Position numbers and translations under genes: made by a program
The notes under the pieces: generated by a model
Seen by the model: the letters and a program-made list of their open reading frames with translations, nothing else
Told to the model about the DNA's origin: nothing
Database searches by the model: none
Shown here: one piece after another, positions 1 to 64,000 of the stretch
Layout of the letters: every line of letters begins with the position of its first letter
How positions within the stretch are numbered: the stretch's first letter is position 1
Virus record (IMG/VR): IMGVR_UViG_3300028591_000084
DNA from: a virus
Lineage: Duplodnaviria > Caudoviricetes
Strand: one strand, 5' to 3'
Length of the DNA: 64,000 nt

Positions 1-21
1 TAAGAGGTAAAAAAAGATTTC

Positions 22-76
22 GGTTGGGAACTAAAATATAAGCTTAAACCTATATTCACCTTTTTAGTTCCCAACC
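22..76. repeat. 15-bp perfect inverted repeat (GGTTGGGAACTAAAA) with 25-nt spacer
   Basis: 22-36 is the reverse complement of 62-76. Confidence 0.8.
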
Positions 77-216
77 TAATTTCTTAAACTCAAGTCCTTT
101 TTTAATCTGACTTGAAACGACCTGACTTTCCCGGGAGACTTATAGTAAGTCTTGTGGAAAATCTAAGCTGAAATTCCTCGGTTATAAGGCATTGATCCTC
201 CCTGATTGGTAAAATC

Positions 217-735
217 TTAGCCTTCAATAATATCGTACCAGGGATAATTATCATCTGGATCAATGAAAAAGACGCTATACAATCTCTTATTTAGAATGTC
301 AGGATCATCGTCTTCTACTTCGAAATCATCTCTTACCTGATCCAAGTCATCAATTGCTTTTTTATCTTCATAGACCTTTCTTAGCGTAGTCCAGATATCC
401 AATCCCTTGTCACCTATTTTCTTAATGACCGAATTGACACAGAATAAGTCGCCCTCTAGAATAATATCCTCCTCATCGCTTAAAAGATCTATATCTTCAT
501 CAACGATCCACTCTCCTGAAACAGGATCAACCTTAAATACGCCGAGAATAACAGCATTAATCTCGCGCAATCCTGAAATCTCGAACAAACTAATAGCTAA
601 TTTTCCAAGATCGTCGCTTTCCAGATAATTGATTCTTAGATCTACAAATTCTTTTAATCTCTTTAAGACGTTAACATCTGTAATTTTCTTCAGCTCTTCA
701 ACAATCGGTGATACCGTCATTTTTCTTTTCTTCAT
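217..735 (-). CDS. hypothetical acidic protein
   Basis: 172-aa ORF abutting the upstream gene. Confidence 0.7.
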   Translation of the reverse strand: MKKRKMTVSPIVEELKKITDVNVLKRLKEFVDLRINYLESDDLGKLAISLFEISGLREINAVILGVFKVDPVSGEWIVDEDIDLLSDEEDIILEGDLFCVNSVIKKIGDKGLDIWTTLRKVYEDKKAIDDLDQVRDDFEVEDDDPDILNKRLYSVFFIDPDDNYPWYDIIEG

Positions 736-1289
736 TAGTATATTTTATCACTTAGAATAATATAAATATCCATTCTATCTTTATCAGACAATTTCTCATT
801 GAACCAATCCAGCTCTTCTCCGTTGTGTCTGATAATATAATATTCATCACCCTTTCTACCAAAACCTTTGCCCCATTTACCTAGATCAACATCTTTATAG
901 GATCCTGGCTTAAAATATTTGGGTAATTCTTTCATTACGTCTTTAACTAAACCAGTCATAGCTTTGTTATAAGACTCTACTATGTTTTTTAAGGTTTTGC
1001 CAGACTGCTTGCTTTCATACTCATCAACAAACATTAAGATCTTTTGAATATCGCTAATTAAAGCTTCTTCGCCAGTCCAAGGATAAGTATGGCCTTTAAG
1101 AACAGTTACGATTTCCCCTGTACCCGCTATTCTACCTATTAGATCACAGACTCCCTCAATAGTATAGGGGAAGAACTGTCCTGGCGCTATAGTCTTGCAA
1201 ATTATTCTATCAACCGTCACCAATAAGTTCTTAATTCCAATATCCTTATTCTCCTGGATATGTCTGTATTTTATACTAAAGTCCCTCAT
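735..1289 (-). CDS. hypothetical protein
   Basis: ORF 735..1358; the start MRDFSIK at 1289 reduces overlap with the upstream gene. Confidence 0.65.
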   Translation of the reverse strand: MRDFSIKYRHIQENKDIGIKNLLVTVDRIICKTIAPGQFFPYTIEGVCDLIGRIAGTGEIVTVLKGHTYPWTGEEALISDIQKILMFVDEYESKQSGKTLKNIVESYNKAMTGLVKDVMKELPKYFKPGSYKDVDLGKWGKGFGRKGDEYYIIRHNGEELDWFNEKLSDKDRMDIYIILSDKIY

Positions 1290-1743
1290 AAACTCTAATA
1301 ACGTTATTTTTAAAGTCAAATAAAACTGAACCAAAATTACAAAGAATATCAGAACCAATCATAGTACTATCTCCGATAAAGATTCTTGTTTTATCTATAA
1401 CACATCCTGCAAAATTAAGGGATGGTGCATAGACGGAATCGATTAGATGGCCTTGAGTTTGTAGAAAGTCAAACTCTACCTTAGATACCATTAACCCGCC
1501 TAAAGAATCAAAGCTAATTCCGGATTTAATTGGAATTCCGCCAACTAATATTACGACCTTATGATCCTTTGATAGTCTGGTAGAAGTCGTTGATACTTTA
1601 GTTGGGATAGTCTCTTTCTTCTCAGTTGGAATAGGTAATGGCTTATTGAATAAACCTTTATTGTCGCTATAAAAAACGAATCCTAATCCAATAATAATAA
1701 AACTAACTCCAAACGCAAATAAAAACTTACTAATTATATTCAT
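1276..1743 (-). CDS. membrane-anchored retropepsin-like (aspartic protease fold) protein, catalytic motif degenerate
   Basis: N-terminal TM segment; FDSLG in place of DTG/DSG; C-terminal MIGSDIL..F..VLFDFKNNVI resembles the retropepsin G.D.L...iD motif; promoter motif directly upstream of the ATG at 1743. Confidence 0.45.
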   Translation of the reverse strand: MNIISKFLFAFGVSFIIIGLGFVFYSDNKGLFNKPLPIPTEKKETIPTKVSTTSTRLSKDHKVVILVGGIPIKSGISFDSLGGLMVSKVEFDFLQTQGHLIDSVYAPSLNFAGCVIDKTRIFIGDSTMIGSDILCNFGSVLFDFKNNVIRVYEGL

Positions 1744-1825
1744 ATTCTCAACTATAAGGAAAAGAAAGGGGAAAGTAATCCTCTCAGACAACTTCCCCTT
1801 ATAATAACTCGGCATGAGAATAGTT

Positions 1826-1893
1826 AAAAAGGATCGGCCTTCACAGGCAAATCCTCAAAGACTCCAAGGCTAACGCTATAGCCTTTACATACT
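1826..1893 (-). ncRNA. putative small structured RNA (two hairpins, the second terminator-like)
   Basis: follows a promoter motif at 1895-1917; hairpins AAGGCTA-tagcgt-TAGCCTT and AGGATTtGCC-tgtgaa-GGCcGATCCT plus U-tract; no ORF. Confidence 0.4.
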
Positions 1894-1977
1894 TCACAAT
1901 AGTAAGGAAATAAGGGGTTTGTTTTTATTAGAATAATATTTTAGCATTCTCACCCTCCTCTTTTCCTTATTCCTGAT

Positions 1978-2871
1978 ATGAAGAAAAATAAAGAAGAATT
2001 AATTAAAATTTTTGAAGAAACCCTAGAGGTTTGTAAGATTGGTGGTTATGAAGCTGAAAATGGTAATTTTATTTCAATTTCAAATTCATGGCCTGGAACT
2101 AGGTTTTGTGCTAGTGTACCTCACTCCTCTTCTTCTAAGTGGCTAAGGGTATATAAATTTAAGTCCCCCATTGTAGATCCTACGAGAAAGATTAAAATAA
2201 CAGTCCAGAATATAGACACTTTTAATAAGGCTAAAGAATTCGGTCCTGATTGTGTTGTTTTAAATATGGCATCTTTCCGTTTTCCAGGTGGTGGTGTCAT
2301 CAATGGTGCTAGGGCTCAAGAGGAAGATTTGTTTAGGCGCTCAAATTTAGCTCAATCCTTATACTACTACTCCCCTATGAACAACATTTTTGACTATAAT
2401 GATTGGAAAAAGAAGACTTCGGGGGAGATTTTTCCTAGTGGTGAGTACCCGATTCCTATCTATGGTGGAATTTATACACCTCGTGTCACAGTTTTTAGAT
2501 CAACTGAATCATACTCTTTCTTAAACAATCCTTTTGAATGTGCTGTTATTAGTTTTCCCGCCATCAAAAATCCGGATATGAATAAGTATGGTATGATGTC
2601 AGAATTAGCGGCAACTATGATGAAAGGTAAAATTCGTGGTGTTTTAAGGTTGGCTAAATTCGGTGGTCATGAAAAGGTTGTTTTGGGTGCTTGGGGTTGT
2701 GGGGCTTATAAATGCCCAGCTACTCATGTTGCCCAGTTATTTAAAGAAGTAATAGAGGAGATAGAATTTGCAGGCGTCTTCAGTGAAATTTGTTTTGCCA
2801 TTATAGAAGATGCCAATAGTGTTAGAGTTAATGGTAGTAATATTAGAGCTTTTAAGGAGGTATTTTTATGA
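1978..2871 (+). CDS. microbial-type poly(ADP-ribose) glycohydrolase (TIGR02452/DUF2263-like macrodomain)
   Basis: VLNMAS..PGGG...GARAQEEDL.RRS and VLGAWGCGAY motifs. Confidence 0.9.
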   Translation: MKKNKEELIKIFEETLEVCKIGGYEAENGNFISISNSWPGTRFCASVPHSSSSKWLRVYKFKSPIVDPTRKIKITVQNIDTFNKAKEFGPDCVVLNMASFRFPGGGVINGARAQEEDLFRRSNLAQSLYYYSPMNNIFDYNDWKKKTSGEIFPSGEYPIPIYGGIYTPRVTVFRSTESYSFLNNPFECAVISFPAIKNPDMNKYGMMSELAATMMKGKIRGVLRLAKFGGHEKVVLGAWGCGAYKCPATHVAQLFKEVIEEIEFAGVFSEICFAIIEDANSVRVNGSNIRAFKEVFL

Positions 2872-3452
2872 TGGATAATCCGAGATATAAAGGAATTCTT
2901 ATTGATAGGAATAACGTGCCAATTCCTGGAACTGACTTTTTTGGTTGGAAGTCTAGATCCTTAGCAGTAACGGTTGTAATTTTAAGTAAAACTAGATCAG
3001 GATTGTATGAAGCCCTCGTTGAAAAGCGCGGCCCTGGTTGTCCTGATTACGTAGGATCCTGGTGTTGTCCTTGTGGTTATTTAGGCTGGGATGAAACACT
3101 CAAGGAAGCAGCAGTAAGGGAGGTGTATGAAGAAACTGGTCTAGAGCTCAAAGAAGAGGAGCTATCATTACTTGGAATTGATGATGATCCAGAAGCGAAT
3201 AGACAAAACGTTACAGTTAGGTTTTATTGTGAAATAGATGAGAGGAGAATTTTTCCAGTCATTAATCACGCCTTGTATAAGAAATCAGACAGGGGAGGTG
3301 AAGAAGATGAAGTTGACGAATTAACTCTTGTTCCATTATTTTACGTTAGAGTCAACGAGAATAGTTTTGCTTTTGGCCATAACAAAATTATTGAAGAGGC
3401 TTTTTTGAAGATAAAAAATGAAGAAACAATAAAAAAGAAGGTAGGGAATTAA
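2868..3452 (+). CDS. Nudix hydrolase (probably ADP-ribose pyrophosphatase-like)
   Basis: Nudix box GYLGWDETLKEAAVREVYEETGL; AFGH motif; ATGA overlap with PARG. Confidence 0.85.
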   Translation: MMDNPRYKGILIDRNNVPIPGTDFFGWKSRSLAVTVVILSKTRSGLYEALVEKRGPGCPDYVGSWCCPCGYLGWDETLKEAAVREVYEETGLELKEEELSLLGIDDDPEANRQNVTVRFYCEIDERRIFPVINHALYKKSDRGGEEDEVDELTLVPLFYVRVNENSFAFGHNKIIEEAFLKIKNEETIKKKVGN

Positions 3453-3473
3453 TCCTTACCTTTATTTTTTTTT
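3438..3473 (+). terminator. rho-independent terminator, identical copy at 14843
   Basis: AAGGTAGGGA-atta-ATCCTTACCTT hairpin followed by a T-tract. Confidence 0.8.
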
Positions 3474-3482
3474 ATTTAGAGT

Positions 3483-3515
3483 AAAAAAAGAGACTACTTA
3501 ATCTAGTAATCTCTT
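3483..3515 (-). terminator. rho-independent terminator of the minus-strand unit, just 3' of the orphan intron
   Basis: AGAGATTACT-agatta-AGTAGTCTCT plus T-tract on the minus strand. Confidence 0.75.
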
Positions 3516-3524
3516 GGCATGTTT

Positions 3525-3791
3525 CAGGTTATGTTATCTCGAAGGCTTTTTATCCCCCGAATCAGGCAGTTCTCATTTCCCGCCTGCTCAGCATACATAT
3601 TCATCCACTAGGGATGGCGGACACTCTTGGGTAGATTATATTCTTTATTCCTAAAGTTTCACTACCTATGCGTTACGATACTAGACCATATTACAAACCT
3701 AGTTATCTCGGTATTAGCAAATTTCACAGCCTCCACCGATATTGCCCGCTGGTTATCTTAAGTATTGCTACCTAAGACGGCAAACCAAATT
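3525..3791 (-). ncRNA. group I intron (267 nt, ORF-less) located in a 3'-UTR
   Basis: minus strand: P1 GGU|AA..UUGCC with U.G; P2 GUCUUAGGUA-GCAA-UACUUAAGAU; P3 GCGGGCA/UGUCCGC; P4 UCGGU/ACCGA; P7 GCAUA/UAUGC; P8 CAUCC/GGAUG; P9; terminal G at 3525; P10 AAAC/GUUU. Confidence 0.75.
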
Positions 3792-3796
3792 ACCTA

Positions 3797-4696
3797 CTAC
3801 TCATAAATATATTTCCCCTCCAGTAAGTTATATAGGTCAATATAATCAATCATACAATTATGAGCAGCATCCTTATCTCTACTACTAAGTCCCCATCTGC
3901 CAGAATGAGTCCCTATGTAAACCAAATCATCAAGGTTTTTCCAATCACTAATCGCCCCAGATACAGTTCTCTCCTTAGGAATTCCTTCTCGCATCTGTTT
4001 CATAACGACACAAGCTTGTCTTGGAATTCTGAGATATGTGGTTACTGAGTGTGCAATATACTCAAGTGCTGCCTCTGAACTTTCCCTATTTCCAAACGAA
4101 GGGATCAGCTCAGGTGCAGGCATAATCACATAAATTTTCTGTGGAGCAAAAGAAGCGAGCTTGTCCCAGACATCGAATCGTGGTTTCAGATCAAATACGG
4201 CTCTAGGCATTATGTCTGGCTTTCCATTACTTTCCCAAGATTCATAAAGACAATCAAGGACGTCACAAATAATAGCTCTTTTAACCTTTCTTTCTTCTTG
4301 TTCTGCTGGTGTTTCTTCTTTTTTCCAGGGTGCAGATTTTTCACTAGCAGGTTTCCAACCACTTGAAGATGATCCACTTCCCCAGCCACTGAATCCTCCA
4401 GCAGGACTCCAAGGTTTCCTATCCTCTGCTTTTTCCCAAGGAGCCTTACTTGATCCGGTCCCTGATCCGGTCCCTGATGATCCCCAGCTAAACGGGTTAG
4501 GAGTAGTTTCTGCCATTTCTTTTTTTACTAAATTTTCTTGTTGTTCCATGAGGTTGTAAAGCTTAACTTCCTCTTCATCAACCTCCTCGTCAATTAAATA
4601 ATCGTCATCATCATCGTCTTCCGTTGGATGCCCCGTATAATCAGGCGGAAGATATGATTTTCTTTCACAATCACTATTATCCATTTGTTGATTCAA
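3797..4696 (-). CDS. acidic/Gly-Ser low-complexity N-terminus fused to a degenerate HAD-IIIA (PNK 3'-phosphatase-like) domain
   Basis: IICDVLD (motif I-like); VYIGTHSGR...SSRD..AA.N resembles GDA.GR..S..D..FA.N. Confidence 0.55.
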   Translation of the reverse strand: MNQQMDNSDCERKSYLPPDYTGHPTEDDDDDDYLIDEEVDEEEVKLYNLMEQQENLVKKEMAETTPNPFSWGSSGTGSGTGSSKAPWEKAEDRKPWSPAGGFSGWGSGSSSSGWKPASEKSAPWKKEETPAEQEERKVKRAIICDVLDCLYESWESNGKPDIMPRAVFDLKPRFDVWDKLASFAPQKIYVIMPAPELIPSFGNRESSEAALEYIAHSVTTYLRIPRQACVVMKQMREGIPKERTVSGAISDWKNLDDLVYIGTHSGRWGLSSRDKDAAHNCMIDYIDLYNLLEGKYIYE

Positions 4697-5222
4697 CCGG
4701 AGCAGCTTGACCTTGTTCTACATTGTTATCTCTCTCGGCTGGTAACTTATACTCTCTATTCTTAAACAAATCATATAAGATACACATGTGATTAGATGTA
4801 TTACACTCAGTATGATCTTTGTTCCAGTTAGGGCAAGTATCCTGACAAATTGCATCAATAACCTCATTAATCTTCACGAACTTATTTTCGCTGATGAGGT
4901 TTTGAAAGCAATCGGATACGTCATAAAGATTAGCCTCCAGAGTTCCACTTGCTGGCACATAAGACAGTTCATCTTCATTCTCAGTCGTTGCGTCTTCATT
5001 TCTCCCGATCCCACAACAAAAATCCTGGAAGGAATATAATTTGTCATTCGGGTGTCTCGGATCAATAAGATGAGAACAAACCTTAACGCCATAAGGACAT
5101 GCGGTTGTACAAACAATCTGAGCCCCTCCTGGTGCCTTTGGAACTGGACGGAATTCTAATGCACGAGTTCCCTTTTCTGTTTCAATTCTAAATTTCTTAA
5201 CTTTTAATACTGATTCTGACAT
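4677..5222 (-). CDS. Cys-rich hypothetical protein
   Basis: two C-x3-CP clusters; promoter motif upstream. Confidence 0.7.
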   Translation of the reverse strand: MSESVLKVKKFRIETEKGTRALEFRPVPKAPGGAQIVCTTACPYGVKVCSHLIDPRHPNDKLYSFQDFCCGIGRNEDATTENEDELSYVPASGTLEANLYDVSDCFQNLISENKFVKINEVIDAICQDTCPNWNKDHTECNTSNHMCILYDLFKNREYKLPAERDNNVEQGQAAPVESTNG

Positions 5223-5274
5223 AATAATATTTTAATTAGTTTTAAAATAAATTCTCATATCAACTATAAGGATT

Positions 5275-6798
5275 TCACACCTTCACAGTAACTTTCTTAA
5301 TTCTCCAATTAACGAAAGTCTTATTCTCTTTTTTTACAGAAATATGTGATCCATCAATAAATACTTTCCTTCCTGTTTTTTCTGAGAATAAAGAATATGA
5401 CTTCCCAACATAGATCTTGAAAATCTCATAGCGTAATCTTCTCTTTAGGATCTTACAGATTTTTTCCCAATCATAAGGATTCCTATCAATCATATCTAAA
5501 AACTTACTATAAGATTCATGAGGTCTTCCATTCATAAGACCTAATCTAATGAGAATTGTAGAAATCTTTCTCTCAGACTCAGCTAAGAATCCACTAACCC
5601 TATAATAGATCATCTCAGTCTCATATTCATATTTTGGATCTTCATATCCTTCATAGGGTGGGTAGTAGAATGACCCGTAGATTCCATTTTCTCTCAAAAA
5701 TAGCTCCTTTTCACTCAGATCTTCCTTGCCATTTCTATATCTATCCTTAGAGGCCTTTACTCTTTTATAAAACAGTGCCTCCTTAGCAACAGTATATTTC
5801 CAGACAAGACGACTAAGAGCTTCTATACTAAGGGGTTTCATTTCCCTTTTACTTAGTACGGGCAACTTTCTAAGATCCAACAAATAAATCTTATCTGAAT
5901 CTTCCAGATTTATGAATTTTGCTTCAACACAATTCACTGATCTTAGTACTCTGGCTAATTCTTCTGGAATTTTGACTAAGATGAATGCTGTGTTTATACA
6001 AGCATCTTTAACAATATTGAGATTTCTAACTACAGTTAAATTCTCAACCTTATCAATTCCAAATTTATTTTCAGGTAAGGATACTGTAATAGGCTGTTTA
6101 AACTCTAGGGATAAATTAGCTCTATTTTGATTACCAACTACGCCGAGGATCTTTACAAAATTCTCCTTAATTTTCTCCATACAAGCCCTTCTTTTTTCAC
6201 GAGGGCCAATAAGAGTTCCTTTCATTAGTTCATAATCAGCTATGAACGAGGATCCGGTTCTCTCCAAATCCAATAGAAGTTTGGTCACTGAATACCTCTG
6301 ACCCTTCTTAAAGCATCTTCTTGGAAGTACATGATAATCAGTACAATTCTTATACCACTCTCTATTCCGAATAAGATGCTTGCAATTCTGTTTAACATTT
6401 CTTTGTATATCTGGAGAGAAAGCGTTATAGAATGACGAAATCAATAGACCATTCTTCACACTAAGAATCAGAGCCTCCAAGGGATCTTTGTAGTTGATAG
6501 GAATGGCATAAATAAATGCCAGGATCTTAGCAGTTGATTCAAAGTCATAGTTACCTGCCATAGGAGGATTAACAGTCTTATTTTTATACAGAATAAGAAT
6601 CTCATCTAATCCTCTCGAATCAATCTTATTAGTTCGTGCAGTTGATATAGACTGAATAATCCTATATCCACTTTTCAATCCAACCACGAACTGATATACC
6701 ATCTCCTTTTTATTTGGGAGAGTAAACGTATTAGCCCCATTTGTTGGGTAACTTTCAATTCTAAATCTCGATTCGCATATTTGTATAATCATAATCAA
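5275..6798 (-). CDS. hypothetical basic protein (507 aa)
   Basis: long ORF, no recognised motif. Confidence 0.75.
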   Translation of the reverse strand: MIMIIQICESRFRIESYPTNGANTFTLPNKKEMVYQFVVGLKSGYRIIQSISTARTNKIDSRGLDEILILYKNKTVNPPMAGNYDFESTAKILAFIYAIPINYKDPLEALILSVKNGLLISSFYNAFSPDIQRNVKQNCKHLIRNREWYKNCTDYHVLPRRCFKKGQRYSVTKLLLDLERTGSSFIADYELMKGTLIGPREKRRACMEKIKENFVKILGVVGNQNRANLSLEFKQPITVSLPENKFGIDKVENLTVVRNLNIVKDACINTAFILVKIPEELARVLRSVNCVEAKFINLEDSDKIYLLDLRKLPVLSKREMKPLSIEALSRLVWKYTVAKEALFYKRVKASKDRYRNGKEDLSEKELFLRENGIYGSFYYPPYEGYEDPKYEYETEMIYYRVSGFLAESERKISTILIRLGLMNGRPHESYSKFLDMIDRNPYDWEKICKILKRRLRYEIFKIYVGKSYSLFSEKTGRKVFIDGSHISVKKENKTFVNWRIKKVTVKV

Positions 6799-6855
6799 TA
6801 ATAAAGAATTGACCCGCTCCCCTAGAAACCTTAAATATAAAAAGTTATTATTTAT

Positions 6856-7971
6856 ATGGAACTATTTTATGGATTAGATGACATCACATTGATACCTTCG
6901 GCAACGAATAGTGGATATGTAGATGTAGATTTTTATGTTCAGGATACGAAGGACCAGACAGGAGCAAATCCAAACTCTCTTCCTATCTTTACATCACCTA
7001 TGGAGTCGATTGTTGATGAAAAAGCAGCTAAAAGTTTTGTTGATGCTGGAATAAAACCAATCTTGCCGGTTGGTATTTCTATTGAAACAAGACTTACTTA
7101 CTGTCAGTGGATATTTTCTGCTTTCACGGTTAATGAGATTCAAAGATATTTTATTAATCAGGATAGAAGAAACACTAACAGCCAGTTTCATCTTTGTATT
7201 GATCATGGGAACGGTCATGATTCTAACCTATTAACTCTCTGTTTAAATTTAAAAAAGAGATACGGGAATCAGGTTATTATTATGGCAGGAAATGTAGCTT
7301 GCCCCGAGATTTATACAGAATACTCAAGGGCAGGGATAGATTACATGAGAGTTGGCATTGCATCGGGATCCCTAGACGACATGAGTAGGTTTGGGTTTAA
7401 CTATCCAATGGCATCACTTCTAGATTCGTTCAAAAAATTCAAGAAAACGTCAGGAGTAGGCCTAACTAATCAAGTCAAGATTATTGCTGATGGTGGTATT
7501 AACTCTTATTCAAAAATCTTAAAAGCTATAGCACTTGGAGCGGACTATGTTATGATTGGTAAAGATTTTGCCAGAGTATTAGAAGCGGCTGGTGAAATTT
7601 ATCAGAAAAATAATACTAAAATCAGAGATGCTTCTAATCTTTTAGCCATAGATCCAGCCACAATCAAAGACTTTAATCGAGATAAGGCTAAGATTAATGG
7701 TTATAGTAGATTTTATAGAAATAACACAGACCTAGAAACAAGAGCTAGACAGGCAGGATATCCAAGTGTTGAAGCTTATTTGAAAGATGATAGACCTGGC
7801 AATAAAATAGATAATATTGTTAAAATCTGGGTTAATATTGATATGACCCTGGAAGAATGGGTCGATGATTTTAAGAAAGTAGCTTATCACGGATTCCTAA
7901 TGACAGGAAGTACTGGATGGAAAGAATTTAAAAAGAACGCAAGGTATGGTGTATCCATTTCCAACCTCTGA
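6856..7971 (+). CDS. IMP dehydrogenase/GMP reductase-fold protein lacking the catalytic Cys
   Basis: LDDITLIP, PIFTSPME, ID.GNGH, IMAGNV, RVGIASGS, IIADGGI, KAIALGADYVMIG. Confidence 0.8.
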   Translation: MELFYGLDDITLIPSATNSGYVDVDFYVQDTKDQTGANPNSLPIFTSPMESIVDEKAAKSFVDAGIKPILPVGISIETRLTYCQWIFSAFTVNEIQRYFINQDRRNTNSQFHLCIDHGNGHDSNLLTLCLNLKKRYGNQVIIMAGNVACPEIYTEYSRAGIDYMRVGIASGSLDDMSRFGFNYPMASLLDSFKKFKKTSGVGLTNQVKIIADGGINSYSKILKAIALGADYVMIGKDFARVLEAAGEIYQKNNTKIRDASNLLAIDPATIKDFNRDKAKINGYSRFYRNNTDLETRARQAGYPSVEAYLKDDRPGNKIDNIVKIWVNIDMTLEEWVDDFKKVAYHGFLMTGSTGWKEFKKNARYGVSISNL

Positions 7972-8335
7972 CGACTTTACGGATTATTGGTTACTAAAAG
8001 AACATCCCTCTTCTTGGGCTGGATTGATGATTAATGCACCAATAGGCCTCGAGATTCAAGAGATCAAAAGATTAATCTGGAGAGTTTGTTTTGAGGATCT
8101 TATACCACCAGTAATAGGAACAAATAAATATATTTCGTTAAAAGAATTTTCATTTTTATACGAATTATACAAAAATGATAATCTAAAATCTGGAATTATT
8201 AACCCTCCCCAAAAGGTAATAAAATCTGTTCCAATAACTATCTTTTATTGGGACGGATCAGAGGATATAAACATGTTTGATATCCATTTAGTAGAATATA
8301 CAAGATGGATCGCGGAACAAGAGGTATTAAGATGA
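7946..8335 (+). CDS. hypothetical protein
   Basis: overlapping-operon ORF. Confidence 0.65.
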   Translation: MVYPFPTSDDFTDYWLLKEHPSSWAGLMINAPIGLEIQEIKRLIWRVCFEDLIPPVIGTNKYISLKEFSFLYELYKNDNLKSGIINPPQKVIKSVPITIFYWDGSEDINMFDIHLVEYTRWIAEQEVLR

Positions 8336-8775
8336 AAGACTATAATTTTTATTTTAAAAAGTTTTATTTTAAAAGCAATACTGAGATCCTTTTAACAGAA
8401 TGTGCCTATCAAATTTATATATTAACAAAGGATAGTTCAATAACAAAAGAAAAGTTAGTAGAAGCATTTTTAAAAATGAAATATCTCTTTGTTAAAGGAG
8501 GTAAACATGCTTCTAGATCAATTCTTTTAAAGGAAATCAGCAACGATAAGCTATTACACTATAATTATGGTATAGAGGATGCAGTGTTCTTTGCGGGAAA
8601 TCACCTATTTAGAAGTATTGATGAGCAACATTTATCCCGTCTGTTGAGTATAGATAGGGGTATAATAATTAATAAGGGTATGATAATATCAAAAGCCGTC
8701 AAAATTTGGGAGAATGATAAAATTGATGTAATTGAATATCCAACTGGTAGGACAGCCCTTTTAATAATAAGATGA
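8332..8775 (+). CDS. hypothetical protein, tandem paralog 1 of 3
   Basis: KKFYF..IYILTK..ITKEKL..ASRS..AVKIWEN shared with the next two ORFs. Confidence 0.7.
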   Translation: MKDYNFYFKKFYFKSNTEILLTECAYQIYILTKDSSITKEKLVEAFLKMKYLFVKGGKHASRSILLKEISNDKLLHYNYGIEDAVFFAGNHLFRSIDEQHLSRLLSIDRGIIINKGMIISKAVKIWENDKIDVIEYPTGRTALLIIR

Positions 8776-9182
8776 TAAACTCTGATTTTATTATTAAAAA
8801 GATTTATTTCGAAAAATACCCAGGATTTTCCAAAATCCCCAACATATTTATCTTATCTAAAGAAGGTTTAATAACTAAAGAAAAGATAGTTAGTGCTATA
8901 GTAAATGAGAATCTTCTTATAACTAGTGATGGTAAATATGCCTCACGCTCTTTCTTAGAAGACACTATATTTAGTCTAGAAGCTATAATATTATTTGATT
9001 TATGTGTCTTCTCTGATTATGATGAGATGTGTTTAAACTATATTCTTAATCTAGGAAAATATAATGACATGAGTGTGAGTATAGAAGACGTTATTATAAA
9101 ATCTGTAGAGAAACTTTGGGAAGATAATAGCGTTAGAGCCGTTAAGGCAAAAAAGAACCAAATCCTATTAGTGATAAAATGA
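8772..9182 (+). CDS. hypothetical protein, tandem paralog 2 of 3
   Basis: KKIYF..IFILSKE.LITKEK..YASRS..VEKLWED. Confidence 0.7.
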   Translation: MINSDFIIKKIYFEKYPGFSKIPNIFILSKEGLITKEKIVSAIVNENLLITSDGKYASRSFLEDTIFSLEAIILFDLCVFSDYDEMCLNYILNLGKYNDMSVSIEDVIIKSVEKLWEDNSVRAVKAKKNQILLVIK

Positions 9183-9592
9183 TCGACGAATCTCCACTTG
9201 TTATTAAGGAAATTTGTTTCGCGTGGGATACAGAAATAGTCGATCCAAGATTCCTGTTTGCCTTAACTAGGGAGAATCTAATGACGAAAGAAAGATTATT
9301 TAACTTCCTAGTGAAAGAGCGTGTTCTAACTGTTCGTGGAAAAAAATTTGCTTCTTATACAATACTAAATAAGGACCTTTGGATAAAAGATGTAACATAT
9401 TCTCCATCATATATTAAAATGCTTAACATCGAAGAGACACAGTTAAAATATCTTCTTAATATCAATAATGTGTCTTTAATAAATACCGAAAATAGAGAGG
9501 ATATTTTTGTGAAAGCAGCAGAAAAAATATGGAATGAGGGAATCGAAATTATCAAATGTTATGAACAAGCAGTCTTAGTAGTAATTAAATGA
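9179..9592 (+). CDS. hypothetical protein, tandem paralog 3 of 3
   Basis: KEICF..LFALTRE.LMTKER..FASY..AEKIWNE. Confidence 0.7.
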   Translation: MIDESPLVIKEICFAWDTEIVDPRFLFALTRENLMTKERLFNFLVKERVLTVRGKKFASYTILNKDLWIKDVTYSPSYIKMLNIEETQLKYLLNINNVSLINTENREDIFVKAAEKIWNEGIEIIKCYEQAVLVVIK

Positions 9593-9963
9593 TACAAGAA
9601 GGAAAGTATTTATTAGCATTTGTACCAATGATTGTTAAGCCCTATATTATTTTGAAATCTTCAGGTGATATGGAAAGGGATGCAAAGAGATTACTGAATT
9701 ATATAAACAGAAATCTAGATATATATGAAGATCGGATCCTCGCAATGTTTCAAGACCAAAAAAAGGGATTTACTAGAGAAGAAATATCCCTAATTGGTGG
9801 AAAACGGGGAGAAGACGATTGGAAGAAAAGAGCTATTGGTTTCTTTAATGTTGATTTGAAAAAAACTGATAAAGGATTTGAAGGTATTATAACAAAAGAT
9901 GATATATATCTTTTTAGCGTCGAAGGTACTGATGCTGACTTTGTATTACTAGAAGAGGACTAA
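9589..9963 (+). CDS. hypothetical protein
   Basis: ATGA overlap; followed by a terminator. Confidence 0.65.
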   Translation: MIQEGKYLLAFVPMIVKPYIILKSSGDMERDAKRLLNYINRNLDIYEDRILAMFQDQKKGFTREEISLIGGKRGEDDWKKRAIGFFNVDLKKTDKGFEGIITKDDIYLFSVEGTDADFVLLEED

Positions 9964-9983
9964 GATCCTCTTTTTTCTTTTTT
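9953..9983 (+). terminator. rho-independent terminator
   Basis: AAGAGGA-ctaaga-TCCTCTT plus T-tract. Confidence 0.65.
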
Positions 9984-10023
9984 ACTCACCTAATAACCTT
10001 ACTATTAGTATAAAATTAATAAA

Positions 10024-12706
10024 ATGAACATGAAAGAAATTAATTCTGTAAAAACAAATGAAGAAGTGATTGAGTTTCTTCCATTTCCAGAATGTGTTAG
10101 GCGTCGAGTAGGTGTTTATCTTGGCGGCAATGATCAAGAGGCTGTTAATACGGCTTTTAGAGAGATTGTCGATAATGCCTCAGATGAAATAGCAGCTGGA
10201 TATGGAGATACAATTTTATTAAGTACAAATTTTAATGGATTTTGTTTTGTAGCAGATAATGGTAGAGGTATTCCAATCTCAATGAGCAGAGATGTTCCTG
10301 AGAAGACGAGTGCTTATCTATCAATATCAGAACTACACACAGGATCAAAATTTACCAGTACCCAAGGAGTAGCAAGAGTTGGTCTTAATGGCTTAGGATC
10401 CTCAGCTACTTCTGCCTGTTCAACGGTCTATTGCTTATTGTCCAGGATAACTGAGGATAATTATAATAGATCTATTCCTGATGTAAAAACTGTTTGGGAA
10501 AAGGCAGGACCACGTTCTAAGAGAGATCTATATTATATTGTCATTATGGAGAAGGGATATAGAACGTATGAAAGTGCTGGTTCACTTAGAGATATTGAGA
10601 AGCTCTTGTTTGGAAAGGATAAAGAATATAAGATTCCCTCCGGCATGAGTACTCTGGTATTCTTTAAACCTGATCCTGAAATTTTTGAGTCTATTAATCC
10701 CGCCATTCCTGTTAAGAATCTCCAATATTTTATGTTAATCCAGGAGAAATTCTTTAAGAGGAAAGTTAATGTTGTAATTGATGGCGTTAATATTAAAAAT
10801 GATTTCAAGCCTTATCGATTTGAGGTAACAAAGATCATAACACCAAAGGACACAAGTATGAACAAAGAAGTTGGTATTTATATGTCCTTTGAGGCTGATC
10901 CTGAATTGAAAACTAAAGAAGTTACTGGATCAGTTAATGGTTTGGATTGTACAGGCCATCATCTTAGTATAGCAGAGTCAATTTATAAGGCGGCACTTAA
11001 AGATCAGTTCAAGATTAAACATTCTTATCTTGAACCTGGTATGAAATTAAATGTCATAATTCTGGCTAATGAGACGATCTTTGACTCTCAGAATAAAAGT
11101 AGAGTTAAGAGTATAGCCAAAGTCAAATCTACAGACTTCACTGAGGTAGTAAAGGATGTTGAGAAGATTTTTAGAAAATACTCTGACTATTGGGAGACTC
11201 ACGTTCAGAAGTTACAATATCTGGCAGATTCTATGAGAAATATCGGTGCTATTGAAAAGGCACAGAAAATCATAGATAGTGCCGGAGGTAATGGTATGTA
11301 TCGAACAAAAGGAGATATGATAGCTGGTTTTGCTGATGCTACTGCTCCTGCAAATGATAGATGGGCTTGTGAGTGCTTTATTACTGAGGGGCTTAGTCCT
11401 TGCGGCTCTTTGAAGGCTGCTAGAAAAGCTATAGATGTAAAATATAGATGTTGTGTTCCTTTACGTGGAAAAGTGCTTGATACAAGTGATAGTACTGTCG
11501 ATAAGATGATGGAAAATAAGGAATTCTTTACGATCTTTTCTCTTATGGGACTAGGTATATCAGCAAATAACGTTATCAAAGACGCTAAAGATCCGGAAGA
11601 GGCATACGAAATAATTAAAAAGAAGTCACGTTATGGCAAATTAATTATAGCTACAGATAAAACGAAAGTTTGTGTCTGAGGGTGTAGAGATACACCTAAG
11701 GAATCCTATTGTTGCGAGGAACTCTGGTTAGGTCTTAGGTACTAAAGAGTTGTAGTTAACTCTTAGTAACAATCTTAAGAATACAGACAATTCGCTTTGT
11801 TATAAGATTAGTCTATTAATTCTATAACAAGACAACGACTATCCCTCTATGGGAGTAAGACAGCAAGTCAATAATGGCTGTTTGAAAGATAGGATACCCA
11901 AACGTTTAAGGCGTGGGTAAAAATATAGTCTGATCTGTATGGAGACATGCAGGAGTTCATAAGAGAACCGGGAAGTAGTGACGACACTTCTTGAACAAAA
12001 TGGCCGATGAAGATGGGTGGCAACAGGTTGCCCAGGGATATAGAAATATATTTCGTAATATTGCATTAAAAGCGGGGAACTCCTGTTAGGCATAAGGTAC
12101 CAAAGTGTAACAACCCTTATGATAGGGACAATCCGCAGTAGAAATACTTCAACGACTATCTCAGTGATGAGAGTAGGGTGGCAAGTCTGTATAATGGCCA
12201 TTCGAAAGATGCAATATCTGACCACGTAATGGTGAAGATAAAAATATAGTCTGAGCACATGGGAAACTATGTGGAGAAGAAATTCTCGTACTAAGTGTAG
12301 ACGACTTAGTGTAAACAAAACTGTATCAATTCAGAAAGGTATATTATATACTATTTTGAAGTTTGCTAGATTTATGATAGATTTTGGTTTGGTTTATATT
12401 GCCGAATCTCCAATATTTGAACAAGGAGGTAAGTATTTCTATCCTAGTGATCCTAGAATACCTGGCAGTCAATTCTGTGTAGGAATGGATCCTAATAAGA
12501 AATTTAGACGTTTTAAAGGCCTTGGTGCTCTTGAACAAGAAGATGTATATTATTCGTTCTACAATGAGCAAACAAGACGTCTAATAAGAGTAACTCCAGA
12601 GTATGCTGATTATGCCATGGGCTTAGTAGAGGACATAAATAAAAGAAAGAAGTTACTGTTTGATAAAGACATATTAACTAATCCATATAATTTCACAGAT
12701 CTTTAA
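10024..12706 (+). CDS. gyrB: type IIA topoisomerase ATPase/TOPRIM subunit (GyrB/ParE-like), spliced: join(10024..11658,12003..12018,12324..12706), 677 aa
   Basis: VRRRVGVYLG, EIVDNASDE, DNGRGIP, LHTGSKF, GLNGLG, TEG.S, PLRGKVL; the splice restores IIATD-ADEDG-LSIQ; exon 3 has YIAESPIF and RFKGLG. Confidence 0.92.
11659..12002 (+). ncRNA. group I intron 1 of gyrB (344 nt, ORF-less, IA-like)
   Basis: P1 CAGAU/GUCUG with U.G and GAAA loop; P3 AUCCUAUU/GAUAGGAU; P7 GACUA (11837-41)/UAGUC (11926-30) within AAAAUAUAGUCUGA; ends in G. Confidence 0.9.
12003..12018 (+). other. 16-nt micro-exon GCC GAT GAA GAT GGG T (A-D-E-D-G)
   Basis: supplies the missing part of the TOPRIM DxDxDG motif and restores frame; ends in U as group I splicing requires. 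Confidence 0.88.
12019..12323 (+). ncRNA. group I intron 2 of gyrB (305 nt, ORF-less, IA-like)
   Basis: P1 UGGGU/GCCCA; P3 AUAUUGCAUU/GAUGCAAUAU; GCGGGGAAC/AAUCCGCAG (P/Q); P7 GACUA (12154-58)/UAGUC (12247-51); ends in G. Confidence 0.9.
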
Positions 12707-12712
12707 TTAATT

Positions 12713-14053
12713 ATGCCAAAGAAAAAACCAATTGTAGAAAATTTAACAAAATCTGTTGGAGAAATAACTGAACAAGCTTATGTTTTGTATGGTGGATATG
12801 TGGCTAATAGTAGAGCCCTCCCCAGCATACAAGATGGTCTCAAGGTGTCAATAAGGCGCTTAATTTATGGGGCAATGCAATATAAAAAAGGTGAGTGGGT
12901 CGGAGGAGATTTGTTAACTAAGACGATGCAGAAATGGCATCCACACTCAGTTGATCAAATGCACTCCTCTGCTGCTCACTTAGTTAGAGATGGTATATTT
13001 TCTGGTCATGGATTTTTTGGCTACACCTCTATTGATGGTGTGGAATCTCCCCCAGCTGCAGGTCGTTATCTTAAAATGAGACTTAGTGATCTTTACTGGG
13101 ATGTGTTAGGAGAAACAACGAAGGAACCTTTTGCTCCTTTCTGTGAATCTCCCCAAGGACCAGAAGAACCAAAGTATTTCAATGTACCAATACCTATTTG
13201 TCTCTATCAAAAGATTCAGACTATGGGTTTGGCAGTAGGTTGTAGAACAAATATTCCGTCCTTCTCACCCAAATCAATCTTAATGGCAATGAAGAATGAC
13301 GACCCTAGCTTATTAGAGTGTTCAGTAGATCTTATTATCGACAAAGAAAACTCTGAGCTTGATCGTATTTGGAGAACAGGAAGAGGAACTCTCTGTTTAG
13401 CCTATAAGATTTCAAGGATGAAAAGTGAGGATGGAAAATCTGAAGGTATCTTATTTGAAAGTGCAGATAGATGTAGTACTGATATCTTCACACCAAAGAT
13501 CTCAAAGTTCCAGAAGCTTGTTGATGATGGAAAGGTTTATATTGAAGACTTGACTGATGAAAATGGTCCAAAGCTTTTCGTCGGAAGAGTTCCTGGTGCT
13601 AGAGGGATAGCGATAGAGGACATAGAGTCAATTGCTAGAAAAATTTGTTATTCAAAGATTGAGTATCAGATTTGGGTAACTGATGGAATGAGGGCTTTTA
13701 GAATTCCTATTAAAGATTGGGTTGTAGGAACTTATGACAACTATATTAATACCTTAGTGAAAGTCAATAATTCTAAATTGGAAAAGGCTAAGTTTGATCT
13801 AGCTGTTCAAGAGGCTCTCCCTGTTATATCTTCTTATATTATGAATGTTAACCCCAAAGCTAGTGATTCTGAAATTCAAAAGGAGACTGGCCTAGGGTTA
13901 GATATCATAGAAGCAGTAATGTCTAAACCGATATCACAATTAAGAAAAAATAAAGATAATTCAGATAGAATTAAAGCAATTAAAGAACGGATTAAAGAAT
14001 TGAAAAAATTTGATCCAATTGTTTATACTGACAACTTAATTAACAGCTTATGA
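12713..14053 (+). CDS. gyrA: type IIA topoisomerase breakage-reunion subunit (GyrA/ParC-like, no CTD)
   Basis: RALPSIQDGLK..RRLIY, WHPHS, PAAGRY (catalytic Tyr); only 446 aa. Confidence 0.9.
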   Translation: MPKKKPIVENLTKSVGEITEQAYVLYGGYVANSRALPSIQDGLKVSIRRLIYGAMQYKKGEWVGGDLLTKTMQKWHPHSVDQMHSSAAHLVRDGIFSGHGFFGYTSIDGVESPPAAGRYLKMRLSDLYWDVLGETTKEPFAPFCESPQGPEEPKYFNVPIPICLYQKIQTMGLAVGCRTNIPSFSPKSILMAMKNDDPSLLECSVDLIIDKENSELDRIWRTGRGTLCLAYKISRMKSEDGKSEGILFESADRCSTDIFTPKISKFQKLVDDGKVYIEDLTDENGPKLFVGRVPGARGIAIEDIESIARKICYSKIEYQIWVTDGMRAFRIPIKDWVVGTYDNYINTLVKVNNSKLEKAKFDLAVQEALPVISSYIMNVNPKASDSEIQKETGLGLDIIEAVMSKPISQLRKNKDNSDRIKAIKERIKELKKFDPIVYTDNLINSL

Positions 14054-14310
14054 AGAGTAGGTATATATTTGATAATCCTGAATGTATATGTCCGGAGTCA
14101 GTTTGTGTGGTCTGGAATAGGCTACCAAAGCATGTAACAAAAACTCTCCCCTTTGGATTAATGAAGAATATAAAAATGGTTGATCCGAGTACAGGAGAGG
14201 TTTGTGAAAAGTCAGTTGTATTTTTAAAACCTGTTGAAGATTATGAAGATTGTAAGATCAAAAGACTTCATCAGATAACGGAGGACTTAGAAATCGCAGA
14301 AGTATCATGA
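14050..14310 (+). CDS. hypothetical protein
   Basis: ATGA overlap. Confidence 0.65.
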   Translation: MKSRYIFDNPECICPESVCVVWNRLPKHVTKTLPFGLMKNIKMVDPSTGEVCEKSVVFLKPVEDYEDCKIKRLHQITEDLEIAEVS

Positions 14311-14849
14311 TATATAATAGCGGTTTAGAATCAGTTATTGAAGCTATCTATTTGGACGAGAAACTTGTACCGAAGATAGGAAAAGCAAATATTGAAGTTA
14401 ATCCCAGTGAGGCCTCTTATGCTGTTGGGAAAACTATTATCTTAACCAATAATAAGTGTACGAATGTTGATATCTTAATTAGAAATGGAAATAAAGTTAT
14501 TTCTAGAGTAAAAGGATATGATGATGACGTTCAGTTTCAGCCTTATATCATTCGCCCTAATTTCAATATTTTCTGGAATGGCGAAGTTTATGAGTGTCCC
14601 AGAGAATTTAGTGGAGACCTTGATGATATTATGGAGTGGTTAGGGGCCCAAGATAAATTTCCAGTTAATTATGACGAAAAGGTGTCTTTATGTTTCCCCA
14701 AGGTAACAGGAATATTAAAGGATGTCTTAGTTGGGCCAGAAGGAAATCTCACTTCATTAGGGTGGCTATTACATCAGGTGGGTGTTAATGTTGGGAAAAC
14801 TTTTCTCGATATGGACTTATTAAAAACAAAAAAAATAATAAAAAGGTAG
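14307..14849 (+). CDS. hypothetical protein
   Basis: ATGA overlap; ends at a terminator. Confidence 0.7.
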   Translation: MIYNSGLESVIEAIYLDEKLVPKIGKANIEVNPSEASYAVGKTIILTNNKCTNVDILIRNGNKVISRVKGYDDDVQFQPYIIRPNFNIFWNGEVYECPREFSGDLDDIMEWLGAQDKFPVNYDEKVSLCFPKVTGILKDVLVGPEGNLTSLGWLLHQVGVNVGKTFLDMDLLKTKKIIKR

Positions 14850-14877
14850 GGAATTAATCCTTACCTTTATTTTTTTT
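14843..14877. terminator. terminator between convergent genes, identical to 3438-3472
   Basis: same hairpin with a T-tract downstream and A-rich sequence upstream. Confidence 0.8.
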
Positions 14878-15529
14878 AATCTTTGAAGTTTGAGACAACA
14901 ATACTTCTAGCCTGCTTAATTGTTTTTACTACTCTTTTCCAATAATCATCTCCGCCAAGTCTTTCTAAGATTATTCTACTTGACCTAATATTGATAATGA
15001 TGATACAATCTTCTTCAGGATCCTCAAAATAGATTTCTCCACGATTTGGAGTCATAGACACGATATTTAATCTCTCCAAAAACTTTATAGATTTTTCAGA
15101 GATTAGGTGTCCTATGAAACTATTTGTAAGATAAGATCTTGGTCTGTAATGTTCTCTAAAATCCTCATACGTAATCTTTTTTATTAAAAATAGACGTACT
15201 GTTGGCAGAAAACTATTCTCCTTAAAATATTGAAAGGGCCTTCCTTCCAGATATTCTCGACCAAAAAGTCTGTTATTAATACTAATTCTACCACCATAAA
15301 TTTTGCCAGCTCGAATACTAAGAACAAGATACCTACTATTATCTATACCTCTAACTGTTACTGAAAGGAAGTATTTTTTTGGGATATAATGTACCTCAAA
15401 GTTACCAGGAAGATTACAGAAGATATTTGCCAATTCTATACAACACTTAGCAAAATCAGATTCTAAGTTATGATCAAGAATTATATCTTTAAGTAATTCC
15501 TTAAATTTCTGTATTGTTAGTGGCATCAA
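14876..15529 (-). CDS. hypothetical protein
   Basis: 217-aa ORF in an operon. Confidence 0.65.
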   Translation of the reverse strand: MMPLTIQKFKELLKDIILDHNLESDFAKCCIELANIFCNLPGNFEVHYIPKKYFLSVTVRGIDNSRYLVLSIRAGKIYGGRISINNRLFGREYLEGRPFQYFKENSFLPTVRLFLIKKITYEDFREHYRPRSYLTNSFIGHLISEKSIKFLERLNIVSMTPNRGEIYFEDPEEDCIIIINIRSSRIILERLGGDDYWKRVVKTIKQARSIVVSNFKD

Positions 15530-15974
15530 TGAAACTACAACTCTTTAAGTTATAAGTTAGTGGAGGAATCTTAAGCTTTAAAATATCACTGAGGAAATGA
15601 ATCTCTCCTAGGTACTCAGGATCCTTATCATTACTGAACGCTGGATGAAAAAAGACCCATCTCTCATCGACTATAAGAACATACTCGCCCTCTGTAATAA
15701 AATCAATCTGTAATACTCCAAAAACTAAATTCGAGTCTTCCTTGACCACCTTACGAATCAATTTACATAACCTGGAGGGGTAATTAGTTAAATATCTTTG
15801 AAGGGATGGGATATGAAAAGCCTTTAAGATACTCATAATACTAACAGGTATCTCTTCTAAACACTTTCTGATATCTTTATCCAGATTTTGAGAATTTCGA
15901 ACAATTATATAATGACTAGTTCGTTTTCTTTCTCTCAGAATAACATCACTCTTTAAAGTAATAATTTGTTCCAT
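15501..15974 (-). CDS. hypothetical protein
   Basis: operon ORF. Confidence 0.6.
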   Translation of the reverse strand: MEQIITLKSDVILRERKRTSHYIIVRNSQNLDKDIRKCLEEIPVSIMSILKAFHIPSLQRYLTNYPSRLCKLIRKVVKEDSNLVFGVLQIDFITEGEYVLIVDERWVFFHPAFSNDKDPEYLGEIHFLSDILKLKIPPLTYNLKSCSFIDATNNTEI

Positions 15975-16785
15975 CCAAAGCTAAACCTCTGTCAATCAAG
16001 CCGTTTATGTCGATTCGATAAGTTACGGCAAAATTTCTACCAGCCCGAGTGTTCAGAAGTAAATTATTATAATATTCCATCTCCTTTTCTTTTGATGAAA
16101 AATGTCTTACGTTCTTCTGGAGACCATTAACAAACAGATTAAATAATAATTTCTTCTTACCATTAACTAGATGATATTCATAAATCTCCTTGAGCGGAAC
16201 AAGATAAGGAATAACCCCTGATAGGTCATTAAAGGATCCATCACTTAAGTAAACTTTAAGAACCCCGTTAGTATCCTTTCTGATACCTTCCAAAAGACAA
16301 TCTTTATCGTTTACTAGATTCTTTACTAACAATGATTCTTCAAGTCTCATCGAAAGATCAGATCCTAAGATTTTCAACTCATCCTTATCTAGAATACAAA
16401 TACCGCCTTTATCAGCAAATTCAATAAAGGATTTGGGTTCTCTATTTCTAAAGGATGAAGTCTTGCAATAAAGATCATAATACTTCTCCCAAACTTCAAG
16501 TCTGTGTAAAACCTCATTGCAAAACTTATCGTATCTTTCGTCCCAGGAGTTAATAACCTCATTTGATCCAGAGGGTTGGGTTGCATTAAACCAGTCAAGT
16601 TGATCAACAATCTCAATACTTTCACTAATTAAACCCTTAACTGTCACATAATCCTTTAAAAACCAGGAATTAACCTCCGGGAAGTTCTTAATAGCCTCTT
16701 CGACATAATCTACTTTGTTGTCGGAGAAAGGACATTTTTTCAAATCACTCAATAACGTCAATAAATCTTCTTTACCAAGAGTCAT
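15946..16785 (-). CDS. hypothetical protein
   Basis: 279-aa ORF. Confidence 0.7.
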   Translation of the reverse strand: MTLGKEDLLTLLSDLKKCPFSDNKVDYVEEAIKNFPEVNSWFLKDYVTVKGLISESIEIVDQLDWFNATQPSGSNEVINSWDERYDKFCNEVLHRLEVWEKYYDLYCKTSSFRNREPKSFIEFADKGGICILDKDELKILGSDLSMRLEESLLVKNLVNDKDCLLEGIRKDTNGVLKVYLSDGSFNDLSGVIPYLVPLKEIYEYHLVNGKKKLLFNLFVNGLQKNVRHFSSKEKEMEYYNNLLLNTRAGRNFAVTYRIDINGLIDRGLALDGTNYYFKE

Positions 16786-16966
16786 AATCTGTTATATCTT
16801 TTGTTACTTTACAATGATTGCATCGTATGCTAACACCAACACCTATTCCGGTTGGTGTAAAAATATAAGAGTAGTAACTGTAATTTTCTTTGCATGACTT
16901 ATTATGCTCCTCTATAAAATCTTCAGCTCTCTTATATTCAACATCATTCAATATAAATTCTTTCAT
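16772..16966 (-). CDS. small Zn-ribbon-like phage protein
   Basis: FTPTGIG....RCNHC...DITDYDSW; promoter motif directly upstream. Confidence 0.7.
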   Translation of the reverse strand: MKEFILNDVEYKRAEDFIEEHNKSCKENYSYYSYIFTPTGIGVGVSIRCNHCKVTKDITDYDSW

Positions 16967-17015
16967 ACAATTATAAAGAAATAAAGGGTTAAAGAAAGAA
17001 AAAAAAGAGAGCAGA

Positions 17016-17345
17016 CTAAATCTGCTCTCCTTTAAAGTAAGTGGTAATCAGCACAAATCTGCTGTAGTTCGCCAACCTACTCTTTCCATTGAATACCCAC
17101 CATAGGTAGCAAATATTCGCTGCCATTGGCAATGCTGCGATTGCCAGTAGAGTTTGTCCCCACCAACCGAAGGCGAAGACGCCTACAAACCATGTCAGAT
17201 TCAGTAGATTACCTACTATTACCAGTGACATCATGGGCCATTTCACTTTCAGTCCATACTGGCGCTTGATCTTCCAGAAACGGAAAACCAGCTGTCCGAT
17301 ATTAAGAATTAACATCAGGAAACTAGCCATTAATATAGTTCGCAT
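17016..17345 (-). CDS. small membrane protein (about 3 TM)
   Basis: hydrophobic segments; GC higher than flanks. Confidence 0.6.
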   Translation of the reverse strand: MRTILMASFLMLILNIGQLVFRFWKIKRQYGLKVKWPMMSLVIVGNLLNLTWFVGVFAFGWWGQTLLAIAALPMAANICYLWWVFNGKSRLANYSRFVLITTYFKGEQI

Positions 17346-17512
17346 AGTATCATCCGCACTAAAAATCCCTCATCAGGACCACCCACATGCGGTCAGGTGT
17401 TGTGTTGTTGTTTTCTTCCTTAAATAAAAAAAATGTAATAATATAGAAACCTACTTAAGGTAACTTATTATTACATATATAAGGCTTTGAGGAGAATTTA
17501 GAGGTAGGTTTT

Positions 17513-17553
17513 GAAAAAAAAAGAAAAATCAGAGCTAAAACTCTGACTCTTCT
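17513..17553 (-). terminator. terminator of the amidoligase operon
   Basis: minus strand AGAGTCAGAG-ttttag-CTCTGATTTT plus T-tract. Confidence 0.65.
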
Positions 17554-17568
17554 TTAACCACTTATCTT

Positions 17569-18879
17569 TTATAAGACTTCATTCTCATCAAACAACTTGT
17601 CTTCTAGGTGTGTGAACAAACCAATTTGATCGTCAATACTAACCTGGTTATCTGTAACAATACACAGCTTTTCCAGATCTATTATCAACTTATCAGCTAA
17701 TGTTTCAGGATAGACCGACTCAAGAATATAACTCAGATAGACAAACTTAGTCCATTTATTTCTAAGTTGATTTCTGGTCAATGAGAGTTTAGATCCTTGA
17801 TTCTTTGTACTTTCAGAAAACAAGAGGATCGCATTAAGAATATAGATCCAGCTTAATATCTTTCTGAAATTATAAGTTGGTCTAAGAAATCTAAACTCTA
17901 TCGTCTTATTAACCCGATAACACAGGGCATTAATTAAGTTCAGCCAAAAATACCTAGTGTTGATTTGCCATTTCCTACTTCTTTCTGGATCTTGAGGATG
18001 TGGCTGAGTGAAGGATCCTGCAAAGTTTCTTCCTACCAACGCAAAATAGAGATCCCTAAATGTCCCCATTTGCGGCAATTTCTTACAATAATCCTTACCG
18101 CTCTTCTTATACTTGGCGGTATTAAAGGTTAGTGGTGGTAATAGTTTTTGCAGATCATTTTCAATCTTACAACAGACCGTATATAGTCGCCATATAGTAT
18201 CTTCCTCCAGCGGAAAACCTCCCATGTGAATATGCAATGAACACTCTTTATTAAATGTTGTATTTGCTTTTAGGGAAGTTACCTGCTGTTTTAGTAGATT
18301 TAATCCAAAGTTTCCCTGAAGTACGACAGTTGAATATTCTAATCCAGATATTGAACCATCTCTTAATGGAATCAAACCATCTTGAATAATGATATTCTCT
18401 GGTAAATAACCCGATCCTGTTTCAAATTCTAAACCAAAAGTATATTTTATCAGTTCAGAGTGAGGAAACGCGATCTCTTCGCTACGTAGGGTCTGTTTAG
18501 ATTTGAATATGTCGAAAGATTCAACAGCTTCATATCTCTTCTGAAGAATTTTATAAGGGAACCCGCCTTGTCCAAACATATACTTAGATCTTAGTTTGAA
18601 ATCTGGAGGCAATACACCTGAGTCTAGGAAGTAACCACCATTCTTTTGATTATAGATGATTGCTTTCTCGATATTAGGTTTTCCTAAGAGATAATATTCA
18701 TTTTCAAAATAATTACCTCTTTCCGGACTGTGTTTAGCCACGGGGACCCTTCTTACTCTGGTGATATCTCTGGTATAACCATATATCAGCTGGTTCTCAA
18801 CTATATCTACTATAACAAGTCTACTACCGACACTGCCAAAATCAATTAATTTTCCAGTTAGTTCATCAATAACTTGCAT
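17569..18879 (-). CDS. putative amidoligase (COOH-NH2 ligase fold, Amidoligase_2-like)
   Basis: TFGLEFET, DGSI..LEY.T, CSLHIH, RY..LN, TIEFR motifs. Confidence 0.8.
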   Translation of the reverse strand: MQVIDELTGKLIDFGSVGSRLVIVDIVENQLIYGYTRDITRVRRVPVAKHSPERGNYFENEYYLLGKPNIEKAIIYNQKNGGYFLDSGVLPPDFKLRSKYMFGQGGFPYKILQKRYEAVESFDIFKSKQTLRSEEIAFPHSELIKYTFGLEFETGSGYLPENIIIQDGLIPLRDGSISGLEYSTVVLQGNFGLNLLKQQVTSLKANTTFNKECSLHIHMGGFPLEEDTIWRLYTVCCKIENDLQKLLPPLTFNTAKYKKSGKDYCKKLPQMGTFRDLYFALVGRNFAGSFTQPHPQDPERSRKWQINTRYFWLNLINALCYRVNKTIEFRFLRPTYNFRKILSWIYILNAILLFSESTKNQGSKLSLTRNQLRNKWTKFVYLSYILESVYPETLADKLIIDLEKLCIVTDNQVSIDDQIGLFTHLEDKLFDENEVL

Positions 18880-20255
18880 TCTTCATTAATTTTACTAAGT
18901 ACTACTCCGTCTGGTTTATCAAATACTTCAAACGGCGTGGCATAGTCGCCCTCCGTATTAAGTTGCTTAGTAATATTTCCTTTCTCTATATTGGAAACCC
19001 ACATACTTCCTAATTGCTGATAGGTTCCAGTATAGACCTCATAGGAATCGATATAAGTTGCCTTAAACCAGGTATTATTCTTCTTGAATAGCTGATCAAC
19101 GCTGAAAAATCTAACAACGTTTTCATACTTCTCGAAAAACTCTGCAGCCTTCATCTTACACTTAATTTGGAGATATTCCAAGAACCTATAATACTTATAA
19201 GCTCTAAGAGGCACACCATTATAGAAGGCTATTGGAAAAGTCTTGAAATCAGTCTTCTCATCCTTCTCATAAATCCTTCCGAATTTTGAGATTTTATACA
19301 TTCCGTGCACTGAGTCTCCTTTTGTTCCACGAAAGGAATACGTATTAGTTCCAAAGTCCTCCTTTAAGAACGACGGGAGTGCTTCTTCTTTTTTCTTTTG
19401 TGGCTGAAACTGGGCTTGATTATTCTGGTACCCTCCCTGGTAACCAGCTCCATAAAATCCACCATAATACCCAACATACTCACGACCCCACGACTTTGAC
19501 TGAAAGGAGTTCTTTCTTGGATATTCCTTAAATATTTCCAGTTCTCCTTTATCAATATCAAATTTCACCAAGGTATTTTCTCTTGGCACTAAAAGTTTTG
19601 TCTTCCTTGCTGTCGTTTGAAGCCATTTTGGAATAGAGCTAAAGATTATTCTATTCTTATCACTCACTAACCATAAAGGCCTCTCTTCATCTTCAGTATT
19701 ACTATTTTCAGTCTTCTTTGAAACACCCCTCCATAAAAGAACTAGGGGAGAAGGCTGTCTATAATCAACTACCACAAAAGCAGCACCACCGATATACTCA
19801 CTAAGACAATCATAACCCTTGTAATAGAAGATCCTAGCAAGAACTTGAGAATCGGTTAATCCTTTTATATCAATCTCAGGAATATATTTTTTAGCTAGAT
19901 CTTCGTAATTATGAATCGTGCCGTTATGGATCATCACAAACTTTACTTCTTTCGATCCACCTTTACCAGTTATAACAACTGGCTGAGCATTTTCTAGGGT
20001 AACTTTTCCTATACTAGCTTTCCTACAATGAACTAAAGCGATTTGTGCCTTAGTCGTTTTTGCTAATAGTTTTGAGTCTGCAAAGAAATCTTGAAATAAT
20101 TTCTTTTCATTGACTCCATACTCAACCTCGCCATCGATGAAAATACCACAGCTATCACCACCTCTGGTATCATTCGCTATACCTAAAGTTGTAAAAGTCT
20201 GGTAATCAAACGAGGCTCTTTTATCAACATTTATGATTCCTCCTATTCCACACAT
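18858..20255 (-). CDS. class II (Ntn) glutamine amidotransferase
   Basis: N-terminal MCGI, RGGDSCG, HCR.AS.G, NAQP, HNGTI, TDSQ. Confidence 0.9.
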   Translation of the reverse strand: MCGIGGIINVDKRASFDYQTFTTLGIANDTRGGDSCGIFIDGEVEYGVNEKKLFQDFFADSKLLAKTTKAQIALVHCRKASIGKVTLENAQPVVITGKGGSKEVKFVMIHNGTIHNYEDLAKKYIPEIDIKGLTDSQVLARIFYYKGYDCLSEYIGGAAFVVVDYRQPSPLVLLWRGVSKKTENSNTEDEERPLWLVSDKNRIIFSSIPKWLQTTARKTKLLVPRENTLVKFDIDKGELEIFKEYPRKNSFQSKSWGREYVGYYGGFYGAGYQGGYQNNQAQFQPQKKKEEALPSFLKEDFGTNTYSFRGTKGDSVHGMYKISKFGRIYEKDEKTDFKTFPIAFYNGVPLRAYKYYRFLEYLQIKCKMKAAEFFEKYENVVRFFSVDQLFKKNNTWFKATYIDSYEVYTGTYQQLGSMWVSNIEKGNITKQLNTEGDYATPFEVFDKPDGVVLSKINEECKLLMN

Positions 20256-21052
20256 GAATACATCAGATTATATTTACGAATAAGTTCCTTTGCCAGATTG
20301 GCATCACTACCATTAATACAGGTAATAACCTCATCACTCGATGGTAAAGGCTTAAAGTTATTCAGGGCATTAATTGACCTCTTAATACCATTCCAAACTG
20401 CCTCAAGAGTTGACACGTCCTTCATCATGGCACTGGACAAAATTCTCCACTCACAGCCATAATCTGTTAATCTGAAAGATCCTGCCTTTCCATACAAACT
20501 TCTTCTTCGCGTATCAGGATCCATAATAACAGAAGGAATACCAAGATAAGCATCCAGGTAACGAATCAACATTGTCGATGTTTCAATATTATAGTCATCA
20601 TAACCTACATGAATATGAAATCCAGCGCTTCTAAGGTTAGTTGAATTCCCTTTAGGTCTGGGATTTTCTGACTCTGTGTAGACATTATAATCAGGATCAC
20701 AACCAAACATTCTGGCTTCCTTAGATTTTAATTGATCCGTTGGAACCATTTGACTAGCAGAACACAATATCCCAAGGTCAGGGTTAATATTCTTCACAAA
20801 CTTATTAATATAACCTTTCATATACTGGATATTGTTAACAAATCCCTCCTTTGTTGTGACGGGTGGGATATTAAACTCAGCTAAAATATTGTCAATCTCA
20901 ATCCCAAATCCCTCCGGCATATCATCAGATCTCCAGGGATTACCTTTTTCTCCTGGAATAATACCAATCGATGATACTACCGTTCCTGTCTTTTCATTGA
21001 CGATGAAAAGCTCAGGATCTGCTCCAATAGTTACGTTTGTTGCTAGAATCAT
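20243..21052 (-). CDS. phiEco32-like COOH-NH2 ligase type 2
   Basis: TIGADPELF, DNILAEFN, FGCDPD, RSAGFHIH, RR.LYGKAG.FR, GCEWR.LS. Confidence 0.85.
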   Translation of the reverse strand: MILATNVTIGADPELFIVNEKTGTVVSSIGIIPGEKGNPWRSDDMPEGFGIEIDNILAEFNIPPVTTKEGFVNNIQYMKGYINKFVKNINPDLGILCSASQMVPTDQLKSKEARMFGCDPDYNVYTESENPRPKGNSTNLRSAGFHIHVGYDDYNIETSTMLIRYLDAYLGIPSVIMDPDTRRRSLYGKAGSFRLTDYGCEWRILSSAMMKDVSTLEAVWNGIKRSINALNNFKPLPSSDEVITCINGSDANLAKELIRKYNLMYSCVE

Positions 21053-21666
21053 AAATTATTTTTAATTAAATCATTAATCATTTTTGCTACTGGACTGTCC
21101 GGAATCATTTCTGGATGGCCCTGAACTGCTAAACACTTAGGTTTATCCTTCAAGTGATATAATACAATTTCAGGTTCTCCAAATCTTTCAACAACTTCAG
21201 GAACAATCTTATCTCCCTCTAGTTGTCCATAGCTCAGATTCTCAGCCCAGTATAAGATATCATAGTTTTCCTTGGGTAAGTCGAAAGGGTACTGCATCTG
21301 ATGGTGAGTGCTCGTTATCTGATATATAAAGTTTCCGTTTGTTATCGCATGGGTTGATCCTATTGCGTGATTTCTGCAATTTTGAATTAACTTACCTCCA
21401 TTCATAACACAAAGAAACTGAGATCCTCTACAGATACCTAAAACCAATTGATCAGGACGAATAGAATCAAAAACCTTCTTCTCTTCCTTGTCTCTTCTCT
21501 CATTGTTATAGGTAGTCGCATGTTTTTTACATCCATACAATCTCGGTGTAACATCTTCGCCACCAGTGAAAATTACTAATTCTGCATCTTCAATCTTATC
21601 TACCAACTCGACATTCTCAATAAATCGTGCATAATTTACACTGTTTCCGACCACATAAGTCTTCAT
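21049..21666 (-). CDS. class I glutamine amidotransferase / peptidase C26-like, copy 2
   Basis: FTGGEDV.P, GICRG (nucleophile Cys), STHHQ, QGHPE. Confidence 0.85.
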   Translation of the reverse strand: MKTYVVGNSVNYARFIENVELVDKIEDAELVIFTGGEDVTPRLYGCKKHATTYNNERRDKEEKKVFDSIRPDQLVLGICRGSQFLCVMNGGKLIQNCRNHAIGSTHAITNGNFIYQITSTHHQMQYPFDLPKENYDILYWAENLSYGQLEGDKIVPEVVERFGEPEIVLYHLKDKPKCLAVQGHPEMIPDSPVAKMINDLIKNNL

Positions 21667-22499
21667 CCTATTTTTATCTTATTATCTATTAGAAAATTAT
21701 AATATTTTAAATACTTGACTTCACGGACTTTATAATCCTCGTCAGTAATAAAGCATTCAGGGCTTTTTAGATTTATAACACATTCATCAGCAACCGCAAA
21801 GCTTGGCCTCTTGACTCTATCAAGATTATAGTACAAACCATTACAACATTTGCACTTCTCTAACTTTTTTCGAATCTCCTTTCTCCCAATAGGTATATTG
21901 CCCCTGCCATATTCTGATAGACTATGACCTCCATTCCAGTGACAATTCAAGGAAAAACCAAAGTAACATCCAGCATCGGAACAGATTACAATTGCTGCTT
22001 CTGGAGAGATCAAATTCTGGAGAGTAGCCCTGAATCTAATAGCATCCTTAAGAAATCCTGCGAAAGGATACTCATAAGCATATCTAACCCAGGTCAGGAT
22101 ATATTTATGTATTATAGGTTTAGGACTATTTATAATAAGATCTATGACAAAACAGGGATATTTCTTCTTTAATTCTGGAAGCTTTTGTTCATTCTCTTCC
22201 TTGATAGAGAACTTCATAATACCAGGACCAACCACAAATTGAGCTGACCTTATATGATTAAGGAGTTGTCTTTTAGTCAGTAGGGTATAATTATTCCAAC
22301 TATGCTTTGTAATTGGCTCTGGATCCCTGACCATAATAATATGATAATGAGTCTTCTTAATATCTTTGGAATGACCATCTAAATAACGAAAATCGTTGGA
22401 AAAGCAAGCATGGGTTCCCATTGAAGTAATGTAGTTGCCATCCTTGCCATCTTCGTTAACTATCGCAGAATAATAAAGGGTTCTATAGTTTAGATACAT
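21663..22499 (-). CDS. hypothetical protein, paralog of 23112..23960
   Basis: KYILTWVRYAYEYPF versus KFILTSIRYLYEAPY; N-terminal H.x.CF. Confidence 0.7.
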   Translation of the reverse strand: MYLNYRTLYYSAIVNEDGKDGNYITSMGTHACFSNDFRYLDGHSKDIKKTHYHIIMVRDPEPITKHSWNNYTLLTKRQLLNHIRSAQFVVGPGIMKFSIKEENEQKLPELKKKYPCFVIDLIINSPKPIIHKYILTWVRYAYEYPFAGFLKDAIRFRATLQNLISPEAAIVICSDAGCYFGFSLNCHWNGGHSLSEYGRGNIPIGRKEIRKKLEKCKCCNGLYYNLDRVKRPSFAVADECVINLKSPECFITDEDYKVREVKYLKYYNFLIDNKIKIG

Positions 22500-23115
22500 A
22501 ATTTCTTATAGTTTGATTAACCCATGAACAAAATTTAGATCCTAACATCATTTCTGGATGTCCTTGAATTCCAAAACAAGTAGGAAGTCCAGGTCTATGA
22601 TAAACTACTACTTCTGGCTCTCCATAAATCTGAAATTTCTCAGGATCTACACCATCACCTTCATAGAAAGTACTTTGATTACCCTTTGACTTAAACAGGA
22701 TTTCATAGTCTGTCTCAGGTAAGTCGAAAGGATACTGCATCTGATGGTGGAGAGACGTAACTGAAAACTCCTGCTTTCCATCAAGACTAGTGATCATGTG
22801 TCTATAGCCGGTCCAATGATTATCACAATCCTGAACAAGAATCCCACCGTATAAAGCACAGAATAACTGGGCCCCACGACAAATTCCAACAGCTAATTGA
22901 TTAGGCTTCATTTGTTTAAAAGCCTGTATCTCCACTTTATCTCTAAACCGATTAAAATATGTCGTTGGGTGTACTTTCTTGTTATAAATCTTAGGATTAA
23001 TATCTTCACCTCCAGCAAAGAGGACAATATCTGCTTCTTCTATATTATCAACCAGATTTCGTTCCTCTAAGAAGGCTGTATAACTATAGTAATTTCCTAC
23101 TAAATATGTCTTCAT
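22483..23115 (-). CDS. class I glutamine amidotransferase / peptidase C26-like, copy 1
   Basis: FAGGEDI.P, GICRG, SLHHQMQYPFDLP, QGHPE. Confidence 0.85.
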   Translation of the reverse strand: MKTYLVGNYYSYTAFLEERNLVDNIEEADIVLFAGGEDINPKIYNKKVHPTTYFNRFRDKVEIQAFKQMKPNQLAVGICRGAQLFCALYGGILVQDCDNHWTGYRHMITSLDGKQEFSVTSLHHQMQYPFDLPETDYEILFKSKGNQSTFYEGDGVDPEKFQIYGEPEVVVYHRPGLPTCFGIQGHPEMMLGSKFCSWVNQTIRNYVSKL

Positions 23116-23960
23116 ACTTTTAAAACTTCATAACAAACTTTATATAATTCAGTAAAGAATTGCTGAACCTTAGTATCAAACCAAAATTCCTCTGAATATA
23201 TTTTACTCTCCCTATCGCTAATCACACCATAGTTAGGGTCGACTTCCTTCATCTTATCGTATAGAGCTGAATCAATCTTACGCCTTTTTTCATAAGGTAC
23301 GCTCAGATAAGCACTGGAGATTTTATCCTTAGTTGTAAGTCTCTCTTTTATATCCTCTATTGAAGTGAGTTGCTTATAGGGAATCATAAGACACTGATCA
23401 TATCTATATCGCAACCTAATAGCTTCAGATCCCGCAGTGGTCGAGACAAGATTGATTAAGTTCATCAAATGCTCATCAGGAAATACGGATTTAATTCTAA
23501 GAGCTTCCAACAGAATAAAGCTGTATGGTGCTTCATAGAGATATCTGATACTAGTGAGAATAAACTTCAACTCACACTTTCTTAGGTTTCCTTTAATTGT
23601 TATAGCATACCAGAACAAATCTGAACCCTTTGGCACTCTTTCAATGCATTTAAGAGATCTCAAGAAGACTTTCTTTATTGAATAGCGGAAGTCTACATAT
23701 GTTCTAATCTCATCCAAATATTTCTTAGTTGAGGGTAGGTTGAGATAGGAATAGTTTTTTGCTTTCCGTTCAAACTCTGCATTAGGATTATCATAAAGAT
23801 GTCTAGGACGAACATAAACGGTCCATTTAATCCTATGCTTTTCCCTAGCCTTATTGAACATACTTAACCCACGATAAAAACACGGCCCAGAATGAAGGCC
23901 TAAACGAACATGCTTACTACAGCGAAAAACACTTAATGTTGATAAATAATTTGTATTCAT
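23112..23960 (-). CDS. hypothetical protein, paralog of 21663..22499
   Basis: shared ILT..RY.YE.P motif and NY.L segment. Confidence 0.7.
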   Translation of the reverse strand: MNTNYLSTLSVFRCSKHVRLGLHSGPCFYRGLSMFNKAREKHRIKWTVYVRPRHLYDNPNAEFERKAKNYSYLNLPSTKKYLDEIRTYVDFRYSIKKVFLRSLKCIERVPKGSDLFWYAITIKGNLRKCELKFILTSIRYLYEAPYSFILLEALRIKSVFPDEHLMNLINLVSTTAGSEAIRLRYRYDQCLMIPYKQLTSIEDIKERLTTKDKISSAYLSVPYEKRRKIDSALYDKMKEVDPNYGVISDRESKIYSEEFWFDTKVQQFFTELYKVCYEVLKV

Positions 23961-23966
23961 AACACT

Positions 23967-24008
23967 AAAAAAAGAAGATGGAGTATTTCCACAGTTGAAT
24001 ACTCCACC
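23967..24008 (-). terminator. terminator/attenuator-like hairpin between the 355-aa gene and the amidoligase operon
   Basis: GGTGGAGTATT-caactgtgga-AATACTCCATC plus T-tract. Confidence 0.65.
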
Positions 24009-24040
24009 AAGCTGAAATTAACTTCGACTAAAATCTGTTA

Positions 24041-25108
24041 TCACTCAGCTGCCTGTTCAGGCTCTGACTTAGGCGCTGCTGCCTGCACGGGCTGGCCAAA
24101 GATGTTGCCACCAAAACCGCCCAGACCGATAGATGACATGAGCAGAAGATCCTTCATATCGAAACCGTCACCTCCCTTGTCGCTGAGCAGGGCGAGCATC
24201 ATAGGATTCATACCTACGGCACCACCAGCCTGGTTCATCAACATAAGGGGAAGCAGGTTACTGCTCTTCTTGTCATCAGCCATTGCCATGAGCAGAAGCG
24301 GATTGATATTCTGACCGCCACCAAACATGTTCTCAAGGTTTCCAGCCAGGCTAACCACGACACGGACCATCGTCTGGTTGAACAGGAAGTCCTTAATCGT
24401 GTGAATAGTCTTGCCAGCGCCGGTATAACCAATGGCAGTAATCTTCTGGCCATCGATCTTCGTCACCTTGGCATAACCACGGCCTGTTGCGATGACATCA
24501 CCAGCTGTCAATTGAGTAGCAGGCTTAGACATCACAAAGACGGGCAGCCCAGAGATAGTCATCTCCTCCGGATAGGAAATCAGCTCGTTGTTCTTGTCGA
24601 TCGTCACATAACCACTGTCGGTGGCCACGCACAGTTCGCCATTCAAGCTAATACGTACATCACTTACCTCTTTCGGGGTATACATTTCGCGGAGACGCTC
24701 TCCAAAGCCTTTGATTGAATTCTTCATGTTTGTTGCTTTTACGTTGTTATTTGTTTCTGTGATAAGTGGTTTAGCGCTTTTGCACCAGGTCTCAAATCTT
24801 ACGATCTGACTAACGCCGGTAATGTTGACATTCTTGGCGCCATACTCTCTCTTGATCTTCTCAAGATAAGTACGATCCTCGAACGAGAGATTCTCAAGCT
24901 CCTCAGTGAATGCACGAAGGATGTATGCGCTATTACCCTTCTTTGTAATCACCAAGTCACCTGCCTTGACATCTGCGAGAGATTGAGACAAGGCTACACT
25001 TGCAATGTAGAACTTTGGCTCTGTCTTTGCAAACTCAATCACATCCGCCATGTTTCGCGGAGACGTCCTCAAATTAGAGGTGTAGACAATAATCTTGTTG
25101 TTCTTCAT
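24041..25108 (-). CDS. GC-rich-coded protein with C-terminal Met/Leu-rich NPxxLxxM repeats
   Basis: NPLLLMAM, LLPLMLM, NPMMLALL, DLLLM; many C/G-ending codons unlike neighbours. Confidence 0.8.
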   Translation of the reverse strand: MKNNKIIVYTSNLRTSPRNMADVIEFAKTEPKFYIASVALSQSLADVKAGDLVITKKGNSAYILRAFTEELENLSFEDRTYLEKIKREYGAKNVNITGVSQIVRFETWCKSAKPLITETNNNVKATNMKNSIKGFGERLREMYTPKEVSDVRISLNGELCVATDSGYVTIDKNNELISYPEEMTISGLPVFVMSKPATQLTAGDVIATGRGYAKVTKIDGQKITAIGYTGAGKTIHTIKDFLFNQTMVRVVVSLAGNLENMFGGGQNINPLLLMAMADDKKSSNLLPLMLMNQAGGAVGMNPMMLALLSDKGGDGFDMKDLLLMSSIGLGGFGGNIFGQPVQAAAPKSEPEQAAE

Positions 25109-25155
25109 AATTAAAACTAGTTTTGATTAAACGCTGCTCTGTGGACAGCAACTTT

Positions 25156-25210
25156 GAACCTGTATCCGGATTCGAACCGAATAAACCCAAAAACTCTTGT
25201 CTTACAGGTG
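25156..25210 (-). ncRNA. tRNA-like element (acceptor stem plus T-arm only)
   Basis: ACCUGUA/UACAGGU 7-bp stem and UUCGG-UUCGAAU-CCGGA T-arm; only 21 nt where the D and anticodon arms should be. Confidence 0.5.
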
Positions 25211-25379
25211 ACTCTTGGAGAAACTAACTTATTATTGCAAACTGTCATCAATAAGCAATCAATAATTTTCTTTATTTTGTTTCTCATCACAATAGTAAAG
25301 AGTTGAGGGGATTTGAATTCCAGGCAATTTTTAGGAATAAGTTAATACAGAGTCCAGTTAAAAAAGAAACTGCCCAGAA

Positions 25380-25757
25380 TTACTGAGCAGCCTCTTCATA
25401 TAACAATCTAAATTGAATAGGAGTTAATGAAAATATTCCTCCTATCTTTCGACTAATATCTTTACAAATCACATCAGACCTACTTTTTGTTGTGACTAAT
25501 TTTGAATTCCCTGAACTAGTTAATAATTCATATCCACCTTGATTATTATCCCTGGTCTGAAGGTAGACTCTATTTGTATTTGCATCAATAGCTGCTATTT
25601 TGGCCAAATCGGATAACCACTCTGGTACTGGTTGACCTAATTTCCAGGTTATTATTTTGGCAGGATACTTCTCATTCCACCCCCTCTGAACGTAATAGCC
25701 GCTATAGTCCTTTCTTCTTCTCTTTATCAATTTTTTTAAAATACTCATCAAGACCAA
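25380..25757 (-). CDS. hypothetical protein
   Basis: operon ORF. Confidence 0.65.
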   Translation of the reverse strand: MVLMSILKKLIKRRRKDYSGYYVQRGWNEKYPAKIITWKLGQPVPEWLSDLAKIAAIDANTNRVYLQTRDNNQGGYELLTSSGNSKLVTTKSRSDVICKDISRKIGGIFSLTPIQFRLLYEEAAQ

Positions 25758-26430
25758 AATTTAGGTTATCTAAGCCTAATTTCTTAATATAGGATCCTAA
25801 GAGATAAGTTAAATCGCCCTCTGAAAAAGTTTTGATGTAATCCTGAATCTCCTTGTCTTCCGGATCTTCTCCCAACATAGCATTAATAACAGGCTTCTTC
25901 AAATAGATTATTGGAGAAGTTGTTTTATGTGTTGACCAGACTCTATCATTAATCAACTTATCCTTTCCTATCCAAGCCTTCTTAGCTTCATAAATTTCAG
26001 CCAGTTCAACGTTATTAAGACGACGAATTTCGGTTATAGGAAGATTACTACCGCCAAGAGCTATATCTTCTGGGATTCTGTTAATAAGATCAGAGTAATT
26101 ATTCTCAGATAAATAGTTCGTATCAGTTATAATAAACTCTGAATGTTTATTAAATACTTCCCTGCAATAAGATAAAAGAATAAAGAAAGGAACCCCAAGT
26201 GGCTCATCAGTATTATTGATAAAACCACAAGCACCATAAAGATTTGAAAATTTATTTGGAAAGATATTATACTTCTCCTTAAAAATAAATAGAAGATCAC
26301 TAATCTTAGCCAAAGCATCTAAATTTTCATGAACTGCCTCATTAACAGGAAATTCATCTCTATTAACAAGAACGATTGAAACAATACCATGTGTTGGTTG
26401 TTTCAATACAAAAACTGAATTCTTATCCAT
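25702..26430 (-). CDS. hypothetical protein
   Basis: 242-aa ORF. Confidence 0.7.
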   Translation of the reverse strand: MDKNSVFVLKQPTHGIVSIVLVNRDEFPVNEAVHENLDALAKISDLLFIFKEKYNIFPNKFSNLYGACGFINNTDEPLGVPFFILLSYCREVFNKHSEFIITDTNYLSENNYSDLINRIPEDIALGGSNLPITEIRRLNNVELAEIYEAKKAWIGKDKLINDRVWSTHKTTSPIIYLKKPVINAMLGEDPEDKEIQDYIKTFSEGDLTYLLGSYIKKLGLDNLNFGLDEYFKKIDKEKKKGL

Positions 26431-26441
26431 ATACGTTAATT

Positions 26442-26831
26442 TTATAATAAATTTTTCATTACACGTTTTTCATAGTCATATAAAGATTTTTGTCTTCTTT
26501 CTAACTCCTGGATGAGTAAAAGATTCCAAATATCTCTAGCCTCTTCTTCTGTTTTTACAACAAAAGACTTACCATCCCAGACTGATGACTCTAAATATTC
26601 TACTCTTGTTTGAAATATTAGCTGACCAGTTTTTTCAAAGTATTCAGCATCATAAAACTCAGTAAATTCATCTTTACCACTAGGGGTAACATAACGATTA
26701 CAAAGAACTCTAATTGGTCTTTGCCCAAAATTAGGTTGATCAAACCTTACCCAGATATGATAATAATAGTTACCGGGCTCATAAGTTTTTAAATTAAACT
26801 TTCTAAGTTCTTTTATTTGTTCTTTAGTCAT
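26442..26831 (-). CDS. hypothetical protein
   Basis: promoter motif directly upstream. Confidence 0.7.
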   Translation of the reverse strand: MTKEQIKELRKFNLKTYEPGNYYYHIWVRFDQPNFGQRPIRVLCNRYVTPSGKDEFTEFYDAEYFEKTGQLIFQTRVEYLESSVWDGKSFVVKTEEEARDIWNLLLIQELERRQKSLYDYEKRVMKNLL

Positions 26832-26832
26832 C

Positions 26833-26882
26833 TCAAAAATAAGGTTTTGACTCCTTTAAACCACCAAAATCCTTAATAATGA
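26833..26882. promoter_or_regulatory. divergent pair of C(C/T)TTA-N4-TG promoter motifs
   Basis: CCTTAttttTG on the minus strand (core 26840-44) and CCTTAataaTG on the plus strand (core 26871-75) between divergent genes. Confidence 0.6.
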
Positions 26883-26898
26883 CGTAAAACGAATTATT

Positions 26899-27231
26899 AT
26901 GAGAATAACAAAAATTAATTTAGAGGTTTTAGGTATTAGAAAAATGTTAGAGAACATGGGTCTCGACATAGATGATGTTAGCAAACTTCCAAACGAGGAA
27001 CTTGAACAACTAACACAACTTGGTATTGATCTTCCTAAGATTCTAAGTTCTGAGCAGGAGATTAAAATCAATATTAACCTTAATCAAGTTATTGCTTATG
27101 GGGAACCTAAAGAAATTCCTGGATTTCCACAAGTTAGAGGATTTCATGTTTGGGTCAGTGGAAGTAAAGATCCCTGGTTTATTGCTGAGGAGGATTACGA
27201 AACCTTTAAAATTGGCTTTGAGAAATTATGA
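26899..27231 (+). CDS. hypothetical protein
   Basis: first gene of a plus-strand unit. Confidence 0.7.
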   Translation: MRITKINLEVLGIRKMLENMGLDIDDVSKLPNEELEQLTQLGIDLPKILSSEQEIKININLNQVIAYGEPKEIPGFPQVRGFHVWVSGSKDPWFIAEEDYETFKIGFEKL

Positions 27232-27884
27232 TTCTAACTATACTTGGTAGGAAGTATAAGATTGATTGTGGTAAGGGTCAGACAAACTATACTTCTCCTA
27301 AGATCCTAGAAAAACTCAATAAAATCATAGAGTGGGACTTAGTAAAGGTTGCGGGTGATGTACCAAAAGAATCATATCTGACTAATAAATGTCTTTGTCC
27401 TGGTGATGTCATAACTATTAATAATACAATAATTGCTATTAATAGTGAAGATGAACTTGTTACTATTATTACTTCTACCGGTATAAACTCACTAAAACGA
27501 ATAGTAGAAGAGAGTATTTTAACTGAGTATAGGATTAGACAAGCCCCGGATATTGATAATATAGAGTGGGAAGTGCTCGATACTGAAAGCGATAATCCTA
27601 CTTATGACGGAAAAGTAACAGTTGACTATCCCGTTTATAGACTCTGGAAGGATATTTTTGCTAAAGATAGAGGAAACTATATTAAAGTTAAAGCTAAAAT
27701 CCCGGAGCTCTTAGTACCCATCGACCTAGTATTTGGACCGTGGACAGTCTTATATAAATCGTGTGATTGGGACGAAGACGATAGATTTCTAATAATACAG
27801 GTCGTCGAACAAATAATAGGTAATTTCATAAACAAATATGATAGGATATTACCTCCTGATGAAAGTGAGTCGAAGGAAACCTGA
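27228..27884 (+). CDS. hypothetical protein
   Basis: ATGA overlap. Confidence 0.7.
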   Translation: MILTILGRKYKIDCGKGQTNYTSPKILEKLNKIIEWDLVKVAGDVPKESYLTNKCLCPGDVITINNTIIAINSEDELVTIITSTGINSLKRIVEESILTEYRIRQAPDIDNIEWEVLDTESDNPTYDGKVTVDYPVYRLWKDIFAKDRGNYIKVKAKIPELLVPIDLVFGPWTVLYKSCDWDEDDRFLIIQVVEQIIGNFINKYDRILPPDESESKET

Positions 27885-27900
27885 TTGATCAAAATCTCCT

Positions 27901-28674
27901 ATGAATAAAGTCTTAGTGTTACCAAGGTCAGAGTTTCAAAATAGAATCGACGAATTTGTTGAAAGAGATGATGTTATAATTTCGATAGAAGATTACAGAA
28001 ATCCACTTCCACATATTCTTACAAAAGATAACTGCAACAATTATATCCTTAATATTAACTTTGATGATATAAATGAAGAGCGGTATATGTGGGTAGGGCC
28101 AGATCCAACTGATTATCTGAAACAAGTCACGAAAGAGCAGATACAGGAAATAGACGAAGCAGTGGATTATGCTAGTAAACAAGAAAAAAGATTAGTAGTT
28201 CACTGTACGGCTGGCCAATCAAGATCTAAGGCTGTTGGGGAATATGCTAGAACAGTGTACGGATATGTACCTGAGGAGGAGATATTCTATTATAATGGTA
28301 CTGTCTTAATGCTTCTTAAAAAATTCTACTATCGGAAGCATGGTTTTTATCAATACGAAAGCCCAGAATCAGAGATAGCTTACCTAAAAGAAGAATTCTC
28401 TGGTAAACCATTGATATTTATGAACTCTATTAGAGAACTCAATTCAATCACAAAAGGTGATGGGTATGAACTAGTAAGGCCTGATGATGTTTTCTTCTTA
28501 GAGGAAATAAATCCATGCTCAGAAAAGGAAAAATATCTCTGGACCTTAAGTCAACTCGATACTGGAAAACTAACATCAATTGTTGGTTGGCCAGAAACTA
28601 TCGACGATCTTAGACTATTTCCAAAACTGAAAAAGTATGAGAAGAAGTTACAGAATTATAAAGGAAGCAGTTAA
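27901..28674 (+). CDS. protein tyrosine/dual-specificity phosphatase-like protein
   Basis: CX5R P-loop VHCTAGQSRS; upstream FDD. Confidence 0.8.
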   Translation: MNKVLVLPRSEFQNRIDEFVERDDVIISIEDYRNPLPHILTKDNCNNYILNINFDDINEERYMWVGPDPTDYLKQVTKEQIQEIDEAVDYASKQEKRLVVHCTAGQSRSKAVGEYARTVYGYVPEEEIFYYNGTVLMLLKKFYYRKHGFYQYESPESEIAYLKEEFSGKPLIFMNSIRELNSITKGDGYELVRPDDVFFLEEINPCSEKEKYLWTLSQLDTGKLTSIVGWPETIDDLRLFPKLKKYEKKLQNYKGSS

Positions 28675-28822
28675 TAAGTACAGAATTGAGAAAAGAAAAT
28701 ACTGGTTCTTTTGGGGAAAACCAAAATTTAACAAACCTCACCTTTTCAATAATCTAGATAATGCAATAGAAAAATTAATAGCTGAGGATCCTAACTGTAA
28801 TATAGACTATGAAACTAGCTGA
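28637..28822 (+). CDS. hypothetical protein, paralog of 39354..39674
   Basis: RII...YRIE.R..FFW..P.F..PH.F. Confidence 0.6.
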   Translation: MRRSYRIIKEAVNKYRIEKRKYWFFWGKPKFNKPHLFNNLDNAIEKLIAEDPNCNIDYETS

Positions 28823-29138
28823 ATTCATAAAGACTTTCTCTCACAATAATGAAGTATATGTAGAAAATAGATTGAGAGAAGTAATATACTTTAAGTATAA
28901 TTCAAGTGATATTAAAAGGCGAAAAGGCTTTTTAATGGACTGGGAATTAAGATATACTGATCTTGCAGAGATTGAAGTTCTTGGAATTACCTTTGTTTAC
29001 GGAAGAGAACCAGGAATTACTATAATCTTGGATACAGAAGTCAAAGAATTTAATTTTTTGCCAGATAAAATAGATGATGCGCCTCTTTGGTTAAAAGAAA
29101 AAGTTAAAGGAGTCAAAGAGGTGTGGGGAGAGGCCTAG
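28809..29138 (+). CDS. hypothetical protein
   Basis: ends in a terminator hairpin (29126-29150). Confidence 0.65.
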   Translation: MKLAEFIKTFSHNNEVYVENRLREVIYFKYNSSDIKRRKGFLMDWELRYTDLAEIEVLGITFVYGREPGITIILDTEVKEFNFLPDKIDDAPLWLKEKVKGVKEVWGEA

Positions 29139-29178
29139 GTCTTTCCCTTTATTTCTTTATTATTGAAATTAAAAATAT

Positions 29179-29421
29179 ATGAAAAAAACTATAAGAATAG
29201 AAATAGATATTGATGATAAGTATGTTGAAAAATGGAATAAAGATTTTCTAAATTATCATACTACTCTATATAAAGATGAAGAAAAAGGTAGAAAAGCATT
29301 AGAAGAAAATCCATTAGAAAAAGCAATAGCGCATCAAATTGAAGACTGGCTTGAGAATTATCAGGATGGATTATTGTGTTGTAATGCTTGTGTAGAAGAA
29401 TTAAATGAATATAACAACTAG
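29179..29421 (+). CDS. hypothetical protein
   Basis: follows a promoter motif at 29144-29166. Confidence 0.6.
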   Translation: MKKTIRIEIDIDDKYVEKWNKDFLNYHTTLYKDEEKGRKALEENPLEKAIAHQIEDWLENYQDGLLCCNACVEELNEYNN

Positions 29422-29609
29422 AATAATTATTATTTATATGAAAAATTTAAAATTTATTAGTGGTATTGTAATTGTTTTGTGATCTGTCTTCTAGGTGGGA
29501 ATGTTATTTCGCTCCTTCTAAAGGACAATAACAAAACAGAAGAGTGTATTCTTCTTATTCTAATAATCTGGTTAATATGTTGGTTATTTGATAAAATCTA
29601 TAATAAAAA

Positions 29610-29972
29610 ATGAAAGCAAAACTTCTAAAAAAGCTTAGAAAAAAATATCTAAAGCAGTATTGTGTTTATAGAGATACATATAGCGGGCGATATTATGTAA
29701 GAAGATACGGGAAGACATCTATAGGCTCTTCTTTTGGATCACCATCTGACTACCAAGAGGGTGCGATAGAAACCGTAAAAAAGCTGGTAAACAGAGATAT
29801 CCAAACTTATCTTCATGGCAAGAGATTGGGAGTCTTTAGAGTAAATCCTTGGAGTGGTGAGATTAGATACACGAAGGTTAATTTAGTGCCATTTAATTTC
29901 CTTCTTACTGCAATTATTATAGCAGTTCTATTAGTATCAAGTATTATATGGAAAGTCTTAATCTTAAAATAA
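29610..29972 (+). CDS. hypothetical protein with C-terminal TM
   Basis: MKAKLLKKLRK start; hydrophobic tail. Confidence 0.6.
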   Translation: MKAKLLKKLRKKYLKQYCVYRDTYSGRYYVRRYGKTSIGSSFGSPSDYQEGAIETVKKLVNRDIQTYLHGKRLGVFRVNPWSGEIRYTKVNLVPFNFLLTAIIIAVLLVSSIIWKVLILK

Positions 29973-30400
29973 TACCTGATTGTCTAGTTGGTAATAGAAC
30001 TTTTAATGAGGACGAACTAGACAATAATTCTTGGTGGTATTTACACGGAGAGCTAGAGAGGAGGTTTGGATATGATAAAGGTATAGCTGTGAACTGTAAG
30101 ACTGTTGGATTATCTATCCCCACTATTGACTGGTCTTCTATTGACGGGAAAGAAGTTAAGCAAGTCTTTAGTGAGAAGGATAGATGGGAACTTCATGCTA
30201 ACGGGGAAATACCGGTTGAGGTAGAAGGTGTTGATGAACCCTGCATTGGTTATTTTTGGACAACTGATCTAACACTAGTCTCTTGGAAAGGTAATAAATA
30301 TCCTTTATGGAAACAGAGAGGCTTAGTTTGTCTACTAAGCGATAAAAAAGGTTGTGAAGATGCCTTGAAAAAATATAAAGCGTCAAAGAGTCGGATTTAA
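29948..30400 (+). CDS. hypothetical protein
   Basis: followed by terminator AGTCGGA..TCCGGCT plus T-tract. Confidence 0.65.
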   Translation: MESLNLKIIPDCLVGNRTFNEDELDNNSWWYLHGELERRFGYDKGIAVNCKTVGLSIPTIDWSSIDGKEVKQVFSEKDRWELHANGEIPVEVEGVDEPCIGYFWTTDLTLVSWKGNKYPLWKQRGLVCLLSDKKGCEDALKKYKASKSRI

Positions 30401-30427
30401 TGTCCGGCTTTTTTCTTTGATCTTTAG

Positions 30428-30449
30428 CCCTTAGGATCCTTATTATTGA
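30428..30449 (+). promoter_or_regulatory. promoter motif heading the paralog array
   Basis: CCCttaggatCCTTAttatTG immediately after a terminator. Confidence 0.6.
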
Positions 30450-30520
30450 TGAATAAACAAATTTTATTGATACAGTTAAATTTAAATAGAATAAAAAATT
30501 AACACTTAGAGCATTAATTA

Positions 30521-30904
30521 ATGAACGAACCGTATGTAGATTATGAGTTAGCTAAGTTGCTAAAGGAGAAAGGATTTGATGAACCTTGTAACTACTTTTT
30601 TAAGTATAGTAGTAAAGTTATTTATTTTGGTACTGAATTTAAAAATAGTCAGATAGGTGAACTATTCTTTAATGCTCCTACAATACGTGATGCTTTAAAG
30701 TGGCTAAAAAAGAAATATGGGATCTATGCATCTCCAATAGAACAGGGTAATAGTGACGAACCCCCTACTGGACAATATACATGGTGTGTATCAAAGGATA
30801 GTGTAATCTATAGAAATCACACCGTCTCTGAGAAATTAACCTGGGCAGACGCTGGTAAGGAGGCTTTAAAGTTTGCATTAATAAATGTTGTAAAAGCTTT
30901 ATGA
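30521..30904 (+). CDS. family B paralog (YV..E.AKLLKEKGF...PT....KWL)
   Basis: shared with 33073, 37433, 50743. Confidence 0.75.
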   Translation: MNEPYVDYELAKLLKEKGFDEPCNYFFKYSSKVIYFGTEFKNSQIGELFFNAPTIRDALKWLKKKYGIYASPIEQGNSDEPPTGQYTWCVSKDSVIYRNHTVSEKLTWADAGKEALKFALINVVKAL

Positions 30905-31287
30905 TAAATTTAGAAAAACTATTTTGTGATCTAATAAGGTATAGTGAAAGCGATTCTAAATGGCACAGCATTGTTATGAAGGCCTTAAGAGAACAGGGTC
31001 TAGATTGGAATGGCAGTGAGATCATAAAGGCTTCTCCTTATCCAGATCCAAAAATTAATAAGTGGTATGTCTGTCTTAGGAATTTTCATATTGGAACAAG
31101 TTTAGTATTTGTAAAAGGAGAGTGCTATAGATGCCCTGAATCCTGGTCTATGCTGGATAAGTGTAATAGGAGAATAGGGTTTAGTAAGGACAGTTTCTAT
31201 AAAGTTTTTCGCCTTGCAACTAATAATGAAATTCCAACAGAAGCACAATTTTCAGATAGCAGCTATCATAAGTCTTTTCAGCTATAA
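30901..31287 (+). CDS. hypothetical protein with a KWY.C..F...F.K..Y.C module also present in 42464
   Basis: KWYVCLRNF versus KWYQCTKDF. Confidence 0.65.
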   Translation: MINLEKLFCDLIRYSESDSKWHSIVMKALREQGLDWNGSEIIKASPYPDPKINKWYVCLRNFHIGTSLVFVKGECYRCPESWSMLDKCNRRIGFSKDSFYKVFRLATNNEIPTEAQFSDSSYHKSFQL

Positions 31288-31308
31288 ATTCTTTAAATTT
31301 TACTATAC

Positions 31309-31746
31309 ATGGAATATGATGAAGTGCAGTTATTATTGACTGATCTTTGTTGCAGACAACCTTTTAATGTTAAGATAGCCTATGTCGGTAATGAACTGAT
31401 TAATGGATCTCTCATAGGCATTACAGGGGAACAAGTTACAATGTTTAGTAGTGGGAGGACGACCTTTAATGTCAGGGATGTTAGACCTTATCTTCGTCCA
31501 TTTTCTTCAATGACCGAGGAGGAGTTTAAATCTCTTACAGAAACCACTGGTCTTATATATGACCAACTAGAACTTATGAGATTTGATGATTGCGCAACAT
31601 TGGAATTTTGGCTTGAAGAAATTCCATCTTATGTTGTAATCAAGGTGTTTGATTGGCTCAACAAGAACCACTTTGATTTTCGCGGATTAATTGAGCGTAA
31701 ATTAGCCATCAAAGTAACAAAAGAAAATAATCCTTATGAAAATTAA
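31309..31746 (+). CDS. family A paralog (divergent)
   Basis: LLL.DLC.R.P, PYLRPFSSMTEEE, DWLNKNHFDFRGLI. Confidence 0.75.
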   Translation: MEYDEVQLLLTDLCCRQPFNVKIAYVGNELINGSLIGITGEQVTMFSSGRTTFNVRDVRPYLRPFSSMTEEEFKSLTETTGLIYDQLELMRFDDCATLEFWLEEIPSYVVIKVFDWLNKNHFDFRGLIERKLAIKVTKENNPYEN

Positions 31747-31910
31747 AACAAAACTCTGTGAAGGTGAAAAAGAATTAGAAGATTTCCTAAATAATGAGAT
31801 TGATTATGGAGGTTTTCGTGAAGAAAGTATTATATTAGGTATAACACAAGATAGAATGTTTTATACAGTAATATATAAAGATTATAAAAACTAAAATTCA
31901 TGCAGCAATT

Positions 31911-32165
31911 ATGATTTACCTATATAGATTTTTGTGGGTGATGTTTTACATTCCGGTTATTGTCTTTACATTTTTAATATTTATATTAAGCATTCCTATA
32001 TTTGCGCTTGTCCGTTTGTTTTACTTTATAAAAACAGGCGACGAGGATTGTACCCCAGATGAACCTATTCCCTTTGAACTAGTAGCGCTAATTTTTAGTT
32101 GGTATACTAATATATTAGAGAAAATAGAAGAAAAATATGAAAACAAAAATTTACACTTCAGTTGA
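31911..32165 (+). CDS. small membrane protein
   Basis: hydrophobic N-terminus. Confidence 0.55.
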   Translation: MIYLYRFLWVMFYIPVIVFTFLIFILSIPIFALVRLFYFIKTGDEDCTPDEPIPFELVALIFSWYTNILEKIEEKYENKNLHFS

Positions 32166-32499
32166 ACAATCCAAGAAACTAATTAAGTTAGGTTTGGATC
32201 CTAATACCGCTGATATGTATTATTATACAGTCAATGGGGATTTATATAAAACACCTAATATAATAGAGAGTGAAGATGATCTATGCGCGGATGTAAACTC
32301 TATTCCTGCATGGACTCTTCCTGCTTTATTGAATATTATTGCTGACGTAAACTGTATCAGGCTAGGTACGAACGATGCAGCAGCCTGGCAATGCAAACTA
32401 AATCTTGGGGAAAGAGACCATCATAATACAACACAATACAACAACCCTCTTGATGCAGCATTTGAAATGGTTTGTTGGTTAAAAGAGAATAAATTATGA
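32137..32499 (+). CDS. family C paralog (divergent)
   Basis: YTS.EQSKKL...ADM, IPAWTL.ALL, NPLDAAFEM. Confidence 0.75.
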   Translation: MKTKIYTSVEQSKKLIKLGLDPNTADMYYYTVNGDLYKTPNIIESEDDLCADVNSIPAWTLPALLNIIADVNCIRLGTNDAAAWQCKLNLGERDHHNTTQYNNPLDAAFEMVCWLKENKL

Positions 32500-32924
32500 C
32501 ACAAGAAGGTAAACAACTATTATTAGAGGATCTTAGTGCAAGATTACCTTATGAAGTAAAAGTAACGTGGGATGACAAACATCCGTTAACAATTACACCT
32601 CATATTTATTGTGCAATAGTAAGTGAAGATAATATAAAGAATCTCCCAAAATTATTACTTCGTCCACTATCTTCAATGACAAAGGAAGAATCTAAAGAAT
32701 TTGAAAGCATATGGAATAGTGGATTTGAAAAGGCACTTGATGCACAGGTTTCTAACTGTGATGATAACGTTGTTAGAAATTTAGAAATTATTGCCTCGTC
32801 TAAAGCTATTGATTGGCTTAATAAGAAAATGTTTGCCTATCGTACTATTGATGGTAAGGATATGTTTGAGTTAGGACTTGCTATTGAAGCACTAGACGGC
32901 ATGTACAATATAAAAGAGAAATGA
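32496..32924 (+). CDS. family A paralog
   Basis: MTQE..LLL.DLSARLPY, LRPLSSMT, DWLNKKMFAYRT, GLAIEA..GMY. Confidence 0.8.
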   Translation: MTQEGKQLLLEDLSARLPYEVKVTWDDKHPLTITPHIYCAIVSEDNIKNLPKLLLRPLSSMTKEESKEFESIWNSGFEKALDAQVSNCDDNVVRNLEIIASSKAIDWLNKKMFAYRTIDGKDMFELGLAIEALDGMYNIKEK

Positions 32925-33072
32925 CTGCGAAGTTTCATGTTGGAGATGTTATAAGCTGGGGCGCTAGTAGGTTTGTTCCTATTATCAGTATTGAATATGG
33001 TTCTTATGTTACACCCTACGGAAGAGTATCCTCTATTTATGACAGTAGAATTACACTAAAGGAGAAATAATT

Positions 33073-33456
33073 GTGGCAACAATTGCAGAAGATTACGTTA
33101 GTTTTGAAACAGCAAAATTGTTGAAAGAAAAAGGGTTTGATGAATCATGTTATCAAAAATACGATGATGAAGGATATTTATCTTTTAATCATGTAGGATA
33201 TATTAATAGTGACAAACCTCGTGATGATTTTTATGCATTAGCTCCAACTCTTCAGATGGCAATGAAGTGGCTGAGAGATGTATATAATATAAATATTGAT
33301 ATTGTATCAATCTGGAATCAGAAGCGATTTGAATATCAGGTTTTTGTTGTTACTCCTGAAAATGCTAAACATTGCTATGTAGATGACAAATTGTATCTTG
33401 GCTACGAAGAAGCCTGTGAAGAAGCAATTAAATATTGTCTTAAAAATTTAATTTGA
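33073..33456 (+). CDS. family B paralog
   Basis: EDYVSFETAKLLKEKGF, PTLQMAMKWLR, YEEACE.AI.YCL.NLI. Confidence 0.8.
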   Translation: MATIAEDYVSFETAKLLKEKGFDESCYQKYDDEGYLSFNHVGYINSDKPRDDFYALAPTLQMAMKWLRDVYNINIDIVSIWNQKRFEYQVFVVTPENAKHCYVDDKLYLGYEEACEEAIKYCLKNLI

Positions 33457-33624
33457 ATAATTATGGGAGCAGAAATATCTGTTTCGGCACATAATACACA
33501 TTCTTGCACAAAACCTAAAAATATAAAGACGATGGATTGTTGTAAGACGTGTACTTCAAGACAGCCTAATATGAATTGTAAGTTTTTAAAGATAGAAACT
33601 GTTTATCTTAAAGATTAAATAACT

Positions 33625-33770
33625 ATGACAACAATTAAAAGAACTATAGAAGAAAAATAGAAATATTTAAAAAACAATGTCGACTCCTTGAATACAATGC
33701 TGAAATGTTAGTAAGTGACAAATATGATATTGAACCAGTTATTAAAATGAGTAACTATGGCAACAATTAA
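33625..33770 (+). pseudogene. small ORF frameshifted in an A5 run (MTTIKRTIEEK/IEIFKKQCRLL...)
   Basis: adding one A at 33653-57 joins the two frames. Confidence 0.35.
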
Positions 33771-33939
33771 ATCACTCATAATAATTTGCTATCTACTGTC
33801 ATTGATAATATGTATTATTTCCCAAATACACTATCATGACCATGACATTGATTTTGTTGACATATTTGCAGGGATATGTCCTGTTTTAAATTCGATTTGT
33901 GCAATTGTTTATATTTATAATTTTATACAAGAAAGATGA
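33757..33939 (+). CDS. small membrane protein with MATIK start
   Basis: 2 TM; ATGGCAACAATTAAATCA start shared with family C gene 51594. Confidence 0.6.
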   Translation: MATIKSLIIICYLLSLIICIISQIHYHDHDIDFVDIFAGICPVLNSICAIVYIYNFIQER

Positions 33940-34328
33940 AAGTAAGTGTAAATAACAAATGCAAGGCTTTCACATCTTTGGAACAAAGTCGCGAGTTGGC
34001 AAAGATCCTGCCGCTTGAGAGTGCGGATATGCATTATATTAAGCATCCTATTGAAAAGTACTATAGCCCTATACCACTTATAGGTAAGTACTTTAAAATA
34101 CAAGATGAAATGCCTTGTTGGAGCCTTGCGACATTGATTAATATTTTACCTCGATCCATAGAATTTAAAGGTGATGAGTATTATCTCAAATTTATGAAAG
34201 AATATGTCGAATACGCTAATGATGAAGTATCTATTACTGGTAGGTGTTTACATACCACAGGCAATAACAACCTTGTTGATGCTTGTGTTGAAATGATTAT
34301 TAAGTTGCACGAAAAGAGTTTGTTATGA
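33936..34328 (+). CDS. family C paralog
   Basis: LEQS..LA.ILP.ESADM, PCWSLA.L, NLVDAC.EMI.KLHE. Confidence 0.8.
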   Translation: MKVSVNNKCKAFTSLEQSRELAKILPLESADMHYIKHPIEKYYSPIPLIGKYFKIQDEMPCWSLATLINILPRSIEFKGDEYYLKFMKEYVEYANDEVSITGRCLHTTGNNNLVDACVEMIIKLHEKSLL

Positions 34329-34750
34329 AAAGTTATACAGATCTAGAACAGTCAAAGAAGTTGGCAGAGATATTGCCAATAGAAAGTGCGGATATGGTAT
34401 ATCTTAGATGTGATTTTGAAGATGAGGATGAATATAGTATTCTTGTTGGTTCGTATCATGAAGGATATGCAGAAAGAGAAGACGGAACCATAGTTCCTGT
34501 CTTTGATGAGCACATTCCTGCTTGGAGCCTTGCTGCATTACTTAATGTTTTACCTCTCAATCTTATTGTAAATAATCATAACTACGCATTTAGTATGGTA
34601 AAGGGTTTGAATAAAAATGGTGAAACCTATGCAATTAAATACGCTATATTTAATACAACCTTTTATTTTCACCTGACAGAATTTTATAATAATCCAGTTG
34701 ATGCTTGTGTGGCTATGATTGAGAAATTACACGAAAGGAATTTGTTATGA
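34325..34750 (+). CDS. family C paralog
   Basis: same conserved blocks. Confidence 0.8.
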   Translation: MKSYTDLEQSKKLAEILPIESADMVYLRCDFEDEDEYSILVGSYHEGYAEREDGTIVPVFDEHIPAWSLAALLNVLPLNLIVNNHNYAFSMVKGLNKNGETYAIKYAIFNTTFYFHLTEFYNNPVDACVAMIEKLHERNLL

Positions 34751-34869
34751 CACAAGAAAATAAAAAACTATTGCTGCAAATAAGACTAAAGGCAATGCTG
34801 ATAGCAGCAACAATAGGAATTGGGATTGTGTTATTTCTTATAAGTATTGCTTATTTTTTTACGGAATAA
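34747..34869 (+). CDS. 40-aa chimera: family A start (MTQENKKLLLQ) fused to a TM segment
   Basis: translated by hand; ATGA overlap with the upstream gene. Confidence 0.45.
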   Translation: MTQENKKLLLQIRLKAMLIAATIGIGIVLFLISIAYFFTE

Positions 34870-34881
34870 TTACTTGGTGTA

Positions 34882-35226
34882 GTGATGGACAAAGTAGAAA
34901 AAATTAAAGCGGAGATTGAGGTACGTTATAATGAATGCCTGAAACGGGCTAAAATAATTGATGCTGAATATTGGAATGGCAAGGCTGATGCTTATCGTGA
35001 TATGTTGGTTGTTCTCGACACCCTTGAAGTGAAAGAGGTAGATTTGAAATTAGAAAATGAAAATAACAGCCCCAAGATTACTATTGGAACTAAAATCCGT
35101 TCAAAGACAAACCCAGATGTAATTCTGAGTATCATTTCTGATGATTGTCACGAGGATGAGTTTGAGTGTTCGAACGGTAGCGTATTATCATTAAAACAAA
35201 TTGAAAAATACTATGACCTCGTTTGA
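34882..35226 (+). CDS. family E paralog (near-identical C-terminal half to 49693)
   Basis: MDKVEKIKAEIE...IRSKTNPDVILSIISDDCH.DEFECSNGSVLSLKQIEKYYDL. Confidence 0.75.
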   Translation: MMDKVEKIKAEIEVRYNECLKRAKIIDAEYWNGKADAYRDMLVVLDTLEVKEVDLKLENENNSPKITIGTKIRSKTNPDVILSIISDDCHEDEFECSNGSVLSLKQIEKYYDLV

Positions 35227-35250
35227 AAAAAAAATTATGACACAAAATAT

Positions 35251-35592
35251 ATGAAGATAGATTATAAAATAGGCGATTGGGTTGAGACTTGTGATTGGTA
35301 TCCGGCCATTGTTCAGAAAATTGATAGGGATAATGATAGTGTTGAACTGTTTTATCCGAGCAAGGCCTTTGATAATGAAGATAATCCTAACAAAACGTAT
35401 CGAGGTGGAAGTTTATGCTCTATTGAAAATTGTGGGGTTCATAAAATTACGCCTGAATACGCCTCTATGTTAATGTCTTTAAGTTTAGAAAAATTAAAGG
35501 ACTTATGGGAAACCTCAAATACGGTAGAGGAGTATGAAAACAAAGTTAGGGAAGAGTACGAAAAGGGACTTAACCAAAACAACCTTACATGA
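35251..35592 (+). CDS. hypothetical protein
   Basis: array ORF. Confidence 0.6.
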   Translation: MKIDYKIGDWVETCDWYPAIVQKIDRDNDSVELFYPSKAFDNEDNPNKTYRGGSLCSIENCGVHKITPEYASMLMSLSLEKLKDLWETSNTVEEYENKVREEYEKGLNQNNLT

Positions 35593-35596
35593 ATTA

Positions 35597-35821
35597 ATGA
35601 TGACTAAAAAATATATAAAACCGAGGGTTGAGATCCTAGATTGTAATATAAAGAATATTATATGTGGATCTTGTGAAGACATAGATTGTGGATCTTGTGA
35701 AGACATAGATAACAGAGAAAATGATTATAGATGTGGAGGTGATTGTAAGTTCTGGCATTTCTGTTTAGATAGAGAATGGTATCGTCATTGTTCTGATAAA
35801 GAACTAAAACAATATAGGTAA
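35597..35821 (+). CDS. Cys-rich peptide with a KKYIKP..E leader-like N-terminus
   Basis: MMTKKYIKPRVEILDCNIKNIICGS; probable start at 35597/35600. Confidence 0.55.
   Translation: MMTKKYIKPRVEILDCNIKNIICGSCEDIDCGSCEDIDNRENDYRCGGDCKFWHFCLDREWYRHCSDKELKQYR
35663..35710 (+). repeat. perfect 24-bp tandem duplication (CGSCEDID x2)
   Basis: TGTGGATCTTGTGAAGACATAGAT occurs twice. Confidence 0.9.
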
Positions 35822-35914
35822 TTATGACAATTCTTGGCTCTGAAAGAATGTTGTAATTTGTTCTTTCATTCTATGTTTTGTTGTAGTAGAAATTATTAAA
35901 ATTTATTAAAGAAA

Positions 35915-37006
35915 ATGAAAAAAGACACAAATAGATTGAGATTAGCGAAAAAGGCTTTAGAGTCAGGATCCTACGATAGAAAAACTATTGAATATATCTT
36001 TCCTGAACTTAAAGAATCCGAGGATGAGAGGATAAGAAATGGGCTTATAGGGTACTTTCGAGCAGGTAAATGTGAAAATATTAGTAGTTATCATGGTATT
36101 TCTACTAATGATATTCTTGCTTGGCTTGAAAAGCAAAGTGAACATGCTAATTTTAGAGACAAAATTCAGATTGGTGACAAAGTGACACGTAATGAAGATG
36201 GTATGCTTGTTAAAAGAATAGCAAAGAAAGATGAAAAGCAAGACGAACAGGAGCCAGCTGATGAGGCTAAACCTAAGTTTAAAGTTGGGGACTGGGTAAT
36301 AGATAAGAATGGAATAGTTAAACAAATATTATCCTATAAGGATTGTATATATAAGCACACAGACGGCTATTCTTCAAAAATGTTTGAAGATGAGTGGAGG
36401 TTATGGGACATTACCAAAGATGCAAAGGAAGGTGATATACTTATCCATAATGAATGTACCTTCATATTTATGGGCATCAAAGATGGTATAGTACAGGCTT
36501 TGGAAGAAAACCTCTTAGATGGTACAAATCCTGTACCTTTTGGCGAGCCAAGTAAAGGCAAAGATTATTATTATCCCGCAATCAAAGAACAGCGCGATGC
36601 TCTGATTAAAGCAATGGCTGATGCAGGATATACTTTCGATTTTGAGAAAAGAGAATTGAAGAAGATTGAGCAGAAGCATACTCCTAAACATAAAGTTGGC
36701 GACACTATTTACTATAACTCATTTGGAGAGGTTAAAAGTATGATTGTAGCTAATATTGTTACAGATAATACAGACAACCCAATGTACGAAGACGAAAATG
36801 GCAGTGCCGTATTTGAGAAAGACCTTGTTGAGCAAAAACCTACTTGGAGTGAAGAAGATGAACAGTTCCTCCTTGTGTGTAAAAATGCTTTGGCTAAATA
36901 CCAAGTTTCAGATAAATGGGATGCAAGTATTATTTCACAATGGTTAGAAAATAGGCTCAAACCTTTACGCTTTCAATCCTCTACTAACACAGGAGAAACT
37001 CATTGA
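35915..37006 (+). CDS. family D mosaic protein
   Basis: FPELKESEDE.IR, WLEKQ, PKFKVGDWV, WDITKDAK, KAMADAGYTFDFEK, W.EEDE modules. Confidence 0.8.
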   Translation: MKKDTNRLRLAKKALESGSYDRKTIEYIFPELKESEDERIRNGLIGYFRAGKCENISSYHGISTNDILAWLEKQSEHANFRDKIQIGDKVTRNEDGMLVKRIAKKDEKQDEQEPADEAKPKFKVGDWVIDKNGIVKQILSYKDCIYKHTDGYSSKMFEDEWRLWDITKDAKEGDILIHNECTFIFMGIKDGIVQALEENLLDGTNPVPFGEPSKGKDYYYPAIKEQRDALIKAMADAGYTFDFEKRELKKIEQKHTPKHKVGDTIYYNSFGEVKSMIVANIVTDNTDNPMYEDENGSAVFEKDLVEQKPTWSEEDEQFLLVCKNALAKYQVSDKWDASIISQWLENRLKPLRFQSSTNTGETH

Positions 37007-37063
37007 AGAATATTTCGGGCGCCATCTTAAAAACACAGAAATTCAATAAAGGAGAAATAGACT

Positions 37064-37399
37064 ATGTTCAACAGGTATTTCATTGGTGGAGACACTAAAA
37101 ATCAGAAATGTGAAGTTAATCTGAATCAACCATCAACAGGCTTTATTCAGAAATCAAACCCCGTAAGTAGGTTTATTCGTTTTCAGCGTGGTTCTAAAAT
37201 AGAGGAGCAATTGTTTCCGACAGATCCGCGGAATAAACCCCATCTTACTTATGTAGAGAATCAATTTGATGTAGATCATGGCGACATTAGTAGGTACTAT
37301 GATGTCACTAAAGAAGAGGAAGTTATAGTACTTCAAGTGTGTATTTTTGGGCAAGATTATATGTTGGCAGAATATGTGTTTGTAAAAGACATTAAATAG
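37064..37399 (+). CDS. hypothetical protein
   Basis: array ORF. Confidence 0.6.
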   Translation: MFNRYFIGGDTKNQKCEVNLNQPSTGFIQKSNPVSRFIRFQRGSKIEEQLFPTDPRNKPHLTYVENQFDVDHGDISRYYDVTKEEEVIVLQVCIFGQDYMLAEYVFVKDIK

Positions 37400-37432
37400 A
37401 TTAGTGAAAGCGGTTTAATCAAAACAACTAAT

Positions 37433-37765
37433 ATGGTAAAAGAAGCATACGTTAGCTCTGAAATACAAAAGCTGTTATTAGAGAAAGGCTTTAATGTTGA
37501 TGAGTATGAAGTTCATTATATTTCAACAGACCGCTCCGAATTTAATATCACCCATCAAATGGCTATGAGGTGGTTGAGAGAAAAGAAGGGGTTGTTTATT
37601 GAAATATGCTGTGACGATTTGGACTATGACTGGCAAATATTTGATGTTTGGCATAGAGACTCAAACGGAGATCCTACCGTAAAATCAGAATCATACGGAG
37701 GCTACAGTGAATATGAGAAAGCCATAGAGACAGCACTAATGTTTCTGCTTAAATTCTTGATTTGA
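37433..37765 (+). CDS. family B paralog
   Basis: EAYVS.E..KLL.EKGF, THQMAMRWLRE, YEKAIE. Confidence 0.75.
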   Translation: MVKEAYVSSEIQKLLLEKGFNVDEYEVHYISTDRSEFNITHQMAMRWLREKKGLFIEICCDDLDYDWQIFDVWHRDSNGDPTVKSESYGGYSEYEKAIETALMFLLKFLI

Positions 37766-38145
37766 TTATGTTATTAATAATTTGGGTAGGTTTAATTACT
37801 AGTTGTCTTATTATTCTTCTTATAGTAGAGTATTTAGATGCTAAGAAGAACAAAGAAAAGATTGAACGTCTTCATGATAATACCCCTGTCATATTATTTA
37901 CTGAAGATAACGTTCTTCATTGGAGAACTAGCATGTCAAAAGATCTGGGTGAGTTAAGGGAGGCTAAAAAAGATGGAGTCTATCTTAATGGCAAGTCGGT
38001 CTCAGAAGGGCCTCACTATAGAAAAATATTAGTCTTAAATCCAAAAGAACTGGAAGGATGGGCTAAAAAATTTAAAACTGTGAGAGATATTAAAGAGTGG
38101 TATAGAATACAGGCTAATATCCTAAAAGAAGCAGAAAACCTGTAA
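37762..38145 (+). CDS. membrane-anchored hypothetical protein
   Basis: N-terminal TM. Confidence 0.6.
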   Translation: MIMLLIIWVGLITSCLIILLIVEYLDAKKNKEKIERLHDNTPVILFTEDNVLHWRTSMSKDLGELREAKKDGVYLNGKSVSEGPHYRKILVLNPKELEGWAKKFKTVRDIKEWYRIQANILKEAENL

Positions 38146-38361
38146 TGAAAAAAGATTTGGTATGAAAACAGTGAACCGCCAACAAAAGATAAATTCGGTT
38201 GTCTCATTAATCTTGGAGGAGATAATTACCGTGATTTCGAGGTTGTGCTGTATGATGCCAAAGATCAATGTTTTACTACTGCTCTGCATCCTTATTGTAC
38301 TATAACGGATGATGAAGAGAACCAACGTGATAGGATCCTACTAAACGAAATTAAAAAGTAG
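38145..38361 (+). pseudogene. ORF with +1 frameshift in an A6 run right after the ATG (MKKIWYENSEPP...)
   Basis: removing one A at 38148-53 gives an open frame of about 70 aa; TAATG overlap with the previous gene. Confidence 0.45.
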
Positions 38362-38392
38362 AAGACCTATTAAAACAATGATATATGAATGA

Positions 38393-38451
38393 AGAGAGTA
38401 ATTTAAACTCTCTTTTTCTTTTTTATTAGCCCATAGAATCCTTACTTATGA
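38393..38451 (+). promoter_or_regulatory. terminator followed by promoter motif
   Basis: AGAGAGT-aattta-AACTCTCT plus T-tract, then CCCatagaatCCTTActtaTG. Confidence 0.6.
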
Positions 38452-38846
38452 ATATGAATTACGAAAAAGATTTTAAGTATGGAATTATTGATGGCTTTAA
38501 TGTAATGCTGTTTAATGAAACAGAACATGAAGCAACAGTATCAACGTCAGATTTTCTAATAAATGTAAAAATTAAAATGGAAAATAGTGGCGTTATTAAT
38601 ATACAGGCAAATCGGATTATCTATGACTTCTATGACCCTAGTAGAGAACGAAGAATTTTTGAAAAAGATTGGATACACCAGCCTCACCCAAGACTAATAC
38701 ACAAGGGTAAACGTTGGTGGAAGGTATTAACAGGAAGCAAAGAGACCGAGCGCTTTGTATATAGTGGTTATGTTAGAAGTACAGAAACAGAATCTGTACA
38801 ATACATACTACCAAGTAATAAATATACAATTACTATATATGACTGA
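38448..38846 (+). CDS. hypothetical protein
   Basis: first gene after the promoter. Confidence 0.65.
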   Translation: MNMNYEKDFKYGIIDGFNVMLFNETEHEATVSTSDFLINVKIKMENSGVINIQANRIIYDFYDPSRERRIFEKDWIHQPHPRLIHKGKRWWKVLTGSKETERFVYSGYVRSTETESVQYILPSNKYTITIYD

Positions 38847-39357
38847 TAAGGACAAAAAAATAAGAGAAGCTCTTCTATCTGATATCGAAGGGTGCTCTGA
38901 ATGGTATTGTGATAATGGTACCAAGAAAGAGGGCATTATTGACTGGCTTAAACGGCTAGAATGGAGTGAAGAAGATGATATGAGATTGGAAGAGACGATT
39001 GAATTAGTAGAAGCGAATAAATACCACCAAAGCCGACTAAGTGCTGTCGAACGAAGCGTAAACTGGCTAGAGTCTCTTATCAGTCCTCCACAAAAACAAG
39101 AGTGGAGAAGACCAGGGAAAGGGGATCAAAAGAAGATAAAAGATCTTATTGACCACTTTGAATATAAAAAAGAATTTACAGAGAAAGAGGATTACGAAAT
39201 TCTTCTTTGGCTTAAAGATCTTCTTAATTGGATTTGTTATAAACCTAATAAAGAACAACTTGATGTCTTAAAAGAAGCCGCAGATAATCACCATAACGTT
39301 GATGATTCTGTTTTGTTATATGATCTTTATAAAAACTTAAAGCGTATAAATCTATGA
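38839..39357 (+). CDS. short family D-related protein
   Basis: D.KIRE.L, IDWLK, EWSEED, WLESL, KP..EQL; probable start MTDKD at 38839. Confidence 0.7.
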   Translation: MTDKDKKIREALLSDIEGCSEWYCDNGTKKEGIIDWLKRLEWSEEDDMRLEETIELVEANKYHQSRLSAVERSVNWLESLISPPQKQEWRRPGKGDQKKIKDLIDHFEYKKEFTEKEDYEILLWLKDLLNWICYKPNKEQLDVLKEAADNHHNVDDSVLLYDLYKNLKRINL

Positions 39358-39674
39358 AAAAGAAATTTAGAATTGTTAAGAATGATTTATCTGAAGAAGG
39401 ACAAAAAGCATATCATCCCTATTGGTATCGAATTGAGCAAAGACACAGTATCCTCTTTGGACTGATAAAATGGTGGATATCGCCAGAGTTTGCACCACCG
39501 CACAACTTTGAATTTGTAGATGAAGCTTTGAAGTATATTTTAGATCAATGTCCGAAAGCAATTGTGATCGTCCCTGAAGAAAAAGGAGAATTTATCGGTT
39601 GCGTCTCCTGTAAATTTCAGGATGAATGTAATAGTTCTCAATTTGGACTAGGTTGTGACAGAGGAAAACAATGA
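39354..39674 (+). CDS. hypothetical protein, paralog of 28637 with a Cys-rich tail
   Basis: YRIE.R....WW..P.F..PH.F. Confidence 0.65.
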   Translation: MKKKFRIVKNDLSEEGQKAYHPYWYRIEQRHSILFGLIKWWISPEFAPPHNFEFVDEALKYILDQCPKAIVIVPEEKGEFIGCVSCKFQDECNSSQFGLGCDRGKQ

Positions 39675-40036
39675 CTGATTATATTTCCGAAGCAGAGGCA
39701 TTGTCCGAGATTTATGATGGATTTGAGGAAAATTTTGAACCCTATACGACCGAAGAAAAAATGTATTTTATTCGGTCTAAAAATTTTAGATTTTCCAAAT
39801 CCGACATTGGAAAGTTTGTAATAATACAGACTCCAAGAAGAAATAAAAACGTAATGAAAATACTCTATCTTGTCGATCGTCAAAAATGTAAGACTTTCTG
39901 GTGGTCACATGATTCTAATTTTGCAATGATTTTTAATTGTAGATCTGCTGCTCAGAATCAAGTGAGCAAATACAGATATAATAATGCCAAAATTATGGAA
40001 ATTAAACCCTGGATGATAAAATCTTATGGACAGTAA
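39671..40036 (+). CDS. hypothetical protein
   Basis: ATGA overlap. Confidence 0.6.
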   Translation: MTDYISEAEALSEIYDGFEENFEPYTTEEKMYFIRSKNFRFSKSDIGKFVIIQTPRRNKNVMKILYLVDRQKCKTFWWSHDSNFAMIFNCRSAAQNQVSKYRYNNAKIMEIKPWMIKSYGQ

Positions 40037-40508
40037 AGAAGAAATTATTTATTTTAGTGTTAACAATTGGTTTGAGGGCCAAGACTATCCTCCAACTAAA
40101 AACTTCAAAAGATGGTTAGTAGACGATTCTAACCAAGCTTTTAAAAATGATGAGTGGGCAAAGGAAAATAAGCTGTGTATCTATTATGGCTGTATTGATA
40201 TGAGCTTTAACTATACCATTGCAGCACCACGTTCTTGGGTTGAGAAGAATTGCCCTGAGCTGCTAACGGATGAAGAATACACATATACTCTCTGCTGTCA
40301 TTGGAAGGGCGGAAATGAAGTTAAGGAGTATAAGAAAAAATACTCGGACTTTGTTGACCATCCTGATTCTGATGGTAATATTATATCTCGTTTTGACTGG
40401 CCTTATCCCGAGTATAAAGAGGAGAATTTTGGCTGTCAATATTATGAGGATCCTAACGATTGCTGGGATGATGAAGACGACGCTTCAACACGCACTACGA
40501 CTTTGTAG
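40026..40508 (+). CDS. hypothetical protein
   Basis: array ORF. Confidence 0.65.
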   Translation: MDSKEEIIYFSVNNWFEGQDYPPTKNFKRWLVDDSNQAFKNDEWAKENKLCIYYGCIDMSFNYTIAAPRSWVEKNCPELLTDEEYTYTLCCHWKGGNEVKEYKKKYSDFVDHPDSDGNIISRFDWPYPEYKEENFGCQYYEDPNDCWDDEDDASTRTTTL

Positions 40509-40519
40509 GATTAAGAAGA

Positions 40520-40900
40520 ATGACTATGGCAACAATTAAAGCGTACACAGACTTAGAACAGTCAAAGAAGCTAGCAGAAATATTGCCAATTGAAAGTGCA
40601 GATATGTATTGGTGGTACTCAGGTAGAAGGTACTATATAGAAGCAATTGATGATGGTGATTTCAATGAAAAAGGAGATATTCGTGCTTGGAGTCTTGCCG
40701 CATTAATTGAGATTTTGCCTGAAATTATACATATAAAAGATTGGGAAAATTACATTATTTGCATTGGTAAAGATAGTATATGTTATAAGCGTAAAGAAGA
40801 CGTACTATCACAAACAATTTTACATGAATCACGGGGCACTAATCTCGTTGATGCTTGCTACGAAATGATATTAAAGTTGAATAAACTTAATTTATTATGA
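40520..40900 (+). CDS. family C paralog
   Basis: MATIKAYTDLEQSKKLAEILPIESADM...AWSLAAL...NLVDACYEMI. Confidence 0.8.
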   Translation: MTMATIKAYTDLEQSKKLAEILPIESADMYWWYSGRRYYIEAIDDGDFNEKGDIRAWSLAALIEILPEIIHIKDWENYIICIGKDSICYKRKEDVLSQTILHESRGTNLVDACYEMILKLNKLNLL

Positions 40901-41379
40901 TTATGGAAATAGAAAAATTTATTATCTTACAAGAAATTAAAGTCTCTGCCTCTAGTTTTCTTCATAATTTAAAGATAGGCGATAAAGTAGTTGTTGATCT
41001 TACTAACAATACTTATCGTGAAGCCGTTATAGAGTCTGATCCTTATTCAGCGCCCTCTGGAGCAACATATATAGATGTATCTGTATTTAACAAAATTTTA
41101 TCAACTAATAAAAAACATGCTGTACCTATCTGGGACTTATATCCACTAGGTAGTAAGAAAATAATATATACGGCATATATCTATTCATTAAGTCACAGAG
41201 GACCATATTTTAGTGGAAGAGGCAGTTATGAGTTGGTTTGCGAGGGGAAAACACTTAAAAGAGTACAAGACTGTCTTGGAAGAAGAGACGCTAATGAAAG
41301 ATTGTTGGATAAAGAATTATTAGAAAAGCATGGTATAAATAAAGTAATTTCTAATTCTTCTACAATTTATACTGATTGA
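40897..41379 (+). CDS. hypothetical protein
   Basis: ATGA overlap. Confidence 0.6.
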   Translation: MIMEIEKFIILQEIKVSASSFLHNLKIGDKVVVDLTNNTYREAVIESDPYSAPSGATYIDVSVFNKILSTNKKHAVPIWDLYPLGSKKIIYTAYIYSLSHRGPYFSGRGSYELVCEGKTLKRVQDCLGRRDANERLLDKELLEKHGINKVISNSSTIYTD

Positions 41380-41954
41380 ATATGAAACCAACTAAAGAAG
41401 AACTTGAAAAAATAAAACTTGATGCTACATTAAGTGGCGATATAGAAAAATATGTTTATCTTAGAAAAGATGAAAAAGGTTTCTATATTGAATATGCTTT
41501 TAAACCAGGATCCCCTCATGATAATAGATGTCTGTCATGGTATGATTCTTGTCAAGAAAAAGCATATATTAGAAATGGATGGGTAAAAGACACTACAAAC
41601 GAGAAAGATATTAAATTTCTCGCCGCCATCAAAAGAAATAGAGAGAACAGGGTCGGACAACTCTTCATACTTTCGTCTTTTACCTGTGGTTTTGAAGAAT
41701 ATCCCGAGGAGCGACTTAAGGAAAGTGAAGAAGACTGGAAGAAGTATCATGAGAGTGAACCTTTTATTCCAGAAGATCATATCTGTAAGGTAGGATGTCC
41801 AGCCCCAAAGTGCAGGTCATGCATGTGTGAACATTGGACTTACGAAGAGCCAGTTAAATGTGCGTGTTGGACTTTAAAAGAACCAAATGTTCCCTCTAAG
41901 GTTATGATACCAATTGATTTAGCGATGAAACTCTATGAACAAAATTTATTGTAA
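41376..41954 (+). CDS. hypothetical protein with Cys-rich C-terminus
   Basis: C-x3-C-x4-C-x2-C cluster. Confidence 0.65.
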   Translation: MNMKPTKEELEKIKLDATLSGDIEKYVYLRKDEKGFYIEYAFKPGSPHDNRCLSWYDSCQEKAYIRNGWVKDTTNEKDIKFLAAIKRNRENRVGQLFILSSFTCGFEEYPEERLKESEEDWKKYHESEPFIPEDHICKVGCPAPKCRSCMCEHWTYEEPVKCACWTLKEPNVPSKVMIPIDLAMKLYEQNLL

Positions 41955-42149
41955 TTGTGATACAATATCGAAAATCTGATGGAACTTTAGGAGAGTTTGA
42001 TTCTGATAAACTTCTTGGCATCAGTGTCACAGGACATACTTTTACAATAACTCTTAGACATTATTTTGATGATGAGTGGGATTGGGAAGACGAAGAAATA
42101 ACTGATGTGGTAGAAATTAGAATATAATTATGAAAGAACTTAAATTGTT

Positions 42150-42458
42150 GTGATTATGATATTTATCAATCCTTGGGCATTTTATAGTCCAGATGATATT
42201 CCTGACTTAAATCCTCAAAATGATGATGAAGCAAGAGGGTGTATCTGTGGCGTGTGCGGATTTATAATAGCATCAGCAATTTTTGTATGGCTCATGCATT
42301 TTATATTAAATCTTAGATTAAATGGTATAATAAGTACAGAGGTTCATTTTATATTGATACTTATCAATTGTATAATAGTTTATCCAATTTTGACAATATT
42401 GTTAATGAAACTATCATTTAAGATTGGAGACAAAATTACAACAAACAATAGAAAATAA
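42150..42458 (+). CDS. membrane protein (2 TM)
   Basis: hydrophobic segments. Confidence 0.55.
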   Translation: MIMIFINPWAFYSPDDIPDLNPQNDDEARGCICGVCGFIIASAIFVWLMHFILNLRLNGIISTEVHFILILINCIIVYPILTILLMKLSFKIGDKITTNNRK

Positions 42459-42463
42459 TTATT

Positions 42464-44362
42464 ATGAAAGAACTATCAATAGAACAAAAAGCAAAAGCCT
42501 ATGACGAGGTTGTTGAAAGACTGAAAGATTTTAGATTTGAATATAGATTTTCATCCTTTGGTGATGTTATAGAAGAAAAATTTCCTGAAATCAAAGAATC
42601 CAAGGATGAGAAAATAAGAGAAGAACTATTAAATGCTTTTCAGGAGTCGGAAGATTCTCTTTATATGGTTCTAACTCCGCATAGAAGAGAGTCATTTATT
42701 GCTTGGCTTAAAAAGCAAGGTGAGCAGTCTCAATACTGGAAACCGTCAGAAGAACAATTAGAGGCATTAGATTATGCTTACAATTCGTGTCCTGATACCG
42801 AAAGAGGAAATTATTATGAGGGTGTCTTGGAAACTATAATAGACGATTTACACAAATTGTCAGAAAAACAAGGTGAGCAAAAGCCTGATAAAGTTGAGCC
42901 AAAGTTTAAGGTTGGAAAATGGTATCAATGTACTAAAGACTTCTTTGGTAAAGGTGTTACTTTTGACAAGAACACTGCGTATTATTGTGCAAAAGAAGGG
43001 TGCTTACAAGATGAATATGGGTGCCACATAGCAATCGTTAAAGATTTGTATGATAATTTCAAATTATGGGACATTACCAAAGATGCAAAGGATGGTGATG
43101 TACTTATAGACAAATCTAACGATAGGGAATGTCCATTCATATTCAAAGCAACAAAACCATCTGATATAAAAACAGATATATTGAACCCACTAGCCGTATT
43201 AGGATATTGTGGAATAGGAGGAGCAGGATTTACCACAAGCAGCGGATGGGGAGACACAGCCAATTGTATATACTATCCAGCCACCAAAAAACAGCGTGAT
43301 GCTCTAATAAAAGCAATGGCTGATGCAGGATATACCTTTGACTTTGAAAAGAAAGAACTTAGAAAATTAAAGTTCAGAGTTGGTGACGAAATAAAGACTG
43401 TCAATGAAGAACCACTGACTATTACCAAGATTGACGAAAAAGGCTATTGGTCAGAGGATTTGTTTATCTGTGGCTTTGACAGTGAAGTCATTTGGGATTT
43501 AATTAAGCAGAAAAAAACAGATAAGGTTGAACCAAAGTTTCATGAAGGTGAATGGGTTGTTCAAGGTCACAATATATTAAAAATTCGATACATTGGTGAT
43601 GAATACTATTGTTATGAAACAGTTGGGGGGTATGTAGATAGTATGCTTATTTCTGAAATAAATTCTTTATACCATAAATTCACCATCCAAGATGTGAAGG
43701 AGGGTGACGTCCTTGCAATAGAGCCGATTAAAGGATATCATTCTCCATTTGTTGCTATCTATAAAAAGCGAAATAAAGAAGACTTCGACTCATATTGTTT
43801 TATTGGGTTTGATGGCAAATTTTATAAAGGAGAAAGTGGTCATTCTACAGAAGGAGTTCATCCTGCAACCAAAGAACAGCGTGATACTCTTGAAAAAGCA
43901 ATGACTGACGCTGGCTATAGATGGAACCCAAACGAGAAGAAACTGGAGAAGATTGAGCAGAGACAGGTAATAGATTACCCAGATAGTCTTCCAAAAGATA
44001 ACTGGGAACTTGTTCATGAATTTATTGAGACGTTTGGGAGAATACCAAAAGATGAGGATGAACTAAACGTCCTTGTGGAATATGTCTTAAAGAGGCAGAA
44101 ACCTACTGAGTGGAGTAAAGAGGATGAAAGAATGTATAGAGGATTACATAATTTAATTTATTCTACTCCATATTGTGATTCAAGAAAAGAATTATCTGAT
44201 TGGCTCGAATCCCTTAGATATAAGATAGGATCCCAGAAATATTGGAAACCAAGTGATGAGCAGATGAACACTTTAGAATACTATATGCATACTCTTGTTT
44301 GTGACGAACATAAAGAGATTTTGTTTGGGTTATATGCAGATTTAAAGAAACTAACAGAATAA
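42464..44362 (+). CDS. family D mosaic protein (632 aa)
   Basis: SIEQKAKAYDE, FPEIKES, YWKPSEEQ x2, PKFKVG/KFRVGD/PKFHEG, PATK.QRD.L.KAM.DAGY x2, EWSKEDE. Confidence 0.85.
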   Translation: MKELSIEQKAKAYDEVVERLKDFRFEYRFSSFGDVIEEKFPEIKESKDEKIREELLNAFQESEDSLYMVLTPHRRESFIAWLKKQGEQSQYWKPSEEQLEALDYAYNSCPDTERGNYYEGVLETIIDDLHKLSEKQGEQKPDKVEPKFKVGKWYQCTKDFFGKGVTFDKNTAYYCAKEGCLQDEYGCHIAIVKDLYDNFKLWDITKDAKDGDVLIDKSNDRECPFIFKATKPSDIKTDILNPLAVLGYCGIGGAGFTTSSGWGDTANCIYYPATKKQRDALIKAMADAGYTFDFEKKELRKLKFRVGDEIKTVNEEPLTITKIDEKGYWSEDLFICGFDSEVIWDLIKQKKTDKVEPKFHEGEWVVQGHNILKIRYIGDEYYCYETVGGYVDSMLISEINSLYHKFTIQDVKEGDVLAIEPIKGYHSPFVAIYKKRNKEDFDSYCFIGFDGKFYKGESGHSTEGVHPATKEQRDTLEKAMTDAGYRWNPNEKKLEKIEQRQVIDYPDSLPKDNWELVHEFIETFGRIPKDEDELNVLVEYVLKRQKPTEWSKEDERMYRGLHNLIYSTPYCDSRKELSDWLESLRYKIGSQKYWKPSDEQMNTLEYYMHTLVCDEHKEILFGLYADLKKLTE

Positions 44363-44367
44363 AAGCT

Positions 44368-44586
44368 ATGATACCAATTATTATTATTTACTTACTAGGA
44401 GTTATTGCTACTGTTATTTTATTAATATTTATATTTATTGCAGTAAAATATGACAAAATAACATTACTTGATTTGGCTTTGGGTATTATTATTTCTTTAA
44501 CGTCCTGGTTTGGTTTTATGCTTATTGGCTTTATTGGCTTAATAAGATACGGTGAAGTAGTGATTTATGAGAGGAAAAAGAAGTAA
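44368..44586 (+). CDS. small membrane protein
   Basis: 2 TM. Confidence 0.55.
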   Translation: MIPIIIIYLLGVIATVILLIFIFIAVKYDKITLLDLALGIIISLTSWFGFMLIGFIGLIRYGEVVIYERKKK

Positions 44587-44740
44587 GTCATGACGGTAGG
44601 AACATTAAAACAATTATTAAATGACTTGCCAGATGATAATGCAATAGTTGTTACAGAAGGTAATCGTTATCCAGATTTCAAAATAACCCATATTGAAGAT
44701 TCTACATCTGTTGGAGTATGGGAGATAAGAATAACTAAAT

Positions 44741-45016
44741 TTGAAACAGATAACCCTTGGGAGGAATAGAGTTATGAACGCAAACGAAGCACCAGAGAAA
44801 ATATGGATGACTGATGAATGGGTTCGTCAGTTTGATGATAAAGACTTTATGGGCGAAGATAGTGTAGAGTACACCCGCACTGATGTTTTTATTGAGAAAT
44901 CAGAAAAATACTTAAAAACCCAATTTATTAAGGATGTTTCCGTTTTAGCTGGAGGTGCAGTTCATATTAATTTTGAAATGGCAATTAAAAATTTTATAGA
45001 ATATATGAAAGGATAA
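44741..45016 (+). CDS. hypothetical protein (APEKIW..EYTRTD)
   Basis: array ORF; start probably at the internal MNANEAPEK. Confidence 0.6.
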   Translation: MKQITLGRNRVMNANEAPEKIWMTDEWVRQFDDKDFMGEDSVEYTRTDVFIEKSEKYLKTQFIKDVSVLAGGAVHINFEMAIKNFIEYMKG

Positions 45017-45020
45017 AGCT

Positions 45021-45237
45021 ATGAAAACAGGTAAACTCATAGAAGCCATTATGCAATATAAGCATATAGGGATAGAAGAACTTGCACAAAAAATTGATAT
45101 GGCACAACCTAATTTATCTAGTCTTATTATTGGTAATAGAAAAAATTACAGTGCAACTTGCCAAGAAAATAGGCAAAGTTCTTGATATAGATCCTATAGT
45201 AATTATGCAGAACAGGCTATGTGAAGAAATTAAATAA
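45021..45237 (+). pseudogene. HigA/XRE-like HTH gene with +1 frameshift in an A6 run
   Basis: MKTGKLIEAIMQYKHIGIEELAQKIDMAQPNLSSLIIGNRK/ITVQLAKKIGKVLDIDP...; extra A at 45140-45. Confidence 0.6.
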
Positions 45238-45556
45238 TAGAACTATGAAACAATATATCGACAAATCCAAATTAGTAGCAGAGATAGAGAGATTAATAAG
45301 AAAAAATGAGCTGTATCTTGATGATAATGTGACGGATGCTGTAAGATTTCAAAAGACAGGCGCTTATAGTGTCCTCAATGAAGTTCTCCATTTCCTCGAG
45401 ATCCTTGAAGTGAAAGAGCCAGACTTTGAAAAAGAATTTAGTAGAATATGGTTTGATTTTGGGGAATATTTCAATAATAGTGCTGTTAATTTTGCTCGAA
45501 TAAGATCAATTTGTAAGCACTTCTTTGAACTTGGATTAAAAGCAAAAGGAGAATAA
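45221..45556 (+). CDS. family E-related protein (MKQYIDKS.LVAEIER..LEVKE)
   Basis: AEIE and LEVKE blocks shared with 34882. Confidence 0.7.
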   Translation: MKKLNNRTMKQYIDKSKLVAEIERLIRKNELYLDDNVTDAVRFQKTGAYSVLNEVLHFLEILEVKEPDFEKEFSRIWFDFGEYFNNSAVNFARIRSICKHFFELGLKAKGE

Positions 45557-45559
45557 TTT

Positions 45560-46018
45560 ATGGAATACATAGATAAAAATTTAGTATTTGAAATAGTAAA
45601 AAGAGTATTTAATCTTCTGATTGAAGAAGATAAGGTTAAATCATTACTACCTAAAATAAGTAATGATACACCTGTAATTTATGAAGGATTTATGCATGAT
45701 CTTTCTGATTTGTATAAATTCGTTAATAACGAATATAAAGATAAGATTGTTAATGTAGTATTAGACAATATCGCATTAGATAATCTTATTAAAATAAAAG
45801 AGATAGATTTGGAGAAAGAAAAAGTAGAAAATATAAAAAAGCAATGTCCATTTAGAGAGGTTGTATGTAGCAAATATCAAGACCATCCGCTTAAATGTAG
45901 TGGTGCTTGTGCATTTGTTTCTGACAGAATAACTTCAGAAAAGAAACATCTACATAACATACAGAATGTTCCTGTTGATGAAGAAAGACTTAAAATGGAT
46001 AGAAGAAATACAGTATGA
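45560..46018 (+). CDS. hypothetical protein
   Basis: MEYIDK start similar to the previous gene. Confidence 0.6.
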   Translation: MEYIDKNLVFEIVKRVFNLLIEEDKVKSLLPKISNDTPVIYEGFMHDLSDLYKFVNNEYKDKIVNVVLDNIALDNLIKIKEIDLEKEKVENIKKQCPFREVVCSKYQDHPLKCSGACAFVSDRITSEKKHLHNIQNVPVDEERLKMDRRNTV

Positions 46019-46815
46019 CAGACAAAGAGAAAATCCGTAAAGAGATTGTAAAACTACAGAAGAAGCTTAGTTTTGGTTCGGATATAGATGATGCTTGTAT
46101 CTTAGAACTGCAAAACGTACTAACTTATATAGATTCCTTGCAAGAAGAGTCCAAATTCAAAGTAGGACAATATCTAAAGCAAGGTGACACCATAGTAAGG
46201 ATACTTGAAGTTTCAGATGATGGCTATCATTGTGACAGTGCCTTTATTCCATTCTCCGCACAAAACCAATGGAAGCTTGTAGAAAAACCCATAAGCGAGT
46301 TCCCGAACACAGAATCAATGATTGAATCATACAGACAAAGGTTAATATCACAAGTTAACGGTATGAAGAATAGCCCTCTTATTGATATGTGTTTAACTTC
46401 TTATAAGCACGGAATCAATGAAACACTCGACACACTAAATCTTTCCAATGTTAAAAGAACTGTAAAGAATTGTAAAGATCCTGTAAGCAAGGGAAGAGAT
46501 ATTTTTGATAATTGTCTAAAGAGTGAGGAGAAATTTATTTTGCCACAAAAGATAAGTGGTAATATAAATCGTGAAAACTGTCTATATAGTAGTGCTTGTG
46601 CTCTTGGAGATATTCAAGCATGTATTATAGATAAGCCTGTAAGCGAGGACTTGGAAGAAGCAAGTAAGAAGTGGCTTATACCGAAACTCGATAAGTCCTA
46701 TACCATCTATGGAGAGGAAAAGATGATGGAGCTAACACGCTTTGACGGATATGCTATGTTAGATGCTATTGTGTTCGGTGCTAATTGGCAGAAACAGCAA
46801 GATGCAAAATATTAG
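46015..46815 (+). CDS. mosaic protein (MTDKEKIR.EI, IDSLQEE, KFKVG, P(V/I)S(E) repeats, GANWQKQQ)
   Basis: modules shared with 46849 and 49693. Confidence 0.7.
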   Translation: MTDKEKIRKEIVKLQKKLSFGSDIDDACILELQNVLTYIDSLQEESKFKVGQYLKQGDTIVRILEVSDDGYHCDSAFIPFSAQNQWKLVEKPISEFPNTESMIESYRQRLISQVNGMKNSPLIDMCLTSYKHGINETLDTLNLSNVKRTVKNCKDPVSKGRDIFDNCLKSEEKFILPQKISGNINRENCLYSSACALGDIQACIIDKPVSEDLEEASKKWLIPKLDKSYTIYGEEKMMELTRFDGYAMLDAIVFGANWQKQQDAKY

Positions 46816-46848
46816 ATTCTTTTCTCAATACTTTTAAAATGATGCAGT

Positions 46849-47251
46849 ATGGAAAAATTAAGATGTAAATGCGTTAAAGGCTTAGATGGTTTTACATGGG
46901 GAGAAATCTATGACGTAGAGTTTGCTGGAAGAGTGTGGTGGGCAGTGAATGATGATGGTAAAAGAGTTTCTGGAGCAAGCGAGTCCTTTGATCCGATAGA
47001 AGAACCTATAAGCGATGACTTAGAGAAAGCATGTTGGAAAGCCCGTGAAAAATATGATGCCAAAATTCCATTTAGCAAATACATGTTCAAGGCTGGCGCT
47101 AAATGGCAGAAAGAAAAAAAAAATGATGTCAAAGGCTATTGATGCTACGTGCTTTGGTTTCCAAGATGCTGCGTTGTTTTCTTTCAGATTACCAGCGGGT
47201 AGCTATCTTGTAGGCTCAAAAGTAAAAGTAATTATTATTAAGGAGGACTAA
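46849..47251 (+). pseudogene. probably one gene split by a frameshift in an A10 run (ORFs 46849..47142 and 47045..47251)
   Basis: ...GAKWQKEK|MMSKAIDA...KVKVIIIKED joins in frame if the A10 at 47114-23 is A9. Confidence 0.5.
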
Positions 47252-47253
47252 TT

Positions 47254-47505
47254 ATGAGTAGGGCAGAAAATTTTATACAAGAGAACACAAAAGACTGTAG
47301 TAATATTTTTGAAGGCTATTACCCAAATGGAAAGCAAGCTTATTTTCCTTGGATCCATCCAAAACAAGCAAGAAAGGCTGTGGAGATTGCAAGGGAAGAA
47401 GTCTATGAGTGGTTAAAAAATAATATTTACATGTATAATGGTGAATGTGAAGGTGATAGAAAAGCAATTATAGAAGATTTAAAACAAGCAATGAAGGATG
47501 AATAA
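47254..47505 (+). CDS. family F paralog
   Basis: RAE.FI.ENT...PW..P.QA..A..IA.EE. Confidence 0.7.
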   Translation: MSRAENFIQENTKDCSNIFEGYYPNGKQAYFPWIHPKQARKAVEIAREEVYEWLKNNIYMYNGECEGDRKAIIEDLKQAMKDE

Positions 47506-48055
47506 GGCAGAAGAATATATCAATAAGAACACAAGGAATGATAGCAATATAGCTTTTGATGCAAGTTTTGGTTATATTCCTTGGCTAACCCCAGATCAAG
47601 CAGAAGCTGCCGCCAAAATAGCCGTTGAGGAATATAAAGAGAGGATTTATCAAGAGGTACAAGATTTTACTGACTCTTATCACAAGGATCCTACAGATAA
47701 ACTTGCTGAGTCAATATCTAAACTTATAAAAAGTCTAGGATATGTTAGGGAAAATAATCCTACGCAAAATAGAAAAATGAAAGTAAAAGTAAAAGAGACG
47801 GGTGAAATTATTGATGTCAAGAGGCTCTGTCCTGTGATTTATTCAAGACTAGATTGTAATGGTAAAATAGCAGAAGAATATGATGAGGATGAACTTGAGT
47901 TTATTCAGCCAGAAAAGAAAAAAGTTCTTCTAGATGATGTCTATGGGTGGATGTCAGATAATCTTTCGAAGTATGTAGAAACAGATAGAGGAATTTATGC
48001 AGGGATTAATTTAGAAAAACTTAATAAAGATCTACATAAATTTTTTGAAAAATGA
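47498..48055 (+). CDS. family F paralog fused to a KVK.TGEI.DV module
   Basis: N-terminus like 47254; internal MKVKVKETGEIIDV like 56653. Confidence 0.7.
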   Translation: MNKAEEYINKNTRNDSNIAFDASFGYIPWLTPDQAEAAAKIAVEEYKERIYQEVQDFTDSYHKDPTDKLAESISKLIKSLGYVRENNPTQNRKMKVKVKETGEIIDVKRLCPVIYSRLDCNGKIAEEYDEDELEFIQPEKKKVLLDDVYGWMSDNLSKYVETDRGIYAGINLEKLNKDLHKFFEK

Positions 48056-48234
48056 AAGTAATATGTTTAGTTAACATTGCACTTAATATTATCACTATCT
48101 GCCTCTGTATTATAGGCATAATTAAGGGGTGGAAAGTAGATAGCTGGGTCTTACTGCTCTGGGTAATTAATGTTACCTATAGAAGTATTCGTGATTATCA
48201 AAAACTAAACTCAACTGATCTGGACAATAAATGA
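48052..48234 (+). CDS. small membrane protein
   Basis: ATGA overlaps on both sides. Confidence 0.55.
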   Translation: MKVICLVNIALNIITICLCIIGIIKGWKVDSWVLLLWVINVTYRSIRDYQKLNSTDLDNK

Positions 48235-48461
48235 TTACAAGTACTTATTTTTTCAATATTAGAACAGGAGAGTTGATTAAAACCATTAGAGGTGCAGTAG
48301 AAAATCTTGCGGAGGGGCAAACAATTTCTCTAATAAGTTCAAAAGTGAAAGACTCTAAGCAAATACGCTATCGTATTGCTGGGATCTTTACAACAATTGA
48401 TAAGGATACAGACGCTGTTAACCAATATATTAGACTGGAACGTATGGGATTTTCAGACTAA
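48231..48461 (+). CDS. hypothetical protein
   Basis: ATGA overlap. Confidence 0.55.
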   Translation: MITSTYFFNIRTGELIKTIRGAVENLAEGQTISLISSKVKDSKQIRYRIAGIFTTIDKDTDAVNQYIRLERMGFSD

Positions 48462-48480
48462 TAATAGAAATGTTAAGACT

Positions 48481-48867
48481 ATGACACAAGAAGGAAAAGA
48501 AAAAGAATTATTGCTTCAAGACCTTTGTGCGAAGTTGTATTATAAAGTTAAGGTGCAATACAAAGGCGCTATTAAAGAAGTGCAATATATAGAGCCTGAA
48601 TTTGATGAATTATGTTTTATATATCCAGATAATTCTTTTACTGTACCGGTTGCTGATTGTAAACCCTATCTCCGTCCTTTGTCTTCAATGACTAAGGAAG
48701 AGATTAATGAGTTTGAGCAAATAACCGACAATCTTCTTGATAATGGAACATCTGAAGAAATATGGAATACGGTAATTGACTGGCTTAATGCCCATCATTT
48801 TGACCATAGAGGTTTAATTGGGAAAGGTTTAGCAATTGAAGCACCGAATGATATGTATAAAACATGA
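48481..48867 (+). CDS. family A paralog
   Basis: MTQEG..ELLLQDLCA, KPYLRPLSSMT, DWLNAHHFD.RGLI.KGLAIEAP..MY. Confidence 0.8.
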   Translation: MTQEGKEKELLLQDLCAKLYYKVKVQYKGAIKEVQYIEPEFDELCFIYPDNSFTVPVADCKPYLRPLSSMTKEEINEFEQITDNLLDNGTSEEIWNTVIDWLNAHHFDHRGLIGKGLAIEAPNDMYKT

Positions 48868-49214
48868 AAAAGTTTAAAGATATTAAAATCGGTGATACAG
48901 TATATGTATACGGCAACCTAGAACCAGTACAAAAATTTACAGTGACATATATCGAGGATTTTGATATTAATAACCCACAAAATTTATATAGTATTGGTTA
49001 TGATAATTTTGGTTCCAATCCAAAATCATATCAAGATTCTATACAATCGAGTTGTAGATTAAACGATACATGTAGTACTTTTGGTTGTTATGCCGCAACT
49101 GTATATTTTAATCAAGAAGATGTTATAAATCGTTTCAACAAAGATATCAAAACTTTAGAACGTTATAAACAAGACTTCATTGATAAAACAAAGAATCATG
49201 ACACAGGAAGATAG
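48864..49214 (+). CDS. hypothetical protein
   Basis: ATGA overlap; IKIGDTVY. Confidence 0.6.
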   Translation: MKKFKDIKIGDTVYVYGNLEPVQKFTVTYIEDFDINNPQNLYSIGYDNFGSNPKSYQDSIQSSCRLNDTCSTFGCYAATVYFNQEDVINRFNKDIKTLERYKQDFIDKTKNHDTGR

Positions 49215-49578
49215 AGAACTATTGCTTAAAGACCTTTCGAGCAGGTTACCCTATAGGGTTAAAGTATTAGACAATTCTCATAAGAACTATGGAGTTTCTA
49301 AACTAATTAACATCGGAATTGATGGTTCTATGTTAATCGATAATGAAGCTAATGATACTCAATATTATCCGATTATTGATGAAACCAAACCATACCTTCG
49401 CCCGATATCAAGTATGACTGGGGAAGAGCTAGATAAATATGAAGAGCTTGAATGGGATGGAAATTTCGAGCATTTGTCTTTACCACTCTTAGACTGGTTA
49501 AACAAGAAAATGTTTGATTATCGAGACCTAATAAGGAAAGGGCTTGCTTTGGCGGCTCCCGACGGAATGTATGAATAA
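49198..49578 (+). CDS. family A paralog
   Basis: MTQEDRELLLKDLSSRLPY, KPYLRP.SSMT, DWLNKKMFDYR. Confidence 0.8.
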   Translation: MTQEDRELLLKDLSSRLPYRVKVLDNSHKNYGVSKLINIGIDGSMLIDNEANDTQYYPIIDETKPYLRPISSMTGEELDKYEELEWDGNFEHLSLPLLDWLNKKMFDYRDLIRKGLALAAPDGMYE

Positions 49579-49692
49579 AAGGAGAAATAGGTATGGTAAC
49601 AATTAAAGAAGAAAAATATCTAAGTCTCCTTGAGAAGACTATTACCTATAATGTATCGCAAGCTATCATCGACCTAGAAAATAATAAACATC

Positions 49693-50040
49693 GTGGCGAC
49701 ACTTAGAGATTGCATCGAAATGGACAAGGTAGAAAAAATTAAAGCTGAGATTGAAAGGAAGAAATTATTGGCTGACAAACAAGCAGACAATATGTATTTC
49801 CTTGCAAGAAGCGATGCTTATAGGGAATTATTAAACTTTATTGACTCTTTGGAAGAAGAGTCCGATATCTACACACCGGACAATCCCCGGATTACTGTTG
49901 GAACTAGGATCCGTTCAAAGACAAACCCAGATGTAATCCTGAGTATTATTTCTGACGATTGTCACGGGGATGAGTTTGAGTGCTCAAATGGTAGCGTTCT
50001 ATCATTAAAACAAATTGAAAAGTATTATGACCTTATATAA
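49693..50040 (+). CDS. family E paralog
   Basis: near-identical C-terminal half to 34882. Confidence 0.75.
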   Translation: MATLRDCIEMDKVEKIKAEIERKKLLADKQADNMYFLARSDAYRELLNFIDSLEEESDIYTPDNPRITVGTRIRSKTNPDVILSIISDDCHGDEFECSNGSVLSLKQIEKYYDLI

Positions 50041-50123
50041 GATATGACAATTAATATTGATAGAGAATATGAACCAAATCGTAGCTATGCATGCTATGGT
50101 TGTAAACATTATTTGAGAAAATT

Positions 50124-50525
50124 ATGACACAAGAAGAAATCTCACTACTCTTACGAGACCTTTGCGCAAGATTGCCATACGGAGTAATATGCCAAGTAGA
50201 CGATGGAGTGGCTGGTTTAAACGATGGAAAACTAGTAGAAATTGATATTTCAAAAGAACTTGTAAGATTTGACGCTGATTATTATTGGGATGCATATATA
50301 GATGACGTTAAGCCATATCTTCGTTCTATGTCTTCAATAACTGAGGAAGAAAAGAAAGAATATCATTCTTATTGTGATAATTATTATGGTATTTATTTTG
50401 ATACCATAGCGAGTATTGATTGGCTAAATAAGAAAATGTTTGCCTATCGTACTATTAATGGTAAGAATATGTTTGAATTAGGTCTCGCTGTTGAAGCGCC
50501 AAACGGAATGTATGATAGAGTTTGA
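50124..50525 (+). CDS. family A paralog
   Basis: MTQEE..LLLRDLCARLPY...DWLNKKMFAYRTING. Confidence 0.8.
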   Translation: MTQEEISLLLRDLCARLPYGVICQVDDGVAGLNDGKLVEIDISKELVRFDADYYWDAYIDDVKPYLRSMSSITEEEKKEYHSYCDNYYGIYFDTIASIDWLNKKMFAYRTINGKNMFELGLAVEAPNGMYDRV

Positions 50526-50736
50526 ATGGAAACCGATTACTCAAATACCAACTGAACATTGGGCTAATAATTATGCACTAAGTCCTTTGTACTTGGTAAG
50601 ATGTGGTGAGAAGAACGGGGTGTCCATCCTTGGATATTCCAATTATTCATTTGCCACTAAAACTTGGTTAGAATGTTACCGTGCTACTGAACCTGGTGTT
50701 CATGAAGTCACTGAATGGACCGACATTAAACTTTGA
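50491..50736 (+). CDS. hypothetical protein
   Basis: EWKPI...VTEW pattern; start probably at MIEFEW. Confidence 0.55.
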   Translation: MKRQTECMIEFEWKPITQIPTEHWANNYALSPLYLVRCGEKNGVSILGYSNYSFATKTWLECYRATEPGVHEVTEWTDIKL

Positions 50737-50742
50737 ATAATT

Positions 50743-51120
50743 ATGGCAACAATTAAGGAGGATTACGTTTCTTTTGAAACTGCAAAACTATTAAAAGAAA
50801 AAGGGTTCGAAGGCTTTACGATGTTTTCCTACTCTAATAGAGGGTCTACTATGTGTGGTCATTGGGAAAATGAAACTGATTGGCTACCTAAATGTACTCT
50901 ACAAATGGCAATGAAATGGTTGAGAGAAGTACATGACATATATATAGATATAAGCATTTATGTTATTACTAAGAATACACTTAAATATAATATTAATGTT
51001 TACTACAAAAAACACAAAAATGATTCAATGTATTTAGGAATCCATCTTACTAAAGAATATACAAAATATGAAAAAGCTTGTGAAACAGCTGTTTTATATT
51101 GTTTGGAAAATTTAATTTAA
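50743..51120 (+). CDS. family B paralog
   Basis: MATIKEDYVSFETAKLLKEKGF...YCLENLI. Confidence 0.8.
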   Translation: MATIKEDYVSFETAKLLKEKGFEGFTMFSYSNRGSTMCGHWENETDWLPKCTLQMAMKWLREVHDIYIDISIYVITKNTLKYNINVYYKKHKNDSMYLGIHLTKEYTKYEKACETAVLYCLENLI

Positions 51121-51121
51121 T

Positions 51122-51382
51122 ATGTATATATTTATGATATTTTTAGGTTTATGTCTAGGAATATTAGGCAGTATAATGCTTGCTGTTGCTGATGAAGAAA
51201 ATATTCCTATAGGTATAATAGGAGTAGTAATCCTCTGGATTGGAGTATTTTTGCTCATTCATACTAGTCGTGATAAAGGAATTAAAGACGGTGCTTATAA
51301 CCAACTTCGAGGAAAATATGAAATAAGTTATATTATAGATAAAGATAGTTGTATAACTGACACTATAATTAATATTAAATAA
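51122..51382 (+). CDS. small membrane protein
   Basis: 2 TM. Confidence 0.55.
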   Translation: MYIFMIFLGLCLGILGSIMLAVADEENIPIGIIGVVILWIGVFLLIHTSRDKGIKDGAYNQLRGKYEISYIIDKDSCITDTIINIK

Positions 51383-51384
51383 CT

Positions 51385-51588
51385 ATGGCAACAGAAACAT
51401 TAGGAGCACATTTAAGGAATTTATTAACACCCTATAGAACATTACTCGACTTGGTTAAAGACGTCAATAATGGCACAATACCAGCAGATTTTTTAAAGAA
51501 ATTTGAGTGTAATAACATTAATGAAATTATAGAATTTTCTCATTCTGATAAAATGGAAAATACTCTATGGAGAAACGAAAATGAATAA
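51385..51588 (+). CDS. hypothetical protein
   Basis: AACTATGGCAACA start. Confidence 0.55.
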   Translation: MATETLGAHLRNLLTPYRTLLDLVKDVNNGTIPADFLKKFECNNINEIIEFSHSDKMENTLWRNENE

Positions 51589-51593
51589 AGATT

Positions 51594-51965
51594 ATGGCAA
51601 CAATTAAATCATTTACTGATTTAGAACAGTCAAAGAGGTTGGCAGAGATACTTTCAATTGAAAGTGCAGATCATTATTATTCTTGGCACGATAAACAATA
51701 TTATGTCGTTAATAAAGACTGCCCTTATCCGTATTCATTAAAAGAGCGGATCCCTTGTTGGTCTCTTGCAGCATTGCTTAGTGTTTTGCCTGATAAAATA
51801 CATCTTGATAATGAAACATATCATTTAAATTTTAACAAAGATGAAGTTAAATATTTAGGCTCTATAACTTGGGATGGTCAAAAGTGTATATCATCAAAAG
51901 CTGATACTATTGTTGATGCTTGCTATGAAATGATTGAGAAATTACACGAAAGGAATTTGTTATGA
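51594..51965 (+). CDS. family C paralog
   Basis: conserved blocks. Confidence 0.8.
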   Translation: MATIKSFTDLEQSKRLAEILSIESADHYYSWHDKQYYVVNKDCPYPYSLKERIPCWSLAALLSVLPDKIHLDNETYHLNFNKDEVKYLGSITWDGQKCISSKADTIVDACYEMIEKLHERNLL

Positions 51966-52339
51966 AAAGTTATACTGATTTAAAACAGTCAAAGAGGTTG
52001 GCAGAGATACTACCGATAGAGAGTGCTGATATGGAATATCTTTGTCTTAAGGAAACTAATGCAATAATTGGTTCTATACCTTTTGTTAAAGATGATTATG
52101 AAGTTGAAAATTCAGCATATGATGCCGTCTATGAAAGGATTCCTTGTTGGAGCCTTGCTGCATTACTTGGTGTTTTGCCTGAAGGAACAAGATTACTAAA
52201 GTCAACAAATATATCGTCTGTAGGTGATACCAAATATCATTGTGATTGCCCTAAATGTAACATTGATGAGTGGTTTTACAATTCAGTTGATGCTTGTGTA
52301 GAAATGATTGAGAAATTACACAAACTTAAAATGCTGTAA
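51962..52339 (+). CDS. family C paralog
   Basis: conserved blocks; the junction with the previous gene closely resembles the junction near 34325. Confidence 0.8.
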   Translation: MKSYTDLKQSKRLAEILPIESADMEYLCLKETNAIIGSIPFVKDDYEVENSAYDAVYERIPCWSLAALLGVLPEGTRLLKSTNISSVGDTKYHCDCPKCNIDEWFYNSVDACVEMIEKLHKLKML

Positions 52340-52341
52340 TT

Positions 52342-52563
52342 ATGACTAATATTAGGATCGTAAGAAGATTCGCAAGAGGACAATATGAAGAAGGGCCTAA
52401 ACCTGAAGTATATGACATATACTTTGACGTTGGTTTATTTAGTCCTCTGATAAAAAAGTGGAAAATTTATAAATCTGCATTAACAAGAGAAGAGGTTATT
52501 AAATATATTACGCCTTGGTTGTTAGATACCATTAATAATAAAATTTATATAACCACTGAATAA
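52342..52563 (+). CDS. hypothetical protein
   Basis: array ORF. Confidence 0.55.
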   Translation: MTNIRIVRRFARGQYEEGPKPEVYDIYFDVGLFSPLIKKWKIYKSALTREEVIKYITPWLLDTINNKIYITTE

Positions 52564-52946
52564 ATATGTTGTGATTATGGGAAAGTGTATATTTGAAGAT
52601 GTCTGTGATAAAAATTGGTGTAGATTATACTCCTTTGAATGTGTTGGTGGGCAAATTTATAAACCAAAAACAAGTAACGAGCAATCTAGAACAAAATGCT
52701 CTCAATGTGACAAATAGGAGTGTTCTCATAGGAATCTAAAAACAGACAACTGTGACTTGGAAAAATATAAGACACATATAACTAACAAAATTGAATAATA
52801 ATTATGAAAGAACTTAAATTATGTCTTCTATAAATAATGAACATTGTAAAATATGTTCCATTAAACTTTGTTGTTTTTGCTCATACAGAAACACTAAAGA
52901 AAATACTGGGGAATATAAAAGTATTTGGAAATTTAATTATTAAATT

Positions 52947-53354
52947 ATGAGAAATTATACTGATTTAGAACAGTCAATGAAGTTGGCTGAGATACTACCA
53001 ATCAAAAGCGCGGACATGTGTTTGACTTTTGCAAACAATACATGGAATCCTGTATGCGATAAATCAGAAAATATCTATCAACTTCAAAAAGATTGTTACG
53101 AACCAGATTATACTAAAGATGACTATATCGATTTCGATGAGTTTGAACCGAAAGTAGTCCCAGCTTGGAGTTTAAGTGCCCTACTTAGTCTAATGATATG
53201 CCCAAGACTTGAAGAGTATATTAAAGGTATTTGGTATTTAACAACTTTTACAGATGAGACGCTTAGAACTCCTATAGAAATTCAAGATTCTAAGGATCCT
53301 ATCGATGCTTGTGTAGAAATGATTGAGAAATTACATGAACGTAAACTGTTATGA
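52947..53354 (+). CDS. family C paralog
   Basis: YTDLEQS.KLAEILP..SADM, PAWSL.ALL, PIDACVEMIEKLHE. Confidence 0.8.
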   Translation: MRNYTDLEQSMKLAEILPIKSADMCLTFANNTWNPVCDKSENIYQLQKDCYEPDYTKDDYIDFDEFEPKVVPAWSLSALLSLMICPRLEEYIKGIWYLTTFTDETLRTPIEIQDSKDPIDACVEMIEKLHERKLL

Positions 53355-53511
53355 TTATGACAAAAGTAGTAGCAAATCATATCGAGCCACACTATAATCC
53401 AAAGTTTCATCAATATGAAATTACTTGGACAAATAAAGATGGTGGGTATGGAGGTGTTTGGGGTGATACTAAAGAAGAATGTTTGGAAAGGTATAATGAA
53501 ACAATAAAATT

Positions 53512-55518
53512 ATGAAATCAATAGAAGAAAAAGCACGGGCCTATGACGAGGCTTCAAAGTGGATGGAAAATGTTTATCCTACTCTATCTCACGAACAACA
53601 GATGGAAGCAGAAGCGTTTTTCCCAATGTTCAAAGAATCCGAGGATGAGAAAATAAGGAAAGGTCTTATTGACTTTTTTAGTGAACCAGGTAGAAAAGAG
53701 TATATATTGAATGGCGGATTTACTATCAATGATATTACTACTTGGCTTAAAAAGCAAGGTGAAATGGATATGGAGTCTTATAAAACCGCAGAAGATGAAA
53801 AACGTGAATTTGTAGGTGATGGCTTTATTAAATGCTATGCTGATTTTCAAGACTTCGAAGAAGGAGAAACTTATTGGCTTGAGTATATAGGCAACGATAA
53901 TTACAATGTAAGGAGCGATAATCTTCTTGGCAAGACGTATCATATAACTCCTTGCCAATTATACACAATTTTCAAGAAGCAAACTTGGCTTGAAAAGCAA
54001 GGTGAAAAGTTAACTCTACCTAAATGGAGATACAAGAAAGACAATACACCATTATTGAGAGATTCACTTATTCTCAACAAGTATGGGTGTGTAGCTAAAT
54101 CACCAGCTGGCGCACTTATTAGTGATGTTTGGGTTATTGATTATGCAGAATTAGCAAAACTCCCGAAAGAAGAGTTTGAAGAGCAAGGTGAGAAGAAGCC
54201 TATTGTTGTACCAAAATTTAGAGAAGGAGATAGAATTATTGAAAAATCTTTTGATGAATGTGGTTGCGGAACTATCAAAGAAATTAAAGATGGAAAATAT
54301 ATATTTGACGACGGTAGTTTTGTTAATATAGAAGAACAAAATCTTTGGCAACTTGTAGAGCAAAAACCTATGGATAAGGTTGAGTCAAAGTTTAAGGTTG
54401 GTGACTGGGTAGTTTCTCCTAATGGTGTATATTGGCATATTGATAAAATATCTAATAACCGATATGAAGTTACTTCTAATACAGGAGAGAGTTCCAATTG
54501 GAATTTAGATACAAATATCTACCATAAATTCACCATCCAAGATGCAAAAGACGGCGATGTTCTCTCATATAGAGATGGCCAGTGGATTTTTATCTATAAA
54601 GAGAAAATTGATAATAACTCTTTCTATTATCATGCATTATATTCAACTATTCATCAAGATTTAACAATAAATGATTCTGGATTTACTTTGTTAGGTGATG
54701 CAATAGTCCCAGCCACCAATGAAGAACGTGATATCCTAATGAAGGCAATGGCTAGTGCAGGATATACTTTCGACTTTGAGAAGAAAGAATTGAAGAAGAC
54801 TGAGCAGAAGCCTACTAAAAGTAGCGATATTAAAAGTATACTTTTAGTGCATGATGAAATATTGAATAACTTATTAGAACGTTATAAGACATCAGCAGCA
54901 TTCAAGACGCTTATTGTAAACTTGCAGAATTGGTGGAACAATACAAAAAGGCACTTACTTTCTTTTAATATTGAGCAGAAGCCTACTGAATGGAATGAAG
55001 AGGATATAATGCGTATAGATAATATTATTGCTATCATTGAAGGCAAAGGTTATCCTGATTATGTTAGATGGCTTGAATCTCTCAAAGACAAAGTATCACC
55101 ACAACCCAAACAAGAATGGAGTAAAGAGGATGAAGAAATGTTGCTTTCTGCGATTGAATATGTTTGTACATTTTCTGCATATAGAAATTCAGTTGTTGAT
55201 TGGCTCAAATCCCTCAAGAATAGAGTACAACCACAACCTAATCCGGGGTGGAGTGAAGAAGATGACTATAACCTACAATGTATGATTGCGAAAGTAACTT
55301 CTGATATTCAGAAAGGAAATGTTGGTAGAAATAATGAGTTAATAGATTGGCTCAAATCCCTTAGATATAAGACAGGATCCCAGAAATATTGGAAGCCAAG
55401 TGAATCAGAAATTAGAATTCTGGAAGATATACTTAATGGCAAAATAAATCCTTGTAACTATCAAGAAATATTACGAAATCTTTTAGAACAATTAAAAGTA
55501 TTGCGTGATTATGAATAA
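53512..55518 (+). CDS. family D mosaic protein (668 aa)
   Basis: SIEEKARAYDE, FP.FKESEDEKIR, WL.KQGE x2, KFREGD/KFKVGDWV, KAMASAGYTFDFEKKELKK, W.EED x3, YWKPSE. Confidence 0.85.
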   Translation: MKSIEEKARAYDEASKWMENVYPTLSHEQQMEAEAFFPMFKESEDEKIRKGLIDFFSEPGRKEYILNGGFTINDITTWLKKQGEMDMESYKTAEDEKREFVGDGFIKCYADFQDFEEGETYWLEYIGNDNYNVRSDNLLGKTYHITPCQLYTIFKKQTWLEKQGEKLTLPKWRYKKDNTPLLRDSLILNKYGCVAKSPAGALISDVWVIDYAELAKLPKEEFEEQGEKKPIVVPKFREGDRIIEKSFDECGCGTIKEIKDGKYIFDDGSFVNIEEQNLWQLVEQKPMDKVESKFKVGDWVVSPNGVYWHIDKISNNRYEVTSNTGESSNWNLDTNIYHKFTIQDAKDGDVLSYRDGQWIFIYKEKIDNNSFYYHALYSTIHQDLTINDSGFTLLGDAIVPATNEERDILMKAMASAGYTFDFEKKELKKTEQKPTKSSDIKSILLVHDEILNNLLERYKTSAAFKTLIVNLQNWWNNTKRHLLSFNIEQKPTEWNEEDIMRIDNIIAIIEGKGYPDYVRWLESLKDKVSPQPKQEWSKEDEEMLLSAIEYVCTFSAYRNSVVDWLKSLKNRVQPQPNPGWSEEDDYNLQCMIAKVTSDIQKGNVGRNNELIDWLKSLRYKTGSQKYWKPSESEIRILEDILNGKINPCNYQEILRNLLEQLKVLRDYE

Positions 55519-55581
55519 CAGAAGATTTGATAAGGATCTTAAGTGTAGAGATGAAGAGTACAAACTTATTAATGTTTAATC

Positions 55582-56181
55582 ATGGAAAAAAGTTATATAT
55601 TAGGATCTCACAATAGCTGGTCTTTTCTTCCACTCAAACACTGGTGGATGAGGCCATTTGCTTTTATGGCAAGATGTCAAAGTAAAAGTATAGTTCAACA
55701 ATATCACCAATACGGTGTTAGATGTTTCGATCTAAGAATTAGAATGAACCGACGTGAGCTAAACCATCCAATAATCTGCCATGGATATGCAGAGTATGAT
55801 ATTTCACGTGCTGAGATCATGGAATATCTCTCTATGATTAATGGCTTTGGTGATTGCTATGTCAGGGTTATTCAAGAAGTGCGAACTAAAAAGCAGTATG
55901 ATGAAACAGTTTGGGATATGGATTTTTCTAACTTCTGTAAAGAAATTGAAAAAAAATTTCCTAATATCAAATTCTGGTGTGGTAGAAGTCTCTATGGATG
56001 GGTAGAAGAATATGTTTTCCAAAATAATCCGTCTTGTGAAGAAAAATATTCATCTGTCTGTAAGCCGGATTTAATAGACGACTGGTGGCCGTGGTTATTT
56101 GCTAAGAGAAACAATAAAAAGATCTTAAAGCAAGGGACTGACAAAGATATTCTTCTAATTGACTTTGTAAATATCCGATAG
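55582..56181 (+). CDS. PI-PLC X-box-like phosphodiesterase
   Basis: ILGSHNS, CQ..SI..QY..GVRCFDLRI, ICHG motifs. Confidence 0.75.
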   Translation: MEKSYILGSHNSWSFLPLKHWWMRPFAFMARCQSKSIVQQYHQYGVRCFDLRIRMNRRELNHPIICHGYAEYDISRAEIMEYLSMINGFGDCYVRVIQEVRTKKQYDETVWDMDFSNFCKEIEKKFPNIKFWCGRSLYGWVEEYVFQNNPSCEEKYSSVCKPDLIDDWWPWLFAKRNNKKILKQGTDKDILLIDFVNIR

Positions 56182-56182
56182 T

Positions 56183-56425
56183 ATGAAAGATACTGCCGAA
56201 TACTGGAAAGACGCTGGTATTAGAATCATGGAGGAAGGGAGAAAGTTCAAGCAAAACGGCATAGAACAAGAAAACAAAGAGAAAATGACACAAGAAGAGA
56301 AAATACAAGCGTTTTACAAATGGCTTGAAGAGCACGAACACTTGTTTGAACAAGAGCATGACAAAGACTCTGCTCGTCTTGTAGCAAGTATCAAAAGTAT
56401 GTATAAATATATTTTTGATTTGTAA
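56183..56425 (+). CDS. hypothetical protein
   Basis: contains an internal ATGACACAAGAAGAG (MTQEE). Confidence 0.5.
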   Translation: MKDTAEYWKDAGIRIMEEGRKFKQNGIEQENKEKMTQEEKIQAFYKWLEEHEHLFEQEHDKDSARLVASIKSMYKYIFDL

Positions 56426-56444
56426 CAATTTAATTTGAATAACT

Positions 56445-56681
56445 ATGGCAACAGTTAAAAAGATTATCCTATTAGCACTTATAGTCTTGATGATGGTTGG
56501 GTGTGATAATAATGGTAAACCGCTTGGATATACTTATATAGAACTTGATTCTTGTGAGTATATTTCAGGTTTTAATCAATTTGCTCACAAAGGTAACTGC
56601 CGATTCTGCAAAGAACGTAGGCAAAAGGAACTAAAAGAACTTATTGAACATTATGAAAGCAAAAATAAGAAAGACTGGTGA
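56445..56681 (+). CDS. putative small lipoprotein
   Basis: KKIILLALIVLMMVGC lipobox; DSCEY..HKGNCRFC. Confidence 0.65.
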   Translation: MATVKKIILLALIVLMMVGCDNNGKPLGYTYIELDSCEYISGFNQFAHKGNCRFCKERRQKELKELIEHYESKNKKDW

Positions 56682-57018
56682 AATAGTAGATGTGATTTGT
56701 TATGGTGGAAGTCCTCTTAGTAGAAGTGACGTACTTGACTATGTGAATTATATTGATTCACAAGGTGTTGAGCATACAGAACCTAATCACTTAAACTATT
56801 ATTGGGATTTTGAACCTATTGAAACTACTAACAATGAACACTGGCAAACAGACGACATCACTGATTGGGGTTACTATAGAATCCATGCTGCTATTGCTGC
56901 TATGCAAGGTCTTTTGTGTGCTCCATCTTATAAAGCGGATAGAGGTAAACTGAATATGGTAGCAAAGGATGCAATAAGTATAGCTGATGCACTTATTAAC
57001 GAATTAAAGAAGAAATAG
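56653..57018 (+). CDS. phage protein with AAIAAMQG...ADALI.EL C-terminus
   Basis: MKAKIRKTGEIVDV; W..YRI.AAIAAMQGLL. Confidence 0.7.
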   Translation: MKAKIRKTGEIVDVICYGGSPLSRSDVLDYVNYIDSQGVEHTEPNHLNYYWDFEPIETTNNEHWQTDDITDWGYYRIHAAIAAMQGLLCAPSYKADRGKLNMVAKDAISIADALINELKKK

Positions 57019-57193
57019 TTATGAAAATGTATAAAATGTATTTAACTACTATTTTATTGTGTGCTGCTATTATACTAATAACAATAGGAATATCTACAAA
57101 AAATTTTATTCCTACAGGTATTGGAGGATTCCTTGCAGGAGTTTATCATGCAATGTGCAATGATGTATTCAAAAAATTAAATGAGAAATAATT

Positions 57194-57592
57194 ATGACAC
57201 AAGAAGAAAAATCGCTTTTATTTAAAGACCTTTGTGCGAGGTTGCCTTATTCTCCTAAATGTGAGATGATTGACGAATTAAGGGTAGTAAATAATGAAAG
57301 AGAACCTTCATATATAAGTGTATTGTTTCCAAAACACCTTGAATTGTTCTCTTATCATAATAATTTTACAATCAAACCATATCTCCGTTCAATGTCTTCA
57401 ATGACTGAGGAAGAGAAGAAAGAGTATAAGCATTTTATAGCATTTAGTGGTAGTCCTGATGGGGCAGCAATTTTTGTGGATTGGCTTAATAAGAGAATGT
57501 TTGCTTATCGTACTATTAATGGTAAGGATATGTTTGAATTAGGACTTGCGTTAGAAGCCCCTAACGATATGTATAACTTAAATAAGAAATAA
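57194..57592 (+). CDS. family A paralog
   Basis: MTQEEK.LL.KDLCARLPY...MFAYRTINGKDMFELGLALEAP. Confidence 0.8.
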   Translation: MTQEEKSLLFKDLCARLPYSPKCEMIDELRVVNNEREPSYISVLFPKHLELFSYHNNFTIKPYLRSMSSMTEEEKKEYKHFIAFSGSPDGAAIFVDWLNKRMFAYRTINGKDMFELGLALEAPNDMYNLNKK

Positions 57593-57723
57593 AGCATGAA
57601 AGAATGTGCATTATTTGAATGTCCGCGAATAGATTGCTCTGACTACGACGAAAGATGCTGTAGGTGTGAATACTGGAAAAACTTAAAAGAAAAATAGTAT
57701 AACAATAAATAGTAGTAGGTACT

Positions 57724-57948
57724 ATGATAGAAATATTAATTAGATTTATTATTGTTTATGTGTTGTTACATATAATACTTTTCTTTGTTGAGAGGTATAG
57801 ATTCAAACACGGTGCCTGGTCGTGGTATGGCTTTAAGAGAGATGGTATGCTCGATATTACCTATATCATCCTGGCATTAGATGAGGTTGGTTGTGGACTT
57901 GCTATAGCAGGTGGATTAATATATTGGATTTTTCAACCGACAATTTAA
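57724..57948 (+). CDS. small membrane protein
   Basis: hydrophobic. Confidence 0.5.
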   Translation: MIEILIRFIIVYVLLHIILFFVERYRFKHGAWSWYGFKRDGMLDITYIILALDEVGCGLAIAGGLIYWIFQPTI

Positions 57949-58196
57949 TAATAATGATTAAGGAAGCATATAGGAGGTACACTTCTAAACTGATTAAATT
58001 TATACACAACAAAATATGGTGGCGTAGAGATTTTCGTCGAGTGTATATTACAGAACGTGAAGCACTAAAAGGAAGATGTTTGATTTGTCATGCTGGACGT
58101 AGAAACTCATACAATACTCCTTGTTGTGGGTATGACAATGACTGTCCTTGTAAATATAATCAGCGCCTAATAGTTAAAAAAGAAATATTGGTGTGA
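57891..58196 (+). CDS. small Cys-rich protein
   Basis: CLIC..CC...CPC; start probably internal (MIKEAY). Confidence 0.5.
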   Translation: MWTCYSRWINILDFSTDNLIIMIKEAYRRYTSKLIKFIHNKIWWRRDFRRVYITEREALKGRCLICHAGRRNSYNTPCCGYDNDCPCKYNQRLIVKKEILV

Positions 58197-58221
58197 TTAC
58201 CAACAAAATAAATATTAAGTG

Positions 58222-58272
58222 AAGAGGGCATTCTCCCTCTTTTCTTTTTGTCCCCTAGGATCCTTATAAATG
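58222..58272 (+). promoter_or_regulatory. terminator ending the array followed by promoter motif
   Basis: AAGAGGG-cattct-CCCTCTT plus T-tract, then CCCCtaggatCCTTAtaaaTG. Confidence 0.6.
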
Positions 58273-58292
58273 AAAATATAATTTAAAAATAA

Positions 58293-58484
58293 ATGATTAC
58301 AATTTGTTTGGTGTTATTGTATATCCTATCAGTCTATATTGCTTATGCTATAATGAGACTGTTTTTCAAGAATAGTTTTAATTTTGAATTTGACGGAATC
58401 TTAGTAGCAACATTTTGGCCCATAGTCTTACTCATGCTTATTATATTCTTTCCGTTTAAGCTAATAGATCATTGGTTCAAATAA
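58293..58484 (+). CDS. small membrane protein, paralog of 58537
   Basis: LY.LSVYI...R.F...WP..L...P..LI. Confidence 0.6.
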   Translation: MITICLVLLYILSVYIAYAIMRLFFKNSFNFEFDGILVATFWPIVLLMLIIFFPFKLIDHWFK

Positions 58485-58536
58485 TTGCACTAGCTTTACA
58501 GTATTATTATAAAAAAGTTGTGGCCATGGTACTATT

Positions 58537-58752
58537 TTGGCCTATATTATTAATCTGATGGAAAGGATTCTTTATATAATATTATACCTATTATCTGTTT
58601 ATATAGTCTTCTTTATAGTTAGAATTTTTGATAAAAAAGACAAAGACGTATTTGATCAGGCGATTCTTGCAATTATCTGGCCATTTTGTTTGATCTTTTT
58701 AATTTTAGTAAGCCCACTAATATTAATTCATAGATGGACAAAAGAGAAATAA
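58537..58752 (+). CDS. small membrane protein, paralog of 58293
   Basis: same pattern. Confidence 0.6.
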   Translation: MAYIINLMERILYIILYLLSVYIVFFIVRIFDKKDKDVFDQAILAIIWPFCLIFLILVSPLILIHRWTKEK

Positions 58753-59432
58753 AGATAGAGTTTGTTGTATTTCATGCCGACAACTTTACTATTGAAGTTG
58801 ATCTGCCTAATGATATAAAGTTTTATGAGTTCTGTCGATTTAACGATAAGCAAAGATTCTATGTAGCTATCTGCAAGAATGACACTGACTTTTATACTAC
58901 TTTATGTAAAAAGTCTTGTTTTAGATGCAATAGGTGGATCTTTGGTGACTATATGATATTAGAGCTCCGTCAATGTCATCCAGTAGAAGATAATCTACCT
59001 TTGATAACACTGGAGGAGCTTAATCAACAATTTGACCAACACATAAAGAATTTCTATATTAAATCAGAGCGAATTTCCAAAAGAAATGAAGAAAAAAATT
59101 CCCTCTTTACAATTCTTCAACCTACTAGATTTGGATATTATACTGAATTTATTGCTAAACCTCTCGGTTTTGTTAATAAAACTGGAGATGACCTGTCAAT
59201 GAAAATGGCTATTATTCAGAAATATTCTTGGCTAGGGGACGACTTTCATAACCACGTTCATAGGTTTGAAATTGGGATCTTTCCACTAAAACGACTAATG
59301 GACGAAGATACTTATAAAGGTCAGATTATAACTGTTTCCAATACGAAGGATCTTGAAGAGGAATATAATGAAGAGGTTAAAGATCTCCTGGATATGGATA
59401 ATTTTAATTATATCGATTTCAGAGAGGAATAA
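58734..59432 (+). CDS. hypothetical protein
   Basis: 232-aa ORF. Confidence 0.65.
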   Translation: MDKREIKIEFVVFHADNFTIEVDLPNDIKFYEFCRFNDKQRFYVAICKNDTDFYTTLCKKSCFRCNRWIFGDYMILELRQCHPVEDNLPLITLEELNQQFDQHIKNFYIKSERISKRNEEKNSLFTILQPTRFGYYTEFIAKPLGFVNKTGDDLSMKMAIIQKYSWLGDDFHNHVHRFEIGIFPLKRLMDEDTYKGQIITVSNTKDLEEEYNEEVKDLLDMDNFNYIDFREE

Positions 59433-59467
59433 TGCTGGTGAGATATGCTTAAATCCTTATCAGTGAT

Positions 59468-59704
59468 ATGAAAAAGACAAACTACCTAACTAGATTATTG
59501 TTTTTGGTATTGTTTATCCCTTGTACAATAATTTTCTTGGGATTGACAGTGATCGTAGGGATTATAGACCTCTTCATCTATACCCCATCCTACTATGTGA
59601 AACACAAAGAAATACCTAGTGATGAAAAATGCCTATGTAGAAAATTTGTGATTGGTGCTAACAAATTAGTGAGGACAGTTAATTCTTTTATTGAGAGTTA
59701 TTAA
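59468..59704 (+). CDS. small membrane protein
   Basis: promoter motif directly upstream. Confidence 0.55.
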   Translation: MKKTNYLTRLLFLVLFIPCTIIFLGLTVIVGIIDLFIYTPSYYVKHKEIPSDEKCLCRKFVIGANKLVRTVNSFIESY

Positions 59705-59762
59705 TCTTTTGGACAAGCTCTGTTTTAATTAAAATTCAGGGCTTGTTCTTCTTTTAAAATCA

Positions 59763-60383
59763 ATGATAATAAAATATATTAAAAACTTATTGTTTAGAGA
59801 TAAAACTGAAAAGGTAAGAAGAGAGAAAGAAGAATATAAAAAAAGAAAGGCTGAAATTGAAAAATTCCTAGACGCTGATTTCGAAAGAAGAAAAAAGGAA
59901 TGGGATGAAGCCTTTGATAAAAAATGGAATATATACCACAAAATTAATTCTACTTGCCCTAATTGTGGAGGAAAAAATATAATAGATATTCTCCCTAGAA
60001 CTGAATCAGGGAAAATAATATTAAAATGTAATGATTGTGGACATGAAAGATATAAATTAGAAGTTTCAGAACATATTAAGCCTGGATTCAACGGTGATAT
60101 TAAGCGGGCTAAGGAACTACTTGAATGTATTAGGTCTTATCTGAGATTATCTTATGATCCTAACAACACTAAAGAGATATTTGATTCACTTGAGGAGAAG
60201 CAGAAAAACTTTATAGAAACCCATAAGATGAAGGAGTATAAAGGCGCTCCTCGATATATAATAGAATACTCTTTATCACTCGTCTTAAAACCTGGGGAAT
60301 TAGGAATGAAAAGAAAAGATGATCATTATTCCTATACTCTACCTTCTAATATCTGGCCAATTGTTGAAAAATTATGCTCGTAG
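59763..60383 (+). CDS. Zn-ribbon protein
   Basis: CPNCG...CNDCG. Confidence 0.7.
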   Translation: MIIKYIKNLLFRDKTEKVRREKEEYKKRKAEIEKFLDADFERRKKEWDEAFDKKWNIYHKINSTCPNCGGKNIIDILPRTESGKIILKCNDCGHERYKLEVSEHIKPGFNGDIKRAKELLECIRSYLRLSYDPNNTKEIFDSLEEKQKNFIETHKMKEYKGAPRYIIEYSLSLVLKPGELGMKRKDDHYSYTLPSNIWPIVEKLCS

Positions 60384-60542
60384 CTATACTTAAATATATG
60401 TTTATTGCCTGTCTTGGGTTTGGAATCTATACTTTCATCTATAGGATCTGTAGAAAAGATATAGATCAAAAGAAAGTAGATCAGGCAATGGCAGTAGTTA
60501 TAATTATTGCGATTATTTGTTTCATCTTAATGCTATTACGTT

Positions 60543-61301
60543 ATGATTGAGAGTGTAAAAATTTTAAAACACAAGGACTCTCCCCTTTCTTATATTCTGG
60601 AGGAACTTGATAGATTAAAAGAGGGTTCTGAATTTATATTTAAACCGGGAACTAATGTGATTGTTGGACCTAATGGAAGTGGAAAAACAACACTTCTTAG
60701 GCTGATTCAGTACTATAACCTCGTAAAAGATAGCGAGATGATGACTGGAAAAGAATCCTTTGATGATAGTGGAATGAGAGGATTCAAACCCGGAATAGAG
60801 GTGAAGGCAGATTATGAGAATGTTGTCTTTAGGTTAGCTCATCCTGACGAATATTCTAAGGGAGGCTCTACTAGCTTAGGATTGGCAACTTTTAAAAATT
60901 TTGGAACTATGTTTATGTCCCAAAACTCATCAACTGGGGAGGGAATTCTGAGCTGTATTGGAAACTTGTTTGATCTCATGTTTAATCCCAATACAAATTT
61001 AAAATTTCCAGAACCTTCCAATAAACAATTTAAGGATTACGTAGAAAAGAATAGAATTAAGACAGATCATAGGATATTCACCGTGATTCTTGATGAACCT
61101 GATAGAAATCTAGATCTGGAAAACATCGAATCAATAAAAAACATACTGGAAGAGAAAAGATATGATATTCAACTCTTAACAGTAATTCACAATCCTATTC
61201 TACTCTGCGCCCTTAGGAAAAATCCCAGCATTAACTTCGTTGAGCTAGAAAGCGGATACCTGGATAAAATTGAAAAAACACTAAAATCCTTAATAATGTG
61301 A
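60543..61301 (+). CDS. ABC/AAA-type ATPase
   Basis: Walker A GPNGSGKT, signature STGE, Walker B ILDEPD, H-loop HNP. Confidence 0.85.
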   Translation: MIESVKILKHKDSPLSYILEELDRLKEGSEFIFKPGTNVIVGPNGSGKTTLLRLIQYYNLVKDSEMMTGKESFDDSGMRGFKPGIEVKADYENVVFRLAHPDEYSKGGSTSLGLATFKNFGTMFMSQNSSTGEGILSCIGNLFDLMFNPNTNLKFPEPSNKQFKDYVEKNRIKTDHRIFTVILDEPDRNLDLENIESIKNILEEKRYDIQLLTVIHNPILLCALRKNPSINFVELESGYLDKIEKTLKSLIM

Positions 61302-61681
61302 GTATTATGAAAATAATATTAGGTATAGCTCTATTTATTTTAGTAGCTCTATTTATTGTAGGATTGGCAACCTTATTTCAATTACCATTTCAGAAAGACC
61401 CCTATAAATTATGGGTAAATAAGATCCTGAAAAATCTAAAAGAAGTAGATAGATCCCTAGACGAAATCTTAGTGTCTATGCCAAAAGGAGCGAATGAAGG
61501 TGTAAATCTCTATTACGGAGCCTTTGATTTGGAGAAACAAGAGTTTATTGAGGAGTGGTCTGCTTCCTATGAAAAGATAACAGAAGATTATGACGATTGG
61601 GTTTTTCATTGCGAAACAGGAGAAACACCAACTATCGCCGTATTAAAATTGGAGAAATGGATAAAAGAAAACTTAAGGTAA
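61298..61681 (+). CDS. membrane-anchored hypothetical protein
   Basis: N-terminal TM. Confidence 0.6.
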   Translation: MSIMKIILGIALFILVALFIVGLATLFQLPFQKDPYKLWVNKILKNLKEVDRSLDEILVSMPKGANEGVNLYYGAFDLEKQEFIEEWSASYEKITEDYDDWVFHCETGETPTIAVLKLEKWIKENLR

Positions 61682-61687
61682 AAAATA

Positions 61688-61729
61688 AAAGGTGGAGACA
61701 TTTATAATCTCCTACCTTTCTTTTTTTTT
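61688..61729. terminator. probable bidirectional terminator
   Basis: AAAGGT(G)GAG..CTC(CT)ACCTTT flanked by A- and T-tracts between convergent genes. Confidence 0.6.
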
Positions 61730-63831
61730 TATTCTCTTAAAAACATTAACTCGTAACCATGATCTTTCTTTCCAGTCTTAGAATTAATAATCATACACTC
61801 CTTAACCTCATAATACTCTAATATGTCTGATGCTTTGGCTCTCTTCATTAAACCTGCCTTATCATACAACTCTTGTAATTTTTCTTTAACTTCTTTTCTT
61901 GAATATTTCTCGCCAATCTCAAAATTAAATTTTATTAGTTGTTCTGCGCTTATATACTGATTGTTAAGAAACTGATCTAATCTACTCTTTAATCTGAATC
62001 GATAATAGCACTCAGCCTTGCAAATTTCTGGTCCAAGAATAGTATAAAAAGTTCTATAGATCTGTGGAACTTCTTCAAGAAATGTTAAAAATTTCTTTTC
62101 ATCTATTGTTCCCCGTAATTCACAAAGATATCTTAGTTTGTCCTGAAATTGCTTAATTCCATCAAACTCTAACATAAGATCATCAGCATTAACGTAGCCA
62201 TATTCCTCTTCGTCCATCTTACTAAACATCGAAACTTGATTCCTATAGTCTAATTGCTGGATCTCATAAGTTCGTTTTTCTGCCAAATAAACTAACTTAT
62301 TAAAAACAGGTATTGGAGCTTTACCGACATGATGATTGACACCTATATAGTTATATTTATAGTTATAAGCATCTGTGTTTCTCTGATAAGTTGTAACTAG
62401 TGCCTGTCGTTGTTCGTCTGTTGAAAGTTGATTCTCATGAATATCTAATAGGATATTAGAATCTTTAATTTTCTCTTTAATTTTGGCTTGATAATCTTCA
62501 CGATTTTTCTCACTCCTAACAAACTGGACAAACAAATCAGCTCTATTTCGCCATGGATTTTCATCTAATCTTTGTCGACCCATAATCTGAGGAAGATCAA
62601 GAGTAATATCAACAGATAAAGAATCAATATTAGCATCACTAAAGATAAAAGTTCTAGCACAAGTTGAATAAAAATCTGCTCCGAGATAGACAGTTCTAGT
62701 ACAGAAAGTAAACATCTTATGTGACTCTCCTTTACCAGGAATTGTACCAATAGGAGTATCCTTACCATATTTCTCCTTTAATGTTTTCTTTCCTAACCCA
62801 AAAGCTTTCATTAAGGCGGCTTTATTGGCTGAACTCCGAGCACAAAGAACATTACACTCTTCAAATTTTAGTCCATTTCTTTTAATAGCTTTACAGATAG
62901 CTGATACAGAATTCATAAAAATAACTGCCTCTGTTGAAGGAATCATTGTAATATAACCACTTTCATCCTTAACAGGAAACTCTTCAAATTGACCAGTTTT
63001 GTAAGAATTAATAATACTAGATACAGCATCTTGAATATTTGGTAATGGATGAACAGCAAAAAATGGGTGAGTAACTCTTTTAGGGTCTTCCGTTTTCCAA
63101 TCAAACTCAATATAAGGCAGGTCTTTAAATTCATCCATCTGATCAAGATAAGACTCAATCATAGGAGTAGCACTTGCAAATATTACTCGACTAAGATCCT
63201 GAAGATAATAAAGTAACTCTAATTCTGTAGTTGATTTAAATTTGGCGTCAACAAATACACTCTGAGCTTCATCCACTAAACAGATAAACTCTTCCCTAAA
63301 AGCATCAAAACCAATTAAACTAATTATAGCCTCTTTCACATATCGAAAAGAGTCATAAGTTACAAGGATCTTGACTGGCTTATTAGGATTCTGAGCTTTA
63401 GTAATTAAACAATAATTAATAACTTCCTCTTTGAGAAATTTGACTCTTTCAGCCGATATAACCTTAAGTTTTTGTTCAGCTAATTCCGCCTCCTTTTCTC
63501 GTTTAAGAGTTTCTGGAGTCATAATATAAGCTTCATTATTAGAACGATTTTCATCCTTATGCAAATCCATGTCATATTCTACTGTTTTCTCAAGGTTATT
63601 TCTGAAGTAGAAGACAGAATTAGAATATTGACTAAACTTATTTTCCAAGAGGGCTAGTCTTGGAGAGATTAACACTACATTATACTTATTTTCTAAAGCA
63701 TCTGATGTTAATCCACAACCAGTAACTGATTTATTTAATATAACTGGTTGAGTAAAATTACCTAAGTCATAATCTTTCCATTCGGAAAGATATCTGATCC
63801 CTTTTGGGACAGTAATAATTGTCTTATTCAT
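61729..63831 (-). CDS. SF2 helicase-like protein with degenerate Walker A (possibly replication/origin-binding)
   Basis: TGCGLT, VTYDS, VDEAQS, SAT, FCTRTVYLGADF, QIMGRQR. Confidence 0.7.
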   Translation of the reverse strand: MNKTIITVPKGIRYLSEWKDYDLGNFTQPVILNKSVTGCGLTSDALENKYNVVLISPRLALLENKFSQYSNSVFYFRNNLEKTVEYDMDLHKDENRSNNEAYIMTPETLKREKEAELAEQKLKVISAERVKFLKEEVINYCLITKAQNPNKPVKILVTYDSFRYVKEAIISLIGFDAFREEFICLVDEAQSVFVDAKFKSTTELELLYYLQDLSRVIFASATPMIESYLDQMDEFKDLPYIEFDWKTEDPKRVTHPFFAVHPLPNIQDAVSSIINSYKTGQFEEFPVKDESGYITMIPSTEAVIFMNSVSAICKAIKRNGLKFEECNVLCARSSANKAALMKAFGLGKKTLKEKYGKDTPIGTIPGKGESHKMFTFCTRTVYLGADFYSTCARTFIFSDANIDSLSVDITLDLPQIMGRQRLDENPWRNRADLFVQFVRSEKNREDYQAKIKEKIKDSNILLDIHENQLSTDEQRQALVTTYQRNTDAYNYKYNYIGVNHHVGKAPIPVFNKLVYLAEKRTYEIQQLDYRNQVSMFSKMDEEEYGYVNADDLMLEFDGIKQFQDKLRYLCELRGTIDEKKFLTFLEEVPQIYRTFYTILGPEICKAECYYRFRLKSRLDQFLNNQYISAEQLIKFNFEIGEKYSRKEVKEKLQELYDKAGLMKRAKASDILEYYEVKECMIINSKTGKKDHGYELMFLRE

Positions 63832-63935
63832 ATAAATAATAGAGTTTTAGTTACACAAAAAAAACGTCACTAAGAGAATTTCTCTCCAGTTTCATATACA
63901 TATATTAGAATTTAAACTGTATTTATCAGTAAAAT

Positions 63936-64000
63936 GTTACACTTTTTAGGTGAATATTTACGAATTCCTATAAATAACCCACAAGGAAAAAAAGTGTAAC
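63936..64000. repeat. 12-bp inverted repeat GTTACACTTTTT upstream of the helicase-like gene
   Basis: 63936-47 versus 63989-64000; a related GTTACAC at 63850. Confidence 0.6.

Follow-up and report, generated by a model that had tools for sequence, protein, structure and literature searches.

When a group I intron splits a gene, the host's need for the gene product maintains the ribozyme, and the question raised by the locus described here is how an intron of this kind can be found intact where no gene product depends on it. The locus lies in a 64,000-nt stretch of viral DNA (Duplodnaviria; Caudoviricetes; IMG/VR record IMGVR_UViG_3300028591_000084), called the window below, whose source is a phage of about 312 kb known only from metagenome assemblies. 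The intron is an ORF-less element of the IA2 type that spans positions 3791-3525 of the minus strand (267 nt), exactly as placed by a preliminary description of the sequence. Its 5' exon is the mRNA of the gene at 3797..4696 (minus strand), a 299-aa ORF (295 aa in public assemblies) that is the last of a three-gene operon. The stop codon of this gene, TAG at 3799-3797, is directly followed by a second TAG at 3796-3794, and the non-coding end of the exon reads UAGGU (3792..3796), with the 5' splice site after U3792, 5 nt past the stop codon. The final intron base is the terminal G (omega-G) at 3525, and the 3' exon starts with AAAC (3521..3524). The intrinsic terminator of the operon (3481..3515, minus strand; an 11-bp stem at 3515-3488 followed by a U-run) lies wholly in this 3' exon, its hairpin beginning 9 nt after the intron end; the preliminary description had put the two distances at 5 and about 10 nt. 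Assembled contigs without the intron, considered below, confirm the end of the 5' exon and agree with G3525 as the end point of the missing piece.

On the other side of the terminator lies a convergent Nudix gene (2868..3452, plus strand) with its own terminator at 3437-3463, and here the match of gene order to relatives breaks. The Nudix gene forms a translationally overlapping pair with a gene for a microbial-type PARG (together 1978-3452, plus strand), convergent on the intron, and two Macro-domain genes lie a few kb to the left (L140:4136-5370), the whole making up an ADP-ribose-processing cluster. An IMPDH/GMP-reductase-like gene (6856-7971, plus strand) is divergent from the intron-bearing operon.

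The structure was drawn by hand and comprises P1, P2, P3, P4, P5, P6/P6a, P7, P7.1, P7.2, P8, P9 and P9.1. In the window copy all 68 of the 68 pairs are standard, and nearly all of them are also standard in two of the three homologues aligned with it. The P1 hairpin (GGUAA/UUGCC, 3794-3790 with 3783-3779) holds the U.G wobble of the 5' splice site as U3792.G3781. The internal guide sequence GUUUGCC (3785-3779) pairs at seven of seven bases with the joined exons GGU^AAAC (^ marks the splice junction), its GUUU forming P10 with the start of the 3' exon, which bears out the earlier reading that both P1 and P10 are kept. P2 is a 10-bp hairpin with a GCAA loop (3755..3778), and P3 (3749-3743 with 3623-3617) encloses P4-P5-P6/P6a (3739-3677), the 5' strand of P7 (3671-3667) and P7.1-P7.2 (3666-3630; five of five pairs in each of the two). 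P8 (3616-3602) is followed by J8/7 and by the 3' strand of P7, UAUGC (3595-3591), which makes a pseudoknot with P3, while P9 (3586-3563) and P9.1 (3560-3539), the latter with the conserved loop AUAAAAAG, complete the element.

This drawing is supported by covariation in homologous loci, a check that the preliminary description had proposed. Across 97 distinct relatives, in an alignment fitted to a covariance model, 94.5% of the cells hold standard pairs, as against 31-42.5% after a displacement of the 3' partners by 1-3 columns, and two-sided changes occur in 53 of 58 pairs and in every helix, including each of P4, P5 and P6/P6a, P7.1 and P7.2, P9 and P9.1, as well as P3 and the pseudoknotted P7. 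P7 is 100% paired across the relatives, with covariation at two of its pairs. The pairs are likewise retained in a plain MAFFT alignment of 30 members (P3, 205/210; P6a, 168/171; P7.1, 148/150; P9.1, 203/205), and, as read by eye, the P1 triplets before the splice site and before P2 change together in the relatives (GGU/GCC, GCU/GGC, GAU/GUC, CGU/GCG). At the family positions that are at least 90% conserved, the window copy retains 56 of 59, and two of its three departures make up one compensatory P9 pair. The P7 sequence GCAUA/UAUGC had been correctly read and described as a variant; it is in fact the family norm, present in 86 of 93 sequences, the form found in phage Twort being present in 7. 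By minimum free energy alone, the folding is mildly better than that of shuffled sequences (z = -2.0). With a P3-P8 and P4-P6 core, the P3/P7 pseudoknot, P1 and P10 all present, the element is a group I intron, and with P7.1-P7.2 between P7 and P3', plus P9.1, it is of subgroup IA2. The full core from P1 to P9 with a terminal G, as first proposed, is thus upheld, and it far exceeds what chance would give. A promoter-like match inside the intron (3662-3635) falls on a structural motif conserved in the family and was taken as coincidence. With regard to composite elements, the 267 nt hold no listed ORF of at least 50 aa and no transposase gene, as an IStron would; a riboswitch-controlled ribozyme is equally disfavoured, as Rfam finds no riboswitch family anywhere in the window and the intron begins just 5 nt past the stop codon.

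The place of this element among known introns is not apparent from standard annotation. Rfam gives zero group I matches in the window, both at the gathering score and at E-values up to 10. It also misses (E up to 0.01) homologues that split helicase, DNA polymerase and tape-measure genes, among them a region of phiCD211 whose own record says Intron_gpI, and its silence is therefore uninformative for the branch to which the window intron belongs. By blastn against phage genomes, the core matches Bacillus phage PJN02, Alicyclobacillus phage MMB025 and Clostridioides difficile phages such as phiCD211, where it lies in a RecD-like helicase gene, a DNA polymerase gene and a tape-measure gene, respectively; together with the window copy these make four sequences that can be aligned over the whole element. 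A pattern scan of IMG/VR added more than 113 further loci. One covariance model (R1) gives the window 240.6 bits and finds 120 matches in 97 sources. A second (R2), trained on 30 phage introns that did not include the window copy, matches the window end to end at 192.6 bits (E 6e-54); both models begin after P2. R2 also matches, at full length, a Twort orf142 intron region (L139:17016-17239; 44.8 bits, E 4.5e-11), which we take to be a self-splicing IA2 intron. The preliminary description had named the lack of a hit by a group I covariance model as grounds for rejecting the intron. Rfam indeed returns no hit, while the models built from the family match strongly. The nearest relatives share about 70% of aligned positions with the window intron.

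The relatives also show how the exon ends are used. In PJN02 the helicase reading frame runs up to ...GGGGMG, where it ends at GGT, and resumes past the terminal G as KSWLQRILLELIDKKNLTTALLAPTGKA; the exons join as ...GGGGMG^KSWLQR..., by which Walker A is restored, with GGU^AAA and the GCC pairing as in the window. At least 12 members of the family interrupt Walker A at the boundary of its Gly and Lys codons (GGT^AAA, then ACN or TCN), and the motif appears to be a target of the family across a wide range of NTPase genes. PJN02 and MMB025 have homing-endonuclease genes immediately before the core; in PJN02 (L001:1622-2765) the P1 loop accommodates them, after the 5' splice site and ahead of the guide sequence, and the endonuclease ORF ends inside P2. 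Arrangements with more than one intron were also seen: in phiCD211 (L002:2500-3100) a family intron is followed by a micro-exon of about 33 nt (EKVGTALKTIG) and a second stretch annotated Intron_gpI, and another locus (L043:2330-2826) holds two family copies in tandem, about 40 nt apart. In the window itself, the ORF of the topoisomerase II large subunit (10024-11679) stops inside the Toprim motif (...IIATD), and in the stretch just downstream (11680-12330, plus strand) the intron models match two group I-like cores at 11885-11975 and 12056/12190-12328, which suggests tandem introns.

What sets the window copy apart is its exons. The upstream 299-aa ORF had been called HAD-like; no Pfam, PHROG or PDB match was found for it, and the label is thus only tentative. 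Homologues of its protein, with 40-53% identity, are encoded in other very large phage contigs, and the three examined end in ...Y-E followed by TAA at the equivalent position, which indicates that the stop codon in the window is the natural one. A reading of TAG as an amino acid, by which the exons would be coding, was rejected, given that TAA ends the relatives' genes at the equivalent residue and that under the standard code long genes contain no interrupting stop. All three reading frames are closed within the 10 nt before the 5' splice site, and the open frame past the 3' splice site is at most 16 codons long, compared with at least 100 in most family members. A mini-frame, ATG-AGT-AGT-AGG-TAA, is identical before and after splicing. 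No reading frame spans the junction and splicing alters no ORF, as the preliminary description had stated, and the exons contain no RNA family at the Rfam gathering score. A coding, tRNA or rRNA exon is absent, and the usual context of an interrupted gene is not found here. No second 3'-UTR case was found among about 95 family members, the other members with short downstream frames that were checked being tandem introns or having short coding last exons; three that had been candidates for further UTR cases (L093, L008 and L069) proved on inspection to have short coding last exons.

The intron is not confined to one genome. In a strain that is 97% identical, represented by three separate runs, it is present at the equal UTR site, and it is thus not a very recent insertion, which weakens the recent reverse-splicing insertion offered among the early explanations. 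It differs between the strains at 5 of 267 positions, while the three genes upstream show 50 differences at 982 third codon positions (one-sided Fisher test, p 0.012); set against the adjacent gene alone (11 of 295 third positions), the deficit of changes in the intron falls short of significance (p 0.14). Stems hold three of the five changes, at 3697 and 3685 in P6a and at 3556 in P9.1, each of which turns a wobble into a Watson-Crick pair; the remaining two are in the P7.2 loop and in the 3' tail. No change affects P1, the guide sequence or P10. These patterns lend modest support to constraint on the ribozyme, or to its homogenisation between strains. Elsewhere in the same strain, downstream of the IMPDH-like gene, a block is merely 90% identical and has a small gap adjoining (L146:4-310 against 8328-8631).

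Whether the intron also splices can be approached from public assemblies, in which the exact junction GGT^AAAC, predicted earlier as 3792^3524, exists in three JGI contigs. One (L118, JGI 3300037675) is 100% identical to 6777-3790 and then resumes at 3524-3471; another (L121, JGI 3300024345), which forms one end of a contig of 24.8 kb, matches 1-3524 at 100% identity and continues with 3790-3847; the third (L120, JGI 3300024337), 98.9% identical, reads ...GAGTAGTAGGT^AAACATGCCA. The missing piece in these contigs is exactly 3525-3791, give or take a shared AA. The 24.8-kb contig is informative at a further locus. Its nrdD gene, left of the window (L144:1810-5994), is uninterrupted, encoding 1394 aa with two intein-like insertions, whereas in the 312-kb genome the nrdD ORF matches it exactly over 1255 aa and, after ...NWDKEDG, ends with LEPMSI and a stop; this break would fit an intron after ...KEDG that the 24.8-kb contig lacks. 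Both introns that fall within the range of the contig thus appear to be missing, with 100% identity everywhere else, while real strains differ by 1-3%, a combination that points to RNA. In the same direction, since the intron predates the split from the 97% strain, empty DNA sites with identical flanks would have to have arisen by precise loss more than once. In sample 3300037675, moreover, the contigs coincide with single operons (6777 to 3471, 2007 to 3454 and 1886 to 57) and omit the divergent promoter region, and this match to operon limits again suggests transcripts.

The contrary reading is that the intron-less contigs are DNA and reflect a presence/absence polymorphism, by recent gain or precise loss, so that they would attest current mobility and not splicing. 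The 24.8-kb contig (L121/L140) speaks for it, as it crosses intergenic regions and divergent and convergent gene pairs on both strands, which is more usual for DNA, and every contig ends at most about 60 nt from the site, as the coexistence of both forms in one sample would lead one to expect. To be DNA, however, this contig would have to lack two of two introns in its range with 100% identity elsewhere, among strains that differ by 1-3%; the intron is older than the 3% strain split; and the contigs of one sample follow operon limits. We therefore regard DNA as an improbable source of the joined form and RNA as a highly likely one, and the intron is very probably spliced in nature. A spliced topoisomerase protein from the window strain is not on record, and the shared contig start at 6777 has no promoter motif that is exactly repeated in the window. 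Three contigs from different data sets, about 11 kb to the left (L149, L150 and L151), all end 49-54 nt past one gene, and contig ends of the window phage cluster at the ends of gene clusters, where they could be transcript ends or repeated terminator hairpins.

Put together, the locus would work as follows. The intron would be co-transcribed with the three-gene operon, from about 6777, where contigs begin, to the terminator at 3515-3481, and the RNA would fold to the standard core with P1 presenting U3792 in its U.G wobble. Two UAG codons would halt ribosomes just ahead of P1, as in ordinary phage introns. An external guanosine would attack at U3792, G3525 would dock, P10 (AAAC/GUUU) would align the 3' exon, and the exons would join as GGU^AAAC. 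The predicted product is an mRNA with a compact 3' UTR, made up of the stop codon, 14 nt and the terminator hairpin, with the protein unchanged.

As to how the intron came to be there, we consider it probable that it is an intact, endonuclease-free IA2 intron at an ectopic 3'-UTR site that matches its guide sequence, persisting as a harmless passenger that still splices. The usual home of the family is GGU^AAA at the Gly-Lys codons of P-loop genes, and arrival here would most probably have been by ectopic insertion at the 7-nt guide match. The fourth base of the 3' exon, which would be A in a GK[ST] motif, is a C that pairs with a guide G; this G-C pair fits a choice of site by the guide, either through reverse splicing or through a nuclease acting in trans. 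A donor copy was sought in two ways: searches of IMG/VR and of the JGI/ENA contig collection gave no copy of an exact P9 pattern, and the exon-end pattern gave only chance matches in metagenome contigs.

The same exon ends can be read as what is left of a gene. An AAA ATPase gene would have been interrupted between the Walker A Gly and Lys codons, as many family members are at GGT^AAA, and the flanking ATPase sequence then deleted on both sides. Indeed, when relatives were consulted for a gene at this site, as had been advised, three of three (L117, L137 and L138) had an overlapping AAA (PF00004) gene with GxGKT directly after the homologue of the upstream gene; the window has no AAA ATPase gene and its intron sits exactly where they carry it, a position that fits the origin as a remnant better than a random ectopic insertion. 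The GGT-frame of the joined exons reads V-V-G-K-H-A-K-R-L-L-D-stop, with a faint likeness to the GKTIxAKxLC of ATPases, and the 7-mer GCCAAGA is common to the window and L117. Such a history would nevertheless call for two deletions, one ending 2-5 nt from the stop codon and the other sparing P1 and P10; the fourth 3'-exon base is the guide-matched C where GK[ST] gives A; the joined exons amount to a normal compact 3' UTR with a terminator; and the likeness of the peptide was found post hoc and is weak. We thus hold a lost ATPase gene to be an unlikely source of the intron.

Neutral persistence, in turn, is somewhat at odds with an intron divergence below that of third codon positions, and the intron may instead have been domesticated, splicing or the excised RNA being useful to the phage and hence kept. 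The equal UTR site in strains 3% apart, the lower divergence given above, the preservation of pairing by every stem change, and survival in a phage genome in which no protein needs the intron would all agree with this. The comparison, however, involves one diverged strain and loses significance against the adjacent gene; gene conversion between strains would also lower divergence; and the element is an ordinary family member with nothing added. Domestication, for example through tuning of the stability or 3' end of the operon mRNA to the GTP level, or through release of a stable structured RNA, accordingly seems doubtful to us. There is likewise only a slim chance that both processes took place, the intron having colonised the 3' UTR by reverse splicing at the 7-nt guide match and having then been selected for a benefit of splicing or of the ribozyme RNA; if true, this would exemplify, in nature, the transposition of a group I intron into non-coding sequence and its subsequent domestication. 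An ectopic passenger that still splices remains the account that we prefer.

The intron itself is a typical representative of a widespread family of phage introns, and what is unusual is its non-coding location. The locus makes it testable how introns without endonuclease genes reach new sites, and whether, when splicing is unneeded, a ribozyme is kept up by the spread of the element itself or by use to the host; for both ectopic group I mobility and the upkeep of such a ribozyme it is a clean natural test case. There is also a practical side, as standard Rfam scans miss a widespread branch of phage introns and intron surveys limited to split genes will overlook cases in UTRs.

Comparison with known systems places the window intron between familiar structure and unfamiliar location. 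The Twort orf142 introns, which reportedly self-splice and for one of which a crystal structure is reported (Landthaler & Shub 1999; Golden et al. 2005), are alike in the P3/P7 pseudoknot, P7.1-P7.2, P9.1 and the 3' tail ...UAACAUAAxUG. They differ in P7, which is GACUA/UAGUC in Twort and GCAUA/UAUGC in the window, with the C-G pair shifted by one step, and they split a coding gene, which the window intron does not. The introns of PJN02, MMB025 and phiCD211 are closer, as the whole core can be aligned and both P7 and the logic of P1 (GGU^AAA with ..UUGCC) are the same. However, these interrupt reading frames, so that splicing is needed for the protein, and those of PJN02 and MMB025 carry endonuclease genes, whereas the window copy has neither a coding exon nor an ORF.

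Short ORF-less group I introns have been described in jumbo gut ('Jug') phages, with about 18 per genome, including nrdD, and with splicing seen in metatranscriptome reads (PMC12880540). These are described as gene-interrupting, and the words 'intergenic', 'noncoding' and 'non-coding' are absent from the text of that paper, while the window intron lies in a UTR. More generally, the group I introns of bacteria and phages have been reviewed as residents of tRNA, rRNA and protein genes, with one riboswitch-coupled 5' UTR case (PMC3984707), and a non-exhaustive search of the literature yielded no account of a group I intron within the 3' UTR of a bacterial or phage gene. The 5' UTR case is the c-di-GMP-controlled group I ribozyme of Clostridioides difficile (Lee et al. 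2010, as described in PMC3984707), which likewise is a group I ribozyme located outside the translated part of a bacterial mRNA. There, a riboswitch aptamer is present and a shift of splice site builds a ribosome-binding site; the window intron, in contrast, is in a 3' UTR, has no aptamer by Rfam and leaves translation signals unaffected. For transposition of group I introns by reverse splicing, direct evidence is lacking and the support is circumstantial (PMC3984707). A parallel in position is the group II intron B.c.I1, which resides downstream of Bacillus cereus genes, in their 3' UTRs (PMC2504315). Its ribozyme class is a different one and its mobility depends on a reverse transcriptase of its own, a route not demonstrated for group I introns (PMC3984707), but it is likewise a self-splicing intron set between a stop codon and a terminator, with the protein left unchanged.

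Follow-up and report, generated by a model that had tools for sequence, protein, structure and literature searches.

Introns 2 and 3 of orf142 of the Staphylococcus phage Twort are separated by an exon of only 23 nt, according to the summary of the work of Landthaler and Shub (1999) given in PMC10136302. Tandem group I introns are also separated by a 34-nt exon in the 23S rRNA gene of Coxiella burnetii, and by a 1-nt micro-exon in placozoan cox1, where both introns are group IB introns (PMC10136302, PMC5436844). Skipping of the exon in comparable tandem arrangements is described for Twort orf142, SIOphi and engineered Tetrahymena pairs (PMC10136302, PMC11878797). An insertion of another kind is known for gene 39/60 of phage T4, in which a 50-nt translational bypass cassette interrupts the Toprim motif at Gly46 or Asp45 and a MobA homing endonuclease is also involved (bioRxiv 10.1101/2022.08.31.505936).

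The window analyzed here is a 64,000-nt stretch of phage DNA. The gene for a type IIA topoisomerase large subunit in this window contains two group I introns that are separated by 16 nt. These introns are very probably two separate ribozymes, each of which invaded a homing hot spot in the gene independently, and which are spliced in either order to give a 677-aa reading frame. The locus is a real case of a known kind, namely two mobile introns located side by side in a hot spot, and its mechanism is not new.

The interrupted topoisomerase gene and its predicted spliced product

Unless stated otherwise, all features are located on the plus strand. Exon 1 (10024..11658) encodes the ATPase region and the first part of the Toprim domain of a type IIA topoisomerase large subunit (GyrB/T4 gp39-like), and ends with ...IIATD. 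Its identity to P0005 and P0002, two uninterrupted homologues, is 71-79%. [quoted passage not shown] The gene for the partner subunit, which is GyrA/T4 gp52-like (12713..14053; Pfam DNA_topoisoIV, E 1.2e-20), begins 7 nt past exon 3. The Pfam matches of the window to HATPase_c, Toprim and DNA_gyraseB_C are all weak and under their cut-offs. The traits that together characterize the ATPase/Toprim subunit of a type IIA enzyme are all present, namely a GHKL ATPase, a Toprim domain, the C-terminal region of GyrB and a neighboring gene for a GyrA-like partner. JGI names the homologues of the gene gyrase/topo IV subunit B. The window phage, with a genome of roughly 312 kb, is a jumbo phage.

An earlier reading of the letters without database searches (the sequence-only reading) noticed that homology is lost after IIATD and that the C-terminal part restarts later. 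A tblastn search against the uninterrupted homologues locates these points exactly: homology ends at 11658, after ATD, and restarts at 12324. The region between them contains, in addition to the two introns, a 16-nt micro-exon (12003..12018). Its sequence, GCCGATGAAGATGGGT, is exactly as first read and encodes A-D-E-D-G of the Toprim metal-binding motif DxDxDG, followed by the first base of a Leu codon. A-D-E-D-G is identical in the homologues, and the corresponding coding stretch is unbroken in the homologues L001 and L003. Joining of 11658 to 12003 and of 12018 to 12324 gives a stop-free product of 677 aa, the length predicted from double splicing. This product aligns without gaps across both junctions with ten uninterrupted homologues (...IIATDADEDGLSIQKG...), retains 136/136 of the invariant columns of 16 homologues, and contains both the invariant E and DxDxDG. 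The position of each junction is fixed, since the bases that flank it are not the same on the two sides.

The expectation that gene callers would miss this gene is correct. For the topoisomerase gene of the window contig, the public protein collection contains just two stubs, of 551 aa and 145 aa. The 145-aa ORF (12269-12706) has its start within a ribozyme. When exon 1 and exon 3 are used as protein queries, with matches of near and of longer length considered, no 100%-identical long form is found, and a search of JGI metagenome contigs with the exact spliced-junction pattern gives 0 hits.

Ribozyme identity and splice-site recognition of the two introns

Intron 1 (11659..12002, 344 nt) is inserted at site A, which follows the codon for the first Asp of DxDxDG, and intron 2 (12019..12323, 305 nt) is inserted at site C, after GGGT. 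Both are ORF-less group I introns of the same family. The Rfam model RF00028 matches intron 1 at 11651-11952 with 46.6 bits (E 1.7e-10 in a 1-kb search and 1.1e-8 in the whole 64-kb window) and intron 2 at 12009-12273 with 39.9 bits (E 1.7e-8 and 1.1e-6, respectively), where the window-wide E values refer to both strands and all Rfam families. Both matches are full-length (model 1-253). The two complete introns proposed from the letters are thus recognized, with scores that are significant though under the gathering score, and their proposed coordinates are confirmed. A default Rfam scan of the window finds nothing, because neither score reaches the gathering score of 50 bits, and the introns surface only when an E-value threshold is used. 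Neither intron contains an endonuclease ORF. The sole long ORF in the introns is antisense (11839-12318, 159 aa) and has no match in Pfam.

The intron family was represented by an nhmmer profile, and its alignment has 374 columns. When the 70 pairs of the five-member alignment are examined, 94.3% of the cells pair, compared with 38-47% when the partners are slid, and 34 pairs show a compensatory change on both sides. The observed values are reached by 0/500 shuffles. Compensatory changes support the core helices P3-P8 with the P3/P7 pseudoknot. P7 is formed in both introns by GACUA (11837..11841 in intron 1 and 12154..12158 in intron 2) and UAGUC (11926-11930 and 12247-12251, respectively), and gives no covariation support because it is invariant across all five family members. 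The helices P7.1 and P7.2 (columns 199-212 and 216-244) are located between the 5' strand of P7 and P3', and eight pairs in this region show compensatory changes. The presence of P7.1/P7.2 between P7 and P3' is a trait of IA introns. Both introns contain these extra helices and are assigned, at the level of the subgroup, to IA (phage type). Their cores are 75-83% identical over 80-110 nt to those of known phage introns, including introns of Staphylococcus phage K lysK and of phage ribonucleotide reductase genes. The two introns are 60% identical to each other. All but one of the 57 scored pairs are intact inside each intron. When strands are crossed between the introns, pairs are lost (P3, for example, is left with 5/7), whereas every helix is intact within each intron.

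The internal guide sequence of intron 1, GUCUG (11674..11678), pairs with CAGAU at the end of exon 1 (11654-11658) in the CM alignment, with a U.G wobble at the 5' splice site (U11658.G11674), and the resulting P1 hairpin folds at -7.9 kcal/mol. The internal guide sequence of intron 2, GCCCA (12030..12034), pairs in the CM alignment with UGGGU of the micro-exon (12014-12018), again with a U.G wobble at the 5' splice site (U12018.G12030), and its P1 hairpin folds at -9.9 kcal/mol. The introns end with G12002 and G12323, and ligation at these positions restores the conserved reading frame. The U.G pair, the P7 strands and the terminal G that had been read from the letters are therefore present in both introns. 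The guide sequences are distinct, and each prefers its own exon (-5.7 and -7.1 kcal/mol for the cognate combinations vs -2.7 and -2.9 kcal/mol for the crossed ones). P1 of intron 2 takes only the last 5 nt of the micro-exon. Any P10 of intron 1 would consist of about 2 bp or less at the first nucleotides of the micro-exon, and P10 is weak in both introns.

According to the mechanism that we propose, the GyrB/gp39-like gene would be transcribed together with two ribozymes of phage IA type, which lie 16 nt apart inside the code for DxDxDG. Each intron would fold alone and find its 5' exon through its own guide sequence, GUCUG against CAGAU for intron 1 and GCCCA against UGGGU for intron 2. Two ordinary guanosine-initiated reactions, in no fixed order, would then join exon 1, the micro-exon and exon 3. 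The sequence-only reading assigned a dual role to the micro-exon, as the 3' exon of intron 1 and the 5' exon of intron 2, and proposed that this role may force the order of splicing. The dual role stands. The forced order is unsupported: nothing in the sequence imposes one, the two introns use separate parts of the micro-exon, and their guides differ. Both introns probably self-splice in vivo in either order, with predominant inclusion of the micro-exon. Some introns of Bastillevirinae phages are spliced in vivo, but not in vitro (PMC11878797), and by analogy self-splicing of the window introns may need a protein factor.

Distribution of the introns and origin of the twin layout

Intron 1 is identical at 330/344 positions (96%) to the intron inserted at the same site in L008, except that the L008 intron contains a clean 1191-nt HNH-ORF cassette, which encodes two HNH_3 domains and an I-TevI/NUMOD-like DNA-binding domain. 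Intron 1 is a version, without the endonuclease gene, of an intron that bears an HNH endonuclease. In L008 the site-A intron occurs alone, and the L008 contig is the only one found when IMG/VR is searched with exact intron-end patterns. Intron 2 is identical at 289/305 positions (95%) to the site-C intron of L175-L182, the only one that they have, and is 79% identical to L005_B, which is inserted 4 nt upstream. L001 has no intron. The comparison with intron-less relatives that had been suggested thus yields an intron-free gene as well as genes with either intron singly.

The exons of the single-intron lineages are 67-84% identical to those of the window, while the introns are 95-96% identical. 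Exon 3 is unusually alike between the window and these lineages (82-84%, vs 62-68% for exon 1 and the next gene). The copies of intron 2 are 95% identical between phages with 67%-identical exons, though this intron is endonuclease-free. Each intron has a 95-96% identical single copy in a lineage with far more diverged exons, and the pair therefore results from two separate invasions. Intron 2 is not a recent duplicate of intron 1, because the two share 60% identity, and the single introns of other phages that they match at 95-96% are not the same one. The pair is not a twintron either, because the 16-nt spacer is conserved coding sequence and each ribozyme is complete by itself.

Interruptions within the 16-nt coding stretch are found at five different phosphodiester bonds across the clade. 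Inteins and further introns are located elsewhere in the topoisomerase gene, at its other conserved motifs. A second twin layout, with a 15-nt exon, is found in a separate lineage (L088), and L089, of which exon 1 is 99.6% identical to that of L088, holds the downstream intervening sequence only. This downstream sequence of L088/L089 and the 180-215-nt insertions in L024, L030 and L021 are not recognized by RF00028; their ends are group-I-like, and they are classed here as intervening sequences rather than as confirmed group I introns. The gene is uninterrupted in 39 of the best 120 homologues on record. A search of metagenome contigs for related loci gives almost solely distant gyrase B genes (about 25% identical), without added data on site occupancy.

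The layout is very probably the outcome of two mobile introns homing to neighboring sites, not a designed device. There is a small chance that the two ribozymes form a functional unit, either because regulated inclusion or skipping of the micro-exon sets the amount or timing of active topoisomerase, or because the pair is a composite mobile element, in which ORF-less intron 2, located 16 nt from the cut site of the HNH endonuclease of the site-A intron, would spread by co-conversion. It is improbable that the tandem layout is a regulatory device, in which ordered splicing or regulated exon skipping gates active topoisomerase and hence phage replication, with the skipped form being a truncated ATPase-only protein. 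Skipping of the micro-exon is predicted to shift the frame and remove two Asp residues, as the sequence-only reading noted, and to give a product of 556 aa. Tandem group I introns around exons of 23-34 nt are known to show such skipping, as is a phage terminase/polymerase (PMC10136302, PMC11878797), and the authors of the Bastillevirinae work floated ideas of a 'molecular on-switch'. However, the two ribozymes make use of separate parts of the exon, and the guides and most helices differ, a differentiation that favored inclusion in some engineered pairs, not in all (PMC10136302). Moreover, each intron is also found solo and close relatives have none, so that the layout is polymorphic and can be dispensed with, which is what selfish elements would lead one to expect, and no conserved feature indicates a regulator. 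Gating of phage DNA replication by splicing, as had been proposed, is unsupported speculation, and the comparative data explain the layout more simply.

It is very improbable that one or both introns are decaying, such that splicing is lost and the gene is a pseudogene in the window phage. Both introns lack an endonuclease gene and score under the Rfam gathering score, but their scored pairs are intact bar one per intron, their close copies persist in other genomes, the exons are stop-free with every invariant residue in place, and the gene for the partner subunit is intact. It is hardly credible that the gene is split without splicing, as T4 genes 39 and 60 are, with the 551-aa stub and the 145-aa ORF being separate subunits and the 665 nt between them being the dead remains of a mobile element: T4 does function with a split large subunit (bioRxiv 10.1101/2022.08.31.505936) and exactly these two stubs come out of gene callers, but neither stub would contain A-D-E-D-G, which would abolish the metal-binding motif, the start of the 145-aa ORF falls within a ribozyme, every core helix is preserved in both ribozymes through compensatory changes, and the micro-exon matches the homologues exactly.

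Comparison with known systems

Two independent invasions of a hot spot, the reading that we prefer, leave the knowledge of how group I introns work unchanged. In this large clade of phages, which have genomes of 300-420 kb and come from rumen and gut metagenomes, the essential topoisomerase gene is reported as broken stubs by gene callers and with the default Rfam threshold. The clade provides a natural, compact series for the study of homing sites that move by a few nucleotides when the guide sequence changes, and its 16-nt and 15-nt exons are natural test cases for the side-by-side folding of two ribozymes without exon skipping.

The window introns resemble the phage IA introns (those of T4 td/nrdB/sunY, phage K lysK/pol, SPO1 and Bastillevirinae pol/terL/RNR) in that they have P1-P9 with P7.1/P7.2 and a similar core, are inserted in conserved motifs of genes for DNA metabolism, and occur as ORF-less and HNH-bearing versions of one intron. 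They differ from them in that the host gene, a topoisomerase gene, is new; in a limited literature search, no topoisomerase or gyrase gene of a phage was found to be described as containing a group I intron. T4 gene 39/60 encodes the same host protein and is interrupted at the same place, and the codons concerned adjoin the site of window intron 2 (after DG) and that of the L005 intron (after the third D). The inserts are unrelated, however: T4 relies on ribosome hopping and a split protein, whereas the window phage uses predicted RNA self-splicing. One 16-nt stretch of a metal-binding motif is hit by introns at five bonds and, in T4-like phages, by a ribosomal-bypass cassette.

As in the Coxiella and placozoan cases, a tiny exon is cut off in the window gene by two independent group I introns at neighboring conserved sites. 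Those introns belong to other subgroups and interrupt an rRNA gene and an organelle gene, respectively, whereas those of the window interrupt a phage mRNA. As in Twort orf142, so far as it is summarized in PMC10136302, two complete and related IA-type introns are separated, within one phage protein gene, by a few tens of nucleotides or less of true exon; both genes have several introns and could lose the small exon by skipping. Unlike the exon of orf142, which encodes part of a tail tube protein, the exon of the window is 16 nt long and encodes the catalytic motif of a topoisomerase. The window introns, moreover, are only 60% identical and have distinct guides, and their splicing is predicted. 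The closest precedents for the twin introns of the window are Twort orf142, with its 23-nt exon, and Coxiella 23S rRNA, with its 34-nt exon.

The topoisomerase gene and its two group I introns

The GyrB/T4 gp39-like gene of the window starts at 10024, and its frame hits a stop at 11679, shortly past ...KLIIATD. Similarity to uninterrupted homologues stops at 11658 and picks up again at 12324. Joining of 11658 to 12003 and of 12018 to 12324 gives a protein of 677 aa, which reads ...GKLIIATDADEDGLSIQKGILYTILKFARFMIDFG... and contains the codons of the micro-exon (12003-12018, GCCGATGAAGATGGGT). These codons are uninterrupted in the related viral loci L001 and L003. The 677-aa product aligns without gaps to ten uninterrupted homologues and retains all 136 positions at which 16 uninterrupted homologues are invariant. 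This result supports the sequence-only reading that double splicing restores the DxDxDG motif. Neither junction can be slid, because the bases differ on its two sides. Skipping of the micro-exon is predicted to shift the frame, as had been proposed, and to give a 556-aa product, and removal of one intron alone is predicted to give stubs of 573 aa or 551 aa.

A GyrA/gp52-like gene (Pfam DNA_topoisoIV, E 1e-20) follows from 12713. On the minus strand, a 159-aa antisense ORF (11839-12318) runs across the micro-exon and into both introns; Pfam does not match it, and it is probably not a real gene. The contig is 311,995 bp long; the related viral contigs, from metagenomes of rumen and gut, measure 300-420 kb, and the nearest topoisomerase homologues from cultured phages show less than 30% protein identity.

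The Rfam group I intron model RF00028 is not listed in the window at the default Rfam scan threshold. When an E-value threshold is used instead, the full-length model matches intron 1 (11659-12002, 344 nt) at 11651-11952 with 46.6 bits (E 1.7e-10 in 1 kb and 1.1e-8 in the whole window) and intron 2 (12019-12323, 305 nt) at 12009-12273 with 39.9 bits (E 1.7e-8 and 1.1e-6), both under the gathering score of 50 bits. In the model alignment, the P1 wobbles U11658.G11674 and U12018.G12030 fall on the proposed 5' splice sites and P7 is GACUA/UAGUC in both introns, each of which ends with G. When the two introns are aligned with three related ORF-less introns that lie on other contigs (L019, L005 and L091), RNAalifold recovers P2, P3, P4, P5, P5a, P7.1, P7.2, P8, P9 and a 3' helix, with compensatory changes in 34 of the 65 pairs. 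With P7 added as a pseudoknot, pairing is found in 94.3% of cells; sliding the partners by 1-3 columns lowers this to 38-47%, and in none of 500 shuffles do the pairing, the number of compensatory pairs or the covariation score reach the values of the real alignment. The twin-intron observation is thus confirmed. The predicted P7.1/P7.2 pair between P7 and P3' assigns both introns to the type common in phages, IA. Known phage introns, such as those of phage K lysK and of phage ribonucleotide reductase genes, share 75-83% identity with the P8-P7-P9 core over 80-110 nt, and an unannotated region of Pseudomonas phage Draal shares 90% identity with a 50-nt stretch.

Mode of splicing

Most likely, each ribozyme would fold on its own and splice by the usual two steps. 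The guide sequences of the two introns differ, with -5.7 and -7.1 kcal/mol for the cognate pairings versus -2.7 and -2.9 for the crossed ones. P1 of intron 2 requires 12014-12018 only, and P10 of intron 1, if any, requires the first two bases of the micro-exon at most. Because separate exon parts are used, 16 nt would suffice and pairing would impose no order, contrary to the earlier suggestion that the micro-exon may impose ordered splicing. Exon skipping in Twort has been proposed to proceed through a chimeric "large ribozyme" (PMC10136302). Here, every helix is complete within its own intron, but crossed strands keep only 5 of 7 pairs in P3, 2-3 of 4 in P5 and 4-5 of 7 in P5a; this loss should disfavour such a chimera. 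The guide, P1/P10 and helix comparisons, all made on sequence, favour independent action of the two ribozymes. The structural interpretation of the sequence-only reading (two introns, a micro-exon and a 677-aa protein) stands, and its regulatory interpretation, that splicing could gate phage replication, is unsupported.

Origin of the introns and interruption of the DxDxDG code

Relatives that are intron-less (locus L001 and protein P0005), interrupted at the first site (site A) but not at the second (site C), as in L008, or interrupted at the second site only (L175-L182) are all present. In L008, 96% identical in protein to P0005/L001, an intron occupies precisely the first site (GAT^...ATG^GCC), and the second site is empty. 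Once a single clean 1191-nt insertion is set aside, this intron and intron 1 agree at 330 of 344 positions. The insertion codes for a protein that combines two HNH_3 domains with an I-TevI/NUMOD-like DNA-binding domain. L175-L182, of the P0005-like lineage (24 contigs), have an intron solely at exactly the second site (GGGT^...CTG^TATC), which is ORF-less and identical to intron 2 at 289 of 305 positions. Horizontal movement of the introns is therefore indicated, because they are 95-96% identical to those of the P0005-like lineage while the exons are much less similar (67-68% DNA identity for exon 1, 10024-11658, and 82-84% for exon 3, 12324-12706, against L001, L008 and L175). The next, gp52-like gene is 62% identical. 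The raised identity of exon 3 would fit a co-conversion tract left by intron homing. Recent duplication as the origin of the pair is rejected, because introns 1 and 2 share just 60% identity. The gene that immediately precedes the topoisomerase gene in the P0005-like lineage (L001:1299-2429 and L175:412-1542) codes for a 376-aa product that is matched weakly by the reverse-transcriptase family RVT_1; the window has other small genes there.

In the window and related loci, the 16-nt DxDxDG code is broken after five different positions: the first D (intron 1, L007, L008, L019, L088, L091 and L173), the second D (L021 and L024-29), the third D (L005/L016), GG-T, the third base of the Gly codon (L088/L089), and GGG-T, the first base of the Leu codon (intron 2 and L175-182). 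Among the best 120 homologues in the protein collection, 39 are uninterrupted, 22 stop after the first D, 12 after the second, 8 after the third, 2 just after DG and 25 at KGL, where L008 and L091 have a further intron; these counts are only approximate, because the proteins were sorted by regular expression on their C-termini. A single intron family occupies four of the interruption sites of this region and gene (nhmmer profile). The further intron (L008:6881-7164 and L091:3528-3858), which belongs to the same family, lies in the C-terminal region, at the motif KGL^G.

Site-A introns of different lineages carry at least three unrelated ORF types, which suggests that endonuclease cassettes have been swapped repeatedly among ribozymes of one family. 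These ORFs are HNH (L008), TnsA-like endonuclease (L088:5284-6243 and L173:5903-6925) and DUF7487-like (L007:2784-3917).

A second twin, in L088, is unrelated to that of the window. It is arranged as GAT, an intron with the TnsA-like ORF, AGCGATGAAGATGGT (15 nt), a 253-nt intervening sequence and TTGGCT. L089, whose exon 1 is 99.6% identical to that of L088, has the downstream element only. This element at the DG site (L088:6473-6725 and L089:5136-5388) is homologous to window 3528-3780 on the minus strand (nhmmer E 1e-14). RF00028 matches neither the window element nor the 253-nt copy, and they therefore represent a second, putative intron family overlooked by standard models.

Inteins (PF14890) are common among the homologues, with dozens of proteins of 750-1140 aa (e.g. 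P0013, P0038 and P0121), and L023:4818-5207 is a mini-intein of ~130 aa (CFTGETKV...VSN^C) at the Toprim C^EGLS motif. Tiny insertions of ~180-215 nt (L024:3765-3959 and 5230-5411, L030:4818-5040, L021:5079-5254 and L012-L015:3281-3494) break the gene after ARxG, CEG and the second D. Each is preceded by a U able to form U.G with a nearby guide-like sequence and ends with G, and their kin are found just upstream of the topoisomerase gene in other contigs. RF00028 does not match these insertions, which could represent minimal group I-like introns or elements of a different kind.

Comparison with known systems

A limited search found no paper that describes a group I intron in a topoisomerase gene of a phage. 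The window case is a clean and well-supported example of a homing hot spot, and one that can mislead annotation. Several systems in which tandem group I introns flank a short exon are already known: a 23-nt exon between two similar IA2 introns, with exon skipping, in Twort orf142 and a 34-nt exon in Coxiella 23S rRNA (PMC10136302), a 1-nt exon in placozoan cox1 (PMC5436844), and a small exon in the RNR gene of phiNIT1, along with SIOphi, in which an exon is skipped (PMC11878797). What is new is the host gene, together with an exon that, at 16 nt, is shorter than that of Twort orf142 and the other phage cases found. The bypass cassette of T4-like phages, 50 nt long and located in gene 60, interrupts this DxDxDG motif too, at Gly46 or Asp45 (bioRxiv 10.1101/2022.08.31.505936).
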